Assembly: GCA_000182565.2 (NCBI GenBank)
Contig: KQ257465.1
Strand: one strand, 5' to 3'
Source: Spizellomyces punctatus DAOM BR117
Taxonomy: Eukaryota
DNA: 64,000 nt
The notes beneath the pieces are model-generated. The model saw only the letters and a list, made by a program, of their open reading frames with translations, had not been told where the DNA came from and made no database searches. Of the stretch, positions 1 through 64,000 are shown piece by piece (the first letter of the stretch is position 1; the number at the start of each line of letters is the position of its first letter). A program made the translations under genes and the position numbers.

Positions 1-982
1 TTAGGGCTTTGAACATCAGAACACCAACGAACAAAAAAATCCCTGCTCTGCCGGCATATCCGACATGGCCCGTGACCAGTATCACCCATTTTTCGTACTT
101 GGTTTTGCATTTCTCCCAATTGATCTCATAGTGCCATTTTTTAGTTAATGCGTTCTGGAGCTGAATCGCACAAGCGATCGAGAAAGCTATTCCCATGAGG
201 ACCAACGCTGTTCGGCCAAGGGCACTGTCCCTCCAACAGTTTGGGTAACAACTTGGAGCAGAGTCACGATATCGCTGCAGAAGAACTTGCAGTAGGTACC
301 CGGAATATCCTACATACACGCATCCTGACACAAACGGGGCCAGCCGAAAAGAAAAGAAGTTTTTAAACTTGGAGTAGTTCGCATCGCGGCCTTGGTACGT
401 TGCGCATTCCCAGAAGCGCCAGATCGAGTAGCACCAGAGTGCTAATGGAAAAGATGAGATATGAGAGCTCTCAATGAGCAATGTGCGAAAGGTGAAGTGC
501 TGAGGCATCCAACCGTACTTACCTATGAGGAGGATGAACAAGAAACTAGATCCGGCTGGGAAGGTACCAATGAGAATGAATGCACCCTAATAGGTGAACC
601 AACTTGAGCCCATTATTTATCCTGTCAATTTGGCCTCTTATGCACGTACCTTTGGGCTTTCCCCATAGTCCTCATCGTTATGCAGCCTACTTGCACTTGC
701 ACATGTCATTCCACCAATGAACCCGTAAACAATGCCTTTGGCGGCAAAACCGAGCGTGCCCACAAAAGTCTCGAGCCGTATCCATCGCGGACTGACTCCA
801 TGTGGATGCCGTAGACGGTAAACGCAATAGCAACGAAGAGGACACCAGCGATAGATGCTGCAACGACTTCGGTCTTTGTCTGAAGGCGACGTTGACGGTT
901 CAACATCGATCGTTATACTGGAGGAAGATGAGGTGGGGACAGGTGTGGGTTCTGGGGTTGCTGGATAACTCTCTTTGCTCAT
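1..982 (-). CDS. DUF1206-like multi-pass membrane protein, 3' end runs off the window start; at least 2 introns
   Basis: Spliced reading gives GTLGFAAKGIVYGFIG...ESPK|GAFILIGTFPAG..LLI|ALWCYSIWRFWE...GHVGYAGRAGIFLFVG, the repeated G-x-x-G-[FY]-A-x-[KR]-G/A motif with hydrophobic helices typical of DUF1206. GT..AG introns at ~587-649 and ~443-522. Confidence 0.6.
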
Positions 983-1589
983 TTTTTTTGGCTATTATGG
1001 TGGCGGTTTATCTACAAAATAAAGTTTTAGCGTCGAGGAAAGGTTTGACAAACTATCAAAATACTAAGTGTGAAGAAACGCAGACGCTGACATCACAGGA
1101 ACCGGCTATGTGAGTACGTAAGCAATTCCAACCTTTATGGGGAATTTTGGATTAACCTTACATGAGGGTTAACTTTTACACTATGCCCATCCGCCGGGCT
1201 TTCGAGGTCCTTCCTACGTATATGATTTGCGGTGCTGAGCAGTATGAGAAATCTTAGGGGAGGAGATTTCCAATCCTCAAAGGGAGGGGGAACGTTACTT
1301 GATGACATGACAGCTCGCACGAAGAGAATAATAGAGAATAATAACGAACCAATCTACTTGCAAACAAAGCAGCATACGGCAATGGTCGCTTTATCGATTG
1401 CAGTGCAACGCTTTGAGCTCGTTCAGGTCTGCTTTCAAGTAGTGTCATGGCAAGTGATGGATTGTCCAACTATGCCTCAATTGCTTAGTCGCACTCTTTC
1501 CGGTTGTAATGCGATTTTGATTTTTGTTGGCGGGTCCAAGAAAACCAACCATCTAGCTCCGACCCTTGTTCTGCCAACAACCTTTGACC

Positions 1590-3345
1590 ATGATCTCGTC
1601 ATTAGTCTGGGTGCGAAAAGGTGCTGCACAGCAAATTCCGGACCGGTACCGTCTTACAGACGAAGAGTTCTCAAGTCTAGCGGACAGGATCGGCGCCCAA
1701 TTGGAAGATGCACGTGAAGGATTGGAGGACGCCAAAAATGTGGATGTGACTATGGACGACGATATTCCAGATCAGCAGAAAGTTCAGACCGCTGGAAATG
1801 AAATGGATGAGGAATTGGCAGAATATAACCTAGACACATACGACGATGATTCGGAACCTGAAGAAGAAAATTCGACAGCCATACCTCTCTTCAGTAAAAT
1901 TCAAGGGTTAACGTACCACGGCAGCAATGACGAGGACCCATATGTCACAGTGAAAGATCAAGAAGATGAGAATGAAGAACTTCGTGAGATGGAGATCATG
2001 CCCGGCGATAACCTGCTTCTTGCTGCCAAAACCGAAGACGATATCTCGCATCTCGAAGTTTACCTGTACGAAGAGGAGGAAGACAATTTGTTCGTTCATC
2101 ACGATATTATGCTTCCCAGCTTTCCTCTTTGCCTGGAATGGATGGATTTCAGGGTTGGGAAGAAGAAAGATTTGTCCACACCTGGAAACTATGTTGCCAT
2201 TGGAACATTCGATCCTGAGGTAGAGATTTGGGATTTGGACATGGTCGACGCTGTGTACCCCGAATGTATCCTAGGCGGAACGTCGCAACCGGGCCTTGAT
2301 GCGGGGGAAGGTGGAAAGAAGAAGAAGAAGAAGTTTGGTCCTGCCCGTGTGGCCAAAAAGGCCAATGCAGAGCGACATGTTGATGCTGTTATGAGCATCT
2401 CCTGGAACTCTTCGCATCGGAATCTCATTGCGACAGGCTCAGCGGATACTACAGTCAAGCTATGGGACCTTTCAGCTCCCGAGAAGGCTGTTAGAAGCTT
2501 CACGCAGCACAAAGACAAGGTCCAAGGTGTTGCTTGGAATAAGGGCGAGCCCACAGTATTGCTGACGGGTGGCTACGACAAACGGTGCTGTGCCTTCGAT
2601 TCGCGTGCACCAACAGCCGTGACGGAGTGGAAGTTGAAAGCTGATGTTGAATGTATCAAGTGGGATCCTTTCCATCCTGAGAGATTCTTTGTAAGTCTGG
2701 GGCTGGAAGAATTATGATGGTTGTAGAATTCTAATGCTCTCACGTTCTTGCAGGTAAGTACGGAGGATGGACTGGTAAAATGCTTTGACGCCCGCCAAAG
2801 CGGCACCGCGCCGCTTTTCACGCTCCACGCCCACGATGCTGCTGTGTCTTCATTCGACGTTAGCCCAGTCATAGAGGGACTTCTGGTCACAGGCTCTACC
2901 GACAAAATGGTGAAAGTTTGGAACGTCAAAGATGCCAAGCCAAGCTGCCTGGTGTCGAGAGACTTGGATCTGGTACGTTTCCCATAGTTTCCCCAGTCAA
3001 TGCTTATTGACGCTGATCCAATAATGGTTTTTACTATTGTAGGGCAAAATCTTTGCAGCCACCTTCTCCCCAGACTCTCCATATTGTGTCGCGGCGGCAG
3101 GAAGCAAAGGAAAAGTTTTGGTGTGGAATCTGGAAAATAACGCTGGTGTAAGACGAGCATTCGGTCCCACTCAGTTCAACGAAACCGCTGTCCAAGCAAA
3201 TACGCCACGGAAAGAGATTACGGGAGTTGAGTCGGATCACGAGGGCGATGAGGACGAAGATGAGGAAGCCGTGGACGGGATGGCTATGGATGTGGACCAG
3301 GATCAGGACGAGGACGATGAAGATGAAGACGAAGATCATGTATGA
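1590..3345 (+). CDS. PWP1: Periodic tryptophan protein 1 (WD40 ribosome-biogenesis factor), 2 introns
   Basis: MISSLVWVRKGAA N-terminus, acidic region, HHDIMLPSFPLCLEW, GTFDPEVEIWDLD, SADTTVKLWDL WD repeats; ORFs 1566-2717, 2748-2987 and 3118-3345 joined by GT-AG introns. Confidence 0.93.
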
Positions 3346-3525
3346 TAAGAGGTCTGTGATGATGGGGCGGCTATGGTAGAATGCATCGCTGAGTTCCTTG
3401 TAGATAGTCATAAGTACGATCATTGTTCGCATATACACAACCCAAGTATAATAGCATATTTACTATAAACAGAGTAAAATCAATAGCAGCTAGCCTAGTC
3501 TCATATAATACGGGAAGGATTCCCT

Positions 3526-5167
3526 CTACGACTTCGAGAGAAAGCCTCCCGCCCTCTGTGCAAATGCTTTATTTCTCCGTATCATGTCGGCAGCGCTGGC
3601 GCTTTCTCCGGAGAATGTCTGCCTGTGGAGATCTCTGAGAAAGCTCTCGCCCTGCGCTCCTCCAGCTCTTTCCAACCTCTTCATTCTTGCGTCCATGTCA
3701 CGCGCATGCTCTTCTGCATCCTGTCTACGCTCTTCCTCAACGCGCTTAGTCCGCGCCGCGTCCCATTCCTGAGCATTATTCATCATCTCAGCTAACCGGC
3801 GTTCACGTTCGCTCTCTAAGGCCTTCTTCCGAGCCTCATACTCTGCATGAGCGGTACTTAGCACGGTATTCGTTTTGGACAGGCTTTCGGCAGATGGCGT
3901 TGGAGGTGATTGACGGGTATCATGCTGTTTGCCATCGGTAACAGGTGGACGTGGAGAAGGTGAAGAGCGCCGTCTTCGCGGCGACATATGGTTTGGTCGG
4001 CTGGACTCAGGAGGTGATCGAAACGATCTGCCGTCCCGTGGTTGGGAGCGTCTTCCACCACGTTCTCCCACAGGGGATGGTGATCGGAATGGTGACTTCC
4101 TTCTCGGCCGTTCTCTTGGCAATGATGGAGAACGGCGGGAGGGCCTTTCGATCGATCCGGAAGGAGATCGCCTCCACATTCTACTTCTTACTGGCGATGG
4201 AGAAGGTCGTGATGTTCTCTCTATGGATGCAGAGGGAGATGCCCTTCTGAATGTCCCTCTCCTCGCAGGTGAGGGGGAACGTCGCGAAAACCACCCGCCG
4301 GAAACCGAAGGAGAACGTCTTCTATATCGATTACGTTCTACGGACGAAGATCGTCTTGTCGAGCGCCCAAATGACCGAGAGCGGGATCGTCGGTTATGAT
4401 GACCATTGCTTCGGCCGTTCTCTCGGCCGTGCACAGCAATGTCAACTTTCGTGCTTTTAGCAGCCCTACGCAGTTCAGTGTTTTGACTGGAATCACTATC
4501 GCTGTCTTCGTCCCTCACGCGCTTCTTTTTCTCTCTCTTGTGTTTTTTTTCTTTCTTGTCCTTCTTGCTTCCTCTGTCCTTTTTTCCAGACTTGGCCTCT
4601 TTTAGTTTTTTCAATTCAACGGGGTTGTTGAGGACAGCTTGCAACGACGCATGCTCGCGCTTTTTGATCGCTAGTAAGGGGTCCTCACGAATTTTTGCCT
4701 GCGTGTCACGCACGGTGTTTGCGGTAACCCCGTACACATTCGCTCGGTCGAATGAAGCGCTAGATTCGATCTCTTGAATAGTTTTCCCCTGCTCAACCAA
4801 CTTGTCGACCCGCTTTTTACCGAGCAAGTATGCTTCTCGATCCTCATCGACTGCCTTGTTTCCACCTCCGGCTGAAGAATACATCCAGTCAAGTCTCTCC
4901 GTGCGTTTCTTGACTTTCCCGGCGGCCTCCGATAGCGCTTGGAGCTCCATCATTTGCCGTTCTTCGTTTTTCTCTTTCAGAAGTTGATCCATCTTCTTGC
5001 GCTCCTCCTCCGCTTCCCGTTCCTTTTTCCATACCTTCTCCTGGTTCCGAAGGGTTGCGGGATGCCATGATTTCTTCAAATTCTGGAAACAAAAAAAGGA
5101 AACGGATGAGCGACAGCTAGACTGTAAGGAAGCACCCGTCCTTACGCACCAAGTCTCCTCCTCCCAT
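3526..5167 (-). CDS. CWC25: Pre-mRNA splicing factor CWC25 with RS/RSP-rich C-terminal half
   Basis: Exon 1 MGGGDL, intron, then NLKKSWHPATLRNQEKVW...ERLDWMY...EAYLLGK...KIREDPLLAIK, the CWC25 signature. Confidence 0.92.
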
Positions 5168-5495
5168 CTTGGCAAGTTACTGATTGTCACCAACCAGAGG
5201 CTGATGATTCAAGGGCAGGGACTCAAGGATCAGGTAGACGGGATGGTGTGGGACTATACCTTTGAGCACGCGCAGTCTTGTTGAACTTTCACTGCTGCTA
5301 AACCTTTCTGGTCACGTGCATTTGCATCCAGTTCATAGTGTGGAGGCGATTGAAAATGGCACTAGGACCCATTATTATCCGGATTAATCCGGTTAATCAT
5401 ATCGCATAATCAGAACCCCCCTCTATCGCTCAGATTGGTGTGGCATGTATTGTAATGTTTTTTTTTTTTTCTGCGGTGAGGCGCATGCCAAAGGT

Positions 5496-5504
5496 CTATA
5501 AAAG
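5496..5504 (+). promoter_or_regulatory. Candidate TATA box (CTATAAAAG) followed by a pyrimidine-rich tract
   Basis: ctataaaaggggggccttttccctctttcctc lies ~100 nt upstream of an ATG at 5604 and a canonical-looking intron at 5734-5801. Confidence 0.35.
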
Positions 5505-6464
5505 GGGGGCCTTTTCCCTCTTTCCTCTTTACCCATCCTCGACTCGAAGCATCTGCGCAACGCTCATTGCGACCCACACAACCTCATCGTGACTCGGTCA
5601 ACCATGAGAATGCAGATGTGGTGGTGCCGAGGACCTCGCCCTCCCGACAGCAACAACGGACAGAACCAGCAGCAACCAGTTGGATCTGTTGACAAACTTA
5701 CTATTATGTTGCCACATTTGTTGAGCTTGGTTGGTATGTACCGATGGCTTTTCTTGCATTTCTTGTCATCGGGTCACCTCGCTGACATGCAGTTTTTTTA
5801 GTCTCCAAGCCTTTGTCACTGAAAATCCACCAGCTTGTGACGCTGCCCAGTCGATTCGCTCCTGGATGCAAGAGTCTGGCTTCAATGCCATCAAGAGTTC
5901 TGGATCAAGGCCTAGTAGGGACCGTGTGTGGTGGTGGGCAATTATCCGGTTAGAACCAACCGTTACAGTATTGCGTGTATAATTGTCTAGTAGTAGCTTA
6001 GCTTTTCCGAACCGGTTGTCGCCGGTTTATTCCCTGGTGTAGTAGCTAGTGCCAGTTTCTGTCACCCCTACACTAAACTTGCCTCTCAATGGAACTTTGC
6101 CCGCATTGTTATTGAAGGCCACATCTGTACACATGTAAATATGAGGTTGAATAATACGATCTGGCGTAAGTTCAGGGCGGCGAGGAGGAAAACATGCATC
6201 GATTCTGTCCAGTGTGCTTGCCAATTGAACAAGTCGTAGTCGAGTGAGCATACTCACAGGCGTTACCAATGATTTACCAATAAGAGTTTCCTCCGAGAGC
6301 TATCTGCAGGTTAAAAAACCGATAACTTCTGCCGTCTATCTCTTGGAAAGCTGGTGCTCTTTTCCGTCCAATTTACAAACAGATGTGGAATTGAGTCATG
6401 ATGACTAAGCCAGGCCACCATGCTGTCAGCTCTCAACAGTCACCCGCTCGAGTTTTACGCCAAC

Positions 6465-7552
6465 ATGGGCAACTTACTGGGAAAGGACAAATCAAAAGGG
6501 CCAAAGATAACTTCAAAGGACAAGGCCATTTTGGACCTGAAAATACAACGAGACAAACTACGACAATATCAAAAAAAGGTGGACGTTGGATACCATCGCG
6601 CCTTTCTCGAAATGTGTCAAATGGCAACTTTGAGTGAACGTTTCTCGCTCTGGCATCGTAGATTCAGGTCATTCTCTCCCGGGAAGTGGAAGTTGCGAAG
6701 CATCATCTTCGTTCTGGAGATCAAGGGCGAGCTTTATTGGCCCTCAAAAAGAAGAAGTACCAGGAGCACCTGCTGGCAGAAACCGATCAGCAGCTTCTCA
6801 ACCTAGAACAATTGGTACTGATTTCTCAATACTCTACTCAAAGCCGTCAGCCACTCATCTAATTTTCATTGTACAGACGAGCCAGATTGAGTTTGCGCTG
6901 GTTGAACAAGATGTCGTCAAGGGACTCCAGCAAGGAAATGAAATTCTTAAACAAATACATCAAGAAATGTCATTGGATGCTGTTCAGAAGCTAATGGACG
7001 ATACAGCTGATGCGATTGCCTATCAAGCGGTAATCTGCAATTTGAAATCTTTACCCCCAGTGGTAGGCTGACCTTTCGCCCACTTGCAATAGGAAATTGA
7101 TGAGTTGATTAGTGGAAAAATATCTCCCGAGGATGAGGAGGAAATCATGGCACAGCTGGATGCATTAGAGGCAGAAGAGGTACTTCCGCCTTATTTTTTG
7201 CTTACTGTATCCGCTTGATCGTTTGGTTCATTGCCTCCATGGCATGCATTCAATTGCAGATAGCAGCAAGGTTGCCCGATGTCCCAGCGGCGAAAGGCAA
7301 GGGATCAGAAGCCACACAATCCGTTTCGGCTAATAAACTGCCCATTGATTTGAATGACCTCCCCCCAGTCCCTACAAAGGAGTTACCCAGGTTGGAAGAG
7401 CCAGACGAAGGTACGTCTCGACATTTCTGATAAATCTGGTGATAGAATGAGGTAGTTATTATTGACATTTTATAGCGGCGGAACATGCGAAGATATCCAA
7501 AATTGCTAAGGCGCGAGCTGAACCGAAATTGGAAGAGCCATTAATGGCATAG
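6465..7552 (+). CDS. VPS20: ESCRT-III subunit Vps20/CHMP6 (Snf7 family), multi-exon
   Basis: MGNLLG myristoylation-type start, ITSKDKAILDLKIQRDKLRQYQKK, IEFALVEQDVVKGLQQGNEILKQIHQEMSLDAVQKLMDDTADAIAYQ. Confidence 0.92.
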
Positions 7553-7651
7553 CGAGATCAAATCTCAATCTGTATTACACAACAAAAAAAAACCCCCCAC
7601 GGCCACAGGCGAGCTGGTCTCGCGATTGATCGACAAAAGCCAACCAGCGCT

Positions 7652-8296
7652 TCATTTAGACCATAAATCATGTCCAATAGGCATTTCTTTTACTCGCTCG
7701 ATCACTTCCAGAACGGTGCCAACTATGTCCTTTTGAATCTCCTCTACGGGTCTATCGGCATCTATCACTCTCCAAGTCGGGTCTTGTTCTTTCAGTTGCT
7801 TAAAACAACCGCGGACTTTTTCCTGGAACTCGATCTTCTCATACCTCTCCCCACCGAATCCACCCCTTGTTGCAGCAACTTCAATAGGTATCTCCATATA
7901 AATAACCAGGTCCGGCGTCAACAGGCCTTTATCTGGTCCCTTGCACCAGTTGAGATCTAGACCTTTGGCTGCAGTATAAGCGACACCCGAGTACGCGTAT
8001 CTGTCGACAATAACTGTTGTGCCATTCAACAGAGCGTCTTCCAGCTCTTTCACAGCCTCCCATCGATTTGCGGAGAACAGTAAGTGTATCGCTTCGTCGC
8101 TTAATTCGGGTTCGCTAGTAGAACTCAGGTACGATGAAATAAGGGCGCCTGTGGTTGAGGTTCGGTCTGGAAAGCGGCGGAGGATGGACGGAATTTGGTG
8201 GGAAGAGAGGTTTTGCGTGAGGAGTGCAGTTTGAGTTGATTTTCCTGAACGGTCGACACCTTCAAAGACAATTAAAGCGCCGCGCCGACGCGGCAT
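7652..8296 (-). CDS. CDC8: Thymidylate kinase (dTMP kinase), intronless; alternative start at 8308
   Basis: RGALIVFEGVDRSGKSTQ P-loop, RFPDRTS, HLLFSANRWE, VDRYAYSGVAY, GGERYEKIEFQ. Confidence 0.95.
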   Translation of the reverse strand: MPRRRGALIVFEGVDRSGKSTQTALLTQNLSSHQIPSILRRFPDRTSTTGALISSYLSSTSEPELSDEAIHLLFSANRWEAVKELEDALLNGTTVIVDRYAYSGVAYTAAKGLDLNWCKGPDKGLLTPDLVIYMEIPIEVAATRGGFGGERYEKIEFQEKVRGCFKQLKEQDPTWRVIDADRPVEEIQKDIVGTVLEVIERVKEMPIGHDLWSK

Positions 8297-8617
8297 ATTT
8301 GCCAGCATGCTGAATGGGTGTTGGTAAGTAGAAAACAACGCGTCGTCCGTTGTGGTCCATGCCCGTCCGACTCTGACTCACGTCCGTCCTTCCCAATTCC
8401 TGCGAGTGCCAAATCTTTGCACGATATCGTGCTATTTGTATTGCCAGACTCTTCTTATTTTCAAATTGAATCTGCCTAGCTCGACTGTGGAAGGCTTGCT
8501 CCACCATTGCCTGCCAGCGCCGTGAGAGTACCGGTGTATTTCAAGTCAAAGCTCAATCACCTGGAAGGCTGCACCTTGCCTTTCGGCTGCTTGCGCACTT
8601 GCTCCGGCAAAAGCGTG

Positions 8618-10935
8618 ATGGAGGAGGACATTGACATGTTCGACTATGGTGGAACCTTGGGCGGCCTCCGTGACGGGGAACCAGACCTTGGCGGTAAGCA
8701 CACAGCGCGGATGCTGTTTCCCGGTCACCCTTTACGGTTCTATGACATTGGAAATATAGGCAAGGTCTTGCCGGAGCATGATCGATCGAACTCGTCGACA
8801 TCGTCGTTCTCGAGCACCATATCTGCAAATAATTCCATGCGCAGGCCAACCTCACTGAACCAGTTTGCGGAATGCCAGCCGGAGCTACAAATTACTTCTC
8901 CGAATCTTGTACAGTTACTGAAAGATGAGATGACAGCATACTATAGAGGTCAGGGTAGCCATAGAAATGATGTTGGAGTAAGTGGTGACGATAACGGTGT
9001 AGGAGCCTAGTAGATCGCACATAATCGCCCTAACCGGAGAGGATACGCATAATAGGTGATTCGGACCAACATACCGTTGCACCCCGCTGGGTATGTTGGC
9101 TACTTTGAGGTAGAGGTTTTGGATGCCGGGGAAAGAGGGTACAGATGCGGTGACTTGAGAAAGTCTGATAAGGATCATCCATACTAAATGAGGACCGCTG
9201 CGATACTCCCAGCTGCGTCTCTATTGGCCTCTCGCACAGTGAATCTTCGGCTAATAAGCATGCTGGATCGGATTCAAGGTATTCTACCAAATACTAGTAA
9301 TGGTTTTGAAACCTGGATGCTAGCATGCGGAACGTTGAAACGAAATTGTAGGTCTTGGAGCTGGCTTGGAGCTGAAGCCCGTCGACTTCACGACTCGCGG
9401 CGGTGGGCCTTGATGATGATGTACTCTTTTCAACCTAGCTTCTAACCCGCAATTAACGTCTTTGCTCAGAGACCCATACGCAGCGGGTGTGAAGATTAAA
9501 AGCAAAGATGTGATGGGATGCGGATACCACTTCGAAAAGGGTGTCATTTTCTTTACACTGAACGGACGATCACTAGGTGATTCAAATTCGCGCTGGAGTA
9601 TGTGAATTATTGTCTAATCAGCGCACATTCTGTAAGGTGTGGCGTTCCAGGATGCTAAAGGTGATCTCTTTCCTACAGTCGGCTTGCACAGCCCCGGAGA
9701 ATGTGTAAGACTTAATTTCGGGGGAAGGCCCTTTGATTTTGATATTTGCGCGTACATTGAGGTAGTCTACGGTGTTAAGACGATTTGACAAGCTGAGGGC
9801 TAAAGACACGTAAAGGAGGAAAAACGCTCTAACATGCAGCGAATCCGTGCGCTACCATTGTCGAATCAAGATACTGACTGGATAATACAGTCCTACCTTT
9901 TGCATTGTGGTTACGCAGAAACGTTCGAAACGCTTTGTGGATCCCAACCTCCTCCAGGTATAGTATCTCTCATGCTACCCTTCATTTCAGTAAGGGCGAA
10001 CCTTCTTATATGTTGCAGGGCAAGGCCAACTTCTCGAAATGCTGGAGATTCGGAAGGGTAAACACTATTTTACATCGCGTGGCAAGGGTCATTCTAATAT
10101 ACTTCATAATTAGCCATCCGACGCTTGATACTGACAGGAGATATCGCAGCAGCACAGGCATTGACGCACCTTCATTTTCCCTCAGTTCTGGATCCCGGTG
10201 GAGGTTCGCGCAATGTGCGACTCCGCTTGTTTTGTGAATGTCAACAATTTGTTGAGCTCGTGAGAAAAGGGGCGCAAGAGGATGAACTCATTAGTACGAT
10301 GCAGACTAATCTCGGAACATTTTATCGCGGCGACGTAGAAGGGTGCCACTTGGATGACGAATTGCATAAGATGTTACAGGTGCGGTGATAACACAAAGTA
10401 TGTGATCACCCTTGTATGTGAACGGCATAAACACCTGCATCAGGCAGTAGTTTCGTTAATCGCCTATGACAATCCTTCGGCTGCGCCGCAGCAAGAGCTA
10501 CTTGACGAGAGGCAACGGGAGGTGGTAGCAGACATGTTGAATGACGCAATCATTGGTATGATCGTTTTGCTTTATGTGGTTTTAATGGGGGTAGGGTTAG
10601 ATTTCATGACGGCTCAATTGCTGCTTGTGGTCTGACACCCTTTCTGCAAATCACTCTCCCTCTCTCTCTCTCGCTCTTGCCACATGGATCACATTTCCTT
10701 AGCCTCAATGAGTAACCCGCCACCCTCTCTTAACTTGGACCTCCTCCTGCGTCAGCTTGTTTTGGTCCGCAGTCGCTTGCGCGTTTTCCAAGATGGAGTC
10801 GATTCCCGGAGCATCGGAAAAGGTCATTACAGTCCTAGGAGAGGGACGGAAGGAGGCGAAGAACTTCGGCCCTCGTCTGCTTATTCGAGAGCAGGGCTAG
10901 AGTTGGCGGATATCACGGCGGAAGTTGTTGCGTAG
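8618..10935 (+). CDS. RanBPM/RanBP9-10 (Gid1/Vid30-like) SPRY-LisH-CTLH-CRA protein, many introns
   Basis: Spliced SPRY core DVMGCGYHFEKGVIFFTLNGRSLG|VAFQDAKGDLFPTVGLHSPGECVRLNFG; LisH IIQSYLLHCGYAETF; CTLH LILTGDIAAA...CQQFVELVR; CRA SLIAYDNP...QREVVADMLNDAI. Confidence 0.82.
10652..10676. repeat. Short CT microsatellite within an intron
   Basis: cactctccctctctctctctcgctct seen directly. Confidence 0.6.
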
Positions 10936-11177
10936 AAACAGGTCAACCGTATCACAATGACGGGTAGAAAGTGTATGATTCTTGTGGTTCTTTGCATGGA
11001 ATATCTTCCTTGCGATTAGCTTTACACGGCGGATTCTAATACGTGTGTTTTCTTTGTACATATTATCAAATAAAAGAGCATTACATGGCACGCTTTATTA
11101 TTGTACCGCACCTCGGAGACGTCCTTCACCTGGTGACGCTTGACTCTACAAACAGGCGCGAAACATTGTTGGACTAC

Positions 11178-12393
<1,216 letters not shown>

Positions 12394-12587
12394 TATCGAA
12401 GGTGGAAATCTATGGCAAACGCATGAAGATGGAAAGGCAGGCTCCAAGCGGACACTCATCTCTGTGGTTTGACATGGTTGGAATGCAACATCGCAAACTA
12501 CTGTACAGTACCATGGCACACTTGTAAAAATAAATTAAGTCTATTTCGCAGAATAAACACTGCTAGTCAGTTATCAATGTGCATGGA

Positions 12588-14229
12588 TCAACTCCAAGAC
12601 TCCTTGCCCACCCGTAGTCTATCTACGTTTCCTCCCAGAAAGTACGGCCTAAGCTTTTCGGGTATACGTAATTGGCCATCTTCTAGTTGATGCGTTTCCA
12701 GCAGAGCAATGATGAGACGGGGGACGGCACACGCTGTTCCATTAATTGTGTGCACAAAGTCAGTGGTGTTTGGGGATGGGGAAGAGACGAAGTGGCGAAT
12801 GTTGAGCCTGCGTGTTTGGTAGTCAGTGCAGTTGGAAGCACTGGAGATCTGCAAGAAGGATTGTTTTTCAGTTACAATACGAGTTATGGGTTGCAAAAAG
12901 GCCATTTGTACCTCTCCCCACGCCTTCCGCCCAGGCATCCATGCTTCCATGTCATATTTCTGATACGCAGGCGCTCCAAGATCATGAGTAGGCATGTTAA
13001 GAATCCTGAAGCAGAGCTCCAAATCTTCAAATATTTCCTTCTGGATGTCCACCATCTCTTTCAGAGCATTATCACTTTCACCTTTTGCTGTAATACTAAA
13101 CATTTCAACCTTTGTAAACTGATGTACCCGGTACAAGCCTCTATTTGTGGCACCAGCCTGTCCTTCAGCCCGAAAGGATTTGCCTAAGGCTACCATTTTA
13201 ATCGGCAGCTTCTCAGACAAAACGATTTCGTTGGCGTACATGGCTGCTAATGGAAACTCGGCCGTCGCAGACAAACACAGTTGCATTGGATCGCGTCGTG
13301 CGTTGAAAGGCAGACGGGCCTCGCTTGCTGCATGGGGTTCAATATAGTAAGTTTGGGGGTCTTCTGTTCTTGGATTAAAACCGCATGCTTCAAGGACCTC
13401 ATGTCGGATAAGATCTGGTGTTGTCACCGGTACGAACCCGCGGGCTATACATCTGTCGATAGCGTACCGGGTCAAAGCCATTTCCAGGAGCGCACCGGCA
13501 TTACGAAGGTAATAGAAACTTGATCCTGTAGCTTTCCCAGCGCGTTCGAAATCCACCATGTCATGTAACGACGCCAGCTCCATATGGTCCCGCAAGGGAG
13601 CACCTGAGTCAAACACAGCCGCTCGAGGACTACCGACTGTGTCAACCAGCCCCGCTTTCGATTCATCGCCTATAGGTACCGATGGATGCGTGTCGTTCGG
13701 TATATGCCGCGCTTCTTCGTACAGAGCTGCTTGCATATTTGCCACCTGCTCTTCTTTCTCAGCAACCAACTTCTTTAAAGTCTTCCCCTCCTCCGCCAGC
13801 TGATTCTTGCGATTCAACGCCTCAACCACGTCATCTTTCCGTTGCTTTTTTAAGATACCCACGATTGCGGCCATCTCCGTTGCAATCTTGTTCCTTCGCC
13901 TTCTCAACTCTGCCAATTCAAAGTCTGCCGTAACGAACTTATCGTAAAGAGACACTACCCGCGATACATCCAAGTCCAAGACGTTTCGGTTTATGGCATT
14001 TTGTTGTATGTAGGCAGCGTTCTCACGGATATAGCGATAATTGAGATGCGGATTGAACTGGCGAGCAGACACCTGAGGTCCTGGGACATCGGTCGAATTT
14101 CGGCTGGCAGGCCGGACACCAGTAGAGAATGGGCGCGCTATAAGACAGAAGGTATAAGTTAGTACCGAAGATGAAGAGAACATGGGAGTATATACCTCTC
14201 CATAATATCACCCGTCGGAGTGCGAACAT
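12588..14229 (-). CDS. DIA4: Seryl-tRNA synthetase, probably mitochondrial (Arg-rich presequence-like exon 1 MFALRRVILWR)
   Basis: N-terminal coiled-coil arm, LSATAEFPL, FRAE...GLYRVHQFTKVEMF (motif 2), SSASNCTDYQTRRLNIR, HTINGTACAVPR (motif 3); introns at ~14138-14195 (TACTAAC branch) and ~12850-12911. Confidence 0.9.
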
Positions 14230-15388
14230 TTGGCTACCCTTACGGGGGGACAGCATTGCAACGTTCAAATGCAGCTTTGCTCCAAAAGGGTTGTTTCGTT
14301 GAATGAGTCATGACAGACGCTATCATGGCAACCAGCGTCCGAACGCGATCCTGACGTAAAGTTATCGGACTTCCTTCCAAAAGTACCACTAGGTCTTTTT
14401 TTCATCATAATCATAGAACCCATAGCACCATAATGGAGTAAAAGACAATACTGTACCAATTCTGAAAATCCTCCTGCATTCGTCTCCTTTGCAGAGATAC
14501 AGCCCGAAAGAACACTTCAAAATCCTTGCGCCTGTGTACAGCGGTTCCGGGGGCGAACGATCCCCTAGCCAAGACTATAATAGCGGCACCCATAAACCCC
14601 TCGTTCGGAGCCGACTACGATACGTGTAATTGCTGGGATATCTAAAATGGGTACGTTTAGGTTGCTAATCATTATTGGCGGACCTTGATCCACGGCTCCT
14701 GGAACAAACAGAAACGGTCACCCCATGGACCCCAGATGCCACGGAACTGTTAATCTTTATTTCGACATGTCTCAACCGAGACTTGCCAATTGTTTCAGTA
14801 GAGTAGTGGTTGTACGCAATGGCACCGATTGTTCACTCCTGAACATGGTGTGTGCTTGCTTGTACACATCCTTTTTGCACACGTCGACAAACTGCTGTCT
14901 AAGCGCCAGAAGGGCTGAAGTCCTGTTTAAGACGATGGCTATCTACAGCAGAATGACTGTATAGGACAATAGCAAAATCTATCACACGCAGTCCTCCTCA
15001 AGCCGAACTAACAGCAGACATTCATAGTCTGTTTTGTAACTGCATAGACATCAGTCTACGTAGTTGAACGAGATTGTCCCCGGATCATCTTAGAAGTCAA
15101 GTTTAAACTGGAATATCCCTTGAGGCCCTTGAAGACGGCAGTATATAAAACCTGCTATGTACAGATGTTGCGTACAAGCATAGTCACTTTGGATACTGTA
15201 CGTTTCAATTCATGTCCGTCGTCTCCCCATACTTGAAAAGACGGCCAGCCCGACAATGTAAGCAAACATGCTGAGCTGCACGCAAGCAAAATATTTTATA
15301 CCGGAACGAGCATCGTTTCAGTAATTCTAGTATTCAGTCTATAACACGTCCATCCAACTAAATATGGGATGCTTCCATAAAAATGGTG

Positions 15389-16380
15389 TTATCCATGAAC
15401 CGCTAACGCCCATTTCCTGCCTCTCTCGCGTAACGCTCTGTTGGCGACACCACCTATGCCGTAGGCCGGAAATATTCTACCCACGCGCGCCAGAGCAGTT
15501 CCCAAATACTCTCTTTTAATAAAATTCAATCGCGAAATTAAGGTAGCTGTTCCCGTTGGTCTATTGTAAAGATCCATGCCAAGAAGGTGCATAGGACAGC
15601 TCACAAACTGGACAGCACACGGAGTGACTAATTGAGAGAGGGTGTCCGCTGTCACCTTGCCTACTCCCACTTGTAATTGCAATCGCTGGGACACAATGGA
15701 CGGAAGATTGAACGAGGCGTAGATAGTCAGACTGTCTCTGGCGGTATATAAAAGGTTGCTCGACCATGGCACACGGCGGTTTTGTGCGGTATGAGACGCA
15801 AACAATCGAGTAAAGTACATATCCTTAAGAACCGAAGATACGACATTTGTTGTGGATGCTGCCAGAAACTTTGGAAAGAACCAATCGATATTCCATCGAT
15901 GCTCACAAAGACATTCCACAACGTTGGCAACACAGTATGTGGACGAATAAACTCCCCATACGAGGATAAATGGCATCTAAACAATTACGGTCACTCAATA
16001 TATATATTTGACTGCATCATTTAGTGCCGCTGATTGTTACACACCTGTCTGAGGAATTGCGTCGGATGCAGAAACAGGCTTTTGAATCCCGAAACGATAC
16101 CTCGCACGAGAGGTTCCCTTCCACTTGCATTAGCAAAAATAGATTTATCTATTATCGAAATAAACGGAGCAACAAGAAAGGCTGCACTGATGGCGCAGGC
16201 GCTCTCTGCCAGGAGTAGCCGGGACATCGTTCGTGAATCCAACCGACCAGGGGGTTCAAGGATTGGTTTGGCGACAGACAAGGGAGGACATTGAAATGGG
16301 AGGTTGTCACCACTAGCAGGCAGCAGATTGCTAGAGAATACCGGGTCTGTTCCCGCCGGGCACGGTGAAGGTGATGGCAT
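15389..16380 (-). CDS. Conserved membrane protein, sideroflexin/mitochondrial-carrier-like fungal family
   Basis: LVAPFISIIDKSIFANASG, WGVYSSTYCVAN, ARDSLTIYASFNLP, PCAVQFVSCPMHLLGMDLYNRP, RIFPAYGIGGVANR; one intron at ~15977-16044. Confidence 0.6.
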
Positions 16381-16755
16381 AGATTCTCCTCGACCCTCGT
16401 AAAGTTGCTGACCTCAAAGCACTGACTGACTGGTACGAAGCTCTGGCTGATTCCACATGTACTTCTATAGACGTTTCCTGCAGAGAGCTTGAAGTGTCCC
16501 CCTCAACCTAACTAGAACTCCCACCGCTCCCTATGGTGAACTGGAGGTCGGGATGGCGGAGAGTGTGCATTGCAGGAGGCTTAGATGAGATAAGATCATT
16601 CGGGTATTTTGAGAGTTGAGGAATTCCATGGTATCGGTTGTACTGTAGTTGTATCACATAAGCAAATCCCTCGGATTGCATCAGCGGCCACCGCTCGACA
16701 CACACTCTTATCCTGCTTCGCATCTTGCCTGAAACTACACGAGTTAAGGCTCAGC

Positions 16756-18970
16756 ATGACAGCAGCTATGCAGCGTTCGTTTTCAAGCGAGCTCCATGAC
16801 CTGGGCATTCCTACCGTCGATGTCAAAACGCTTGCGACTCGCATCAAAGAGCAGGATGCAACTATTAACTCCCTCCGTGAACAGCTCAAAAATTCCGAGT
16901 CTGAATGCTCCCGTCTCAGAAGCATCAATAAAATCTTGCGGGATAGACTAGCCCTTGTGGTGACACTCCAGGATCAGTTGCGGGGCACGTTAAAAGCCTA
17001 TGATGAAATTTCTGAACGTGTACAAGAGCATCTGCGATTAACGCAGCAACTGCAGAGTCTTGTCGATATTACCACAGGCAACGTCCAAACCGCCTTTCAG
17101 ACAATTCCCACCATTGCAGATTTGGATAAAATGGTCGAAGGTGTGACCGAAGCCACACCTGTCGTAAGGACGTTGACCGGTAGTCCACGAAGACGAAACA
17201 CTGGTGTGACTGCAATTCCTCCTCCCACGATTGATTCAGTCATTTCCTTATTGTCAATATTCCCTTTGTTTGCCGAGTTCCCCAGAGAAGTACTGGTCAG
17301 GCTCGCGCAATCCTCCTATGAGGTAACCTGGGGGAGGAGCAACCTTAATCTTGCATCATCCACACTGATATTTACTGGCCCAGATGAGGCGGAGTCCAGG
17401 TCAGAATATCATCACCAAAGGCGAAATGGGTGCTGAGATATTTTTTCTTGAGGAGGGCCAGGTGAACGTCATGGCCACTCTTTCAGATGGGCAAGGTGAA
17501 AGTGCGCGTCTTTTTGTATGTTCTGAGTAGACGTGATGCTGTCCCACAAGAGTTTTCTGAGCCATGCGCAAAATGTTAGATATCCCGCTTGCAACACTGA
17601 CTGCTAAAGCCTTTTTTGGTGAATTGGGAGTGTGTAAGTAACCTTATATGACATGGTATTGTATGCGGAACTCTGGTTAATTCGCTAGTATGGTAGTGTT
17701 TGGCAATCCCCGCACGGCCAGCGTGCAAACAAAGACAGACTGCGTACTTGTCGCTGTGACAAAGCAAAAGATTGATGAAGTTCTGCAAACATACCCGGAA
17801 CTGCAATTGAAACTCCGCGCATTTGCTGATGATCGGGTGAAATGGTGTGACACCCGCTCATACAAGGCCGGATTCGGAGGGGAGTTCATTACCAATATTG
17901 CGCGAAAAGACGTCAGCAAGGTAAAGACCATTAATTCTCACATGATATGCACTGAAGTTTTGCCCATGTGCTAACTCTTTGGTACCCTCATCCCAGCTTC
18001 CCATATTCAGTGATGCATCCGACGAATTCATTGAACAGCTTGGCAAGCGCTTAACTCCCGAGATTTTTCCCGCGGCTGCCACCATTATCGCCAAAGGGGA
18101 CGATTCTGATTGTATCTTCTTTATTGTTCGTGGTTCCGTCCAAGTTCTGGACGCAAACAGCAACGAGATTCATGCCGAAATGTCTGCGGGCTCCTTTTTT
18201 GGAGAGCTTGGAGTTGTCCTCAACGTACAACGTACAGCCAGCATCAAAGCAAAGGAGGAATGCTACCTCCTAAAGCTTACCAAAGCGAGCTTGACTGAGG
18301 TCCAGGACTTGTACCCAGCGATGAAGCAGAAGATTCAAGATGCAGTAGACGAGCGGTACGCTCTTTACAAAACTCGTACTCAAATAACCAACAAGGCACC
18401 GGAGCAGTTCCATATGGAAGTTGGACATCAGCAATTGACCAAAGTGAGTCACCGCTTCGATTTACAAACGCAGGAGCTGGCATTTATAAGCAGTATCCGA
18501 TCACAGCTATCAATTTTCCAGGATATAGATGATAACATTGTGAGCGAACTGGCGCTCCTCATGAGTCAGAAATCTTGGAAAGGCGGTGAATATATCATCA
18601 AGTGCGGAGATCAAGCAAACAGGTGAATTGGGACTATGTGATCTAGGAGAATAGATAGTTCCTCCAAACTTACTTGGTTCACCACGACAGCATGTTCTTC
18701 CTTGCATCGGGCGAAGTGGATGTCATTGGTGAATTTGGGGAACAGATTGACAGCGCAAAGGGTCCGGACGCGTGGTTCGGCGAGGTAGGCCTGCTTCAAG
18801 ATGTCCCGCGCACGGCAAGCGTTCGGGCTCGCACGGACTGTTCAACCTTCTTATTGCGGAAGGAGGACTTCATGGCATCACTTCGGAAGCACCCAAGCAT
18901 TGCTTCCCGGATTGAAGAGACTGCAAGGGAGAGGTTACAAGCTCATTTAATGAGGAGTATTCTAGCTTGA
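16756..18970 (+). CDS. Coiled-coil plus three cyclic-nucleotide-binding domains; no channel or kinase domain visible
   Basis: Three phosphate-binding cassettes: FFGELGV.FGNPRTASV, FFGELGVVLNVQRTASI, WFGEVGLLQDVPRTASV, each preceded by an L-x-[IL]-F..II-x-K/C-G-[ED] helix/strand. Confidence 0.85.
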
Positions 18971-19367
18971 GGACTACTCCCTACTGCGGAATGTTGATGT
19001 CCATTGCTTTGTTGCTTTGTTGCTTTCCTTATTTTTTTTTGCCGAACAGAGAAAAATACTGCCACATTTTGGGGACCATTTGGTTTTACTATTGTCCGCA
19101 ATCGCAGATGACGTGGTTCCAGAAAAAATCAAGCATCTATTATAATACTCGCTTCTTGTCACGTATAGCCGGGTCGATGTCATATTTACAGGGAGAATAA
19201 GGGAATAATGGAGCGGGTTGAGTAACAACGTGATTATGTTGCATCACTACCCCTTCATGAGCGTGACGCCGGCCCCCAGCGGCACATCTCGCGGAAACTA
19301 CGACCACGCCACAAGACGACATGCAGCTTATCAGAAAGAAATACGACAGACAACTGGGCCGACGCTG

Positions 19368-20335
19368 TTAAGCTCGTAATGCTGACAATCGAGCTGCCAT
19401 CGATTCCAGATCCTCTTCCTGCGCCTGTGGTTGTTGATCCTAGTGGTAACATGAGAAAGCATGACGATGAGGTGTCATATTCCGTATGCCAGACGATAGA
19501 AGAGACCAAAATACCTCCAATGGAGCTCCGACCGCTCCAGGTGCTTCTCCGAGCATTCCTAAAAAACAAAACGAATTAAGTCATCCGGTTGCGTCTACTC
19601 TGAGATAGAGGGAATCATTACCATCAGTAAGCTCGAAAAGAACTTTGCTCACTTCGTCCTCAGCCTCTTCCTCTATTCCTTCCTCATCTCCCATTTCTAT
19701 ACTGTCCTGCATCATCTCTTCAATGATTCCGGCCTGCCAGAACAAGTCCTTAGTACACGCAGTCGCAGATACATAGAATGTGAAAATCCGACCTTCATCA
19801 TCTCTGCCCCCATCTCAGACATTATGGAAGATATCTCAGGAAGCTTTACGAGATTGTTTACGAGTTTCATAACATCTGTGCTCTTTTGGAGTGTACCAGA
19901 AATTTTCATCGTCGCTGTTTTTTGACGATGTTATCACTCTTAGTATAGCGCGTAGCCCAATACAGATAGTGAGTCCCATACCTAGCTGCTGCTGCATATG
20001 CATTGTCAAAGAATTCAATTGCGCCTTTGAGGTGTAGAGTCGGTCCCGTGCCTTTCTACTCCTTACGATCTCTTTTGCCAACAATTTACATGAGGTGGTG
20101 TCATTTCGCTTCGCTGCCTGTTTGAGTGCTCGTTTTACTTTTGCTTCCTCAGCATCGATGCCACGCATGCTCTTTTCAAGTTCACGTTCTTGCGCACGGA
20201 CTGTTTGGCGCCATTTTTTAACCTGGGGTGGGCTGGTTGGGTGAGGAAAGAATCGGCGGACGCACCACATCAAGTGCAAACCTGTTCCTCGGGTGATAAC
20301 CTCTTTCCTATTAACATTTGCATTACGGAGGCCAT
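19368..20335 (-). CDS. VPS24: ESCRT-III subunit Vps24/CHMP3, multi-exon
   Basis: VKKWRQTVRAQERELEKSMRGI..., KEIVRSRKARDRLYTSKAQLNS, SGTLQKSTDVMKLVNNLVKLPEIS, C-terminal MIM DLESMAARLSALRA. Confidence 0.93.
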
Positions 20336-20534
20336 CTTTGCGGTTGAAGCTGGCTCAGTTGGTCTGGGAGATGTGTACGGGATGAGACACGAAGACGGCT
20401 GCTGGCTGGGATACTTGTGTGGCACGTGGTATATGTGGCGGGGCAATTACCAAAGCAGATCGGATGTTTTACGTGATGTGAACGACCAATCTTGGAACAC
20501 CAAAGCTTTCGAACGATCCGAAATCTAGCACAAA

Positions 20535-21130
20535 ATGTCAGCTAAACCCAGTACTGCTGCTTCCAAAATCAATTGGGCCTCTGTGACTCAAAAACTGCGT
20601 CCTGAAACCGCTCAAAAACTCAATGCCTTCCGTCGGCAGCATACAGAATTGGTCAAAGAAGTGATGACACTTCAAGAGCAGCTGCAAAGATATTCCATCG
20701 ACTTTGATTATTACTCTCGCGTTCTGAAAAACAAGAAAGTTGTCCTTGAAGCCAAACGTGCAATCGAAAACATGAAACCACTACCCGCCTTTGATGTTGA
20801 AAGTCTGTTGAAAATGATCGACGACGAGAAGAAGAAGGCCCTGGAGAGTGCCAAAAAAACCGAAGAAAAAGTTGGAAATGAAGTCAGTGAGCTGCGGAAA
20901 ATGATGGACGACATCGAACACATGCGGGCTCCCGAGCAATTGATAGTGGATGATGTCTTTGCGGCGTATCCGCAAGATCTGGACGCAGTGGTAGCAAAGA
21001 TGGCAAAGAGAGGTCAGTGGAGAATGCCAGGATATTATGAAAGGTAGGCACAAAATTTTGCTGTCAGAGCCACTGGGCATTTCTGAATCCATGAGATTGA
21101 AGGTTTGGCGAGTTCACGATCGGATTCTAG
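20535..21130 (+). CDS. ATP7: Mitochondrial ATP synthase subunit d
   Basis: KINWASVTQKL, IDFDYYSRVLKNKKVV, LIVDDV, GQWRMPGYYER|FGEF. Confidence 0.88.
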
Positions 21131-21257
21131 CTTCAAGAATCAAAATTGTATTTGTAAGTACTTATCACGCGATCTTGTGCCTGCTTTTCCATGCATTCTG
21201 CAGAATCCTTGATAAATGTATATATTACAGTATGTACGAGCTGAGTGCTCTCTTCTA

Positions 21258-22701
<1,444 letters not shown>

Positions 22702-22757
22702 TGTTGGACGACCCAAGATTTGGCTCCAGTTGCATACTCCGTCCTTGGACCATCCTT

Positions 22758-22771
22758 GTTGGCATGGCAAC
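22758..22771. promoter_or_regulatory. RFX X-box-like palindrome GTTGGCATGGCAAC in the KAE1/zinc-transporter divergent promoter
   Basis: One mismatch from the GTTGCCATGGCAAC consensus, ~57 bp upstream of the KAE1 ATG. Confidence 0.45.
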
Positions 22772-23069
22772 AGATCACCTTCTTGTCTCTGAAGATGCGT
22801 TGAAGCAAAACCGTAAAACTGACCGTGGGCTTTAAAAAGGCAGTTGCTGGAACCATTGTGCTTCTCACCCGTTCATTTCCGTCAATCTGCCAAATATCTG
22901 CGTTCGGAAAGTTTAGGTTTTACTTTCGTCGTTGTATGTAGGCCCCAACCCTGCTCCAGATACGTGGGGGTCGTTGCTAAAATTAGTTTAATGAAATCCA
23001 TCCGTCAATCCCCCAAACAGTCAGCCGTGGTAGGGAGCTACCTCCATCTTCATTCCCAGGTTTATCCCG

Positions 23070-24719
23070 ATGCTTCACTCGATAAGTATATCAGGGGGAA
23101 GCCCTGACCTTCCACTATACAAGTCGACCGTGGGATACTCCTCTGAGAAGTACAGGCAGAATGATCTTGTTGGCCTGGTCAAGCGATACATTCGCTCGAT
23201 TGTAAACGATAAATCGACCAGGAAGGTCTTTTTTTTCTTGTTGTTGAACATATCATTTACTGGAGTGGAGTTCTTATATGGATGGTGGACGCATTCGTTG
23301 GGCCTGACGGCGGATGCGGTGCATATGCTTTTTGACTCGACGGCACTCATTTTCTCGCTGGTGGCAAGTGTGATTGCCAAATGGGAGCCAAACGATAGGT
23401 TTACCTATGGGTACGTTGGAATTTAAGCTGTCTCTTTACGGCGGAGAAATTTCTCTGCGCATCATCTGCTGGCAGGCAGGAGAGGCGATCTAATGCGTGC
23501 CGGGTTTCCTTGCTTTTTGGCAGTTACGGAAGGGTGGAGACGATGACGGGATTTGTCAACGCACTAGCTCTGCTTTTCGCGAGCTGGAACATTATCTGGG
23601 AATCGTTTGAGCGCTTCTTTGATCCTACAGAGATTGAATCGGGTCAGCTATTAGTGGTGTCAGTCTTGGGGTTGCTGGTCAACCTTGGTAAGTCTTAATG
23701 ATATCGGATGATTATGAACATTATTTTGTATTGCTGTTCATTAACATTGTTGTTGAATCATCAGTCGGAATTTTCGCCTTCGATCATGGGCATGTACATG
23801 GGCACGACCACGGACATTCGCACGGACATGGCCATGATCACACACACTCGCACGCAAATTCGCATTCGCATAGTCATTGGAATGGAAGCAACGGGCACCA
23901 CGACCATCACCACGAGCATGACCATCAACATCATAACCATGATCACGGTCACGATCATGGTCACGGTCATCACCACCATCACGGTCATGCGCATTCGCAC
24001 GGTCACTCTCACGGGCACTCCCATGGGGGTGGTCATAATCATTTGATGCACGGTACTGTGATATTTGAGAGACCAGTGGCCCTCAACTATCTTACTGATT
24101 AAACAAGCAAATTCTTCACCATAGGGATGTTTCTTCACATTTTATCCGATACCCTAGGTTCGGTTGGTGTGATCATCTCTTCGATTCTCATACGGCTTTA
24201 CGGTGGGTGCGTCGTTTTCTGTCTCTTCAACGTTTGTTCTCTATCTAAAATCAGATCTTCTCCGCTCAGGCTGGCAGTGGACCGATCCTCTGTGTTCTCT
24301 ATTCATTGCTATACTGACAATCATTAGTCTGTGGCCGCTTCTGAAGAGTTCTGGTGCAACTCTCTTGCAGCGAGTACCAGAAGGCATAGAATGCAGTTTG
24401 GCGGAAGCATACAGAAAGGTATGAATACCATAACTGCTCTATTTACTTTGGATAGGCTTCTCAATCTTGTGGCCCATGTTCATTTCAGGTGAATTCAATC
24501 GAAGGAGTAGTGAGCTTTTCTCAACCGCACTTTTGGGAAGTATCCCAAGGGAACAACGTTGGAACAATAAAAGTACAGATGCGTCACGATCTTGGTGACG
24601 AGGAGAAGCTTCGCTTGCAGGTTGCGAGCGTTTTTCAGGAGATTGGGGTACGAAATTTGGTGGTGCAGATCGAGAAGACGGCACCGGTGGTAATGGGCGT
24701 AGGATCATATGTGGGCTAG
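23070..24719 (+). CDS. CDF-family zinc transporter (ZnT5/ZnT7/Msc2-like) with long His-rich loop
   Basis: FFFLLLNISFTGVEFLYGWWTHSLGLTADAVHMLFD, FTYGY|GRVETMTGFVNA, HGHDHGHSH... loop, FLHILSDTLGSVGVI, DPLCSLFIA, LLQRVP. Confidence 0.92.
23784..24051 (+). repeat. Low-complexity His/Gly/Asp codon repeat (CAC/CAT-rich) encoding the metal-binding loop
   Basis: About 90 codons dominated by HG/HS/HD dipeptides; produces spurious M/V/T-rich ORFs in other frames. Confidence 0.85.
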
Positions 24720-24852
24720 TGATATAGATGAATTCTATGGAGAAGTGAGGATGATAGAACTTTTTTGGATGTAATGCGGTGCGCGCTTGATTATCTCAAA
24801 TTTATTTATTACTATACTATATGGGTAACGATGTAGACTAAAAACATCGAGA

Positions 24853-25524
24853 CTATGCCATGATGTTCTCCTCTTCCTTGTCGCGACTTTCTCTGTAAGC
24901 AGAGAAAGCCTTGGCCAGAAAAGCGTCAAATTCGCTTCGAATCGCTTCTGGCTCGTTGTCAAGGGTGGTCGAGATGATTGGGATGCGTGAGAGAGGCATT
25001 CCTGAGCTGAACCGGAGCTTCGCACTTTTCTGGGGGCCATTGTGTGCGAAGATAACCATCTGGCGCTCATTAAGGGTCGGAAAGAGCTTGCATCTGTCAC
25101 AAAGAGCATCATAAGTGAGAAGACCATGTCGCAGAATTTCAGAGTGATACAAACAATGTGTCTAGCTCTCGCTCCTGCCTCAACTCTGGGGACGTCACCA
25201 AGATGACACAGTTTGCAGTGGACGAGAAAACCGGCCAGCAAGGATGGAATCTAGGATCTCCACTACAGTCCCATAGCTCGCAGGCAATCGTATGCTCCTT
25301 TCCCCCGTCTGGACGTATTTGTCGATCAAACTCTAATATCCTAACTGGGTATTATTGAGCTGTCGTAGTCCGGTGACACTGCTATTTAAATGGTACCTGA
25401 CACCCTGTGTTGGGTGGTAATCTGTTGTGTGAAGACTTTCTGTCAGCTCCGCAATGTGATTGCTTATCGCTGTTTTGCCGGTTCTTGGTGGACCGACGAC
25501 GAAAATTATGAGTTTGGTTGTCAT
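24853..25524 (-). CDS. IFT22: Intraflagellar transport protein 22 (RABL5), atypical small GTPase
   Basis: VVGPPRTGKTAISNHI...YHPTQGVR|ILEFDR..CELWDCSGDPRFHPCWP; C-terminal IRSEFDAFL...SRDKEEENIM matches IFT22/RABL5. Confidence 0.88.
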
Positions 25525-25993
25525 TGTGAAAGTGGAGGGCAGTTCGGTGAAGGTGCGCGGTTGGCATTAGGTTTCGTAATCAAATACGCGTCAAGGACCA
25601 GCATCAAGTGAACTCGAATAGTTGCTCATTCACGTTTGCCCTTCGTTCGTGATTTGTAGAACGAGTGGTTACATGCAGTGTTATGCGACTCGGTGGTGAT
25701 ATCGGACAGCGGGCCAAAGTGTACTCATGGTAGTAAGGGTTGGTACTTAATGTTCCATGGATTCAGCTGCTTACGTTGCGCGTGTTCTTAATTCCGATTT
25801 TGTTTTTGGATAGTTCGCCGTGTCAAGATGTTTTTGGCGCTCGTAAGCAGGTAGCGCGCGTACTTCCACGCTCCCCTTCAAGGTCTGCAAATGCAAACGG
25901 AAAGCAGCAACAACAGGTCCCGCCAATATTTTCGCATATCAGGCGCTTAAATAAAATACGCTGGGATCACTGGCATCTCGAAAGGCCACCGTC

Positions 25994-28258
25994 ATGAGGG
26001 CTATCATTTTCAACAGACCTTCCAGCCGATCTCGATGGAGCACAATTCTAATGCTCATGCTCTGCACCGCCTTCCTCTGCCTTCTTGATCGAACTCGTCG
26101 GAAAGCTGCAAGAGTGCTTCCAGAATGGGTGCACAAAGGAATATCGACGGAGCTCTCAGAATTCGTAAAGAAGGCCGATATCAACATCCAATGTTCTCAT
26201 CAGCTTGAACAGCCAGCCATTATTGAGCCGAATCGCAAAGTGCAATCGGATCTTCCCGAATTTGGACAATGGAGATCCAAAAATGCCCTTCGGTTAGGAA
26301 TGTCCCAGTGCGACGCTCATGTAACATATCAACAGAACCTCCTGTACGACTTCTACGGCTCTCGCCTTGCAAATATCACTCACGTCGGCGTCATTGGTCA
26401 GACGATTATTGCGAATCCAGGCGATGCTGCCTTGTATACTGCTACTGTATCTATGCTCCAAAAACTTCATATCCACATAGTTTACGCCTGCCCCTTCCGT
26501 GAATGCTCGGTGGACGAAATGCAGAAGGCCTTAGATGAAGCTCAGCCCGATAAGCGACGTCAAGGAATTGTATTTAACGGAGGTGGAAATATGAAATCTC
26601 AGTCTTTCATAGCGCAGGAGGTCAGGAATACCTTCGTTGAAGCGTTTCCGGAGGTTCAGATTACACACATGCCGCAAAGTGTATGGTTCGAGGATCCCAA
26701 GCATGATGAGTTGACGAGGGAGATATATAAGCGGCATAAGGATGTGGTTGTGACAGTCAGGGATCGGCTTTCCTTCGAACGCATCAAGCATTGGACGAAC
26801 GAAGGCATACCCGTCTACCTTCTTCCGGACACTGCACACATTCACGGTGTACGGACAGATTACATGGGTGACGTAAAGTACGATTTCCTCATTGTTCCAC
26901 GAAATGACAATGAGAACGGTGTCTCGCATCATCAAGTTGGAGCGTTTGAAACGTTGGTGAGAGGAGATGGCATGCAGGCCGCAAAAATGGTGATTGGGGA
27001 CTGGAATGATCAGCCCTTTGAAAAGATCATACCGTTGCAAGAAAAGGACCGAACGCAACAGGCTTGGCTGCGTTATAGATTTGGGATGGAGTGGTTGGCA
27101 CAGGGGGAGCTGATTGTGACGGATCGACTGCATGCAACTATCGTTGGATTGTCGCTTGGAAAGCAGGTTATCGTGATGGAACAAGGACCATACAAGAAGA
27201 TTCAAGGATTTTACGAGACATGGTACAAACCTGGATGCGACGATCTTGTCAGGTTTGCAGATGGAGTCGAAGAAGCTGTAAACTTGGCGATGGAGTGGTA
27301 CAAGAATGGAAAGTCATTTCCGGCATCAAAAGCACAATCAAACCGAGAGCTCCTTCCCATGGCCTCCAACACTCTCCCAGAGCCTAAACCCACGTCACCG
27401 AAATATGCAGTAACAACGGTGCTGACCGGAGACCGCTACCTGGCAGGGGCACTTGTCCTCGGGTTTTCCATCTCAAAGGTCAATTCTCTAAGAAACATAG
27501 ACCGCATTGCCCTCGTTCCCAAAGACGCTGCACTATCAGATACCCACGTCAAAATGTTGGAAAAAGTTGGATGGACACTTTTGTACGTTGATCGTGTTCC
27601 GATGCCCGCAAAGGTCAACTGGAAGTTCGAAGATATGTTGATCAAGTTGCAAACCTTCAAGATGACTCAGTACGAAATGATTGCCGCAATTGACTCTGAT
27701 GCTTTTGTTGTTGGAGATTTTTTGCCTGCGTTTGAACTATTGTCCGTGAGCGGGGCTCCTTTGGCAGCGACAATGGCAGCCACTAAACCAGTCGCACCAT
27801 TTTGGGACCTAATGGCAGGCCATTTCAACGCCGGGACAGTTTTCCTTCGCACCAATGCAACTGCATACGAGATTCTACATGCGCTGTCCCAAAACAAAGA
27901 GTACTATCCAACAGACTTGGCTGAACAGTCACTGTTGAACCGGTACTACGCCGGACAATGGCTTGGATTGCCTGCTACCTACAACCTCCTATTTGCATAT
28001 TCGACACGAAGAGAGTACTATCATGATATTCGTCCACAAACCAAGATAATACATTTTGCTGGCCATTATAAACCGTGGCTACCGTGTACCGACAAAAATA
28101 CGCACTCTTGTGGATATGATTTGCATCCGGATGTCATGCTTTGGAGACGATGGTTCAAGGAACTTGTGCGGGATATGGGTTGGAATGAGCGGGATTTTTT
28201 GGGGGATAGGCGTTCAGATGCTATACCTGATTTTGTTTGGGAGGATCTGATGCTGTAA
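25994..28258 (+). CDS. Type II membrane fusion: polysaccharide pyruvyltransferase (Pvg1/EpsI-like) plus GT8 glycosyltransferase, intronless, 754 aa
   Basis: N-terminal TM anchor; pyruvyltransferase motifs NPGDAAL, GGGN, PQSV, VRD..SF, PDTA, VTDRLHATI; GT8 motifs YLAGALVLG, KLQTF..IDSD (DxD), FNAG, AEQSLLN, YN, IIHFAG.YKPW. Confidence 0.82.
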   Translation: MRAIIFNRPSSRSRWSTILMLMLCTAFLCLLDRTRRKAARVLPEWVHKGISTELSEFVKKADINIQCSHQLEQPAIIEPNRKVQSDLPEFGQWRSKNALRLGMSQCDAHVTYQQNLLYDFYGSRLANITHVGVIGQTIIANPGDAALYTATVSMLQKLHIHIVYACPFRECSVDEMQKALDEAQPDKRRQGIVFNGGGNMKSQSFIAQEVRNTFVEAFPEVQITHMPQSVWFEDPKHDELTREIYKRHKDVVVTVRDRLSFERIKHWTNEGIPVYLLPDTAHIHGVRTDYMGDVKYDFLIVPRNDNENGVSHHQVGAFETLVRGDGMQAAKMVIGDWNDQPFEKIIPLQEKDRTQQAWLRYRFGMEWLAQGELIVTDRLHATIVGLSLGKQVIVMEQGPYKKIQGFYETWYKPGCDDLVRFADGVEEAVNLAMEWYKNGKSFPASKAQSNRELLPMASNTLPEPKPTSPKYAVTTVLTGDRYLAGALVLGFSISKVNSLRNIDRIALVPKDAALSDTHVKMLEKVGWTLLYVDRVPMPAKVNWKFEDMLIKLQTFKMTQYEMIAAIDSDAFVVGDFLPAFELLSVSGAPLAATMAATKPVAPFWDLMAGHFNAGTVFLRTNATAYEILHALSQNKEYYPTDLAEQSLLNRYYAGQWLGLPATYNLLFAYSTRREYYHDIRPQTKIIHFAGHYKPWLPCTDKNTHSCGYDLHPDVMLWRRWFKELVRDMGWNERDFLGDRRSDAIPDFVWEDLML

Positions 28259-28982
28259 AAAGTTGTAGAAAGTGCGGATAGGGTCCTAATTAGGCCGCTG
28301 CTGATGTAGAAAGTAAAATGTTACTATTATATGTATGTGTTTTCTAATAAGATATAGTTGCACACTCGATCATTCAGCTCTAAAAGATGCAGTGAGATTC
28401 ACGACTTGACAGCAGCGATCGGCTTACTTGACTGTGGCTTAGGGCACGTGATCTTATTTTCTTCTATAAAACTTTGGGATTCAAGGTTTGTTCCTCTCCC
28501 AACTTTAGACTCAGCTGGGTGCTGCGGGTACCTGTACTGACAAACAGCCTGAAGAGAGCAGTTCACGTACTCGACGCACTCAGGCCTCAAGGAGGAGGGT
28601 AAAGTCAATAAACAATATCGTGGGGATGAACAATTACTCAACTCAGCTCACATCGAGTGCCAAATTGGTACAGTGAGAGAAAATTATGGGTTCTGAACAG
28701 ATATTGTTTGTTGTCTTGCTTTAATTATGGGCTGTTGCAAGCTTTGAAATGCCTTAAAACATCTACATGGTGATTTCCATCTCCAATGAAGTGCATAAAA
28801 CATCTACTTGGCTGTTTTTATCTCCAATGAGAAGTGCATCGCCTTCAATTTATATACGAGATTCACCTATTTATCCCACACGATTCTACCAAAATTACAG
28901 AATTCAATCTACCACTCTAAAAGGGTCAACCATCGACCCAAGGGTTCTATATCATAGAAACAACTGACGCAATGTACTCTAC

Positions 28983-30179
28983 TTAAAAGGCAAAGACAGT
29001 ACCCAGCAAGCCAACAACCGCAGTTACAAAGGTGAATCTGGCTTCGTTTCTAAAAGATCCAGATCCGGGGAGAGGCATATTGGGTCCGCCTGGAAAGCCT
29101 CCACTGTTTGCTCCACCCGCAGTACTACTACCACCGGTCTGTTGCTGGGGCTTGCCGCACGTATTTAGAATTTGCGCACCAGAAACTCCGCCTGCCGCAG
29201 TTTGAAGTGGTGACAAGTCGCAAAGTTTGGTGTTGTCGTCCACTTGGACAATAGGTCCGGAGATTTTGGAATTGCCAAAGACCTTTACATCAGCCAAAGC
29301 CGCATTGTGCGTCAGCGTCAAATTGGTGACGCTGGCGAGACTGATACCGTCCAAGGATGTTAGGGAATCACACGTGGTAACTTTCAACGCGGTCCCGTTT
29401 GCTGCGGAGGTAAAGACCGACAGTGGGGTGAGGGTTTTGATCACTGGAAGGCGCTCAATCGTGATGGACTGCACAGGGAAGGGGCCAGTCGAAGGGAGGT
29501 TGTCGAGTGAGTTCAACCGAGTGTTGTTAGAAATTATCACAACATTCCCAACACTCTTGAGGTTCTGCAACCCGTCCAGAGCAGCCAAAATAGGGTTACC
29601 GTACACAGAGATTCCAAAGGCGAATCTGGGGCTCTTATTGGGGTTGATGTTGGTCAGGGTGGCTAATCCAGCAATGGAGACAAGTTGCGGGTTTTGGTAC
29701 ACCAGCACTCCGCCTTGAATTGTCGTCAACGAGTTCAACCCAAACACATTGGAAAGTTGAGCGTTGTCGTGAATAAACAAATTCTCTCCGACTGTCCTCA
29801 AGTTACCAAGGCCGGTCAAGGTGCGCAGGTTGGTACCTGAAATGTCAATAGACAGCTGCACGCTCTCAATCTTGGCCAAAGGACTGAGGTCCGTAATCCC
29901 CGGTCCGGCGAGGAGCAGTGATCCCAGAAGGTTTGTGCAATTTGTTCCCACAAGTTGAGCCAGCTGTGCTTGCGTTTCGATACGGCTCCAATCGTTCTGA
30001 ACTCCACAGGAGACGCCTGGCGCGGTTGAGTTGCCCCCTGCCGGAGGAGGGTTGGCGGGTTGCGTTGTGTTGCCTCCTGCAGGAGGAGGATTGGCGGGTT
30101 GCGTTGTGTTGCCCTGCTGAGCCGTGACAGCAGTGGCGGCTAGCGCACATAGAACGACAGAGATTTGTAGGAAACGCAT
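28983..30179 (-). CDS. Secreted, probably GPI-anchored receptor-L-domain/LRR glycoprotein (Ecm33/Pst1-like), intronless
   Basis: Signal peptide MRFLQISVVLCALAATAVTA; repeats L-x-x-L-x-x-[VI]-G-x-x-L-x-I-x-x-N-x-x-L; G/S-rich spacer and hydrophobic C-terminus FTFVTAVVGLLGTVFAF. Confidence 0.75.
   Translation of the reverse strand: MRFLQISVVLCALAATAVTAQQGNTTQPANPPPAGGNTTQPANPPPAGGNSTAPGVSCGVQNDWSRIETQAQLAQLVGTNCTNLLGSLLLAGPGITDLSPLAKIESVQLSIDISGTNLRTLTGLGNLRTVGENLFIHDNAQLSNVFGLNSLTTIQGGVLVYQNPQLVSIAGLATLTNINPNKSPRFAFGISVYGNPILAALDGLQNLKSVGNVVIISNNTRLNSLDNLPSTGPFPVQSITIERLPVIKTLTPLSVFTSAANGTALKVTTCDSLTSLDGISLASVTNLTLTHNAALADVKVFGNSKISGPIVQVDDNTKLCDLSPLQTAAGGVSGAQILNTCGKPQQQTGGSSTAGGANSGGFPGGPNMPLPGSGSFRNEARFTFVTAVVGLLGTVFAF
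30028..30114 (-). repeat. 39-bp tandem duplication encoding GNTTQPANPPPAG x2 followed by GNST
   Basis: Two copies of ggcaacacaacgcaacccgccaa(t/c)cctcctcc visible on the minus strand; each carries an N-x-T sequon. Confidence 0.8.
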
Positions 30180-30752
30180 TGTAGTAAAGCGACGACTTGG
30201 AGGTCAGAGGTGTCCTCTTTGCAAGTAGCTACTCACTTGGGTGTGCTCATCTGAGTCGTGCTTGAAAATTAATGCGGTGGGTAATCAACGGCCCAAAGGG
30301 TTTCATTTACCATATTTGGTACATAGCTGCCAATGCAGTGATTGTGCCCACTTGCCGGTGGACAAGTGACTTTTGTGGGTGCATTGTGTGAGTCAGGCTT
30401 TGGTTCAAATGTCTGAATCGAAGCACGTGGAAATGAACATGGCAACTGCTTATTGCTGTTCACCTGGATTACTTGTCAAATAAACGTTGGTTTTTATTTT
30501 GTATGCTTTTAGCGATGTCGTTAAAGAGCAATGCAATGCAAGTCTCAACACCTCATCTTTACAGCTGCATTTCTCACATAATGGAGAGGAAATGGCTGCA
30601 ATTTGATTGAAATCGGATATTTTAAGCAACTTAAAGTTTTTGTGAGGCGGGAAATAATTCTGAAATTTATCCCCACTACCCGGTAAGTTGCATTTCTGCA
30701 CAAGACGGTACATGAACTCCGTTGGCGCAGCACTCGACTCCCAGCTCGCAAA

Positions 30753-32142
30753 ATGCCATCCTCCAAGAGTGGAGCCGTTAAACTCTTCTATGTCATTGTC
30801 ACTATTACCTGCCTTGCAAGCTTCCTCCTCATATCCTCTTCATCCCGCACATCCTTGCAAACATTCCGATTTTTCCAGCAGTCGCTACCGCCCGTTTCCA
30901 ATGACCGCAAGACAGTCGTTGACCGCCTGTACAGAATGGGGCACTATAACTGGATAGACTACTTGGATACAATGGATGAAGAGGGTCTCTCGCCACTGAC
31001 CAAGGAGGTTCAAAAGTGGATATACGATAATCAGCACCCCCCAAAAGAAGAATGTCGCAAGAAAAAGTTTTTGATAGCGGGTGGGACGGAAAACGTTGGG
31101 TTAGGAGCGTATTTGCATAGTAAGTGAAGCAATTAACTGTATACTTTCCTGGCAAAAACATGGTCTAATCGGTAATAAAGAACAAGGATTCCTTCTGGCA
31201 GCTGCGCTAGAAGCTGGGTGGATTTACGTTCTGGAACCGATAGGGACTGAGAATGGAAAATATGAGTTTTCCGACAACTGCGGACCACCCAACGGCCCTG
31301 TTCAATCCAATCTCGAGTGCTTCACCCAACCTTACAGCTCATGCACGTATGAAGACGCTCTGCAAGCCGAAACAAAAGTGAGAACCAATACTTGGGGCAC
31401 TGTGGATCTGGACGGTGCATCGTACGATAAAGACCTCGTACCAAGCTTGTGGAAGAAAAATCTACAGGAAAAGTTCCCAAACGCAGAGTTAACTCTAGAG
31501 TTTTTCAGGCTTTGGTGGAGGGGACAGAGTTCCGCTTATTTATCCCGTCTCAACGCGCAGACAACGGATGCTTTGCTTTCCCTGCGTCTCAAAGAGTCTC
31601 TGCACAACGCATATTCAGCTAACTCTAATAACGTATCCAAACCTGCTCCGTACCCTCTACCCGAAGGTACATTCAATCTCCACGTTCGTCACGGAGATAA
31701 AGGATCGGAGATGACATTGATCCCGTTCAGCACTTACATTGAAACGGTTCAGAAATATGCGGCAGAGAATCCTATGGGTGTTTATAAACGCCTCTTTGTC
31801 TCGTCGGAAGATCCAGAGGTGATTCATTCCGCAAATTTGCTCCCGATTTCGGATAGGGACGATGGTACTACGAGCTCGAGAACATGGGAAATTTTCACGT
31901 CCGACATCCCCCGATACAATAAAGGACCTATGGACCAGCTCTCTCTATTTGGCCGGTCAACCATGACTCTCTCTTGGTATTTGCAGTTATGGATGGGGTT
32001 GGAATGTGATGGGTGGGTAGGGACCAGGGCGTCAAACTGGAATAGGATTATAGACGAGTTCAGATGTATCTTTGTAGCCAAGTGCCGTTTGCCATATTTT
32101 GAAGTAGGGTTGAAGAATGATTGGAAGGGATATTTCTGGTGA
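30753..32142 (+). CDS. Alpha-1,6-fucosyltransferase-like (GT23/FUT8-NodZ fold) type II membrane protein, 1 intron
   Basis: N-terminal TM; WIYDNQHP..C..KKFL..GLGAYLH; motif I LHVRHGDK; motif II FVSSEDPEVI; motif III ECDGWVGTRASNWNRIIDEFR. Confidence 0.78.
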
Positions 32143-32265
32143 GGGTTTAAACTATTTATCGTAATTTCATAATGAGGCAAATTATTATATATCGTGTACG
32201 GTTGGAGCTATAGACAATTCATTATTAAGAGAAACTACTTCTAAATCTACATACGGAAAAGAAAT

Positions 32266-33538
32266 CTAAAGAGACGCTCCCAACTGTGCCCGCTTCGCTT
32301 TCACAACCTCATCCTCTTCTTCGCTTTCTTCTTCGCTACTCAGTCCCATGGGCATCATGGAACTGTCATCACCCGAAGACCAACTTCGGCGCTGTTGTTC
32401 CAAATATAGTGAGAGGCTTAGATGCTCCTCGTCTTCAAGGTTTTCATTAGCTTGCGAGGCGAGGATGGAGTCAAAGAAAGATAAGGGAGTGGACGGAGAG
32501 GCAGCGGGATTGTCATCCCTCTCTTCTTCTCCTTCCCGTGCTTCCTTTGACTCTCCATCCGACCCAACTCCAGGTTCCACAACGTCTCCATCGCGCTGAT
32601 CATCAGTGGCGCCAAAGCTGTCGCTACGTGTAGGTACCAGGACGCTACCTCTCGCGCCTGCCCGTTTGAATGGAACAGGACGGCCTGGTGGAACCACGGA
32701 AATACCATTCGCACCGACAGACGATGTTCTCGGAGGTATGTCAGCTGCGAGATGCTGCAAACTGCTTCGTCGTACTCTTCCACGACCACGGTAACGTGCT
32801 GGTATGATCGATGCGACGATCGACGATGCGCGGGGATACAGGTCCTTGACTGCGGCCTGGACACTCGATGGATTGTCAATTAGAGAGAGGTAGAACAGAG
32901 TTTCCGGGCGAGACTGTATCGTTCTTCCTGCCAGAACTATAGTCCAAACAAGCATTGTTAACGCCGCGCCTTCAATATTTCCTTCGTCCATTCAGCAACA
33001 TGAACGCACCTCTAGTTACCAAACACTCTTCTGCGACGTGAACTAAAAGATATTTCCGAGGTCCTACCCACTGGCATCCCTGTCTCCTGTGCGCGCAATA
33101 TACATCCAAGTCGTCTACAACATGTTTGACATCCCGATCAACCTCCATTTTTTTGCCTTCCAGCGGTTTGATGCACCATGGGCAGGTTGGCTTCTGCTTC
33201 TGCCATCTTCTCACGCATGTCGAGCAGATGAGCTGGCGACAGCATGGGAGGCGAATGGGTGTGGCATAGACCTCCATGCAGAGGGAACAACATACTCGGG
33301 AGGGAAAGTCAGAGTCGTCCTTGTCAAATGGATGTACATAGGAATAGACTTGTTGGAATATTCCCGTTGTGGCAGCAGCGTTGCGGGAGACGGTGCGCGG
33401 TTGAATTCGGCTCGTTGTTGTGGATGCTCTATGCAGCGTCCAGGAGAAGGGAAGTGTTGGGTCGTCCGTGAACCGGTCGGCGTCATGTTGGTGTACATGT
33501 CTGCTGGCTGTCATCCCTGGGCTTGCGATCACTGTCAT
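32266..33538 (-). CDS. RING-finger (C3HC4-like) plus TRAF/SIAH-type zinc-finger protein with acidic disordered tail
   Basis: CSLCMEVYATPIRLPCCRQLICSTCVRRWQKQKPTCPWC; VYCAHRRQGCQWVGPRKYLLVHVAEEC; intron ~32940-33009 joins the two ORFs. Confidence 0.75.
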
Positions 33539-33780
33539 ATTGAAGCTTCCGTGCACTCTCTACTCGTCCGTTCTGCTTCCTGCGCCTTCTTTTTATTGTA
33601 CTTTACTTCCTACTTGTCAAGTTGCTACATTCGTGATATTCACAGTGTTCAAGACAGCTTGTTGGCCCTTTGACCCTGTCGTTCCTTCAACTCCAACTAA
33701 AAACTTGCTCCACGTGATTTGAACCTTGTGGTGGTATTTTATTTGTTTTTGACAAGTTTACAAGTTCCCTGGTTGCCAAA

Positions 33781-34878
33781 ATGACAATTTCCGTAGACGC
33801 ACTCCCGCCCACCAACCCTACCAATGTAGACTCAAAGACATATGCATCACTATCAAATATACTCACAAATGTCAGCGGGGACGTCCCGCTCCACAAGCGC
33901 TTCAGAGCCCTCTTTACACTAAAGTCCCTCAACAATGAAAACTCGGTCGACATTATTGCAAAGGGTTTCGCCGATCCGTCCGCTTTGCTCAAACATGAGC
34001 TTGCTTATGTGCTCGGTCAAATGCGAAACAAAGCAGCCATTCCTCACCTGACAAAAGTTTTGAGTGACAAGTCAGAGGATCCTATGGTGCGACATGAGGC
34101 TGCTGAGGCACTAGGTGCGATAGCGGAAGAGGGGTGCTTGCCCGTGCTCGAAGAGTACAAGACGGATGAACAACGAGTTGTTCGGGAAACATGTGAATTG
34201 GCAATCGAGAGAATATTATATGAAACACGAAGAAGAGAAACGGGAGAACAAGAAGCCCCTAGTCCTTACACATCAGTCGATCCAGCTCCGCCTGTTGCAA
34301 CCCAAGAGAAGACGACTCAGGATTTGAGGAACCAATTATTGGATACCTCTTTGCCGCTTTTTGAGCGGTACAGGGCCATGTTTGCCTTGCGAAATCGTGG
34401 GGATGAGGACGCTGTCTTGGCTTTAGCCGAAGGGTTGACAGATGACAGTGCCCTCTTCAGGCATGAAATTGGTATGAGTTACTGACTTCTTCCGAAGAAA
34501 TGAAATGTATCTTACTAACGGATTTATAACCGTTGTAGCTTATGTATTTGGTCAAATGCAACATCCCGCAAGCGTTCCGGCTCTCATCAAGGTATAGGGA
34601 GCACAGCTCACTGTATTTCTTCTTTAAACATTACAATAACTCCCATGCTTTGTAAACAGTCCCTCTCCAACACCACAGAAGAAGGAATGGTGCGACACGA
34701 ATGCGCCGAAGCCTTAGGGTCTATTGCCGCTCCCGAATGCTTCGAGGTTCTTAAAAAGTTTAGCGCGGACCCAGAGCGTGTTGTGAGAGAAAGTTGTATT
34801 GTTGGCCTGGACATGTTTGAGCATGAGACGTCGGGGGAATTCCAGTACGCGGATGGGTTGACCGCCTCCACGCATTAA
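33781..34878 (+). CDS. LIA1: Deoxyhypusine hydroxylase (HEAT-repeat, eIF5A hypusination)
   Basis: [66 protein letters not shown]. Confidence 0.95.
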
Positions 34879-34999
34879 ATTTCTTGTTTTACATAGAAGA
34901 GGTGGATGTTTATTTTAAATCTTCCTTTGTGCATGTCTCACCGGTCAAGTAGATGACATTTCAAGAATTGCTGTGTATAATAATTGAAATATGGGTATT

Positions 35000-35981
35000 T
35001 TATCCTAAATAATGTACGATTCCCCACATCAGAATGATTGTGATTGTCATCCCGCCCAACAAAATCCATCTATCTGTGGCAGTCCGTTGTTCGATGTATC
35101 GTATAACGGTGGTCGAAAGACCCAAAGTGTTGGCTATATCGTATAATCTTCGTTGGGTGCCCTGTCCGAGGTAAAACAGAACCTTATCAGGATTCACGCA
35201 TGAATATGACTTGACAGGGGGAAGCACGAACACACCTTTAGCACTTCACGTTGCTCGTACAAATCCTGTAGCGCTGTTCGTCCCATATGAATAAATTCAT
35301 CTATCCTGTGTCCTGATCCCTCCAACACCTGGTTTTCGCGAAGCATCTGGTCCATCATCAGTATGGAAGTGTCGGCTGACCCTGGCTCATGTCGAACAGC
35401 GCTGGAGGTTCGTCGTTCAGCGCTGCCAAGTAGCTCTTCCCGCTCTTTCGTGCTCGCCTATAATCGAATCAGCAAATAAGACTGTAGTCTACCTTGAGCA
35501 GGCGAGGGATATGTCCCACGTTACCCTTGCTCGTTCGTTGGCTTTCCATTGTGAAAATGCAATTTGGATGGACGTGAAGTCTTCTCGTACTTTTTTCGCT
35601 CGTCTGGTCGTTTCGCCAATAAGGTGAGGTACCCAAAAGGGGATATCAACGTCCGTTGTCACTACTCCTTTCCTCAATCTTATGTACCATACGTGAGGTT
35701 AAACAAGGGTTACCTACGCGAGCGCTTTCTCCCGTTTTGCGGCGGTCACTTCACGTCGAGCAAATTGGTCAAGATCATTGGCAGAGCGTTGCAGGGATGC
35801 AAGACCGGCGGTGATTTGCCCTACGGTGCTATATCGTCAGGCTCTAGTATCTCGGTACAAACTGCGGAGGCTAACCTTGCAGAGCAGAAGATGTGTCCTG
35901 GCCGTTCTCGAGTCGTTCGAGTTCTTGGTGTAGTTGATGTATCTGTTTTACGGTACTGTTATACAGAATTGTTGCGCTCAT
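35000..35981 (-). CDS. BOS1: Golgi Qb-SNARE Bos1/GOSR2 (membrin), multi-exon
   Basis: N-terminal ILYNSTVKQIHQLHQELERLE, REELLG, RIDEFIHMG...LYEQREVLK|GTQRRLYDIANTLGLSTTVIRYIEQR..DRWI plus C-terminal TM. Confidence 0.87.
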
Positions 35982-36186
35982 TTCTACTGTTTGATGGGTT
36001 GTATGATGGAGACCAAATGAACAATATTCGTGATGACCGGCCAACCTTCACTGCCAAACTGCCCGGTGTATCACACTCGGCCAAAAATGGCTAAATGACA
36101 AATCTATAATTTTTTTTAACAAACTGTTGAGATTCTCCACTTGAGTCGCGTTTTCATTTTCTTTTCAAACACTACATACGTTCAAA

Positions 36187-38226
36187 ATGAGCAAAGAAGA
36201 CCAGCTCGTTGGGCAAGCAGCTACATCCAACCCTCCAACAAAGAAAGAGAAGAAAAAGAAGGCGAAGGCGAAGACTGACGCCATGGACGTGGACACTCCC
36301 TTGAAGGAACGCAAAAGCAAGAAGCGGCCAAGAGAGGAAGACGCCGCGGACGAGGTGAAGGCAGACAAGAAGGATAAGAAAATGAAAAAGAGGAAGGAGA
36401 GAAAATGTGACGATGATGATGAGGAGGCAGTGAAGATCGGCGTGGATGCGAACATCGATAACGACTCCGGGGCCAAACGCGACAAGAAGAAAAAGAAAGA
36501 CGACCAGAAAGAGCAAAAAAGGGAAGAGAAGAAGAGAAGGGCGCACTCTGTGAAAGAAATTGAAGAAAAGGCTTCGGACGTTGAGGAAGAGGAGCAAGTT
36601 GAGCACAAAATAACAAAAGGCAACAACAAGAGGGATAAGAAAGAAGGGCCCAGTGATGAATGGTCATATAAACAGGACAAAGCCCTCAGCGACCTGCCTC
36701 AAGCTACCATTGACGACTTCTATGCAAAGCACACCGTTCAAATATCGGACAATGCTACGGCGCTTCGTCCCATACTCGAGTTCTCTCAAGCAGGATTCCC
36801 GGCTGACCTGGCTAGGGACCTATCGAGGTTTCCCAAACCTACGGTTATCCAATCCTCTTGTTGGCCGTTTATCCTCTCAGGTGAGGATCTAATCGGTGTT
36901 GCAGCAACAGGGAGCGGTAAGACTTTGGCATTCGGTATCCCAGCCCTTATCCACATTCGCAACCGAGTAGCGAGACAAAACATCCAACCCCGCAAACCCC
37001 AGGTGCTGGTTTTATCCCCAACTCGCGAACTCGCCATGCAGATTCAGGAGCAAGTAGAAAAATTCTCTGGATCATTGGCAAAGAGCGTTGTCATCTACGG
37101 CGGTGTTCCCAAGTTTGAGCAAAAGAAAGCATTGAAGAGTGGTGCTGTCAACGTGATTGTTGCAACCCCCGGACGCTTGATTGACCTACTGGAAGATGAG
37201 GATAGCTGTTGCGATTTGAGCGATGTCTCCTTTCTTGTTTTGGATGAAGCAGACAGAATGTTGGATCTCGGGTTCGAGGAGGCCATTAAAAAGATTGTGG
37301 GACAATTGAGGAAGGAGGGGCGGCAAACGGTCATGTTCAGGTTTGTAGCGTGCATGTTATTTGAGAGATGCATGCTGATGGAAATTTTGCAACAGTGCTA
37401 CCTGGCCACCCGCTATCCAGAAGATTGCGGAGCAATACCTCAAGTCTCCGGTGAACATTACCGTCGGATCTCAGGATCTGTCCGCTAACTCGAGCATCGA
37501 ACAGCGGGTCGAAGTTGTGGATCCTCACAATAAGGAATCTCGCCTATTAGAACTACTAAAAAAATACCACAAATCGCGGACAAACCGTGTTCTGATTTTT
37601 GCATTATACAAAAAGGAGGCCGCCAGATTGGAGGGATTCGTTCGCAGAAATGGGTTCAAAGTTGCCGCAATCCATGGGGACTTGGGACAACAGCAACGAA
37701 CTAAAGCGATCGAAGATTTCAAGAAGGGGACGTGCCCTTTACTGATTGCTACTGATGTGGCTGTGAGTGACTTGTCATTGTGTCCAGTTTGTTTTCGTAT
37801 TCCTCATACTGTTGCCCTACGAATTAGGCCCGTGGAATTGACATTCCTAACGTCGAATATGTGATTAATGTTACCTTCCCCCTCACCGTTGAAGATTACT
37901 GTCACCGCATCGGGCGAACCGGTCGAGCAGGACAGAAGGGCATATCGCACACGTTGTTTACCGTTCACGATAAATCCCATTCAGGGGCTCTAATCAATGT
38001 GTTGAAGGGAGCTGGACAAACGGTGCCGGCGGACCTACTCAAGTTCGGGACGACCGGTAAGGAGAAGCAGTTTCAACTTTGTCATAGTGGTAGTTTTCTG
38101 ACGATCTATCTTTTCATTTATACAGTAAAAAAGAAAGTTGACCCCAACTACGGAGCGTTCGTCAAAGATGTGGATATGAATAAAAAAGGGAAGAAGATTA
38201 CTTTTAATGATTCCGATTCAGAGTAG
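36187..38226 (+). CDS. DBP3: DEAD-box RNA helicase Dbp3 with Lys-rich N-terminus
   Basis: [68 protein letters not shown]. Confidence 0.93.
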
Positions 38227-38963
38227 AAACGACGTAGGTGGTTGGTGGATAAGGTGGATAAGGCTGTGTTCTGTATTTGTTTATTGGTGTTCTGGGAGGG
38301 CGTCTTTGGTACATAGACTACTATTATTTATTGAGGCAATAGCGAGACTTTCAGAGATGGAAGTTAAGAGTCACGGAATTGAACCTGAGGTTATCCAAAC
38401 CGTTGTGGGCAGCGTGGAACCCAGAATTCCTCTACCCAACAAGCACTTCGAGACGATGCCTACACGTTCATGAACCCAAAGCGTAACGCAAATTATGGGA
38501 CATTGAATCCAATGATTATCTTCTGGCTCTGGTTACCTCTCGTTTGTCCCATCGTATGTCCCTGTTAGACGCCGTTCTTGTCGGCATTTCTCGATCCGGT
38601 GCCAGAAGACGAAGACACCACGCAAATGCCAGAACTTATTCACTGCCGCTGCACGAGCACTTTATGCGGGTGGCTATTCCTCCACGGAAGTCTGTGGACG
38701 AAAACCTTAGAATATGGACACAAGCACACCGCACTGCTGCCAAACGCAGACAACGCGGGGAATAAGGGGGACACAAGATTTATACTCCGCTTTGGCTTTT
38801 CCTATCACTACGCTGTGGAATAATCTGTCTTTGTTAAATCCTTGCTGATGTAGTGCATCACTGCCGTCGCTGATCACCGTTAGTTTACAATTTGAGCTGT
38901 CGCTGAGAACCGTTCGAAGTGGGACTACTGTGGCGGGACCCACCACCGAAGGATGCCATTGAT

Positions 38964-41900
38964 CTAGGATGAATCGGCACCTTCCAGAGCGTGGGGATAA
39001 TACGTTTCCTCTGGCCCTCTAGCCTCGGTCGATATACTTGTGAAACCGAGGTCTACATGGCCAGGTACATATTCCATATCGTTTGACACAATTACGCACA
39101 CATTACATGCAACATTTCCCTATTTACAAGAATGGTATGGTAGTAACCAACGATGAGCATATCAATCCTCATTATTCATGTATTCCTGCTAACCGAACTG
39201 GCTGGAGATGAGGTAGTTCTACATCCAAAATCTTCAGTTCCTCCGTAACGTACAAATGTAAATAAGGGATTTCTTGCTGGGTACTCACCGGCCAGCGTTT
39301 CCAAGCACGCGAAGGTCACTCTCGTGAAATCCAGATTCAGCGCCGACAGCTGAACCATTCCTAGTTGCCACAACGGATCAGCGCAGACTTTTCATGTAAT
39401 GCATACTTGCTTTTATACCTTTCAACGAATAAATGCCATCATCGTCCACAGCTGTCCTCGCCACGTTCAGGACCCTTATTGTTCTGTTAAACTCACACTC
39501 TGACAATATCCTTAAAGCTTCAGATGTGATCTCCGTTTGCATCAAAGAGAGGTGGTGGATATATCTGAGCGCTAAGGTGGATAGGTAGAAATGTATCAGT
39601 TCTGTACTATAATACGCAGCGGTAATCGGTGACGAAAGAGTAGTGGATGACGAGTCTTACGTTTCAGATGGCAAATCCCGGCATCTCCGACGTGTGTGCG
39701 GTCTAGATGGAGTGTAGTGAGACTTCTGAGCTGTTCGAACTGGCAGAGGGATGCATCAGTTATCCCGGTCCCCTCCAGAGAAAGACTAACTAATCTTGAA
39801 TCGAGAATCAAGATGAGAGAAGGGAATAATGCGGATGAAAACGATCAAATCGTACGTAGTAGCCAGACGGGATATGTGCTCTGCAGCTGCATCCGTCAGA
39901 TTCACAAAGTTGGAGAGATTCAAGCTGTGGAGTGGGAATTCTGAAAACGATGTAACCAACCAGGTGCATAAGCATTTTCAGGTCACAGAGGTTCATGTCA
40001 TGGAGCTTACCGCAGAACAGCGCTAGGACGTCATCTGTAAGCTGATGAGATGGGAAGGTAATGGCGCGCAGATTCTGGAGTGCTGAAGTACATACACTCG
40101 TAAGTGCTGCTCTTTTCCAATTAACGGGCTGTCCTCTTACCCCGTGCAATACCGCTCAGACCCACAACTGAGATTCCCTCGCATCCTGCCGTGTCCAGTT
40201 CTTCCAGAGACTCGAATGCACAGATGATGTTCATTACTTCCAGATCCGTGATACCAGACAGGCGAACATCCAAGTATCTCAACTCCTTGAATGTACCAGT
40301 TGGGGGTGACGCTACTGGGCTTTTGAAAGGCATGTTTGTAAGATGTAAAGTGCATAGTTGGGAAAAGGAGGAAAGCGTCCTGAAAATGTCCGCAGTAGCT
40401 AATTTGGTGCAGTAGGATAGGTTCAGACTACGAAGACTGTTAGCCAAGTCTGTACCGAGAAGCGTGCTTAAAAAGCAGCTGGTAATCTTCGTCTTGGCAA
40501 CAGACAGACTCGTCAGAGATGTTAAGGCTAAAAGAAAAAAAGACGTCAGAGCATGTATAGGAGGAGTGTGGTAATCAAGGAAGTACCAGGTAGTGCGTGG
40601 GCAACCCGGTCAGATATCCTGCACTCGCTTAAATCCAACTCTTCAAGGCTCTTGAGTGCTACGCGATGATGCATATTGCTGTTATTCCCCGGGAGTGTTC
40701 AAAATGAGAACTTCGTCAACATACGCTTTAGAGCCCAAATTCCAGCATCAGTCACAACCTCGCATCCACTCAGGTTTAAGTTGGTCAGCATAGGCCAGAG
40801 ACGCTCGCCAATGACACGAAGCAGAGAATCCGTCGCAAGCGTATAATGCGACAGATCTAAGGTGTTGATAGGGCATACGCTCAATTTGGTCAGCATGGAA
40901 GCGTTCAGTTCATTTTGGTGCAGAAGACGCGTGCAGAGAGTTGACCCGATGGTTCCGGGGAGAAAGCGCAAGGAACGAAGATAAGCTGTTGGAGTGGCAG
41001 GAGTTGCCAGCAGACTTTCGATGCGACGCATGCAGATTTCTTTGAGGGAGACTGGAGTGTGGAACCCAGCTCGTCTTTTTAAACCTGCAACCGGCCACGA
41101 AAGGGGGTTGCGTGTGGGACGATGAGGTTGAGCAGTATCTAAAGGGACGGGATCCGTTGTCAAGAGATGACCCTCCCCTCCCCAATCATGATGTACTTCG
41201 TCAATCACGTTGATGTCTTCTTCATTCTCATTGTCGTTGTCATCCAAAGTGTTTTCATCCCGCTCCCCTCCGTCAGTCACCTCCTCATGCACGCGGATTT
41301 CCTCCAAGGTCATGTTCATGGGTTGAGCACCAGCAAGTTGCGCTGGTCCCGACGGAGAAGATGGTTGGGAATTGCACCTCATCACATTGAGCGAAGCGTT
41401 TGGTACCAAGCCTGGACCACAAACAGGACATAAACATCAGGGTCCACACCTATGCAGTATCATCTCTGTGGCATACCAGCATCTTGAAGGGACAATGTCT
41501 TACACTCGTCCTCGACAAATAGTCGTCTTGGAAATGGCTATTATTAATGGAGCCAGGCATTAACTGAGACTCAGAATTCTACCACAAGAAGCACAATTGC
41601 AATCTCACCTGCAGAAGAGTGAAATGATCTCCACAGTCAACTCGGTCTTTACCCTGTGCTGAATCGCGAACGGATGCAAACAGGGTCACAACGTACGTTG
41701 AGGGTGAGAAGGCCCGCCTCAGGACCGCGCCCGATGGGAGACGAATCTACACACATATTTGTTATTGATATCCAATGCATAAGGAAACCTATGATAGGAA
41801 GGATCATATTCACCTGAATGGCCGCATCACTATTCACTAACGGCTTTGGTGTCCCAGGACTCTGTCCAATACTATTACAAGGTTCTACATGGCGTTTCCG

Positions 41901-42729
41901 ATCTTTCTGTGTTTCACGGTCTTCTTTAATTTGCCGAAGGATTTGAATCTTTGACTGTATATATGACCTGTCATTAGTTGAGCTTCTCGGCAGAGACATG
42001 TATCATATTGACCTCCTGTTGACTCTTTTTGAACCGCTTCGCTTCATTCAACGCCCGAGCCGTCGCTATATCAGCACATGTTTTGCGGGTTGTTTTATGC
42101 CGACTGGTGATAGAGGGACGCTCCTTACAGCATAACCTTGTATGAGATCTCCGCTACGGATGGGACTTGCTGCACAAGAGGTTACCTCTAAATGCGCCGC
42201 TGATACCAATGAAATCGGAGTGGGATTGTCAGGCTCCTGCACATTCGTGCTTGTGCATTGCGTTTCCACCGAGTTGATTGAAGATGTCGATGGCTCAGCT
42301 GACCGGAAGGGATTGGTGATTGCTAGTGGCTCCGGCCTTGAGGGTTGCAGCGGTGGTAAAGTGACTAGCCCAATATCAGATGTCGCAGAGCTATCTTGCG
42401 TCTTAGCGATGATCCTTAGTTTGGAAAATAAGCGATCGAAGAAGTATAAACAAACGCGGCGGATGCCGCCAACAGTTCAGAAACGCGACTGACACATTCT
42501 GCTAGTCGAACGGCTATATGCGCGCCGCCTCACATACTAGTATTCTTATCCCTTGTTGCCACCATCGACTAGTAGATCAGGTAAACTCGTTTACCGACGG
42601 CACGTACCAACTTACGGCATCCTCGACAGTGCGCACGTCGCCGTCTGCCAAAGCTTTTCTGCTGATAAAATAGTCAAAGCCCATATCCATGAGAGATGCA
42701 AGAAGGCCATCATTGCTCTCCTCCGACAT
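38964..42729 (-). CDS. Multi-exon UBA - coiled-coil - UBX - BC-box-like - LRR (RNI-like) protein; 3' end approximate
   Basis: Exon 1 LLASLMDMGFDYFISRKALADGDVRTVEDAVSW|II (UBA); AAIQ|IRLPSGAVLRRAF..FTLLQ|PFPRRLF..LSLQDA|GLVPNASLNV (UBX); PVSLKEICMRRI; LRRs LTNLNLSGCEVVTDAGI, LRSLNLSYC, LTTLHLDRTHVGDAGI. Confidence 0.75.
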
Positions 42730-42915
42730 TTTAATTCTCTTTCATTCAGTAAAGTGGACGACGTGCCAACATTCGCAATGGGAGGAGCTTTGGGAGGAAG
42801 TCGGCTGACGTGATGACAGACAGCTGTGCCATCGGTGCTGTGCCACTTTAGGTTTACCCAATATTTTTGGAATGCACTCCGAACAAGCAGTGCTGGCGTG
42901 CAAGAAACAAGAACC

Positions 42916-43401
42916 ATGGGCAAGTCGGCAAAGTTTGGACGGGCGGGGAAAACCAAGGTGGGTGCTCCAAGGTTGGTGTAAGTTCAGTACTTTGCATTTC
43001 CTCCTTGGACAGCGTTCATTCATGACACATGCTTAACAAATACATGGATGCAGAAAGAGCGAGACCAGATCAAAATTGCCAAAAACTCTCGGATAACGAA
43101 ATCATCAACTACATCCGCCACAGCGACACATATCAGTACAAAGATCAACCAAGAAGTAATCCAACAATCCACAGATAAGACCTCCCCAAAACTCCCGCAA
43201 ACCACATCAAAACCCAAACACTCCACGAAAGATCGTGATGGCGACGTAGTAATGGCCGGTAGCGAGACTGACAGGAAGATTCAAACTAAAGGGAAGCGAT
43301 ATATCTTGGAAGGTCGTGTGGATTATGTTAGTCTAATGAACTCGAGACGATCGGCCAAAGCACTGCTCCACACAAAGGATAGGATAGTTCAGCGACGATG
43401 A
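42916..43401 (+). CDS. Small Lys/Thr-rich hypothetical protein, 1 or more introns
   Basis: ATG at 42916 MGKSAKFGRAGKTK, GT..CAG intron (~42959-43053), then in frame with ORF 43048-43401 (..RVDYVSLM..). Confidence 0.6.
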
Positions 43402-43510
43402 GCGTGGCTTGTCATAATATGACTGTGCCGACCGTGCCATAACTTTTTGCACTCAGACTGGCTTTCGAAAATATACACACAATTTGTCTGGCCTCCATAG
43501 ATGTTGTAAA

Positions 43511-45615
43511 ATGCTCACCGTAGACCCCACCTGTACAAATGCCATTGATGATATTGAAGAGCTAGGGATTGTTTCTTCGGAGTTACCAGCACAATCACGG
43601 GCGTCCTACCGTACTGTTCCAGTCAAAACATTCCGAAAGCGATTCTCAGGTCAAGAAGGTGAAGCCGAAAATCACACCAAACGCAGTCCAGACCATTTCC
43701 TACCTGGGCGGGCTACGGTGTTTGTAAAGACGTGGGGATGTGGTGTGTAATCTTGTGACTTGTTGGTGTCCCGTTTCTGAACGCTAAAGAGCGATGTCGG
43801 CTATTGCAGGGCACAACAACTCGGACGGTGAATATATGGCAGGATTGTTGGCGGCGGACGGTTATGAAGTGGTATTGGAAGACTCCAAGCGTGATTCGGC
43901 TGACGTTTGGCTGCTGAACTCCTGCACCGTGAAAGGTCCCTCCGAGCAAACTTTCGTAAACGAGATCCGGAAAGGGAAAGACCAGGGGAAAAAGGTGGTG
44001 GTAGCAGGTTGCGTTCCTCAAGCTAGTCCCAAGGGTACCGAGTGGCAGGGATTAAGCGTGATTGGAGTTCAGCAAATTGACTCTGTGGTCGACGTGGTTG
44101 AGGAAACGCTTAAAGGGAACACTGTTAAATTACTGAAGGAAGCGAAAGAGACAAGCGAAACTGGAAAAAAGAGAAAAACGGGGGGTGCAAAGTTAGATCT
44201 GCCGAAAGTTAGGCGCAATCCCTACATTGAGATTATTCCAATTAACACGGGGTGAGTCTTGCTACCCATTGATTTGCTCCCAAGAAAGGTACTGACAAGG
44301 ATTGAATGCAAGGTGTCTGAATCAATGCACGTACTGCAAAACGAAGCATGCACGAGGGGATCTCGGAAGTTACCATCCTTCAGAAATTATTTCGCGCGTG
44401 CAATCCGTTCTTGATGAAGGCGTCATGGAGATCTGGTTGACTTCTGAGGATACAGGGGCGTATGGTCGGGATATTGGTGTCTCCATTGTGGATCTACTGT
44501 GGGGCATTGTGAAAGTCATGGAAGCACACGATAACAAGGATGCTATGCTTCGCGTCGGGATGACAAATCCACCTTACATTTTGGAACATCTGGAAGAAAT
44601 CGCCCAGGTGCTGGTTCATCCCAGGGTGTACTCCTTTTTACATGTTCCTGTTCAAGCGGCGAGTGATAAAGTCCTGGAAGACATGAGGAGAATGTACACG
44701 AAAGCAGATTTTAAAAAGGTTGTGGACACTTTGAGAAATCGAGTACAAGATATAACCATTGCCACTGATGTCATTTGTGGGTTCCCGACGGAAACTCCGG
44801 AGGATTTTGAAGAGACTTTGGAATTGGTGAGAGAGTACAAATTCCCCGTGGTACATATATCACAGGTAAGGCTACCTAATTAACGGTGGAAACGTGTGTG
44901 GAGTTCCGTTAATTTTTTTGATCAACAGTTCTACCCTCGACCCGGTACTCCGGCCGCCCGTCTTCCTCGTCTCGCTACCGAAGAAGTCAAACGTCGCAGC
45001 CGCGAACTCACCCGGCTCTTCGAATCTTATACCACGTACTCACATCTTATGGACACGATACAACGTGTCCTCATCACCGAACGAAGCGGGGATGGAAAGC
45101 ATTATGTTGGGCACACCAAATCGTATCAACAGGTGCTGGTTCCCTTGCAAGAGGGCTTGATGGGACGGGTAGTATCAGTGCACGTGACACAAGTTGGAAA
45201 GTGGTTTTTGAGTGGCGAAGTTATTGACGGGAATGACCCACTCGGCGCCGGTGAGAGGAAAGGGACCCCCAAGTTGGTGAGAAAGGGAAGAGAAATGGTC
45301 AGGATGGGTGGCGAGGATCAGGATGGCAATGATGGGACAGAGCTAAGTCTGGGTAGTGGAGAGGGTCTTAAGAAACGGGCAGGGGGAAAGTCTGATCCCC
45401 CCCGTACGCCTGAGACAAAGGCTGTTCAAGAGGTCGAACGCCGGAAACCGAGCCCACCGATCTTCATAGTAATTGCGTATCTTCTGGTCATGTATGTCGT
45501 AGTTTATGTACTGATGGGTTATGAGGGAATGCGGTGGGGTTTTCGAGTAGCACTATGTTTCGTGATTGCATCGATTGGGTGGGATTTTGCCCAAAAGGTT
45601 ACCGCATCACAGTAG
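43511..45615 (+). CDS. CDKAL1: tRNA ms2t6A methylthiotransferase (CDKAL1/e-MtaB), radical SAM + TRAM, C-terminal membrane anchor
   Basis: IDDIEEL N-terminus; [51 protein letters not shown] (CxxxCxxC); [35 protein letters not shown]; hydrophobic tail. Confidence 0.93.
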
Positions 45616-45841
45616 GATAATCATGTGCTTTGGCTTATTTAATTTGTAAATAGCAAAGATCTTCCTAGCATTGCGCGGATCCGTGCGGTATACTCTTGTC
45701 GCATTTGTTTGCCCTTTGAAAGGATAGTTGCAAACACGAAGTAGCCACATGTGCATATGTGTAGCCAACTGCTATATACATGTATACATGACCAATACAA
45801 CCCGATGCTGCGATGAAATCGCAAGTCGTGGCCAACAGCAC

Positions 45842-46694
45842 TCAAACAGAAGCGTCCGACATGTGCTCACCAAACTTCATTTCCCACATTTCTAGTACGA
45901 TGCGAATGTATTGCGCATCGGGGGAGTACAGACCCTCAAATTGCTCTAAGAAGGCTACAGATTTCCGGAGGGCTCCCAATCCTTCAGCTATCGGAATGAT
46001 AGAATTGTCCAGAACGCAGCTGGTACTTTGGTAAATGTCATCCTGCGGCTGGATTGAAGATGGGATGCAATTTCGAAAGGAACCCGATACGGGTGAGCAT
46101 GTGCCTGGTGAACCTGAATCGAAAAGATCGACCGGGCCGGCCATGGTAGCGCATGGCATTGTTGTGATAACGGATGGTGCCGGAGCGAGCGCTGAGACGG
46201 AGGGAACCACGTGCCGCGCTTTCCATCCTTGCAGCCATAAATCTCCACACTTGAAGTCATGGCTCTCTGTGATCGTCATCGATTGAGCAATCTCTAAGGC
46301 CTTTTTTCTTATGATTTCGTCGCTCAGTTCATCCTGTTGCAGCTGTGCCGCACGGTACCACTCCACCAGGGCCTGTTCTAGTTGAGGATGTCTTGCCATA
46401 CGTTCTCGCATGCGGTCCAGGCACTTCCCTTGCTCTATCAGGCGAACCCATCTTGATTTATCCCTTAACGCTCTTGTAATGGTGACCCTGGAGCAATTAA
46501 ATCTAGACGTAATGGCGAGCGCGTCAACCGAGTACTTGCACAATTCATGTGCTGGTTAACTCATCGTACCTTGAAGCCAAATACGTGTGAGTTAGCTCTG
46601 GATCTTCCTCCACTGCTCTGCAAATATCGTATCGTTGCTGAACCGTTAAGCGAGCCCGAGGTCTTTTTCCTTCCTTCTCTTTGGCTGGGGACAT
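45842..46694 (-). CDS. CENP-B/Tc5(pogo)-type HTH DNA-binding protein lacking a DDE catalytic domain
   Basis: RARLTVQQRYDIC..THTYLAS|RFNCSRVTITRAL (psq-like HTH); HPQLEQALVEWY...IIRKKALEIA..FKCGDLWLQGWKARH (HTH_Tnp_Tc5); one intron. Confidence 0.78.
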
Positions 46695-46840
46695 GTCACC
46701 CCCGTGGTTGAATTCTGGGTTCAAATGTATGTTGAAATGAAGACGAATACCGAGACCGTAGCAAAGGAGTCGGAGTTCGATCGTTGATGAGGCACGCGTC
46801 AACACGTGCCTCCTCACGTTGTCAGAGTCACCTGACAAAG

Positions 46841-46854
46841 GTTTCTATGGCAAC
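46841..46854. promoter_or_regulatory. RFX X-box-like element GTTTCTATGGCAAC in the CENP-B-like/MRPS5 divergent promoter
   Basis: Fits the GTT(T/G)C(C/T)ATGG(C/T)AAC pattern; flanked by ACGCGT (~46794) and CACGTG (46803). Confidence 0.45.
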
Positions 46855-46928
46855 TGCTGTCCGATCACTCTGAGCTCGCTTGCTTCAGCAAAAGTTGAGA
46901 GGCGGAATCCCGATCCAAGACCAGCATC

Positions 46929-47798
46929 ATGCGACCCGTTCTAAACCGGGTGATGGGGCAGATTCCTGGTAAGCGTAGTAGTATTATCTTCGCTCAGCTA
47001 ATGAAAACAGAATCAATTTCTTAACGATCTTTGTTGCTCCAATTAACAGCACCCCGATGTATTACAGCCTCCACTTCAGGAATCGTCCCCCTTTTTCGCA
47101 CTTTTGCTGCCGCCAACCCCCCACCACCAGCGCGCCCGACTTCAGGTACTGAGCAGCGCCCTAAGCCATTCCCAAAGCCAAAGCCTCAGCAACAACCAAA
47201 AAACGCAACCCAGCCCAGCTCATCAAATCGCTTAATGAAGCGAGTGCTACATATCCGCCGTGTGGCACGAGTAAATTCGGGTGGGAAAGTCCGCTCCGTA
47301 TCCGCGCTCGTGGTTGTTGGAAATGGAAACGGGGCAGCTGGTTATGGGGAGGGACGTGCGACCGACGCTGCCGCAGCCGTGCAAAAAGCGACGAAGAATG
47401 CTGAGAAGAATATGACATATTTCCATCGGTTTAACAATCGTACAATTTTTTCGAATATTGACTACAACTGGCATAAGGTGCAATTGCAGCTTAGAAGTGC
47501 CCCGCCAGGTATGTTGACGTGCGGCTCTCTCTTTGAACCAATGAGTACCTAACCGATATCTATCACAGGTTACGGTGTAGTTGCCAGCAACCATATTCAC
47601 GAAATTTGTCGCTGCATTGGTATATCCGATCTAGGTGCAAAGATTTGGGGTTCGCGGAATCCTATGAACGTTATCAAGGCTACATTTGCAGCTTTGAAAC
47701 AGCAACAAAGGCCCGAAGATATTGCCCGGGCGAGGGGAAAACGTATTGTGGACGTGGAGATGGCGTACTATGGTTACACTGACAAGAAGAAGCCATGA
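46929..47798 (+). CDS. MRPS5: Mitochondrial ribosomal protein uS5m
   Basis: HIRRVARVNSGGKVRSVSALVVVGNGNGAAGYGEG, SAPPG|YGVV..HEICRCIGISDL..GSRNPMNVIKATF; presequence-like N-terminus. Confidence 0.88.
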
Positions 47799-47935
47799 GA
47801 AGTGCTGCCGTCCGTCTTTTTAGACCAGACCACACCGAATGTATTTATAGTCTGTTGCCGAGCCGCCGATGGAAACGTTGAGCAAAATCACACATGTATT
47901 ACCACATATTAAACATATGCCACTGCACCCGTCCC

Positions 47936-48780
47936 TCAACTGGAAACAGGAGGTGGCGGCATGGCTGTCCTGGGTAGTGACGGCCCACAGCTACGCAGCT
48001 GCGATGGTCTCACTCCCGTGGGCTCATCTTCCGGCCACCAAGGTTGTCTTAACTCCATATCATCTACAACTATCACCGGCAACTCCGCCTCTTCTCCCTG
48101 ATCAAATACCAGCACTTGTCGCCCAGGGGTGTCCATCGTGTCCTCTGCATCCCCAGGATCCAGAACAAACGTATCACCTTCCAGCTCCCTCAGAGCATCC
48201 AACAAGGCATCGGCATGGCCACCTGGGACAGGCGAATGTTCTTGATGCTGAACCCAGTCGATAGGTGGTGAGCCTGGCGGTGATAGTAGGAAATTTCGCT
48301 CTATTGTGGGAACTTGAAGATAATTGATGTGGATGCCGGTTGTTGGGTTTAAGAGATACTGGGAGTCTGTATGCTATAGTTCCACTTTCTGTTAAAGCGA
48401 TTCTAAAAGAGCAACGTGGGGTTACAGGGAAGCTAACCTCTCCGAAATAGACTCGAACATCGTCTCCTAAAATTGGATTCATGTGCAGCGAATTCCTCGC
48501 CCGTTGTGCATCTGCGGTGACTTCAAAAACGGCTACAGTCATAGGCAATTCGTCAATATGTCGCCCCTCGCACATCTCGAGTACGCGCTAGCTAACCCAA
48601 TATTCTGCTGAACGACTTCAACAGTACAAAGTGATTCACTCGCCCGTAACTCTCCAATATCGTTCGCACAGCAGCGCCCTCATCTTGAAAAGCCTTTGGT
48701 GGGACATTGGTGAGTATAAGGGTATTGGTTGCGATAGGTTCAACCTCTTCCAAGGTGGGTAGTCTAATTTCTGCAGGCAT
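47936..48780 (-). CDS. RCN1: Calcipressin/RCAN (regulator of calcineurin)
   Basis: TNTLILTNV RRM-like start, LLKSFSRI, RVYFGE; RNFLLSPPGSPPIDW (FLISPPxSPP motif); PVIVVD (PxIxIT-like); C-terminal PRTAMPP. Confidence 0.85.
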
Positions 48781-49204
48781 GTTCACAAAATCCCTTCAAA
48801 GCAACGTGCTGGTTCTGACACAGGATGTCGCAGTCCAGCTCAAATGAGGCTGTGAGATTACGCAACTGGCCGAAATCGATCCTAACAACACTGTTGCTAT
48901 GGTCCAAGTTTGGTAGGTGGTTGAAAATTGTGGCACGTGCCAAGCAGAACTCCAAGGTTCTATTATCTTTAACTTGGCTTCTTTTTGTACGCGAACTGAA
49001 GTTTGCCTCCGTGTTACCGGAAAAAGCTCCATGTGGTAACTTGGCGCGGACTCTTAAATTTCACACGTTTTTAATGCAAGCAAGCTTATTGGCCAGACCT
49101 TAAAAGCTTGTTTAAATACAGTACGAAAAGAAATAAAAATGATCGGCAACCTATAAAAACTAAGTTTATTTCCCACTACCTTGTTAATTTGACCATCGCC
49201 CACA

Positions 49205-50794
49205 ATGGCCAACAAGAAAATCCCACCGTTTTCGGTCGCAGAAAAGCGAGATATCATTCTCTACGTTCTCGGTATTATGTGCTACAAGTTCGCCCTTGAA
49301 TCGTACACTGGCACCATATCATCCCTCGCCCTCGACCGCTTCCCCGTTGGTAAACGGTTCTTTTACAAGGGTTTTCTGGACGGATTCAATCAAGCGGCAC
49401 AATGCGTCGGTAGTATTGCCGTGGCTCCTCTTATGAGGAGATTTCGAATTAAGAATATTTTAGCCGTTGCGATCGCAATGTTTGCCGTGATATCGTCATT
49501 GGGAATGATCATTGAAGGGGCAACTGGCGGGAAACCACCTCAGGATGGACGGAGTGCTATTGCTGGAAAATGGGATGCTCGAATTATCATCCCCATCTTT
49601 GTCGCCGCCGGCTTTTCGCATGGAACAGTGGAATTGATTCGGCGCGTCATTCCCCGGGACATTGTTGGTGGTGATGTCGTTAAACTGAAGCGCATGGACG
49701 CAATCGTCCACATCTTTTACGAAGTGGCGGGCACTTCTGGCGCCTTCTTTTCTGCATTTATCCAACTAGAAATGGGTAAAGCGTACGCACCTGTTGTTAC
49801 TCCATTCCTGTTTGCGATTGCCGCGGTGATTTGGTCAAGAATCAGACTCAACACTGCCAAACAGAATGCACTCGAGGGAATCGACCATAAGGACGTACAT
49901 ACCGGTCTCCATGCTATCGGTGCTGCCTTTGCGTCGTTCGGATACGCAATATATAAGGGAGGTCAGATTATCTTCTCCGACCGGAAGTTCTCATGGCTGC
50001 TTCTGGGGTACTCTCTACCACTCTTTTTGCATCGGTATCTCGAAAACGGATTGGCGCAGAATTACGCAAAATTGATTCTTGATCAGGCAGCATATGGTCA
50101 GATCATCGTGGGAGGATCAAACTTTGGCGAGCTTATCGGCGCTGCATTTGTTTTGGCATTCTCCACTGCTGTGAAAACACCGCTTCCCTGGTCAGTGGCT
50201 GTTTGCGGGAGAAATAGAATCGCATAGTGCTAATTATTGAATCGGAAATTCGTATCTAGGCTTCGTCTTGACGCTCTCACTCTCTCCATAACTTGGGTAC
50301 TTTGGAAAGCTGATCCCAGCGAAGTAGGGAACCTTCAAATGGCTTGGATTTTGGCCGGTATTTTTGTGTTCATCTCCTCCGGATGGGCGGCTGGGGACTG
50401 TAGTTTGTCTGCTTTCATTCAATCCAATCTATCTCGGATGAACAACACGGATCCACGGGTCTCACCGCTCGGCGCTGTTATGGCCTTTCTGTACGTCAGC
50501 TACATTATCACCTTCGCTATTCTTAATCCAGTTCTCGGCAATTGGCTCGACAGTTTGTGGAATACTCAGGGTGAGGCGGGTGCCCGGGAGTACTTTTTCT
50601 GGATCGGTGGTGTATTCTACTCCTTGTGCGGAGTTGTGATAATGGCAGCAACCTTCATTCCAAGAGGAAGCTTTGCGCTTAATCCCAAATTGGATGATTA
50701 TGACAGGGAAGAGGAAAACGATGTAGACACTGCTAATGGAGAGAAGCATCCCAACAAGAACCAGGAGATGATTGAGGAAATTGTTGCTGGTTAG
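49205..50794 (+). CDS. MFS-type multi-pass membrane transporter, 1 intron
   Basis: About 12 hydrophobic segments; ELIRRVIPRDIVGGDVVKLKRMDAIVHIFYEVAGT; GGSNFGELIGA; SGWAAGDCSLSAFIQ. Confidence 0.75.
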
Positions 50795-51071
50795 GAGCTT
50801 ATGGGGACTGTTGTTGTTTAGTTTAGTTTAGGCAAACGAGTAGAAGCCCGTTTTTTTTGTCATTTGGAATACCTCATGCGCTCAGCATTTTGCTTAGTTA
50901 ATTGATGTGTTCCTTGCGATGATTACTTCACGTGTAACCAAGCCACGCCTGTGAGAGACGGCAAACATTGTCGAGCTGCATTGAGAGCATCATGGAGAAT
51001 GCCATCACATGTGGTGTTCTAGCGGATAATGATACACGACTCTCTTCAATTCATACGCAGTAGCCCTTCAT

Positions 51072-53925
51072 ATGGAGCATATTCGTATTACAAAAGTAGG
51101 TCACACAAACTAGTGGTCGCGGGAAAGACCGGACACGATGAGAAGGATCTCTCGTGAAATACGTGCCCACAGAATCAATCTGTTTCAAGTATACATGTCT
51201 ATATTGTCAGCTCGCTACTTGGCTTATCGGATATGATGCCTAAAAAGGTTCCGGGGGTGAAGTTGGAGAAGGGACACAAAACCTTTGTCGGGACACTACA
51301 CGTCCTTGCACATCACCTACTTTTTTGCCCTGACGACACCGAAACAGAAATATGGGTATGTTCTGTACGCTCCATTGTCGAGAACAAGATGATTAGGTTA
51401 TTAGAGAGTTGGTTTTACTCACTGGACCCCATATACCTGTTATATAAGATCAGTTACTCCACTATTCAGGCCGCCGACCGCAAATTCCCCACCCCAACCG
51501 GCCTGCATCCGATCTGCATTACATGTCGCCATTTCTTCTTTGTTAAGCTTTTTATTGCGAGGGAACGCGACGCCACAGACGTTTTTGCTAGCTTACAGAG
51601 GTTGATGAATGTTTGTGAGTGTACGAAGGCAGTTCATTTACGCGTCCTCAACGTTGACCGGATTGCGATTTAGCATCAATAGAGCAGCTATATGCTTTTT
51701 CATACAAACCTATTAGACCCTTTGGGTCGAACAAAGGTTGGAGGAAATATGATCCTTACCGAGAGTTCGAGAGACTGGGAGTCGGGACAAGAACTGATCA
51801 ATGGAGATTCACCACGTTAAATGAAGCATATGAGGTGCGCCATTCATGTGCTGGCCAGATATATCTCGGCGGCCGTGAAGACAACGTGGTACTGACATTT
51901 TCGAATAGTTTTGTTCTACATACCCCAGGTGTTTGGTTGTACCGGCTAAAATAAGTGACAACGTGCTGCGATACACTGCTAGATTTCGGAGTAAAGGACG
52001 CATACCCGCATTGAGCTACTTACACCGAACCAACCTGGTGGGCATCTGTCGTGCCGTCCGTTTGGGCAGTATAGATCCCCGTTGACTTAATTCAGTGTAG
52101 GTTTCAATAACTCGCTCCAGCCAGCCAATGGTTGGTCTTAAACAGAATCGATCAATTCAAGACGAGAAACTAGTTGAAGCCATATTCGCCAGCACCACTC
52201 TCCCTTCTCCAAACGCATCGCAAAATCTTATTATTGATGCGCGGCCTACCGCCAATGCGATGGCGCAGACGGCTCTCGGAGCTGGAACGGAGAGCGTTGA
52301 TAACTATCGAGGATGCAAGATTTCCTTTTTGGGTATTGACAATATTCATGTTGTGCGAGATAGCATGAATAAGGTTATTGAAGGTACGTAACCGTAATGC
52401 ATCTTGCTTGTCTAGAGGCTTGGATTGACACACGAATTGTAGCGATGGCTTCTGCGGAAAGTGGACCTGTACCACGGGGCTTGCTTGACAAATCTGGATG
52501 GCTGAAGCACATTCGCAATATTTTGGATGGAACACTCATGATTGTCCAGCATGTTCACCTACATAATAGCCACGTGCTTGTCCACTGCAGGTATGGCTTA
52601 TTTTTCTTGCGTTGATATGCATATTCCTGACCTAGAAATATCCTTTGCGTAGCGACGGGTGGGACAGAACTGCGCAGCTTTGTTCATTGGCGGAAATTTG
52701 TCTGGACCCTTACTACCGCACGTTCGAAGGACTAGCGGTCCTTCTGGAAAAGGAGTGGTTATCATTTGGGCATAAATTCCAGGATAGATGTGGCCATCTC
52801 TCGCGAGATCATAGTGTCGTCACGGATCGCACCTCCGTGAGCGCACAATTTCAAGCCGCCAGACGGAACGTCTCAAACTCGATCACATCAGCTGCCAAGA
52901 GTTTCTTGAGCAAGAATTTTGGAGGCGGCTTAGATGGTGGGGTTAGCTTCAGTGGGTCAAATCGGGCGGTGTCATATCCTGGTGGGATGTCGGGACAAGG
53001 TGGGACGCCTCCGCCGACTAATCCGTCATCACAACCACATTCTTTAACGTCATCTGAGGTGTCGATCCCGAATACTGTCCACCCTCGAGAGGTCGCACCC
53101 GTATTTGCACAGTTTCTCGACTGCCTGTACCAGCTTTGGACTCAGTTCCCAACACATTTCGAATATTCGGAACGTTTGCTCTCAGCATTGCACCTGCATG
53201 TGTACTCTTGTCAATTTGGAACATTTTTGTTTAATTGCGAACGAGAGCGACGCAGTTATGTGGCGCCTGGAAGCAAAACCATTCAGGAAGCCACCTACTC
53301 GATTTGGGACTACATTGAAGCGAACCGTGACGAGTATGCAAACCCACATTACATATCACCTGACAATCGGCGGAAACAGGGTCGGGACCGATTAGGTTCT
53401 GGCATGGGTCTTGCGGTGGGAAGTGCCGAAGGGGCACCTGGGACCGTGAGTCCTGATGGAGAGGTTCTATATCCTAGTTCGGCGAACCTGAAGTATTGGG
53501 TTGGTTTATGTTTGAAGGAGGGACAAGATGAGATGGAGAAAGACATGGTAGATAGTGAGCTTAGGGAGAGGGAAGAGTCAGAGCGAACTGGTGGGCCTGA
53601 GAACGGTAAAGGAGAGTCGTTGAATCCGTGGGAACAAGACGATATGCCTGAAGGAAACGACGAAGAATCTGATGTTTTCGTGGAACCGGGAGACGAGAGT
53701 GAACCGCCTGTTGAGTCAATGAATGACAAAGCTACATTGACGTCTCCACTGGAGCTGCCGCAAGGATATGGAATCTATCCGCCTATCCCGAAACTTATTG
53801 GTGGCGGGAGTGGTAAGCAGACTGAGAAGGAGATGGGACGAATTTCGATGGCAAAGGATGAAGGAAAGGATAAGTCGGACGTAGCGGATCTTCCGCATCC
53901 CCTTTGGGATCCGGACCTTGGATGA
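51072..53925 (+). CDS. YMR1: Myotubularin-family phosphoinositide 3-phosphatase (MTMR6/7/8-Ymr1-like), multi-exon
   Basis: MEHIRITK start; PH-GRAM; FRSKGRIP; RSSQPMVG; IIDARP; FLGIDNIHVVR; catalytic VLVHC|SDGWDRTAQ; EKEWLSFGHKF; SCQFGTFLFNCERER. Confidence 0.93.
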
Positions 53926-54906
53926 AAGCCTCGGAAGGGCTCTCACTATATGTATCTTGTGTAAGATCTTTTTCGGCGCCTACCTGGAAATAGAAATGAA
54001 CTTTAGATGTGAAATTCTAAATCCTATCAGGAACGGTTTTATACAGTCAACCATGGCACGATGTACGTACCAAGGTCCCTTCCTGCAAACGGCTGAGTCT
54101 CTGTATCCCATTTGTTTGTGTGCCACATTTTTGCCGATGAACATGCTTGTTGCAGGATGCCTGATCATCAGGACCTGGATTCAGGAGCTCCCCATCTTTT
54201 GTGGTAATTTACTCCTTTATTTGCCGGAAATAACTGGAATTGTAACTCTTTCAACTGGAAGTCATTTTGTTTATTTTGTTTGGGCAATAAATATCAGCAA
54301 GAACAATCTCATGCATGCATATCAATGCGTGTGGAAACAATCCTTCCGACAAGAGTGGTATTCATCAACGATCGCGATATCCTGCGCTGTCGCGGCTGTT
54401 GATGAGGGCTTCCGGTAGCTAAGCCCTTATTCTATTTTCAATTTCCGGGGCTAGATTGAAAGGGTTTGATTGAAAGCATATAAACCGTTGAACCCGCAGT
54501 CGATTGATAGCGGGTACGATGAGGAGGAGAGTGGAATTCCTAGAGTTTAATGGAAAAAAGATACCCTTACTATTGAACCAATAAGCTTGCAAAATGCCAC
54601 ATTATCCAGAGCGCAATACCAGATGCATCGTTGGTTCAATCCAGGATATAGGGGTTTAGCAAGGGCAGCAGTCCCGCCATTTCGGAGTAAGCACCAGCAC
54701 CACTCTTCCCATTCCATCTCGCCCTTCAGACCTTTAACATTACAGCTTCAATTGCCACCGAGTGCACTCGCTTCAAGTGCTGTATGTGACAATTTGAATA
54801 GACGTTGCATTTGCGTTTTATCTCGAATCCAGACAGTGGCATCCATCTGATAATTTAATAATTACCGTACGCTCCACCGGAACCGGCACTTTCGGAATCT
54901 TGCCAA

Positions 54907-57338
54907 ATGGCCGCTGTAACGCGACAATCTACCACCACCCTCCAAGCTGATGCCTCACCAAATACAAGTCGGGAAGGTAGCATAGTGGAAACCGAGTTTA
55001 GTTCAACAGTAGGGGCGGAGGAGGATATGGAACGAAGGGCCACCGTAGCTTCGACAGACTCGTCAGCGTCTATGACCACTTATTCCAGTAAACCCGCACC
55101 TTCTCGTTTGGCGACATTAAAGAAACTAAGCCGATCGGCGACAAAGATGACGGAGGTGGGATTGCCTGAGGGAAAATCGAATTCCCTTAAACATTCACCT
55201 AGCACAAGCGTCGTAAGCTTGGCTGCATCAAGTGTAGCAAGTATGGATAATAATATCGAAACGACATCGTCCATGACTGCGGGAGCATCGTCGTCTCACC
55301 TCTTTGGGGTGCAGCCTGGCCAGACTCAGAGTCTATACGATTCGCATATTTTGCCACTTATGCCAAAGAAGTCCGAAGCGCGGAGTACAGACGAGGCGGG
55401 ATTACCGAATCTATACACTAGAAGGATTGCTATGATGGACGATGGTGCGTACCTTTTCATAGCAAAAAAGCTGCTGAAAGCCGCCGTTAATATTAATTCA
55501 TGTTCACTCCAGTCATTAAAAGGCTTCAAGACCCTAGAACTGGTATTGAGCTAAAGGATCGAAAGAAGATGTTCAAAATGTATCCGCGGTCATTTCTCGG
55601 CTGCGATTTGCTAGACTGGATTCAGCTTAACTGCTCATTCCTCACGCGAGATGAAGCTATGAAGTTTTGTCAAACTCTTTTCAACGAAGGATACATCATT
55701 CCAGTGGATCTGGGAGATAAATTTGTGCCGGACAGCAGTATATATATTTTTCAGGTACTGGTTTCTTGGAACTTCGTTTGATTGCTTTTTTTTTTTTGAT
55801 ATTAACGTTGAATACACATCAGACGCACTTTTATTGGCCATCGCGTGTATGGGTTCCATCTGATTTTGGTTAGTTTTCTATAATCTTTTGACTATGGATA
55901 ACGCAGCTGCCGGCAGCATCCTGACCAGAAAAAAAATGGGGTTTCTTCCTCCAGACTACACTGTGTACTTGTTGAAGCGGAACATGCGAGCGACGGCAAA
56001 ATACCTACTACATGAGTGGGAAGAGGACCGACTGATCCGGTTGCAAGATACATTTTATGATCAATGGGAAGAGATTGAGGAAACGGTTGAAAGCCATATC
56101 CTGTATGTCCCCTATCTGTTATTCTATCTTGAAGCTGCGGAAGTCATCTGAGTATCTGGGACAGGCACATGAAACGCGTCTTGACAAAGCAGGAACGTCG
56201 CACATTTCAGCTGCAGGAATTCACATTTTGGAAAGTGCATAGGCCGCTATTAATAGTACGTATGCTGGGAATATTTACCCAAGTCCGAAGACTCTGACAT
56301 TTGCATAGCCCGGAGCACCGACATTTAAAGATGGCGAGCTCAAACAAAAGGATACCAAAAATGCGCAACGAACGGAGGCAGCCTATGAGGTAGTACCTGA
56401 TTTTGTACGCATACCTATCCGTTGACAAGTGTTAACATTCGGCTCGTAGGAAACCCTGAAGGACGAGGAATTGCTTGCTTGGCTGGAAAGAAAGGTAGAA
56501 TTTTACAATATGTCGTTGTCGATGAATCGGCTAAAAATCTCGCAAGCTTCCAAAACGTGAGTAGCAGCTGTTTTCCAAATCGTTTACCGTCTGCACCAGT
56601 TCACTTTCTTTGCACGGTAGCTTGATACAACGATGCGACGTATGGCGAGCACTCGATCCAATTTTAGAACCGCCCGTGACGCACAGTAACCCGTGGCTAT
56701 CAGATGACTCGAGCATTTTGACCTTGGGCAACTCCTCCGTGCTCTGGAATGCAAAAAAACATCCATCGTCGGCAGAAATCAAAATGTGGACGTACTCGTT
56801 CCCGGAACTTATGCGGGATCCTATGGGTGTTCGGCACTTTTACGACTTTGTACAAAAGGAGTTTTCACAGGTAAGAGTTTTACCGCGCAACACGCCTTTC
56901 ATGACAGTGCTAATATAAGCTCTTCAACAGGAAAATCTAGAGTTTTATCTAAAATGCCAAGCTCTCGATTCTGTGCCCACCCGAAAAGAATTCACCGAAC
57001 GCGCCAAAACCATCTACGATGAATTCATCAAAATTAACGCCCCACGCGAACTGAATATCAACTCTTCCGAGCGCAGCGCTATCATTGCCCAATTCGACGC
57101 ACTACAAAATAATCCCAAAGAGCGATTAAGCTACTACGTTTTTGCGGATGCCCTCAAACACATCTTTGCGCTCATGGCCAAAGATTCTTATGTAAGGTTT
57201 TGTGGAAGTGATGTGGTTTCCAAGGCCTTGAGCAAGGCTTTAGAGAGGGAGAAGGATGGGGGAATGGTGGAGAGTAAAACGGGGTCAGTAGGTAAGAGAG
57301 GTGCCACAAGGAGCAGTAGAGATACTTTGCAAGGGTAA
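54907..57338 (+). CDS. R7-type regulator of G-protein signalling (DEP-DHEX-GGL-RGS), multi-exon
   Basis: DEP: LQDPRTGIELKDRK..SFLGCDLLDWI; DHEX: FYWPS..DYTVYLLKRNM..QEFTFWKVHRP; GGL: NRLKISQASKTL..DPIL..SNPWLSDD; RGS: LMRDPMGVRHF..KEFSQENLEFY..APRELNI..DSYVRF. Confidence 0.87.
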
Positions 57339-57804
57339 ATGCGCGGTCGTGGAGAGAGTGTGACAAACGAATGTGATGGACAAGATGGTGGGATTAGCCA
57401 ATCTTTTTTCTGCTTCATTTATCCCTTTCTTTTTCTCTTTGGTTGTTGCTGTTTGTGGGAGGTGGTTGTATAAGGATAATATTGGAGGTTCTTTTTGGGA
57501 TACATGTAGATGTTTTAATGTACTTTCTGGCTTTCTGGCCGGATCTGAGCTGTTCACCACCGCTGGTGCTGCCCATTGTGTCTATCATCCGTTTGCAGAG
57601 TTTGGTGAGAGGGTGCGCTGCATGCGTAACGCAAGGATGAAAAGTGTACGCGGCGATATTTAGGGATAATGAATCCAGAACACCGAAATTTACATGTAAT
57701 GACGTGTTTGTTTTGACCGGGACAGAACTTGTATGCTTGCGTTGGCAAACTTCAGTAGGTCCACACATATGCAAACAGCAGAAACACGTTTATTTCAAGA
57801 AATA

Positions 57805-59104
<1,300 letters not shown>

Positions 59105-59485
59105 ACCGTGCTCTGCCTAATGCTCCTGGGTATAATGAATGTCAGTTAGAGTACTCCTTTTGGGCGACTAGTCGCTTCCCCTTGTCCGCTAGTCATCTTT
59201 TGCAAACACTGTAGCTCTGTTGGGTGCATGTAGACGCGTTTTGCAAACATGCCGACCCCGAGCTTTTAGAGTCAACCACCAACCTCTCGCTGCCCACTAA
59301 CCTGGCAGAAATCAGTTCTTACAAGTTCTTCCTATAATGGTCGGGCGAAATGCGAGTAGTTGTCGAGTTCAATAACAACGAGATGATGGGAAGGCAATCG
59401 TGGTCCGCAACCTAGCCCACAGTCGCATTCTGCTAGTAGTCAGTCCTGCGTCACGTGTTCAGCAGGTTAGGTGACGCGTTTAGCT

Positions 59486-59499
59486 GGTGCCATGGCAAC
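59486..59499. promoter_or_regulatory. X-box-like element GGTGCCATGGCAAC clustered with TCACGTG (59451) and ACGCGT (59474) upstream of the proteasome beta5 gene
   Basis: Three motifs within 50 bp, ~350-400 bp upstream of the ATG. Confidence 0.4.
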
Positions 59500-59928
59500 A
59501 GAGGTGGTGAATGAATCAGGGATGAGATCAGCTCGCTCTCGAAACAAAGTCGTGGCTGGCACATATATCAACTACTGAGCTGGGGAACAGGGTTCCAAAG
59601 CTCATCTTTTGGGAGATAGTTTCACGAATAGGTAGTTAATACTGACAATATCTAGGGTCCATCAGGACAAAAAGAACCAAAGTCGATTATGTAGATTTTT
59701 AAAATATTTGGCGGAAAAAACGCTATATACAACTTGATGCTTTTTGAGTATAGATATGTAAATCGTGTCCCACCAATCTCTCAAACCCCACCATCACCAC
59801 AAATCCCAATCTTTTACTCTCCTACCTCCAGTAAAGCACCATGAGAGCAACCCCAAAATAAAGGCCCCCACCGTCTAAGAGAAACAAAACATTATCCCAA
59901 TTGCATCCCTTGCTTCTGTATCCTATGT

Positions 59929-61603
59929 CTAGTACATATCGTACACCTCATCCTCGCCCATGCCCTTGAGCTCGCTGACGTACAGCTCCACTTTACCGGC
60001 CATCACCTCGCACGCCACACCCAAATCATCATCATCCAAAATGGAAATCATGCTTCCATTCTTTTGTCCATCCTCATCCATGTCACGGAACGATAGCTGC
60101 GGCCGACCTTTCAAATTAAACTTTTCCTTGACACGGGTAACGAGAAATTGGTGTGTGAGGGTTGACGGGTTTACGAGAAGGAGAACTGTTCGGGGGGAAA
60201 GTGGCGGCACGCTATGAACTTTGCATTTAAGTTTGCCTTTGGTGACATCGGTTGCAGGTGAGGATGGTGTGAGGCTGTTAGGGGATGTGCTTGGGGACGG
60301 GTATGGAACACGTTGTAGCGGTTGTGGTTGTAAGGGTTGTGGTTGCCGTGGCATGCTAGTGACAGAGTCAGTATAGCTTCTCTCGATTGTACGAGTGTTT
60401 GGATAGTCCCGTTCTGGTCCACGATCGGTTGCGGCGCGAAGGAGCATGTTACGAGACGTTTGAGATTGGTAGGAAGTTGTGCTTCGCGAGAGGGTGGATT
60501 GGTTTGTGGTGATTCCGCGCGGTAAACTATTGGTGCGCTCACCCGGTGAACCGTCGTATCGAAGATCTCGGGAATCGTTGGGCAGACGCGGGGATGCGGA
60601 ACGAAGGTTGTTGCCGCCTCTGTCCCTCATAGTTGCGCTTCGCGTAGTGGTAGGGAAGCGCTCGGTTTCGGGGGGAGGGGTGGGTGCGTATCGCGGAACG
60701 GTGTTGGCTCGAGGTCGGGATGTACTATCGGTACGTCGGACAACGGTTCCGCTCCGCTCACCGAGTCGATCGGAGGTTGCCACTCCAGGATCAACGATGA
60801 CCGCACCATCAAAACCTACCCATCCACCATTTTCGCTTCCACCTGTGGCGTCTACGACAACCTTGGCATCCTTGAGGTAGCTTCGTTCTCCAGCATTACG
60901 AATCTTGGCTTCCCCAACCTCAAAGACTGCATCCACGGGCACGGTAAACAATGTCACGGTTTCCACACCCACGCGGGCCGCACGATCAATGATCGACTTT
61001 TGTTCGTCTGTACGGGAGACGCGCTGCGCATAACTAATGTCTTGCGTACATCCGACATTGTCGTTTATAGAGTGCGCACACATTGCTCGATTAAAGTGAA
61101 TCTCGCAGCGGTAAAGACGGTACTTGAGTCCGAGTTGCGAGTAGTCAATGTAATCATTTTCGCGAAGCAGCTATAGGAGAGTCAAGGTTAGCGCGGGTGG
61201 CGCGTATGGGTCACCGCGTTATGTTATGATGCTTACCCCCAAGCTCGTGGTGTAGTCTCGTTCGGCACGGTCATACGCCTCTTGCATGAACCAGCAATAT
61301 GCTCTTTGAAAGTATGCTACCGCGAGGTATGGGTCGGCGTCCAGCGCCCTCGTATAGCAAACTGCTGCGGATGCATAATCTTCGACGCGAGTATATATCA
61401 TACCGCAGTTGAAGTGTATGCGGGAGTAGTCACCAATTCGCTAAAGATATGGTATGTATAAGTTTCTTGTACACACCAGACTGCAGGAAGAGACGACAAA
61501 GAAAAATGCCTACCTGGAAAAACTCCAAGGCGCTTGTCCAGTCGCCCTTTCTATACGCGTCGAGTCCATCGGCCCAGAGAAGAACTTCTTCCTTTGACGA
61601 CAT
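59929..61603 (-). CDS. noxR: NADPH oxidase regulator NoxR (p67phox homologue): TPR + activation region + C-terminal PB1
   Basis: MSSKEEVLLWADGLDAY..; YSRIHFNCGMI; DPYLAVAYFQR; LLRENDYIDYSQLGLKYRLYRCEIHFNRAMC; TLFTVPV..VF; YLKDAKVV; PB1 KLKCKVH..LSFRD..ISILDDDDL. Confidence 0.9.
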
Positions 61604-62750
61604 GGTTCAAGAAAAAACCAAGGGCTGTCCGCAAAAAGCGCTGTTGTCTTTTGCCCTCGGACAGGTTTTTTGTCGTCGTCGTTTCCCAAGAAACACTTTT
61701 TTTGTGGGACTATGTCAAATTCACACTGAATTTCGTCCCGTGTATATAAAACACTACAGTTCCCAGTGCCAGCGCTGGTAGACAGGAACAAACACGAATT
61801 TCGAAAGAGAGAAGGCCAGAATGACAAGACCTTTTGTCACGATGAGCCTAGACCCTCAGAGAAGAAAGAAGGTTGGCGTAATCCTGGTCAGAAACCGCCA
61901 GCGTAGGGGGTTGAAATAAAAAAAAGTATGTTTTTCCCAATTTCAAGGGGTAGCCTTTGAGATTTCAGATCTGCTTGCGCAACCGCTTCTCTCGCTGTTT
62001 CGCAATGGACGGCAACGTAACGACCAGAAAACGGTTCAACTCGCAGGTTGGCCTTCTTTCTCTTACCGAGCGCAGTTGCCCAACAGAAAAAAAGAGAAAA
62101 CGGTCAATGGGGTATTGCAATAGAATTTCTCTATTAATCAGGAGGGGTTGTAGTTGTTTCATCTTTACCAACGAACCAAGGCGTCGGTTTTCTTATGAGC
62201 TATGACGCAATGCTCATCTTTATGAATCAATGTGTACCCATAGTGGATATTGGGGGTGTTTGAGCCGCAATGCAAGGGGTGTGGCGCTCTAAAAGAATTA
62301 AGGTTGTATAACCCTGCAACAATCGGCGTTTTCGGTCTGCGGGAATATCTTGCCAAATTTTCCCCTCAATTTCCAATTTTCCAACCGGTTGGAGTGAGAA
62401 GATGTAACAAGATTCTTTTGGGTTTAAGGGGGGGAGGGCTTTTGCGGCAGCTTCTAATTTTCTTTTTCCAGGCGATACACCAAATATCATACTTTGAAAC
62501 AGCTTCTGTACTCCCCCCTCCTGAACCCTTGCGTCTCGTTGGATGCTATGAGACTAAGCTTCTATGAGAGGTAGAGGGAAGGCCATGCCCCCCTTTTCTC
62601 TTTAGATGGGCCAGGGCTTGCAAGTTGCATTTTTCAACCGCCGACCCGTCGTACTCTCTCATCGTTTTTACTCTCGGCCTGCTGTTCTACCTCTAACAAT
62701 CCTTCCTGCAACACCAACGGTGAACGTAAAGTTAAAATAGAAAACTAGAA

Positions 62751-63244
62751 ATGGGTCAAAAATGGCAGCCTTCAGCGGGCGTGTGGGCTACCTATCAAGC
62801 ACTTTCTTGCGCATTCAGTGAGTAGGACGTTCTTGTCGTGCCCGTCGCTTTTGTCGGTTTCTGCTTGTTCCTAACATCCCTGTTACAATAGTCATGTTTG
62901 ATGGTGGAGTCTATTCCATGATCTATCCTTACCCGACGTTCCTGTTTTTCGTCAACAGTCCTATTCCCAAAGGCTTCATCCAACCCTTCAGTTATCCCGG
63001 CTTGATTGCGCTCATCAGCGTCCCTATCATAGTCGCCATCGAAACAAACTGCTGCAGTGCTGCGAGAAACATCAACGAGATGCTCTCCTACGTTCCCAAA
63101 GCCATCTTGTATCTGGTGCTTGCCTTGATTACGGTTACCCAACTGACGCTGGTCCCTGCCGCGACGTTTTTGCTCATGACGAGTGTTACGCTCCTGGTCG
63201 CTGCCTTCACTCCTGAACCCGCACAGACTACCATGCCCAGGTAG
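62751..63244 (+). CDS. p22phox/NoxD(Pro41)-like small membrane protein (139 aa), 2 exons
   Basis: Exon 1 62751-62817 MGQKWQPSAGVWATYQALSCAF; intron GTGAGT..CTAAC..TAG 62818-62891; exon 2 IMFDGGVYS..IIVAIE..SYVPKAILYLVLA..LLVAAF. Pattern parallels p22phox (MGQ..WA..QAL..GG..LE..Y.RA.L.L..LLAA). Confidence 0.65.
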
Positions 63245-63894
63245 TGGAGAGAAGCGTGACGCTTACACAACCTGCCGGACAGGGTTTATTTTTCGGTATT
63301 GGAATCATAAAGAAGGACACATATCTATCATTTCTGTTCATGTTTTTTGTCTCTTGTGTATGTTTGTAGAATGTGTGGGACGCATAGGGTTGGATAAATC
63401 TGCGCTGTGAATGGGAATCTTGACAGCAGCGACTTTCACACTTGGCCATGTTTGCTTTTGGATTGATGTAAATTTGTATATAGAACTTTACAAAAACATG
63501 CGTAGTGGAATGGGAAACATTCATCTTTTGAAGTGGCCTTCTTTTACGTATATGTGTATCTCTTGGGCATGCACTGTCCAATACGGACAACATTTCAAAC
63601 ACGATAGTACTTTAAAGACGCGTAAAACCCGACACAAAGGTATGGCGAGAGACAACCTCGTTGGCGTCCGTTGGCGTCTGTTGGCGGCGGATGGGCTCGT
63701 CTCAGGGTCCATTTCCCTCCTCCTCTTTCTGTCTTCCTTCCATCCGCAAATCCCTTGATACTTGACCATGAATGGATACTCTTGGGTGGTGGATCATGGA
63801 TGTGATGGGTAAAAGGATCAAGAAAAGTTTTGTTACACTCAAATTTTTCAACATTAAAACATTTATTCCCTTGTGCAAGCCACGAACGAGTCTT

Positions 63895-64000
63895 ATAAGA
63901 CACGATTTTTAGTCATCAAGCCGAATTGTATACTAAAGTTAGCACATGGATAGTGTGTTGGCTGGAGCCATTGAACTTTACCCGATGAGACATACCGGGT
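63895..64000 (-). other. Probable last intron and terminal exon of a gene entering from beyond the window end
   Basis: Minus-strand GTATGT..GCTAAC..TTTAG intron (63995-63933, 63 nt) followed by early stops in all frames. Confidence 0.4.

What the first reader, a model, noticed from the sequence alone, without database searches (positions are those of the whole stretch)
38964..42729. Single protein fusing a Cdc48/p97 adaptor (UBA-UBX) to a BC-box/LRR cullin-type substrate receptor
Seen after manual splicing: a UBA domain (MGF motif, AVSWII), a coiled coil (ILRQIKEDRE) and a UBX domain with the IRLP and FPR motifs. The last UBX strand (GLVPNASLNV) is in the same uninterrupted ORF (40699-41409) as an acidic linker, PVSLKEICMRRI..LRFLPGTIGSTL and the first LRRs, so the UBX-LRR fusion does not depend on a splice guess. 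Known: UBA-UBX proteins recruit Cdc48 to ubiquitylated clients; SL-x-x-x-C BC-box plus LP-x-x cullin-box followed by LRRs typifies ZYG11/PRAME-like Elongin-BC/Cul2 receptors. Inference: a hard-wired recognise-ubiquitylate-extract module. The ORF track shows none of the UBA or UBX core.
Basis: partly seen in the sequence, partly recalled or inferred. Interest (0 to 1): 0.75.

Follow-up and report, generated by a model that had tools for sequence, protein, structure and literature searches.

The report
Cdc48 adaptor fused to ligase receptor
One chytrid gene joins the parts that dock onto the protein-extracting machine Cdc48/p97 to a leucine-rich-repeat module that looks like the target-choosing subunit of an Elongin C-cullin ubiquitin ligase, and the same unstudied fusion is conserved in early fungi, a jellyfish and apparently fish.

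Summary
Window 42729-39172 (minus strand) is the annotated 15-exon gene SPPG_07569 of Spizellomyces punctatus (836 aa; 100% hit). Full-length Pfam gives UBA_7 (7-50) and UBX (196-276, E 4e-14), followed by about 15 LRRs. The last UBX strand, the linker, the box and LRR1-2 lie in one exon.

It is not a local oddity. All 56 profile hits that I scanned carry UBX+LRR. Named members come from chytrids, Glomeromycota, Mucorales and a jellyfish. Atlas clusters are labelled Mucoromycota and Chordata (si:ch73-173p19.1).

The box fits the published BC-box and Cul2-box consensus. A profile of 50 box segments finds only yeast Rad7's Elc1-binding SOCS box in the PDB (E 2.7e-4). L390 and C394 align with Rad7 L168 and C172. 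The box model's best structural match among 48,161 chains is the ZYG11B N-terminus bound to Elongin B/C (Z 6.5). No F-box signal appeared.

Binding to Elongin C and to Cdc48 is inferred, not tested. I found no paper on the family. It is a new variant of known kinds.

The parts
39172..42729 (-). Coding region of SPPG_07569 (836 aa, 15 exons), ATG 42729 to stop TAA 39174-39172
   Evidence: 100% identical public protein P0001. It maps back to the window as 15 collinear blocks. Exon ends are known to within 2 bases where a codon is split.
42388..42711 (-). UBA domain, residues 7-50, split by intron 1 (42415-42607); MGF loop at residues 16-18
   Evidence: Pfam UBA_7 E 3.9e-7, 30.3 bits against a cut-off of 27. 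Three helices at 5-49 with pLDDT about 80. G17 is present in 54 of 62 relatives; the other 8 have gaps there.
41814..42065 (-). Long helix or coiled coil, about residues 125-175 (ILRQIKEDRE), preceding the UBX
   Evidence: AF2 helix 125-175. D166 is conserved in at least 90% of 62 relatives. The family profile aligns helix plus UBX to FAF1 (11ta_M, profile 111-264, E 4.6e-15).
41386..41831 (-). UBX domain, residues 196-276, spread over four exons; FPR loop (F249-P250-R251) at 41526-41534
   Evidence: Pfam UBX E 4.1e-14. Family profile against the PDB: UBXD2/UBXN4 UBX domains at E 8.6e-19 and 1.4e-18. Conservation in 62 relatives: F249 in 56, P250 in 60, R251 in 49, R203 in 52.
41161..41184 (-). 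SHP-box-like motif WGGEGHLL, residues 344-351, in the disordered linker after the UBX
   Evidence: At the aligned site, 23 of 62 relatives have [FWY]xGxGxxL, 18 have [FWY]GxGxxL and 21 have looser forms. Column counts: G348 in 56, L351 in 58, R350 in 40 of 62. Either form occurs anywhere in 344 of 12400 shuffled proteins. It matches the Ufd1 SHP features F228, G230, G232, N233 and L235 (PMC5042407 passages).
41020..41049 (-). BC-box-like helix SLKEICMRRI, residues 389-398
   Evidence: Fits (S,T,P)LXXX(C,S,A)XXXphi (PMC4878042 passages). L390 is present in 60 and C394 in 43 of 62 relatives. The full consensus is met in 39 of 62. It aligns to Rad7 SLQSLCITKI in 5zb2_A. AF2 helix, pLDDT above 93.
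40936..40962 (-). Cul2-box-like stretch LPGTIGSTL, residues 418-426
   Evidence: Fits phiPXXphiXXXphi. Met in 24 of 62 relatives; position 419 is P in 24 and S in 22.
39175..40875 (-). Leucine-rich-repeat domain, residues about 447-836, 15 beta strands, FBXL-type (cysteine-containing) repeats, ending in LQPVRLAGIHE
   Evidence: Pfam LRR_4, LRR_6 and LRR_8. AF2 pLDDT about 90. VIA-align: FBXL2 Z 31.6, RipG4 29.2, FBXL17 26.2, Rad7 24.6.
39103..39171 (-). 3' untranslated region and poly(A) site near 39103
   Evidence: 8 reads of RNA run X8 carry loose T runs before 39103.

Best explanation
SPPG_07569 is a Cdc48/p97 cofactor that is also the substrate receptor of an Elongin C-cullin-RING ubiquitin ligase.

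Proposed mechanism:
1. The C-terminal LRR solenoid binds a client, which is unknown.
2. The BC/SOCS-type box just before the LRRs seats the protein on Elongin C. Through Elongin C it joins a cullin-Rbx core, which ubiquitylates the client.
3. The N-terminal UBA holds the growing ubiquitin chain.
4. [quoted passage not shown]

Shown here: the domain order in one polypeptide, its conservation, the p97-binding signature residues, and homology of the box to a solved Elongin C-binding box.

Inferred: every physical interaction, the identity of the cullin, and the client.
For: Fusion:
- One gene, and one exon for the UBX-to-LRR junction.
- Conserved as a fusion in 6 named relatives.
- Conserved in all 56 scanned profile hits.

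Cdc48/p97-adaptor half:
- UBX E 4e-14.
- Family profile against solved UBX domains, E about 1e-18.
- FPR loop conserved: F in 56, P in 60, R in 49 of 62.
- SHP-like motif: G348 in 56 and L351 in 58 of 62. Strict forms in 41 of 62 at the aligned site, against 344 of 12400 shuffles anywhere.

Box:
- S. punctatus meets both the BC-box and the Cul2-box consensus.
- The 50-segment profile hits only Rad7 of the Rad7-Elc1 crystal: E 2.7e-4, 24.3 bits, collinear over positions 1-70, next hit E 0.048.
- Two disjoint halves of that set gave the same Rad7 alignment, at E 0.0014 and E 0.067.
- L390 and C394 align with Rad7 L168 and C172. The L168A/C172A mutant fails to ubiquitinate Rad4 (PMC4551923 passages).
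- The AF2 model of the box plus LRR1-2 has pLDDT 90.4. Its best match among 48,161 chains is ZYG11B in the Elongin B/C complex: Z 6.5, rmsd 3.2, 106 residues aligned, model 21-132 to chain 13-129. By the range offset, L390 falls on ZYG11B L18, the residue that inserts into Elongin C (PMC13201589 passages).
- The LRR domain's best structural relatives are cullin-ligase receptors: FBXL2, RipG4, FBXL17 and Rad7.
Against: - No interaction was tested. Elongin C, Skp1 and Cdc48 sequences of this organism could not be obtained.
- The structural match to ZYG11B is modest. Z 6.5 is below the tool's own caution line of 8, and the next rows score 5.5.
- Foldseek found nothing at E <= 1e-3 for the box model.
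- The second, independent box profile alone gave Rad7 only E 0.067, at rank 2.
- The full BC consensus holds in 39 of 62 relatives and the Cul2 box in 24 of 62. Both hold together in only 14 of 62.
- 19 of 62 relatives lack the Cys at position 394.
- No ZYG11B, VHL or SOCS chain was hit by sequence at E <= 10.
- The three-helix box could be only an N-terminal cap of the LRR solenoid.
- RNA evidence covers the 3' end only.
Confidence: 0.5

Rival explanations
1. It is a Cdc48/p97 substrate adaptor only. The LRR domain picks a client or a cellular site for the segregase. The conserved box is just the helical N-terminal cap of the LRR solenoid and recruits no ligase.
For: - The p97-binding half is the best-supported part.
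- The BC consensus is incomplete in 23 of 62 relatives and the Cul2-box proline is missing in 38 of 62.
- Structural matches of the box model are all below Z 8.
- Ribonuclease inhibitors and internalins match the LRR domain nearly as well as ligase receptors do, at Z 23-26.
Against: - A plain cap would not be expected to keep [ST]-L-x3-C-x3-aliphatic at the counts seen: L in 60, C in 43, aliphatic in 53 of 62.
- A plain cap would not be expected to find only the Elc1-binding box of Rad7 in 177,635 PDB sequences, at E 2.7e-4.
- The top structural neighbour is an Elongin C-bound box, aligned in register.
Confidence: 0.3
2. The box is a degenerate F-box, and the protein is an SCF (Skp1-Cul1) receptor fused to UBA-UBX.
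For: - FBXL2 is the best match of the LRR domain by sequence profile (E 1.7e-37) and by structure (Z 31.6).
- UniRef names two fragmentary Gigaspora relatives 'F-box domain-containing protein'.
- F-box and BC-box helices bind homologous adaptors. This last point is recalled.
Against: - No Pfam F-box or F-box-like hit in P0001-P0003 at E <= 0.1.
- None in the 56 relatives at E <= 1e-3.
- None in 20 box segments at E <= 10.
- No F-box chain among PDB hits of three box profiles at E <= 10, although many are solved.
- The F-box LP and Trp signatures (recalled) are absent from the consensus.
Confidence: 0.07
3. The C-terminal half is the orthologue of yeast Rad7. The protein would then be the global-genome excision-repair ligase receptor, working with a Rad16-like partner. 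Here it carries its own Cdc48 recruiter to remove Rad4/XPC from chromatin. This is a special case of the best explanation.
For: - Rad7 is the only solved protein hit by the box profile.
- Rad7 has the same order: disordered N-terminus, SOCS box, then LRR (5zb2).
- The LRR-only Cladochytrium relative P0003 (584 aa) has a Rad7-like layout.
Against: - Rad7 is not among the 14 PDB hits of P0001 at E <= 0.01.
- Rad7 is not among the best 60 hits of the family profile. FBXL2 leads there.
- Rad7 ranks 22nd by Z for the LRR domain.
Confidence: 0.1
4. Gene-model artefact: two neighbouring genes (UBA-UBX and LRR) were wrongly merged.
For: RNA reads do not cover the middle of the gene well enough to show junctions.
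Against: - The junction lies inside one stop-free exon.
- The same order is found in all 62 aligned relatives.
- A tree splits those relatives into a clade holding all five named fungal sequences and a clade holding the jellyfish.
Confidence: 0.02

Closest known systems
Yeast Rad7 (SOCS-box LRR subunit of the Rad7-Rad16-Elc1-Cul3 ligase; PDB 5zb2)
   Same: A BC/SOCS-type helix sits directly before an LRR solenoid. It is the only PDB sequence hit of the box profile (E 2.7e-4). L390 and C394 align with the functionally tested L168 and C172.
   Different: Rad7 has no UBA, UBX or SHP motif. Its LRR domain is not the closest to this one. Orthology is untested.
ZYG11B / ZER1 (VHL-box LRR-ARM receptors of CRL2)
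   Same: N-terminal BC box, a loop, a Cullin box, then LRRs. It is the best structural neighbour of the box model (9bid_A Z 6.5; 9lk2_A Z 5.4).
   Different: This protein has no ARM domain, whereas ZYG11B binds its degron through ARM. There is no sequence-level hit. LRR_Zer-1 scores below the Pfam cut-off. The box here is internal, following 388 residues of adaptor.
p47/Shp1 and Ufd1-Npl4 (bipartite UBX or UBX-like plus SHP binding to p97)
   Same: UBA, SHP-type motif and UBX in one adaptor. Two N-domain-binding modules (PMC5042407 and PMC10641518 passages).
   Different: No SEP domain. The SHP-like motif lies after the UBX, not before it. The first aromatic residue of the 11-residue Ufd1 SHP is not conserved here.
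UBXN1/SAKS1, FAF1 and UBXN4 (UBA-helix-UBX or helix-UBX adaptors)
   Same: The order UBA, long helix, UBX (recalled for UBXN1). The closest solved UBX domains are UBXD2/UBXN4 and FAF1.
   Different: None of them carries an LRR domain or a BC box. Orthology of the N-terminal half was not tested.
UBXN7/Ubx5, and CRL2-LRR1 working with p97
   Same: The same logic in trans: a p97 adaptor docks on cullin ligases (recalled), and CRL2-Lrr1 ubiquitylates CMG, which p97 then disassembles (PMC8682755 abstract).
   Different: In those systems adaptor and receptor are separate proteins. Here both sit on one chain.
FBXL2 / FBXL17 (F-box LRR receptors of SCF)
   Same: The same LRR subtype. The best LRR matches are FBXL2 (E 1.7e-37; Z 31.6) and FBXL17 (Z 26.2).
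   Different: No F-box was detectable.

Membership tests
UBX-domain Cdc48/p97 cofactors | UBX fold recognised by the family model | tested here: met
   PF00789 E 4.1e-14, 53 bits against a cut-off of 21, residues 196-276. The family profile hits solved UBX domains at E about 1e-18.
UBX-domain Cdc48/p97 cofactors | Phe-Pro-Arg loop between strands 3 and 4 (consensus as quoted in PMC10641518) | tested here: met
   F249-P250-R251 in the window protein. In 62 relatives, F is present in 56, P in 60 and R in 49.
UBX-domain Cdc48/p97 cofactors | Physical binding to the Cdc48/p97 N domain | not testable with these tools
   No Cdc48 sequence of this organism could be fetched. No complex job was sent.
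UBA domain | Family model above its cut-off; three-helix bundle with MGF loop | tested here: met
   UBA_7 scores 30.3 bits against 27. Helices at 5-15, 20-29 and 35-49. A UBA-type Pfam hit at E <= 1e-3 is found in 27 of 56 relatives.
SHP box (binding site 1) p97-binding motif | Two invariant glycines two residues apart, a preceding aromatic and a closing Leu (Ufd1 F228, G230, G232, N233, L235; PMC5042407) | tested here: met
   W344-G-G346-E-G348-H-L-L351. G348 is present in 56 and L351 in 58 of 62 relatives. Canonical spacing is found in only 23 of 62. The first aromatic (Ufd1 F225) is not conserved.
BC-box / VHL-box / SOCS-box receptors of Elongin C-cullin ligases | BC box (S,T,P)LXXX(C,S,A)XXXphi (PMC4878042) | tested here: met
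   SLKEICMRRI at 389-398. The full consensus is met in 39 of 62 relatives.
BC-box / VHL-box / SOCS-box receptors of Elongin C-cullin ligases | Cullin box after the BC box (Cul2: phiPXXphiXXXphi) | tested here: inconclusive
   LPGTIGSTL at 418-426 fits the consensus, but only 24 of 62 relatives do. The type of cullin remains open.
BC-box / VHL-box / SOCS-box receptors of Elongin C-cullin ligases | Homology or structural likeness to a box solved in complex with Elongin C | tested here: met
   Rad7 (5zb2_A) at E 2.7e-4, 0.0014 and 0.067 with three profiles. ZYG11B-EloB/C is the top of 48,161 chains at Z 6.5, which is a modest score.
BC-box / VHL-box / SOCS-box receptors of Elongin C-cullin ligases | Binding to Elongin C | not testable with these tools
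   No Elongin C sequence was available. No genome is held for this window.
F-box proteins (SCF receptors) | F-box recognised by PF00646 or PF12937 | tested here: not met
   No hit in P0001-P0003 at E <= 0.1, in 56 relatives at E <= 1e-3, or in 20 box segments at E <= 10.
ZYG11/ZER1 family | LRR_Zer-1 above its cut-off and a C-terminal ARM domain | tested here: not met
   PF25013 scores 19.9 bits against 27. The protein ends after the LRRs, with no ARM hit.
Rad7 orthologues | Closest overall relative among characterised LRR proteins; partner Rad16 | tested here: inconclusive
   The box matches Rad7 best. The LRR domain matches FBXL2 better. Reciprocal search and Rad16 were not tested.

The most novel reading that the evidence does not exclude
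This is an ancient opisthokont machine in which one polypeptide is both the ligase receptor and the segregase adaptor. It is the ancestral, Cdc48-coupled form of the Rad7-type repair ligase receptor. It would mark damaged-chromatin proteins such as Rad4/XPC and hand them directly to Cdc48. Budding yeast would have kept only the box-LRR half, and mammals would have lost the gene.
Probability: 0.1. Interest if true: 0.85.

Novelty: new variant of a known kind. Interest (0 to 1): 0.6.

Why it matters
Ubiquitin ligases and the Cdc48/p97 segregase are known to act one after the other on the same clients. They are linked in trans by adaptors such as UBXN7.

A conserved protein that carries a ligase-receptor box and three p97- or ubiquitin-binding modules on one chain would be a natural 'Rosetta stone'. 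It argues that marking and extraction can be hard-wired together.

The family appears to be present in fish, a jellyfish and early-diverging fungi. That gives tractable systems for finding its client: zebrafish si:ch73-173p19.1, and chytrids. It also gives a way to ask why the standard model organisms do without it. Its absence from yeast and mammals is recalled, not tested here.

Two full-text searches found no paper on it: 'ch73-173p19' and UBX-LRR phrases.

Tried and rejected
- Own genome: none is held. Elongin C, Skp1, cullins and Cdc48 of this organism could therefore not be looked up, and no complex prediction was sent.
The 56 unnamed representatives therefore have no taxonomy. The range rests on six named proteins, a few more chytrid names and Atlas cluster labels.
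- The third word-based homologue search, with the 62-row alignment, was swamped by generic LRR proteins. It added only Chytriomyces, Podochytrium and Quaeritorhiza relatives.
- The look-up of sequencing runs listed no RNA holder.
  - Runs X2-X4 proved to be genomic contigs collinear across introns, so they say nothing on splicing.
  - X8 is 3'-biased and left the UBA-UBX exon junctions unconfirmed.
- Foldseek and VIA-align on the full model gave only generic LRR matches.
- Foldseek on the box model gave nothing at E <= 1e-3.
- The box profiles found no ZYG11B, VHL, SOCS or F-box chain at E <= 10.
- Pfam cannot classify the box.
- I tested a VIM reading of the Ala/Arg-rich helix between the SHP-like motif and the box and dropped it. 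The strict Rx5AAx2R pattern (recalled consensus) occurs in 3 of 62 relatives, against 59 of 12400 shuffles.
- The maximum-likelihood tree did not finish. FastTree was used instead.
- Earlier scan notes held nothing.
Full report
**What is there**

The window is eukaryotic, with short introns. The region holds a minus-strand gene. A search with the large exon (40702-41409) returned a 100% identical public protein: SPPG_07569 of Spizellomyces punctatus DAOM BR117, 836 aa, named 'UBX domain-containing protein' by UniRef. An 86% identical protein comes from Spizellomyces sp. 'palustris'.

The public protein maps back onto the window as 15 collinear exon blocks, from ATG 42729 to the last codon at 39175. 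The stop codon TAA is at 39174-39172.

The key point holds. The last UBX strand, the acidic linker, the box and LRR1-2 are all in one stop-free frame, 40699-41436. The UBX-LRR junction therefore needs no splice.

**RNA evidence**

One RNA run of the same species label (X8) is strongly 3'-biased.
- Depth is 20-50 at 38988-39563 and at most 1.4 further upstream.
- Two GT..AG introns are confirmed: 39219-39288 (15 reads) and 39360-39417 (11 reads).
- Poly(A) starts near 39103 (8 reads).

Runs X2-X4 are genomic contigs and say nothing on splicing.

The annotated exon 2/3 junction has an in-frame alternative that I read by eye. No read decides between them, and it affects only a non-conserved linker.

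**Domains**

On the full protein, Pfam gives:
- UBA_7, residues 7-50, 30.3 bits against a cut-off of 27.
- UBX, residues 196-276, E 4.1e-14.
- Several LRR families from residue 475 on.
- No F-box.
- LRR_Zer-1 at only 19.9 bits against a cut-off of 27.

An AlphaFold2 model built from six sequences shows:
- a three-helix UBA;
- a long helix at 125-175;
- a weakly predicted UBX;
- a disordered linker at 270-387;
- four helices at 390-444;
- 15 LRR strands, with pLDDT about 90.

**It is a family, not an oddity**

A search with residues 385-836 found fused relatives with a precomputed UBX hit in:
- Fimicolochytrium jonesii;
- Racocetra persica (Glomeromycota);
- Gongronella butleri (Mucorales);
- the jellyfish Rhopilema esculentum, where the protein is named 'internalin I-like'.

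It also found LRR-only or fragmentary models in Cladochytrium, Entophlyctis and Gigaspora.

A profile of the six fused proteins was run against 1.84 billion representatives. Among the best 150 it gave many single-stretch, full-length matches of 740-990 aa.

I picked 56 of those 150: those of at most 990 aa with at most three matched stretches. The other 94 were mostly long multi-stretch LRR proteins and a few fragments, and I did not scan them.
- All 56 of the 56 carry both UBX and LRR Pfam hits.
- 27 of the 56 also have a UBA-type hit at E <= 1e-3.
- None has an F-box hit.

The ESM Atlas places both the window protein and the jellyfish protein next to three UBX+LRR clusters (these labels are leads, not alignments):
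- one labelled Mucoromycota, with 84 members;
- two labelled Chordata, named after the zebrafish locus si:ch73-173p19.1, with 71 and 68 members.

A FastTree of the 62 sequences splits them with 100% local support. One side has 27 rows and holds all five named fungal sequences. The other has 35 rows and holds the jellyfish.

**The Cdc48/p97-binding half**

In the 62-row alignment the UBX signature residues are kept: R203 in 52, F249 in 56, P250 in 60 and R251 in 49.

The family profile hits solved UBX domains of UBXD2/UBXN4 at E 8.6e-19 and 1.4e-18. It also hits FAF1's helix plus UBX at E 4.6e-15.

In S. punctatus it reads WGGEGHLL (344-351).
- Column counts in 62 sequences: aromatic in 58, G346 in 47, G348 in 56, R350 in 40, L351 in 58.
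- At the aligned site, 23 have [FWY]xGxGxxL, 18 have [FWY]GxGxxL, and 21 have looser forms, most of which keep G-x-R-L.
- Either strict form occurs anywhere in only 344 of 12400 shuffled proteins.

This matches the SHP box as described for Ufd1. There, two strictly conserved glycines sit two residues apart. They are flanked by F228, N233 and L235, which contact the p97 N domain. UBX or UBX-like plus SHP gives bipartite binding (PMC5042407 passages; PMC10641518 passages).

The first aromatic of the 11-residue Ufd1 box is not conserved here.

**The box**

S. punctatus reads SLKEICMRRI (389-398) and LPGTIGSTL (418-426). Both fit the published consensus: BC box (S,T,P)LXXX(C,S,A)XXXphi and Cul2 box phiPXXphiXXXphi (PMC4878042 passages).

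Across the 62 sequences:
- position 389 is S or T in 47;
- L390 is present in 60;
- C394 is present in 43;
- position 398 is aliphatic in 53;
- the full BC consensus is met in 39, the Cul2 box in 24, and both in 14.

- 20 segments picked by eye gave only one hit below E 0.01. It was yeast Rad7 in the Rad7-Elc1 crystal (5zb2_A), at E 0.0014, collinear over the whole profile.
- That first set favoured members with the Cys, so I repeated the search with 30 other segments. Fourteen of these lack the Cys. Rad7 came back with the same alignment, but only at E 0.067 and rank 2, behind a partial match.
- All 50 segments together gave Rad7 first, at E 2.7e-4 and 24.3 bits. The next hit was at E 0.048.
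- Twelve of the 62 segments were not used: one near-duplicate, several that were cut or misaligned at this site, and the rest simply not typed.
- No F-box, VHL, SOCS or ZYG11B chain appeared at E <= 10 in any of the three searches.

In the alignment, L390 and C394 fall on Rad7 L168 and C172. These are the two residues changed in the Rad7 SOCS-box mutant, which fails to ubiquitinate Rad4 (PMC4551923 passages; the original paper was not read).

**Structure of the box**

I made a second model of residues 365-496, taken from the window's own exon, with a 62-row alignment. It has pLDDT 90.4.
- Foldseek found nothing at E <= 1e-3. The best rows were FBXL2 at 0.025 and Rad7 at 0.16.
- The Foldseek-independent search of 48,161 chains put human ZYG11B in its Elongin B/C complex first: 9bid_A, Z 6.5, rmsd 3.2, 106 residues aligned, model 21-132 to chain 13-129.
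- A second ZYG11B-EloB-EloC entry came fourth, at Z 5.4.
- COI1, factor B, FBXL5 and FBXL2 followed at 5.1-5.5.

The score is modest and lies below the tool's caution line. Even so, the match is collinear from the first helix.

By the range offset, L390 and C394 fall on ZYG11B L18 and C22. L18 is the residue that inserts into the Elongin C pocket (PMC13201589 passages). Residue-level pairs were not printed, so this register is an inference.

The whole LRR domain resembles cullin-ligase receptors best: FBXL2 Z 31.6, RipG4 29.2, FBXL17 26.2 and Rad7 24.6. Ribonuclease inhibitors and internalins are close behind.

**Reading**

The best-supported explanation is a Cdc48/p97 cofactor (UBA, UBX, SHP-like motif) that is also an Elongin C-type ligase receptor (BC/SOCS box plus LRR).
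- I put the adaptor half at about 0.85.
- I put Elongin C binding at about 0.55-0.6.
- I put the joint reading at 0.5.

The main rival is an adaptor whose box is only an LRR cap (0.3). An F-box reading (0.07) failed its membership test. A Rad7-orthologue reading (0.1) rests on the box alone. A merged gene model (0.02) is contradicted by the single exon and by the conservation.

**What stays open**
- All binding, the identity of the cullin, and the client.
No complex prediction was made.

**Novelty**

The gene is annotated, and its Pfam domains are visible in public tables. I found no paper on the family.
- 0 papers hold 'ch73-173p19'.
- 0 papers hold any of five UBX-LRR phrases.
- A listing of 15 of the 34 papers that hold at least 3 of the 4 terms UBX domain, leucine-rich repeat, UBA and BC-box showed none on this architecture (titles and abstract starts only).

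The SHP-like motif and the Rad7/ZYG11B-type box appear to be new observations. I classify the finding as a new variant of known kinds.

Noticed in passing
relatives, e.g. P0118, P0143, P0160 between the SHP-like motif and the box; window 41068-41091 (residues 375-382) is the degenerate counterpart: Most relatives have a conserved Ala/Arg-rich helix (for example LAAEAAxxR) between the SHP-like motif and the BC-like box. It recalls the C-terminal half of the p97-binding VIM motif. The strict Rx5AAx2R pattern (recalled consensus) is met in only 3 of 62 relatives, against 59 of 12400 shuffles.
   Followed up: partly
window 42013-42186: The annotated exon 2/3 junction (donor GTAACC at 42185, exon 3 from 42123) has an in-frame alternative (donor GTTATG at 42136, acceptor before 42065). 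The alternative swaps about 19 residues of the non-conserved linker. No RNA read decides between them.
   Followed up: partly
window 38700-39419, plus strand: RNA run X8 shows low coverage (depth 1-3.6) in the opposite read direction over the 3' end of the gene and beyond. This may be read-through or the 3' UTR of the convergent DEAD-box helicase gene at 36145-38226.
   Followed up: no
window 25955-28255, plus strand: A single 767-aa open frame combines a polysaccharide pyruvyl transferase domain (E 3e-19) with a family 8 glycosyltransferase domain (E 5.7e-14).
   Followed up: no
window 45845-46555, minus strand: An open frame has a Tc5 transposase DNA-binding (CENP-B-like) domain, E 2.6e-13. 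It lies next to the CDKAL1-like radical-SAM gene at 43788-45612.
   Followed up: no
P0116 and P0181 (unnamed relatives): Two relatives show two separate UBX stretches (PF00789, 84 and 98 bits), so they carry a duplicated UBX domain before the LRR half.
   Followed up: no
P0008, P0009, P0016 (Gigaspora): The Gigaspora gene models of this family look fragmentary. P0016 starts in the last UBX strands, and P0008 and P0009 lack the UBX. UniRef nevertheless names P0008 and P0009 'F-box domain-containing protein', although no Pfam F-box is recorded for them.
   Followed up: partly
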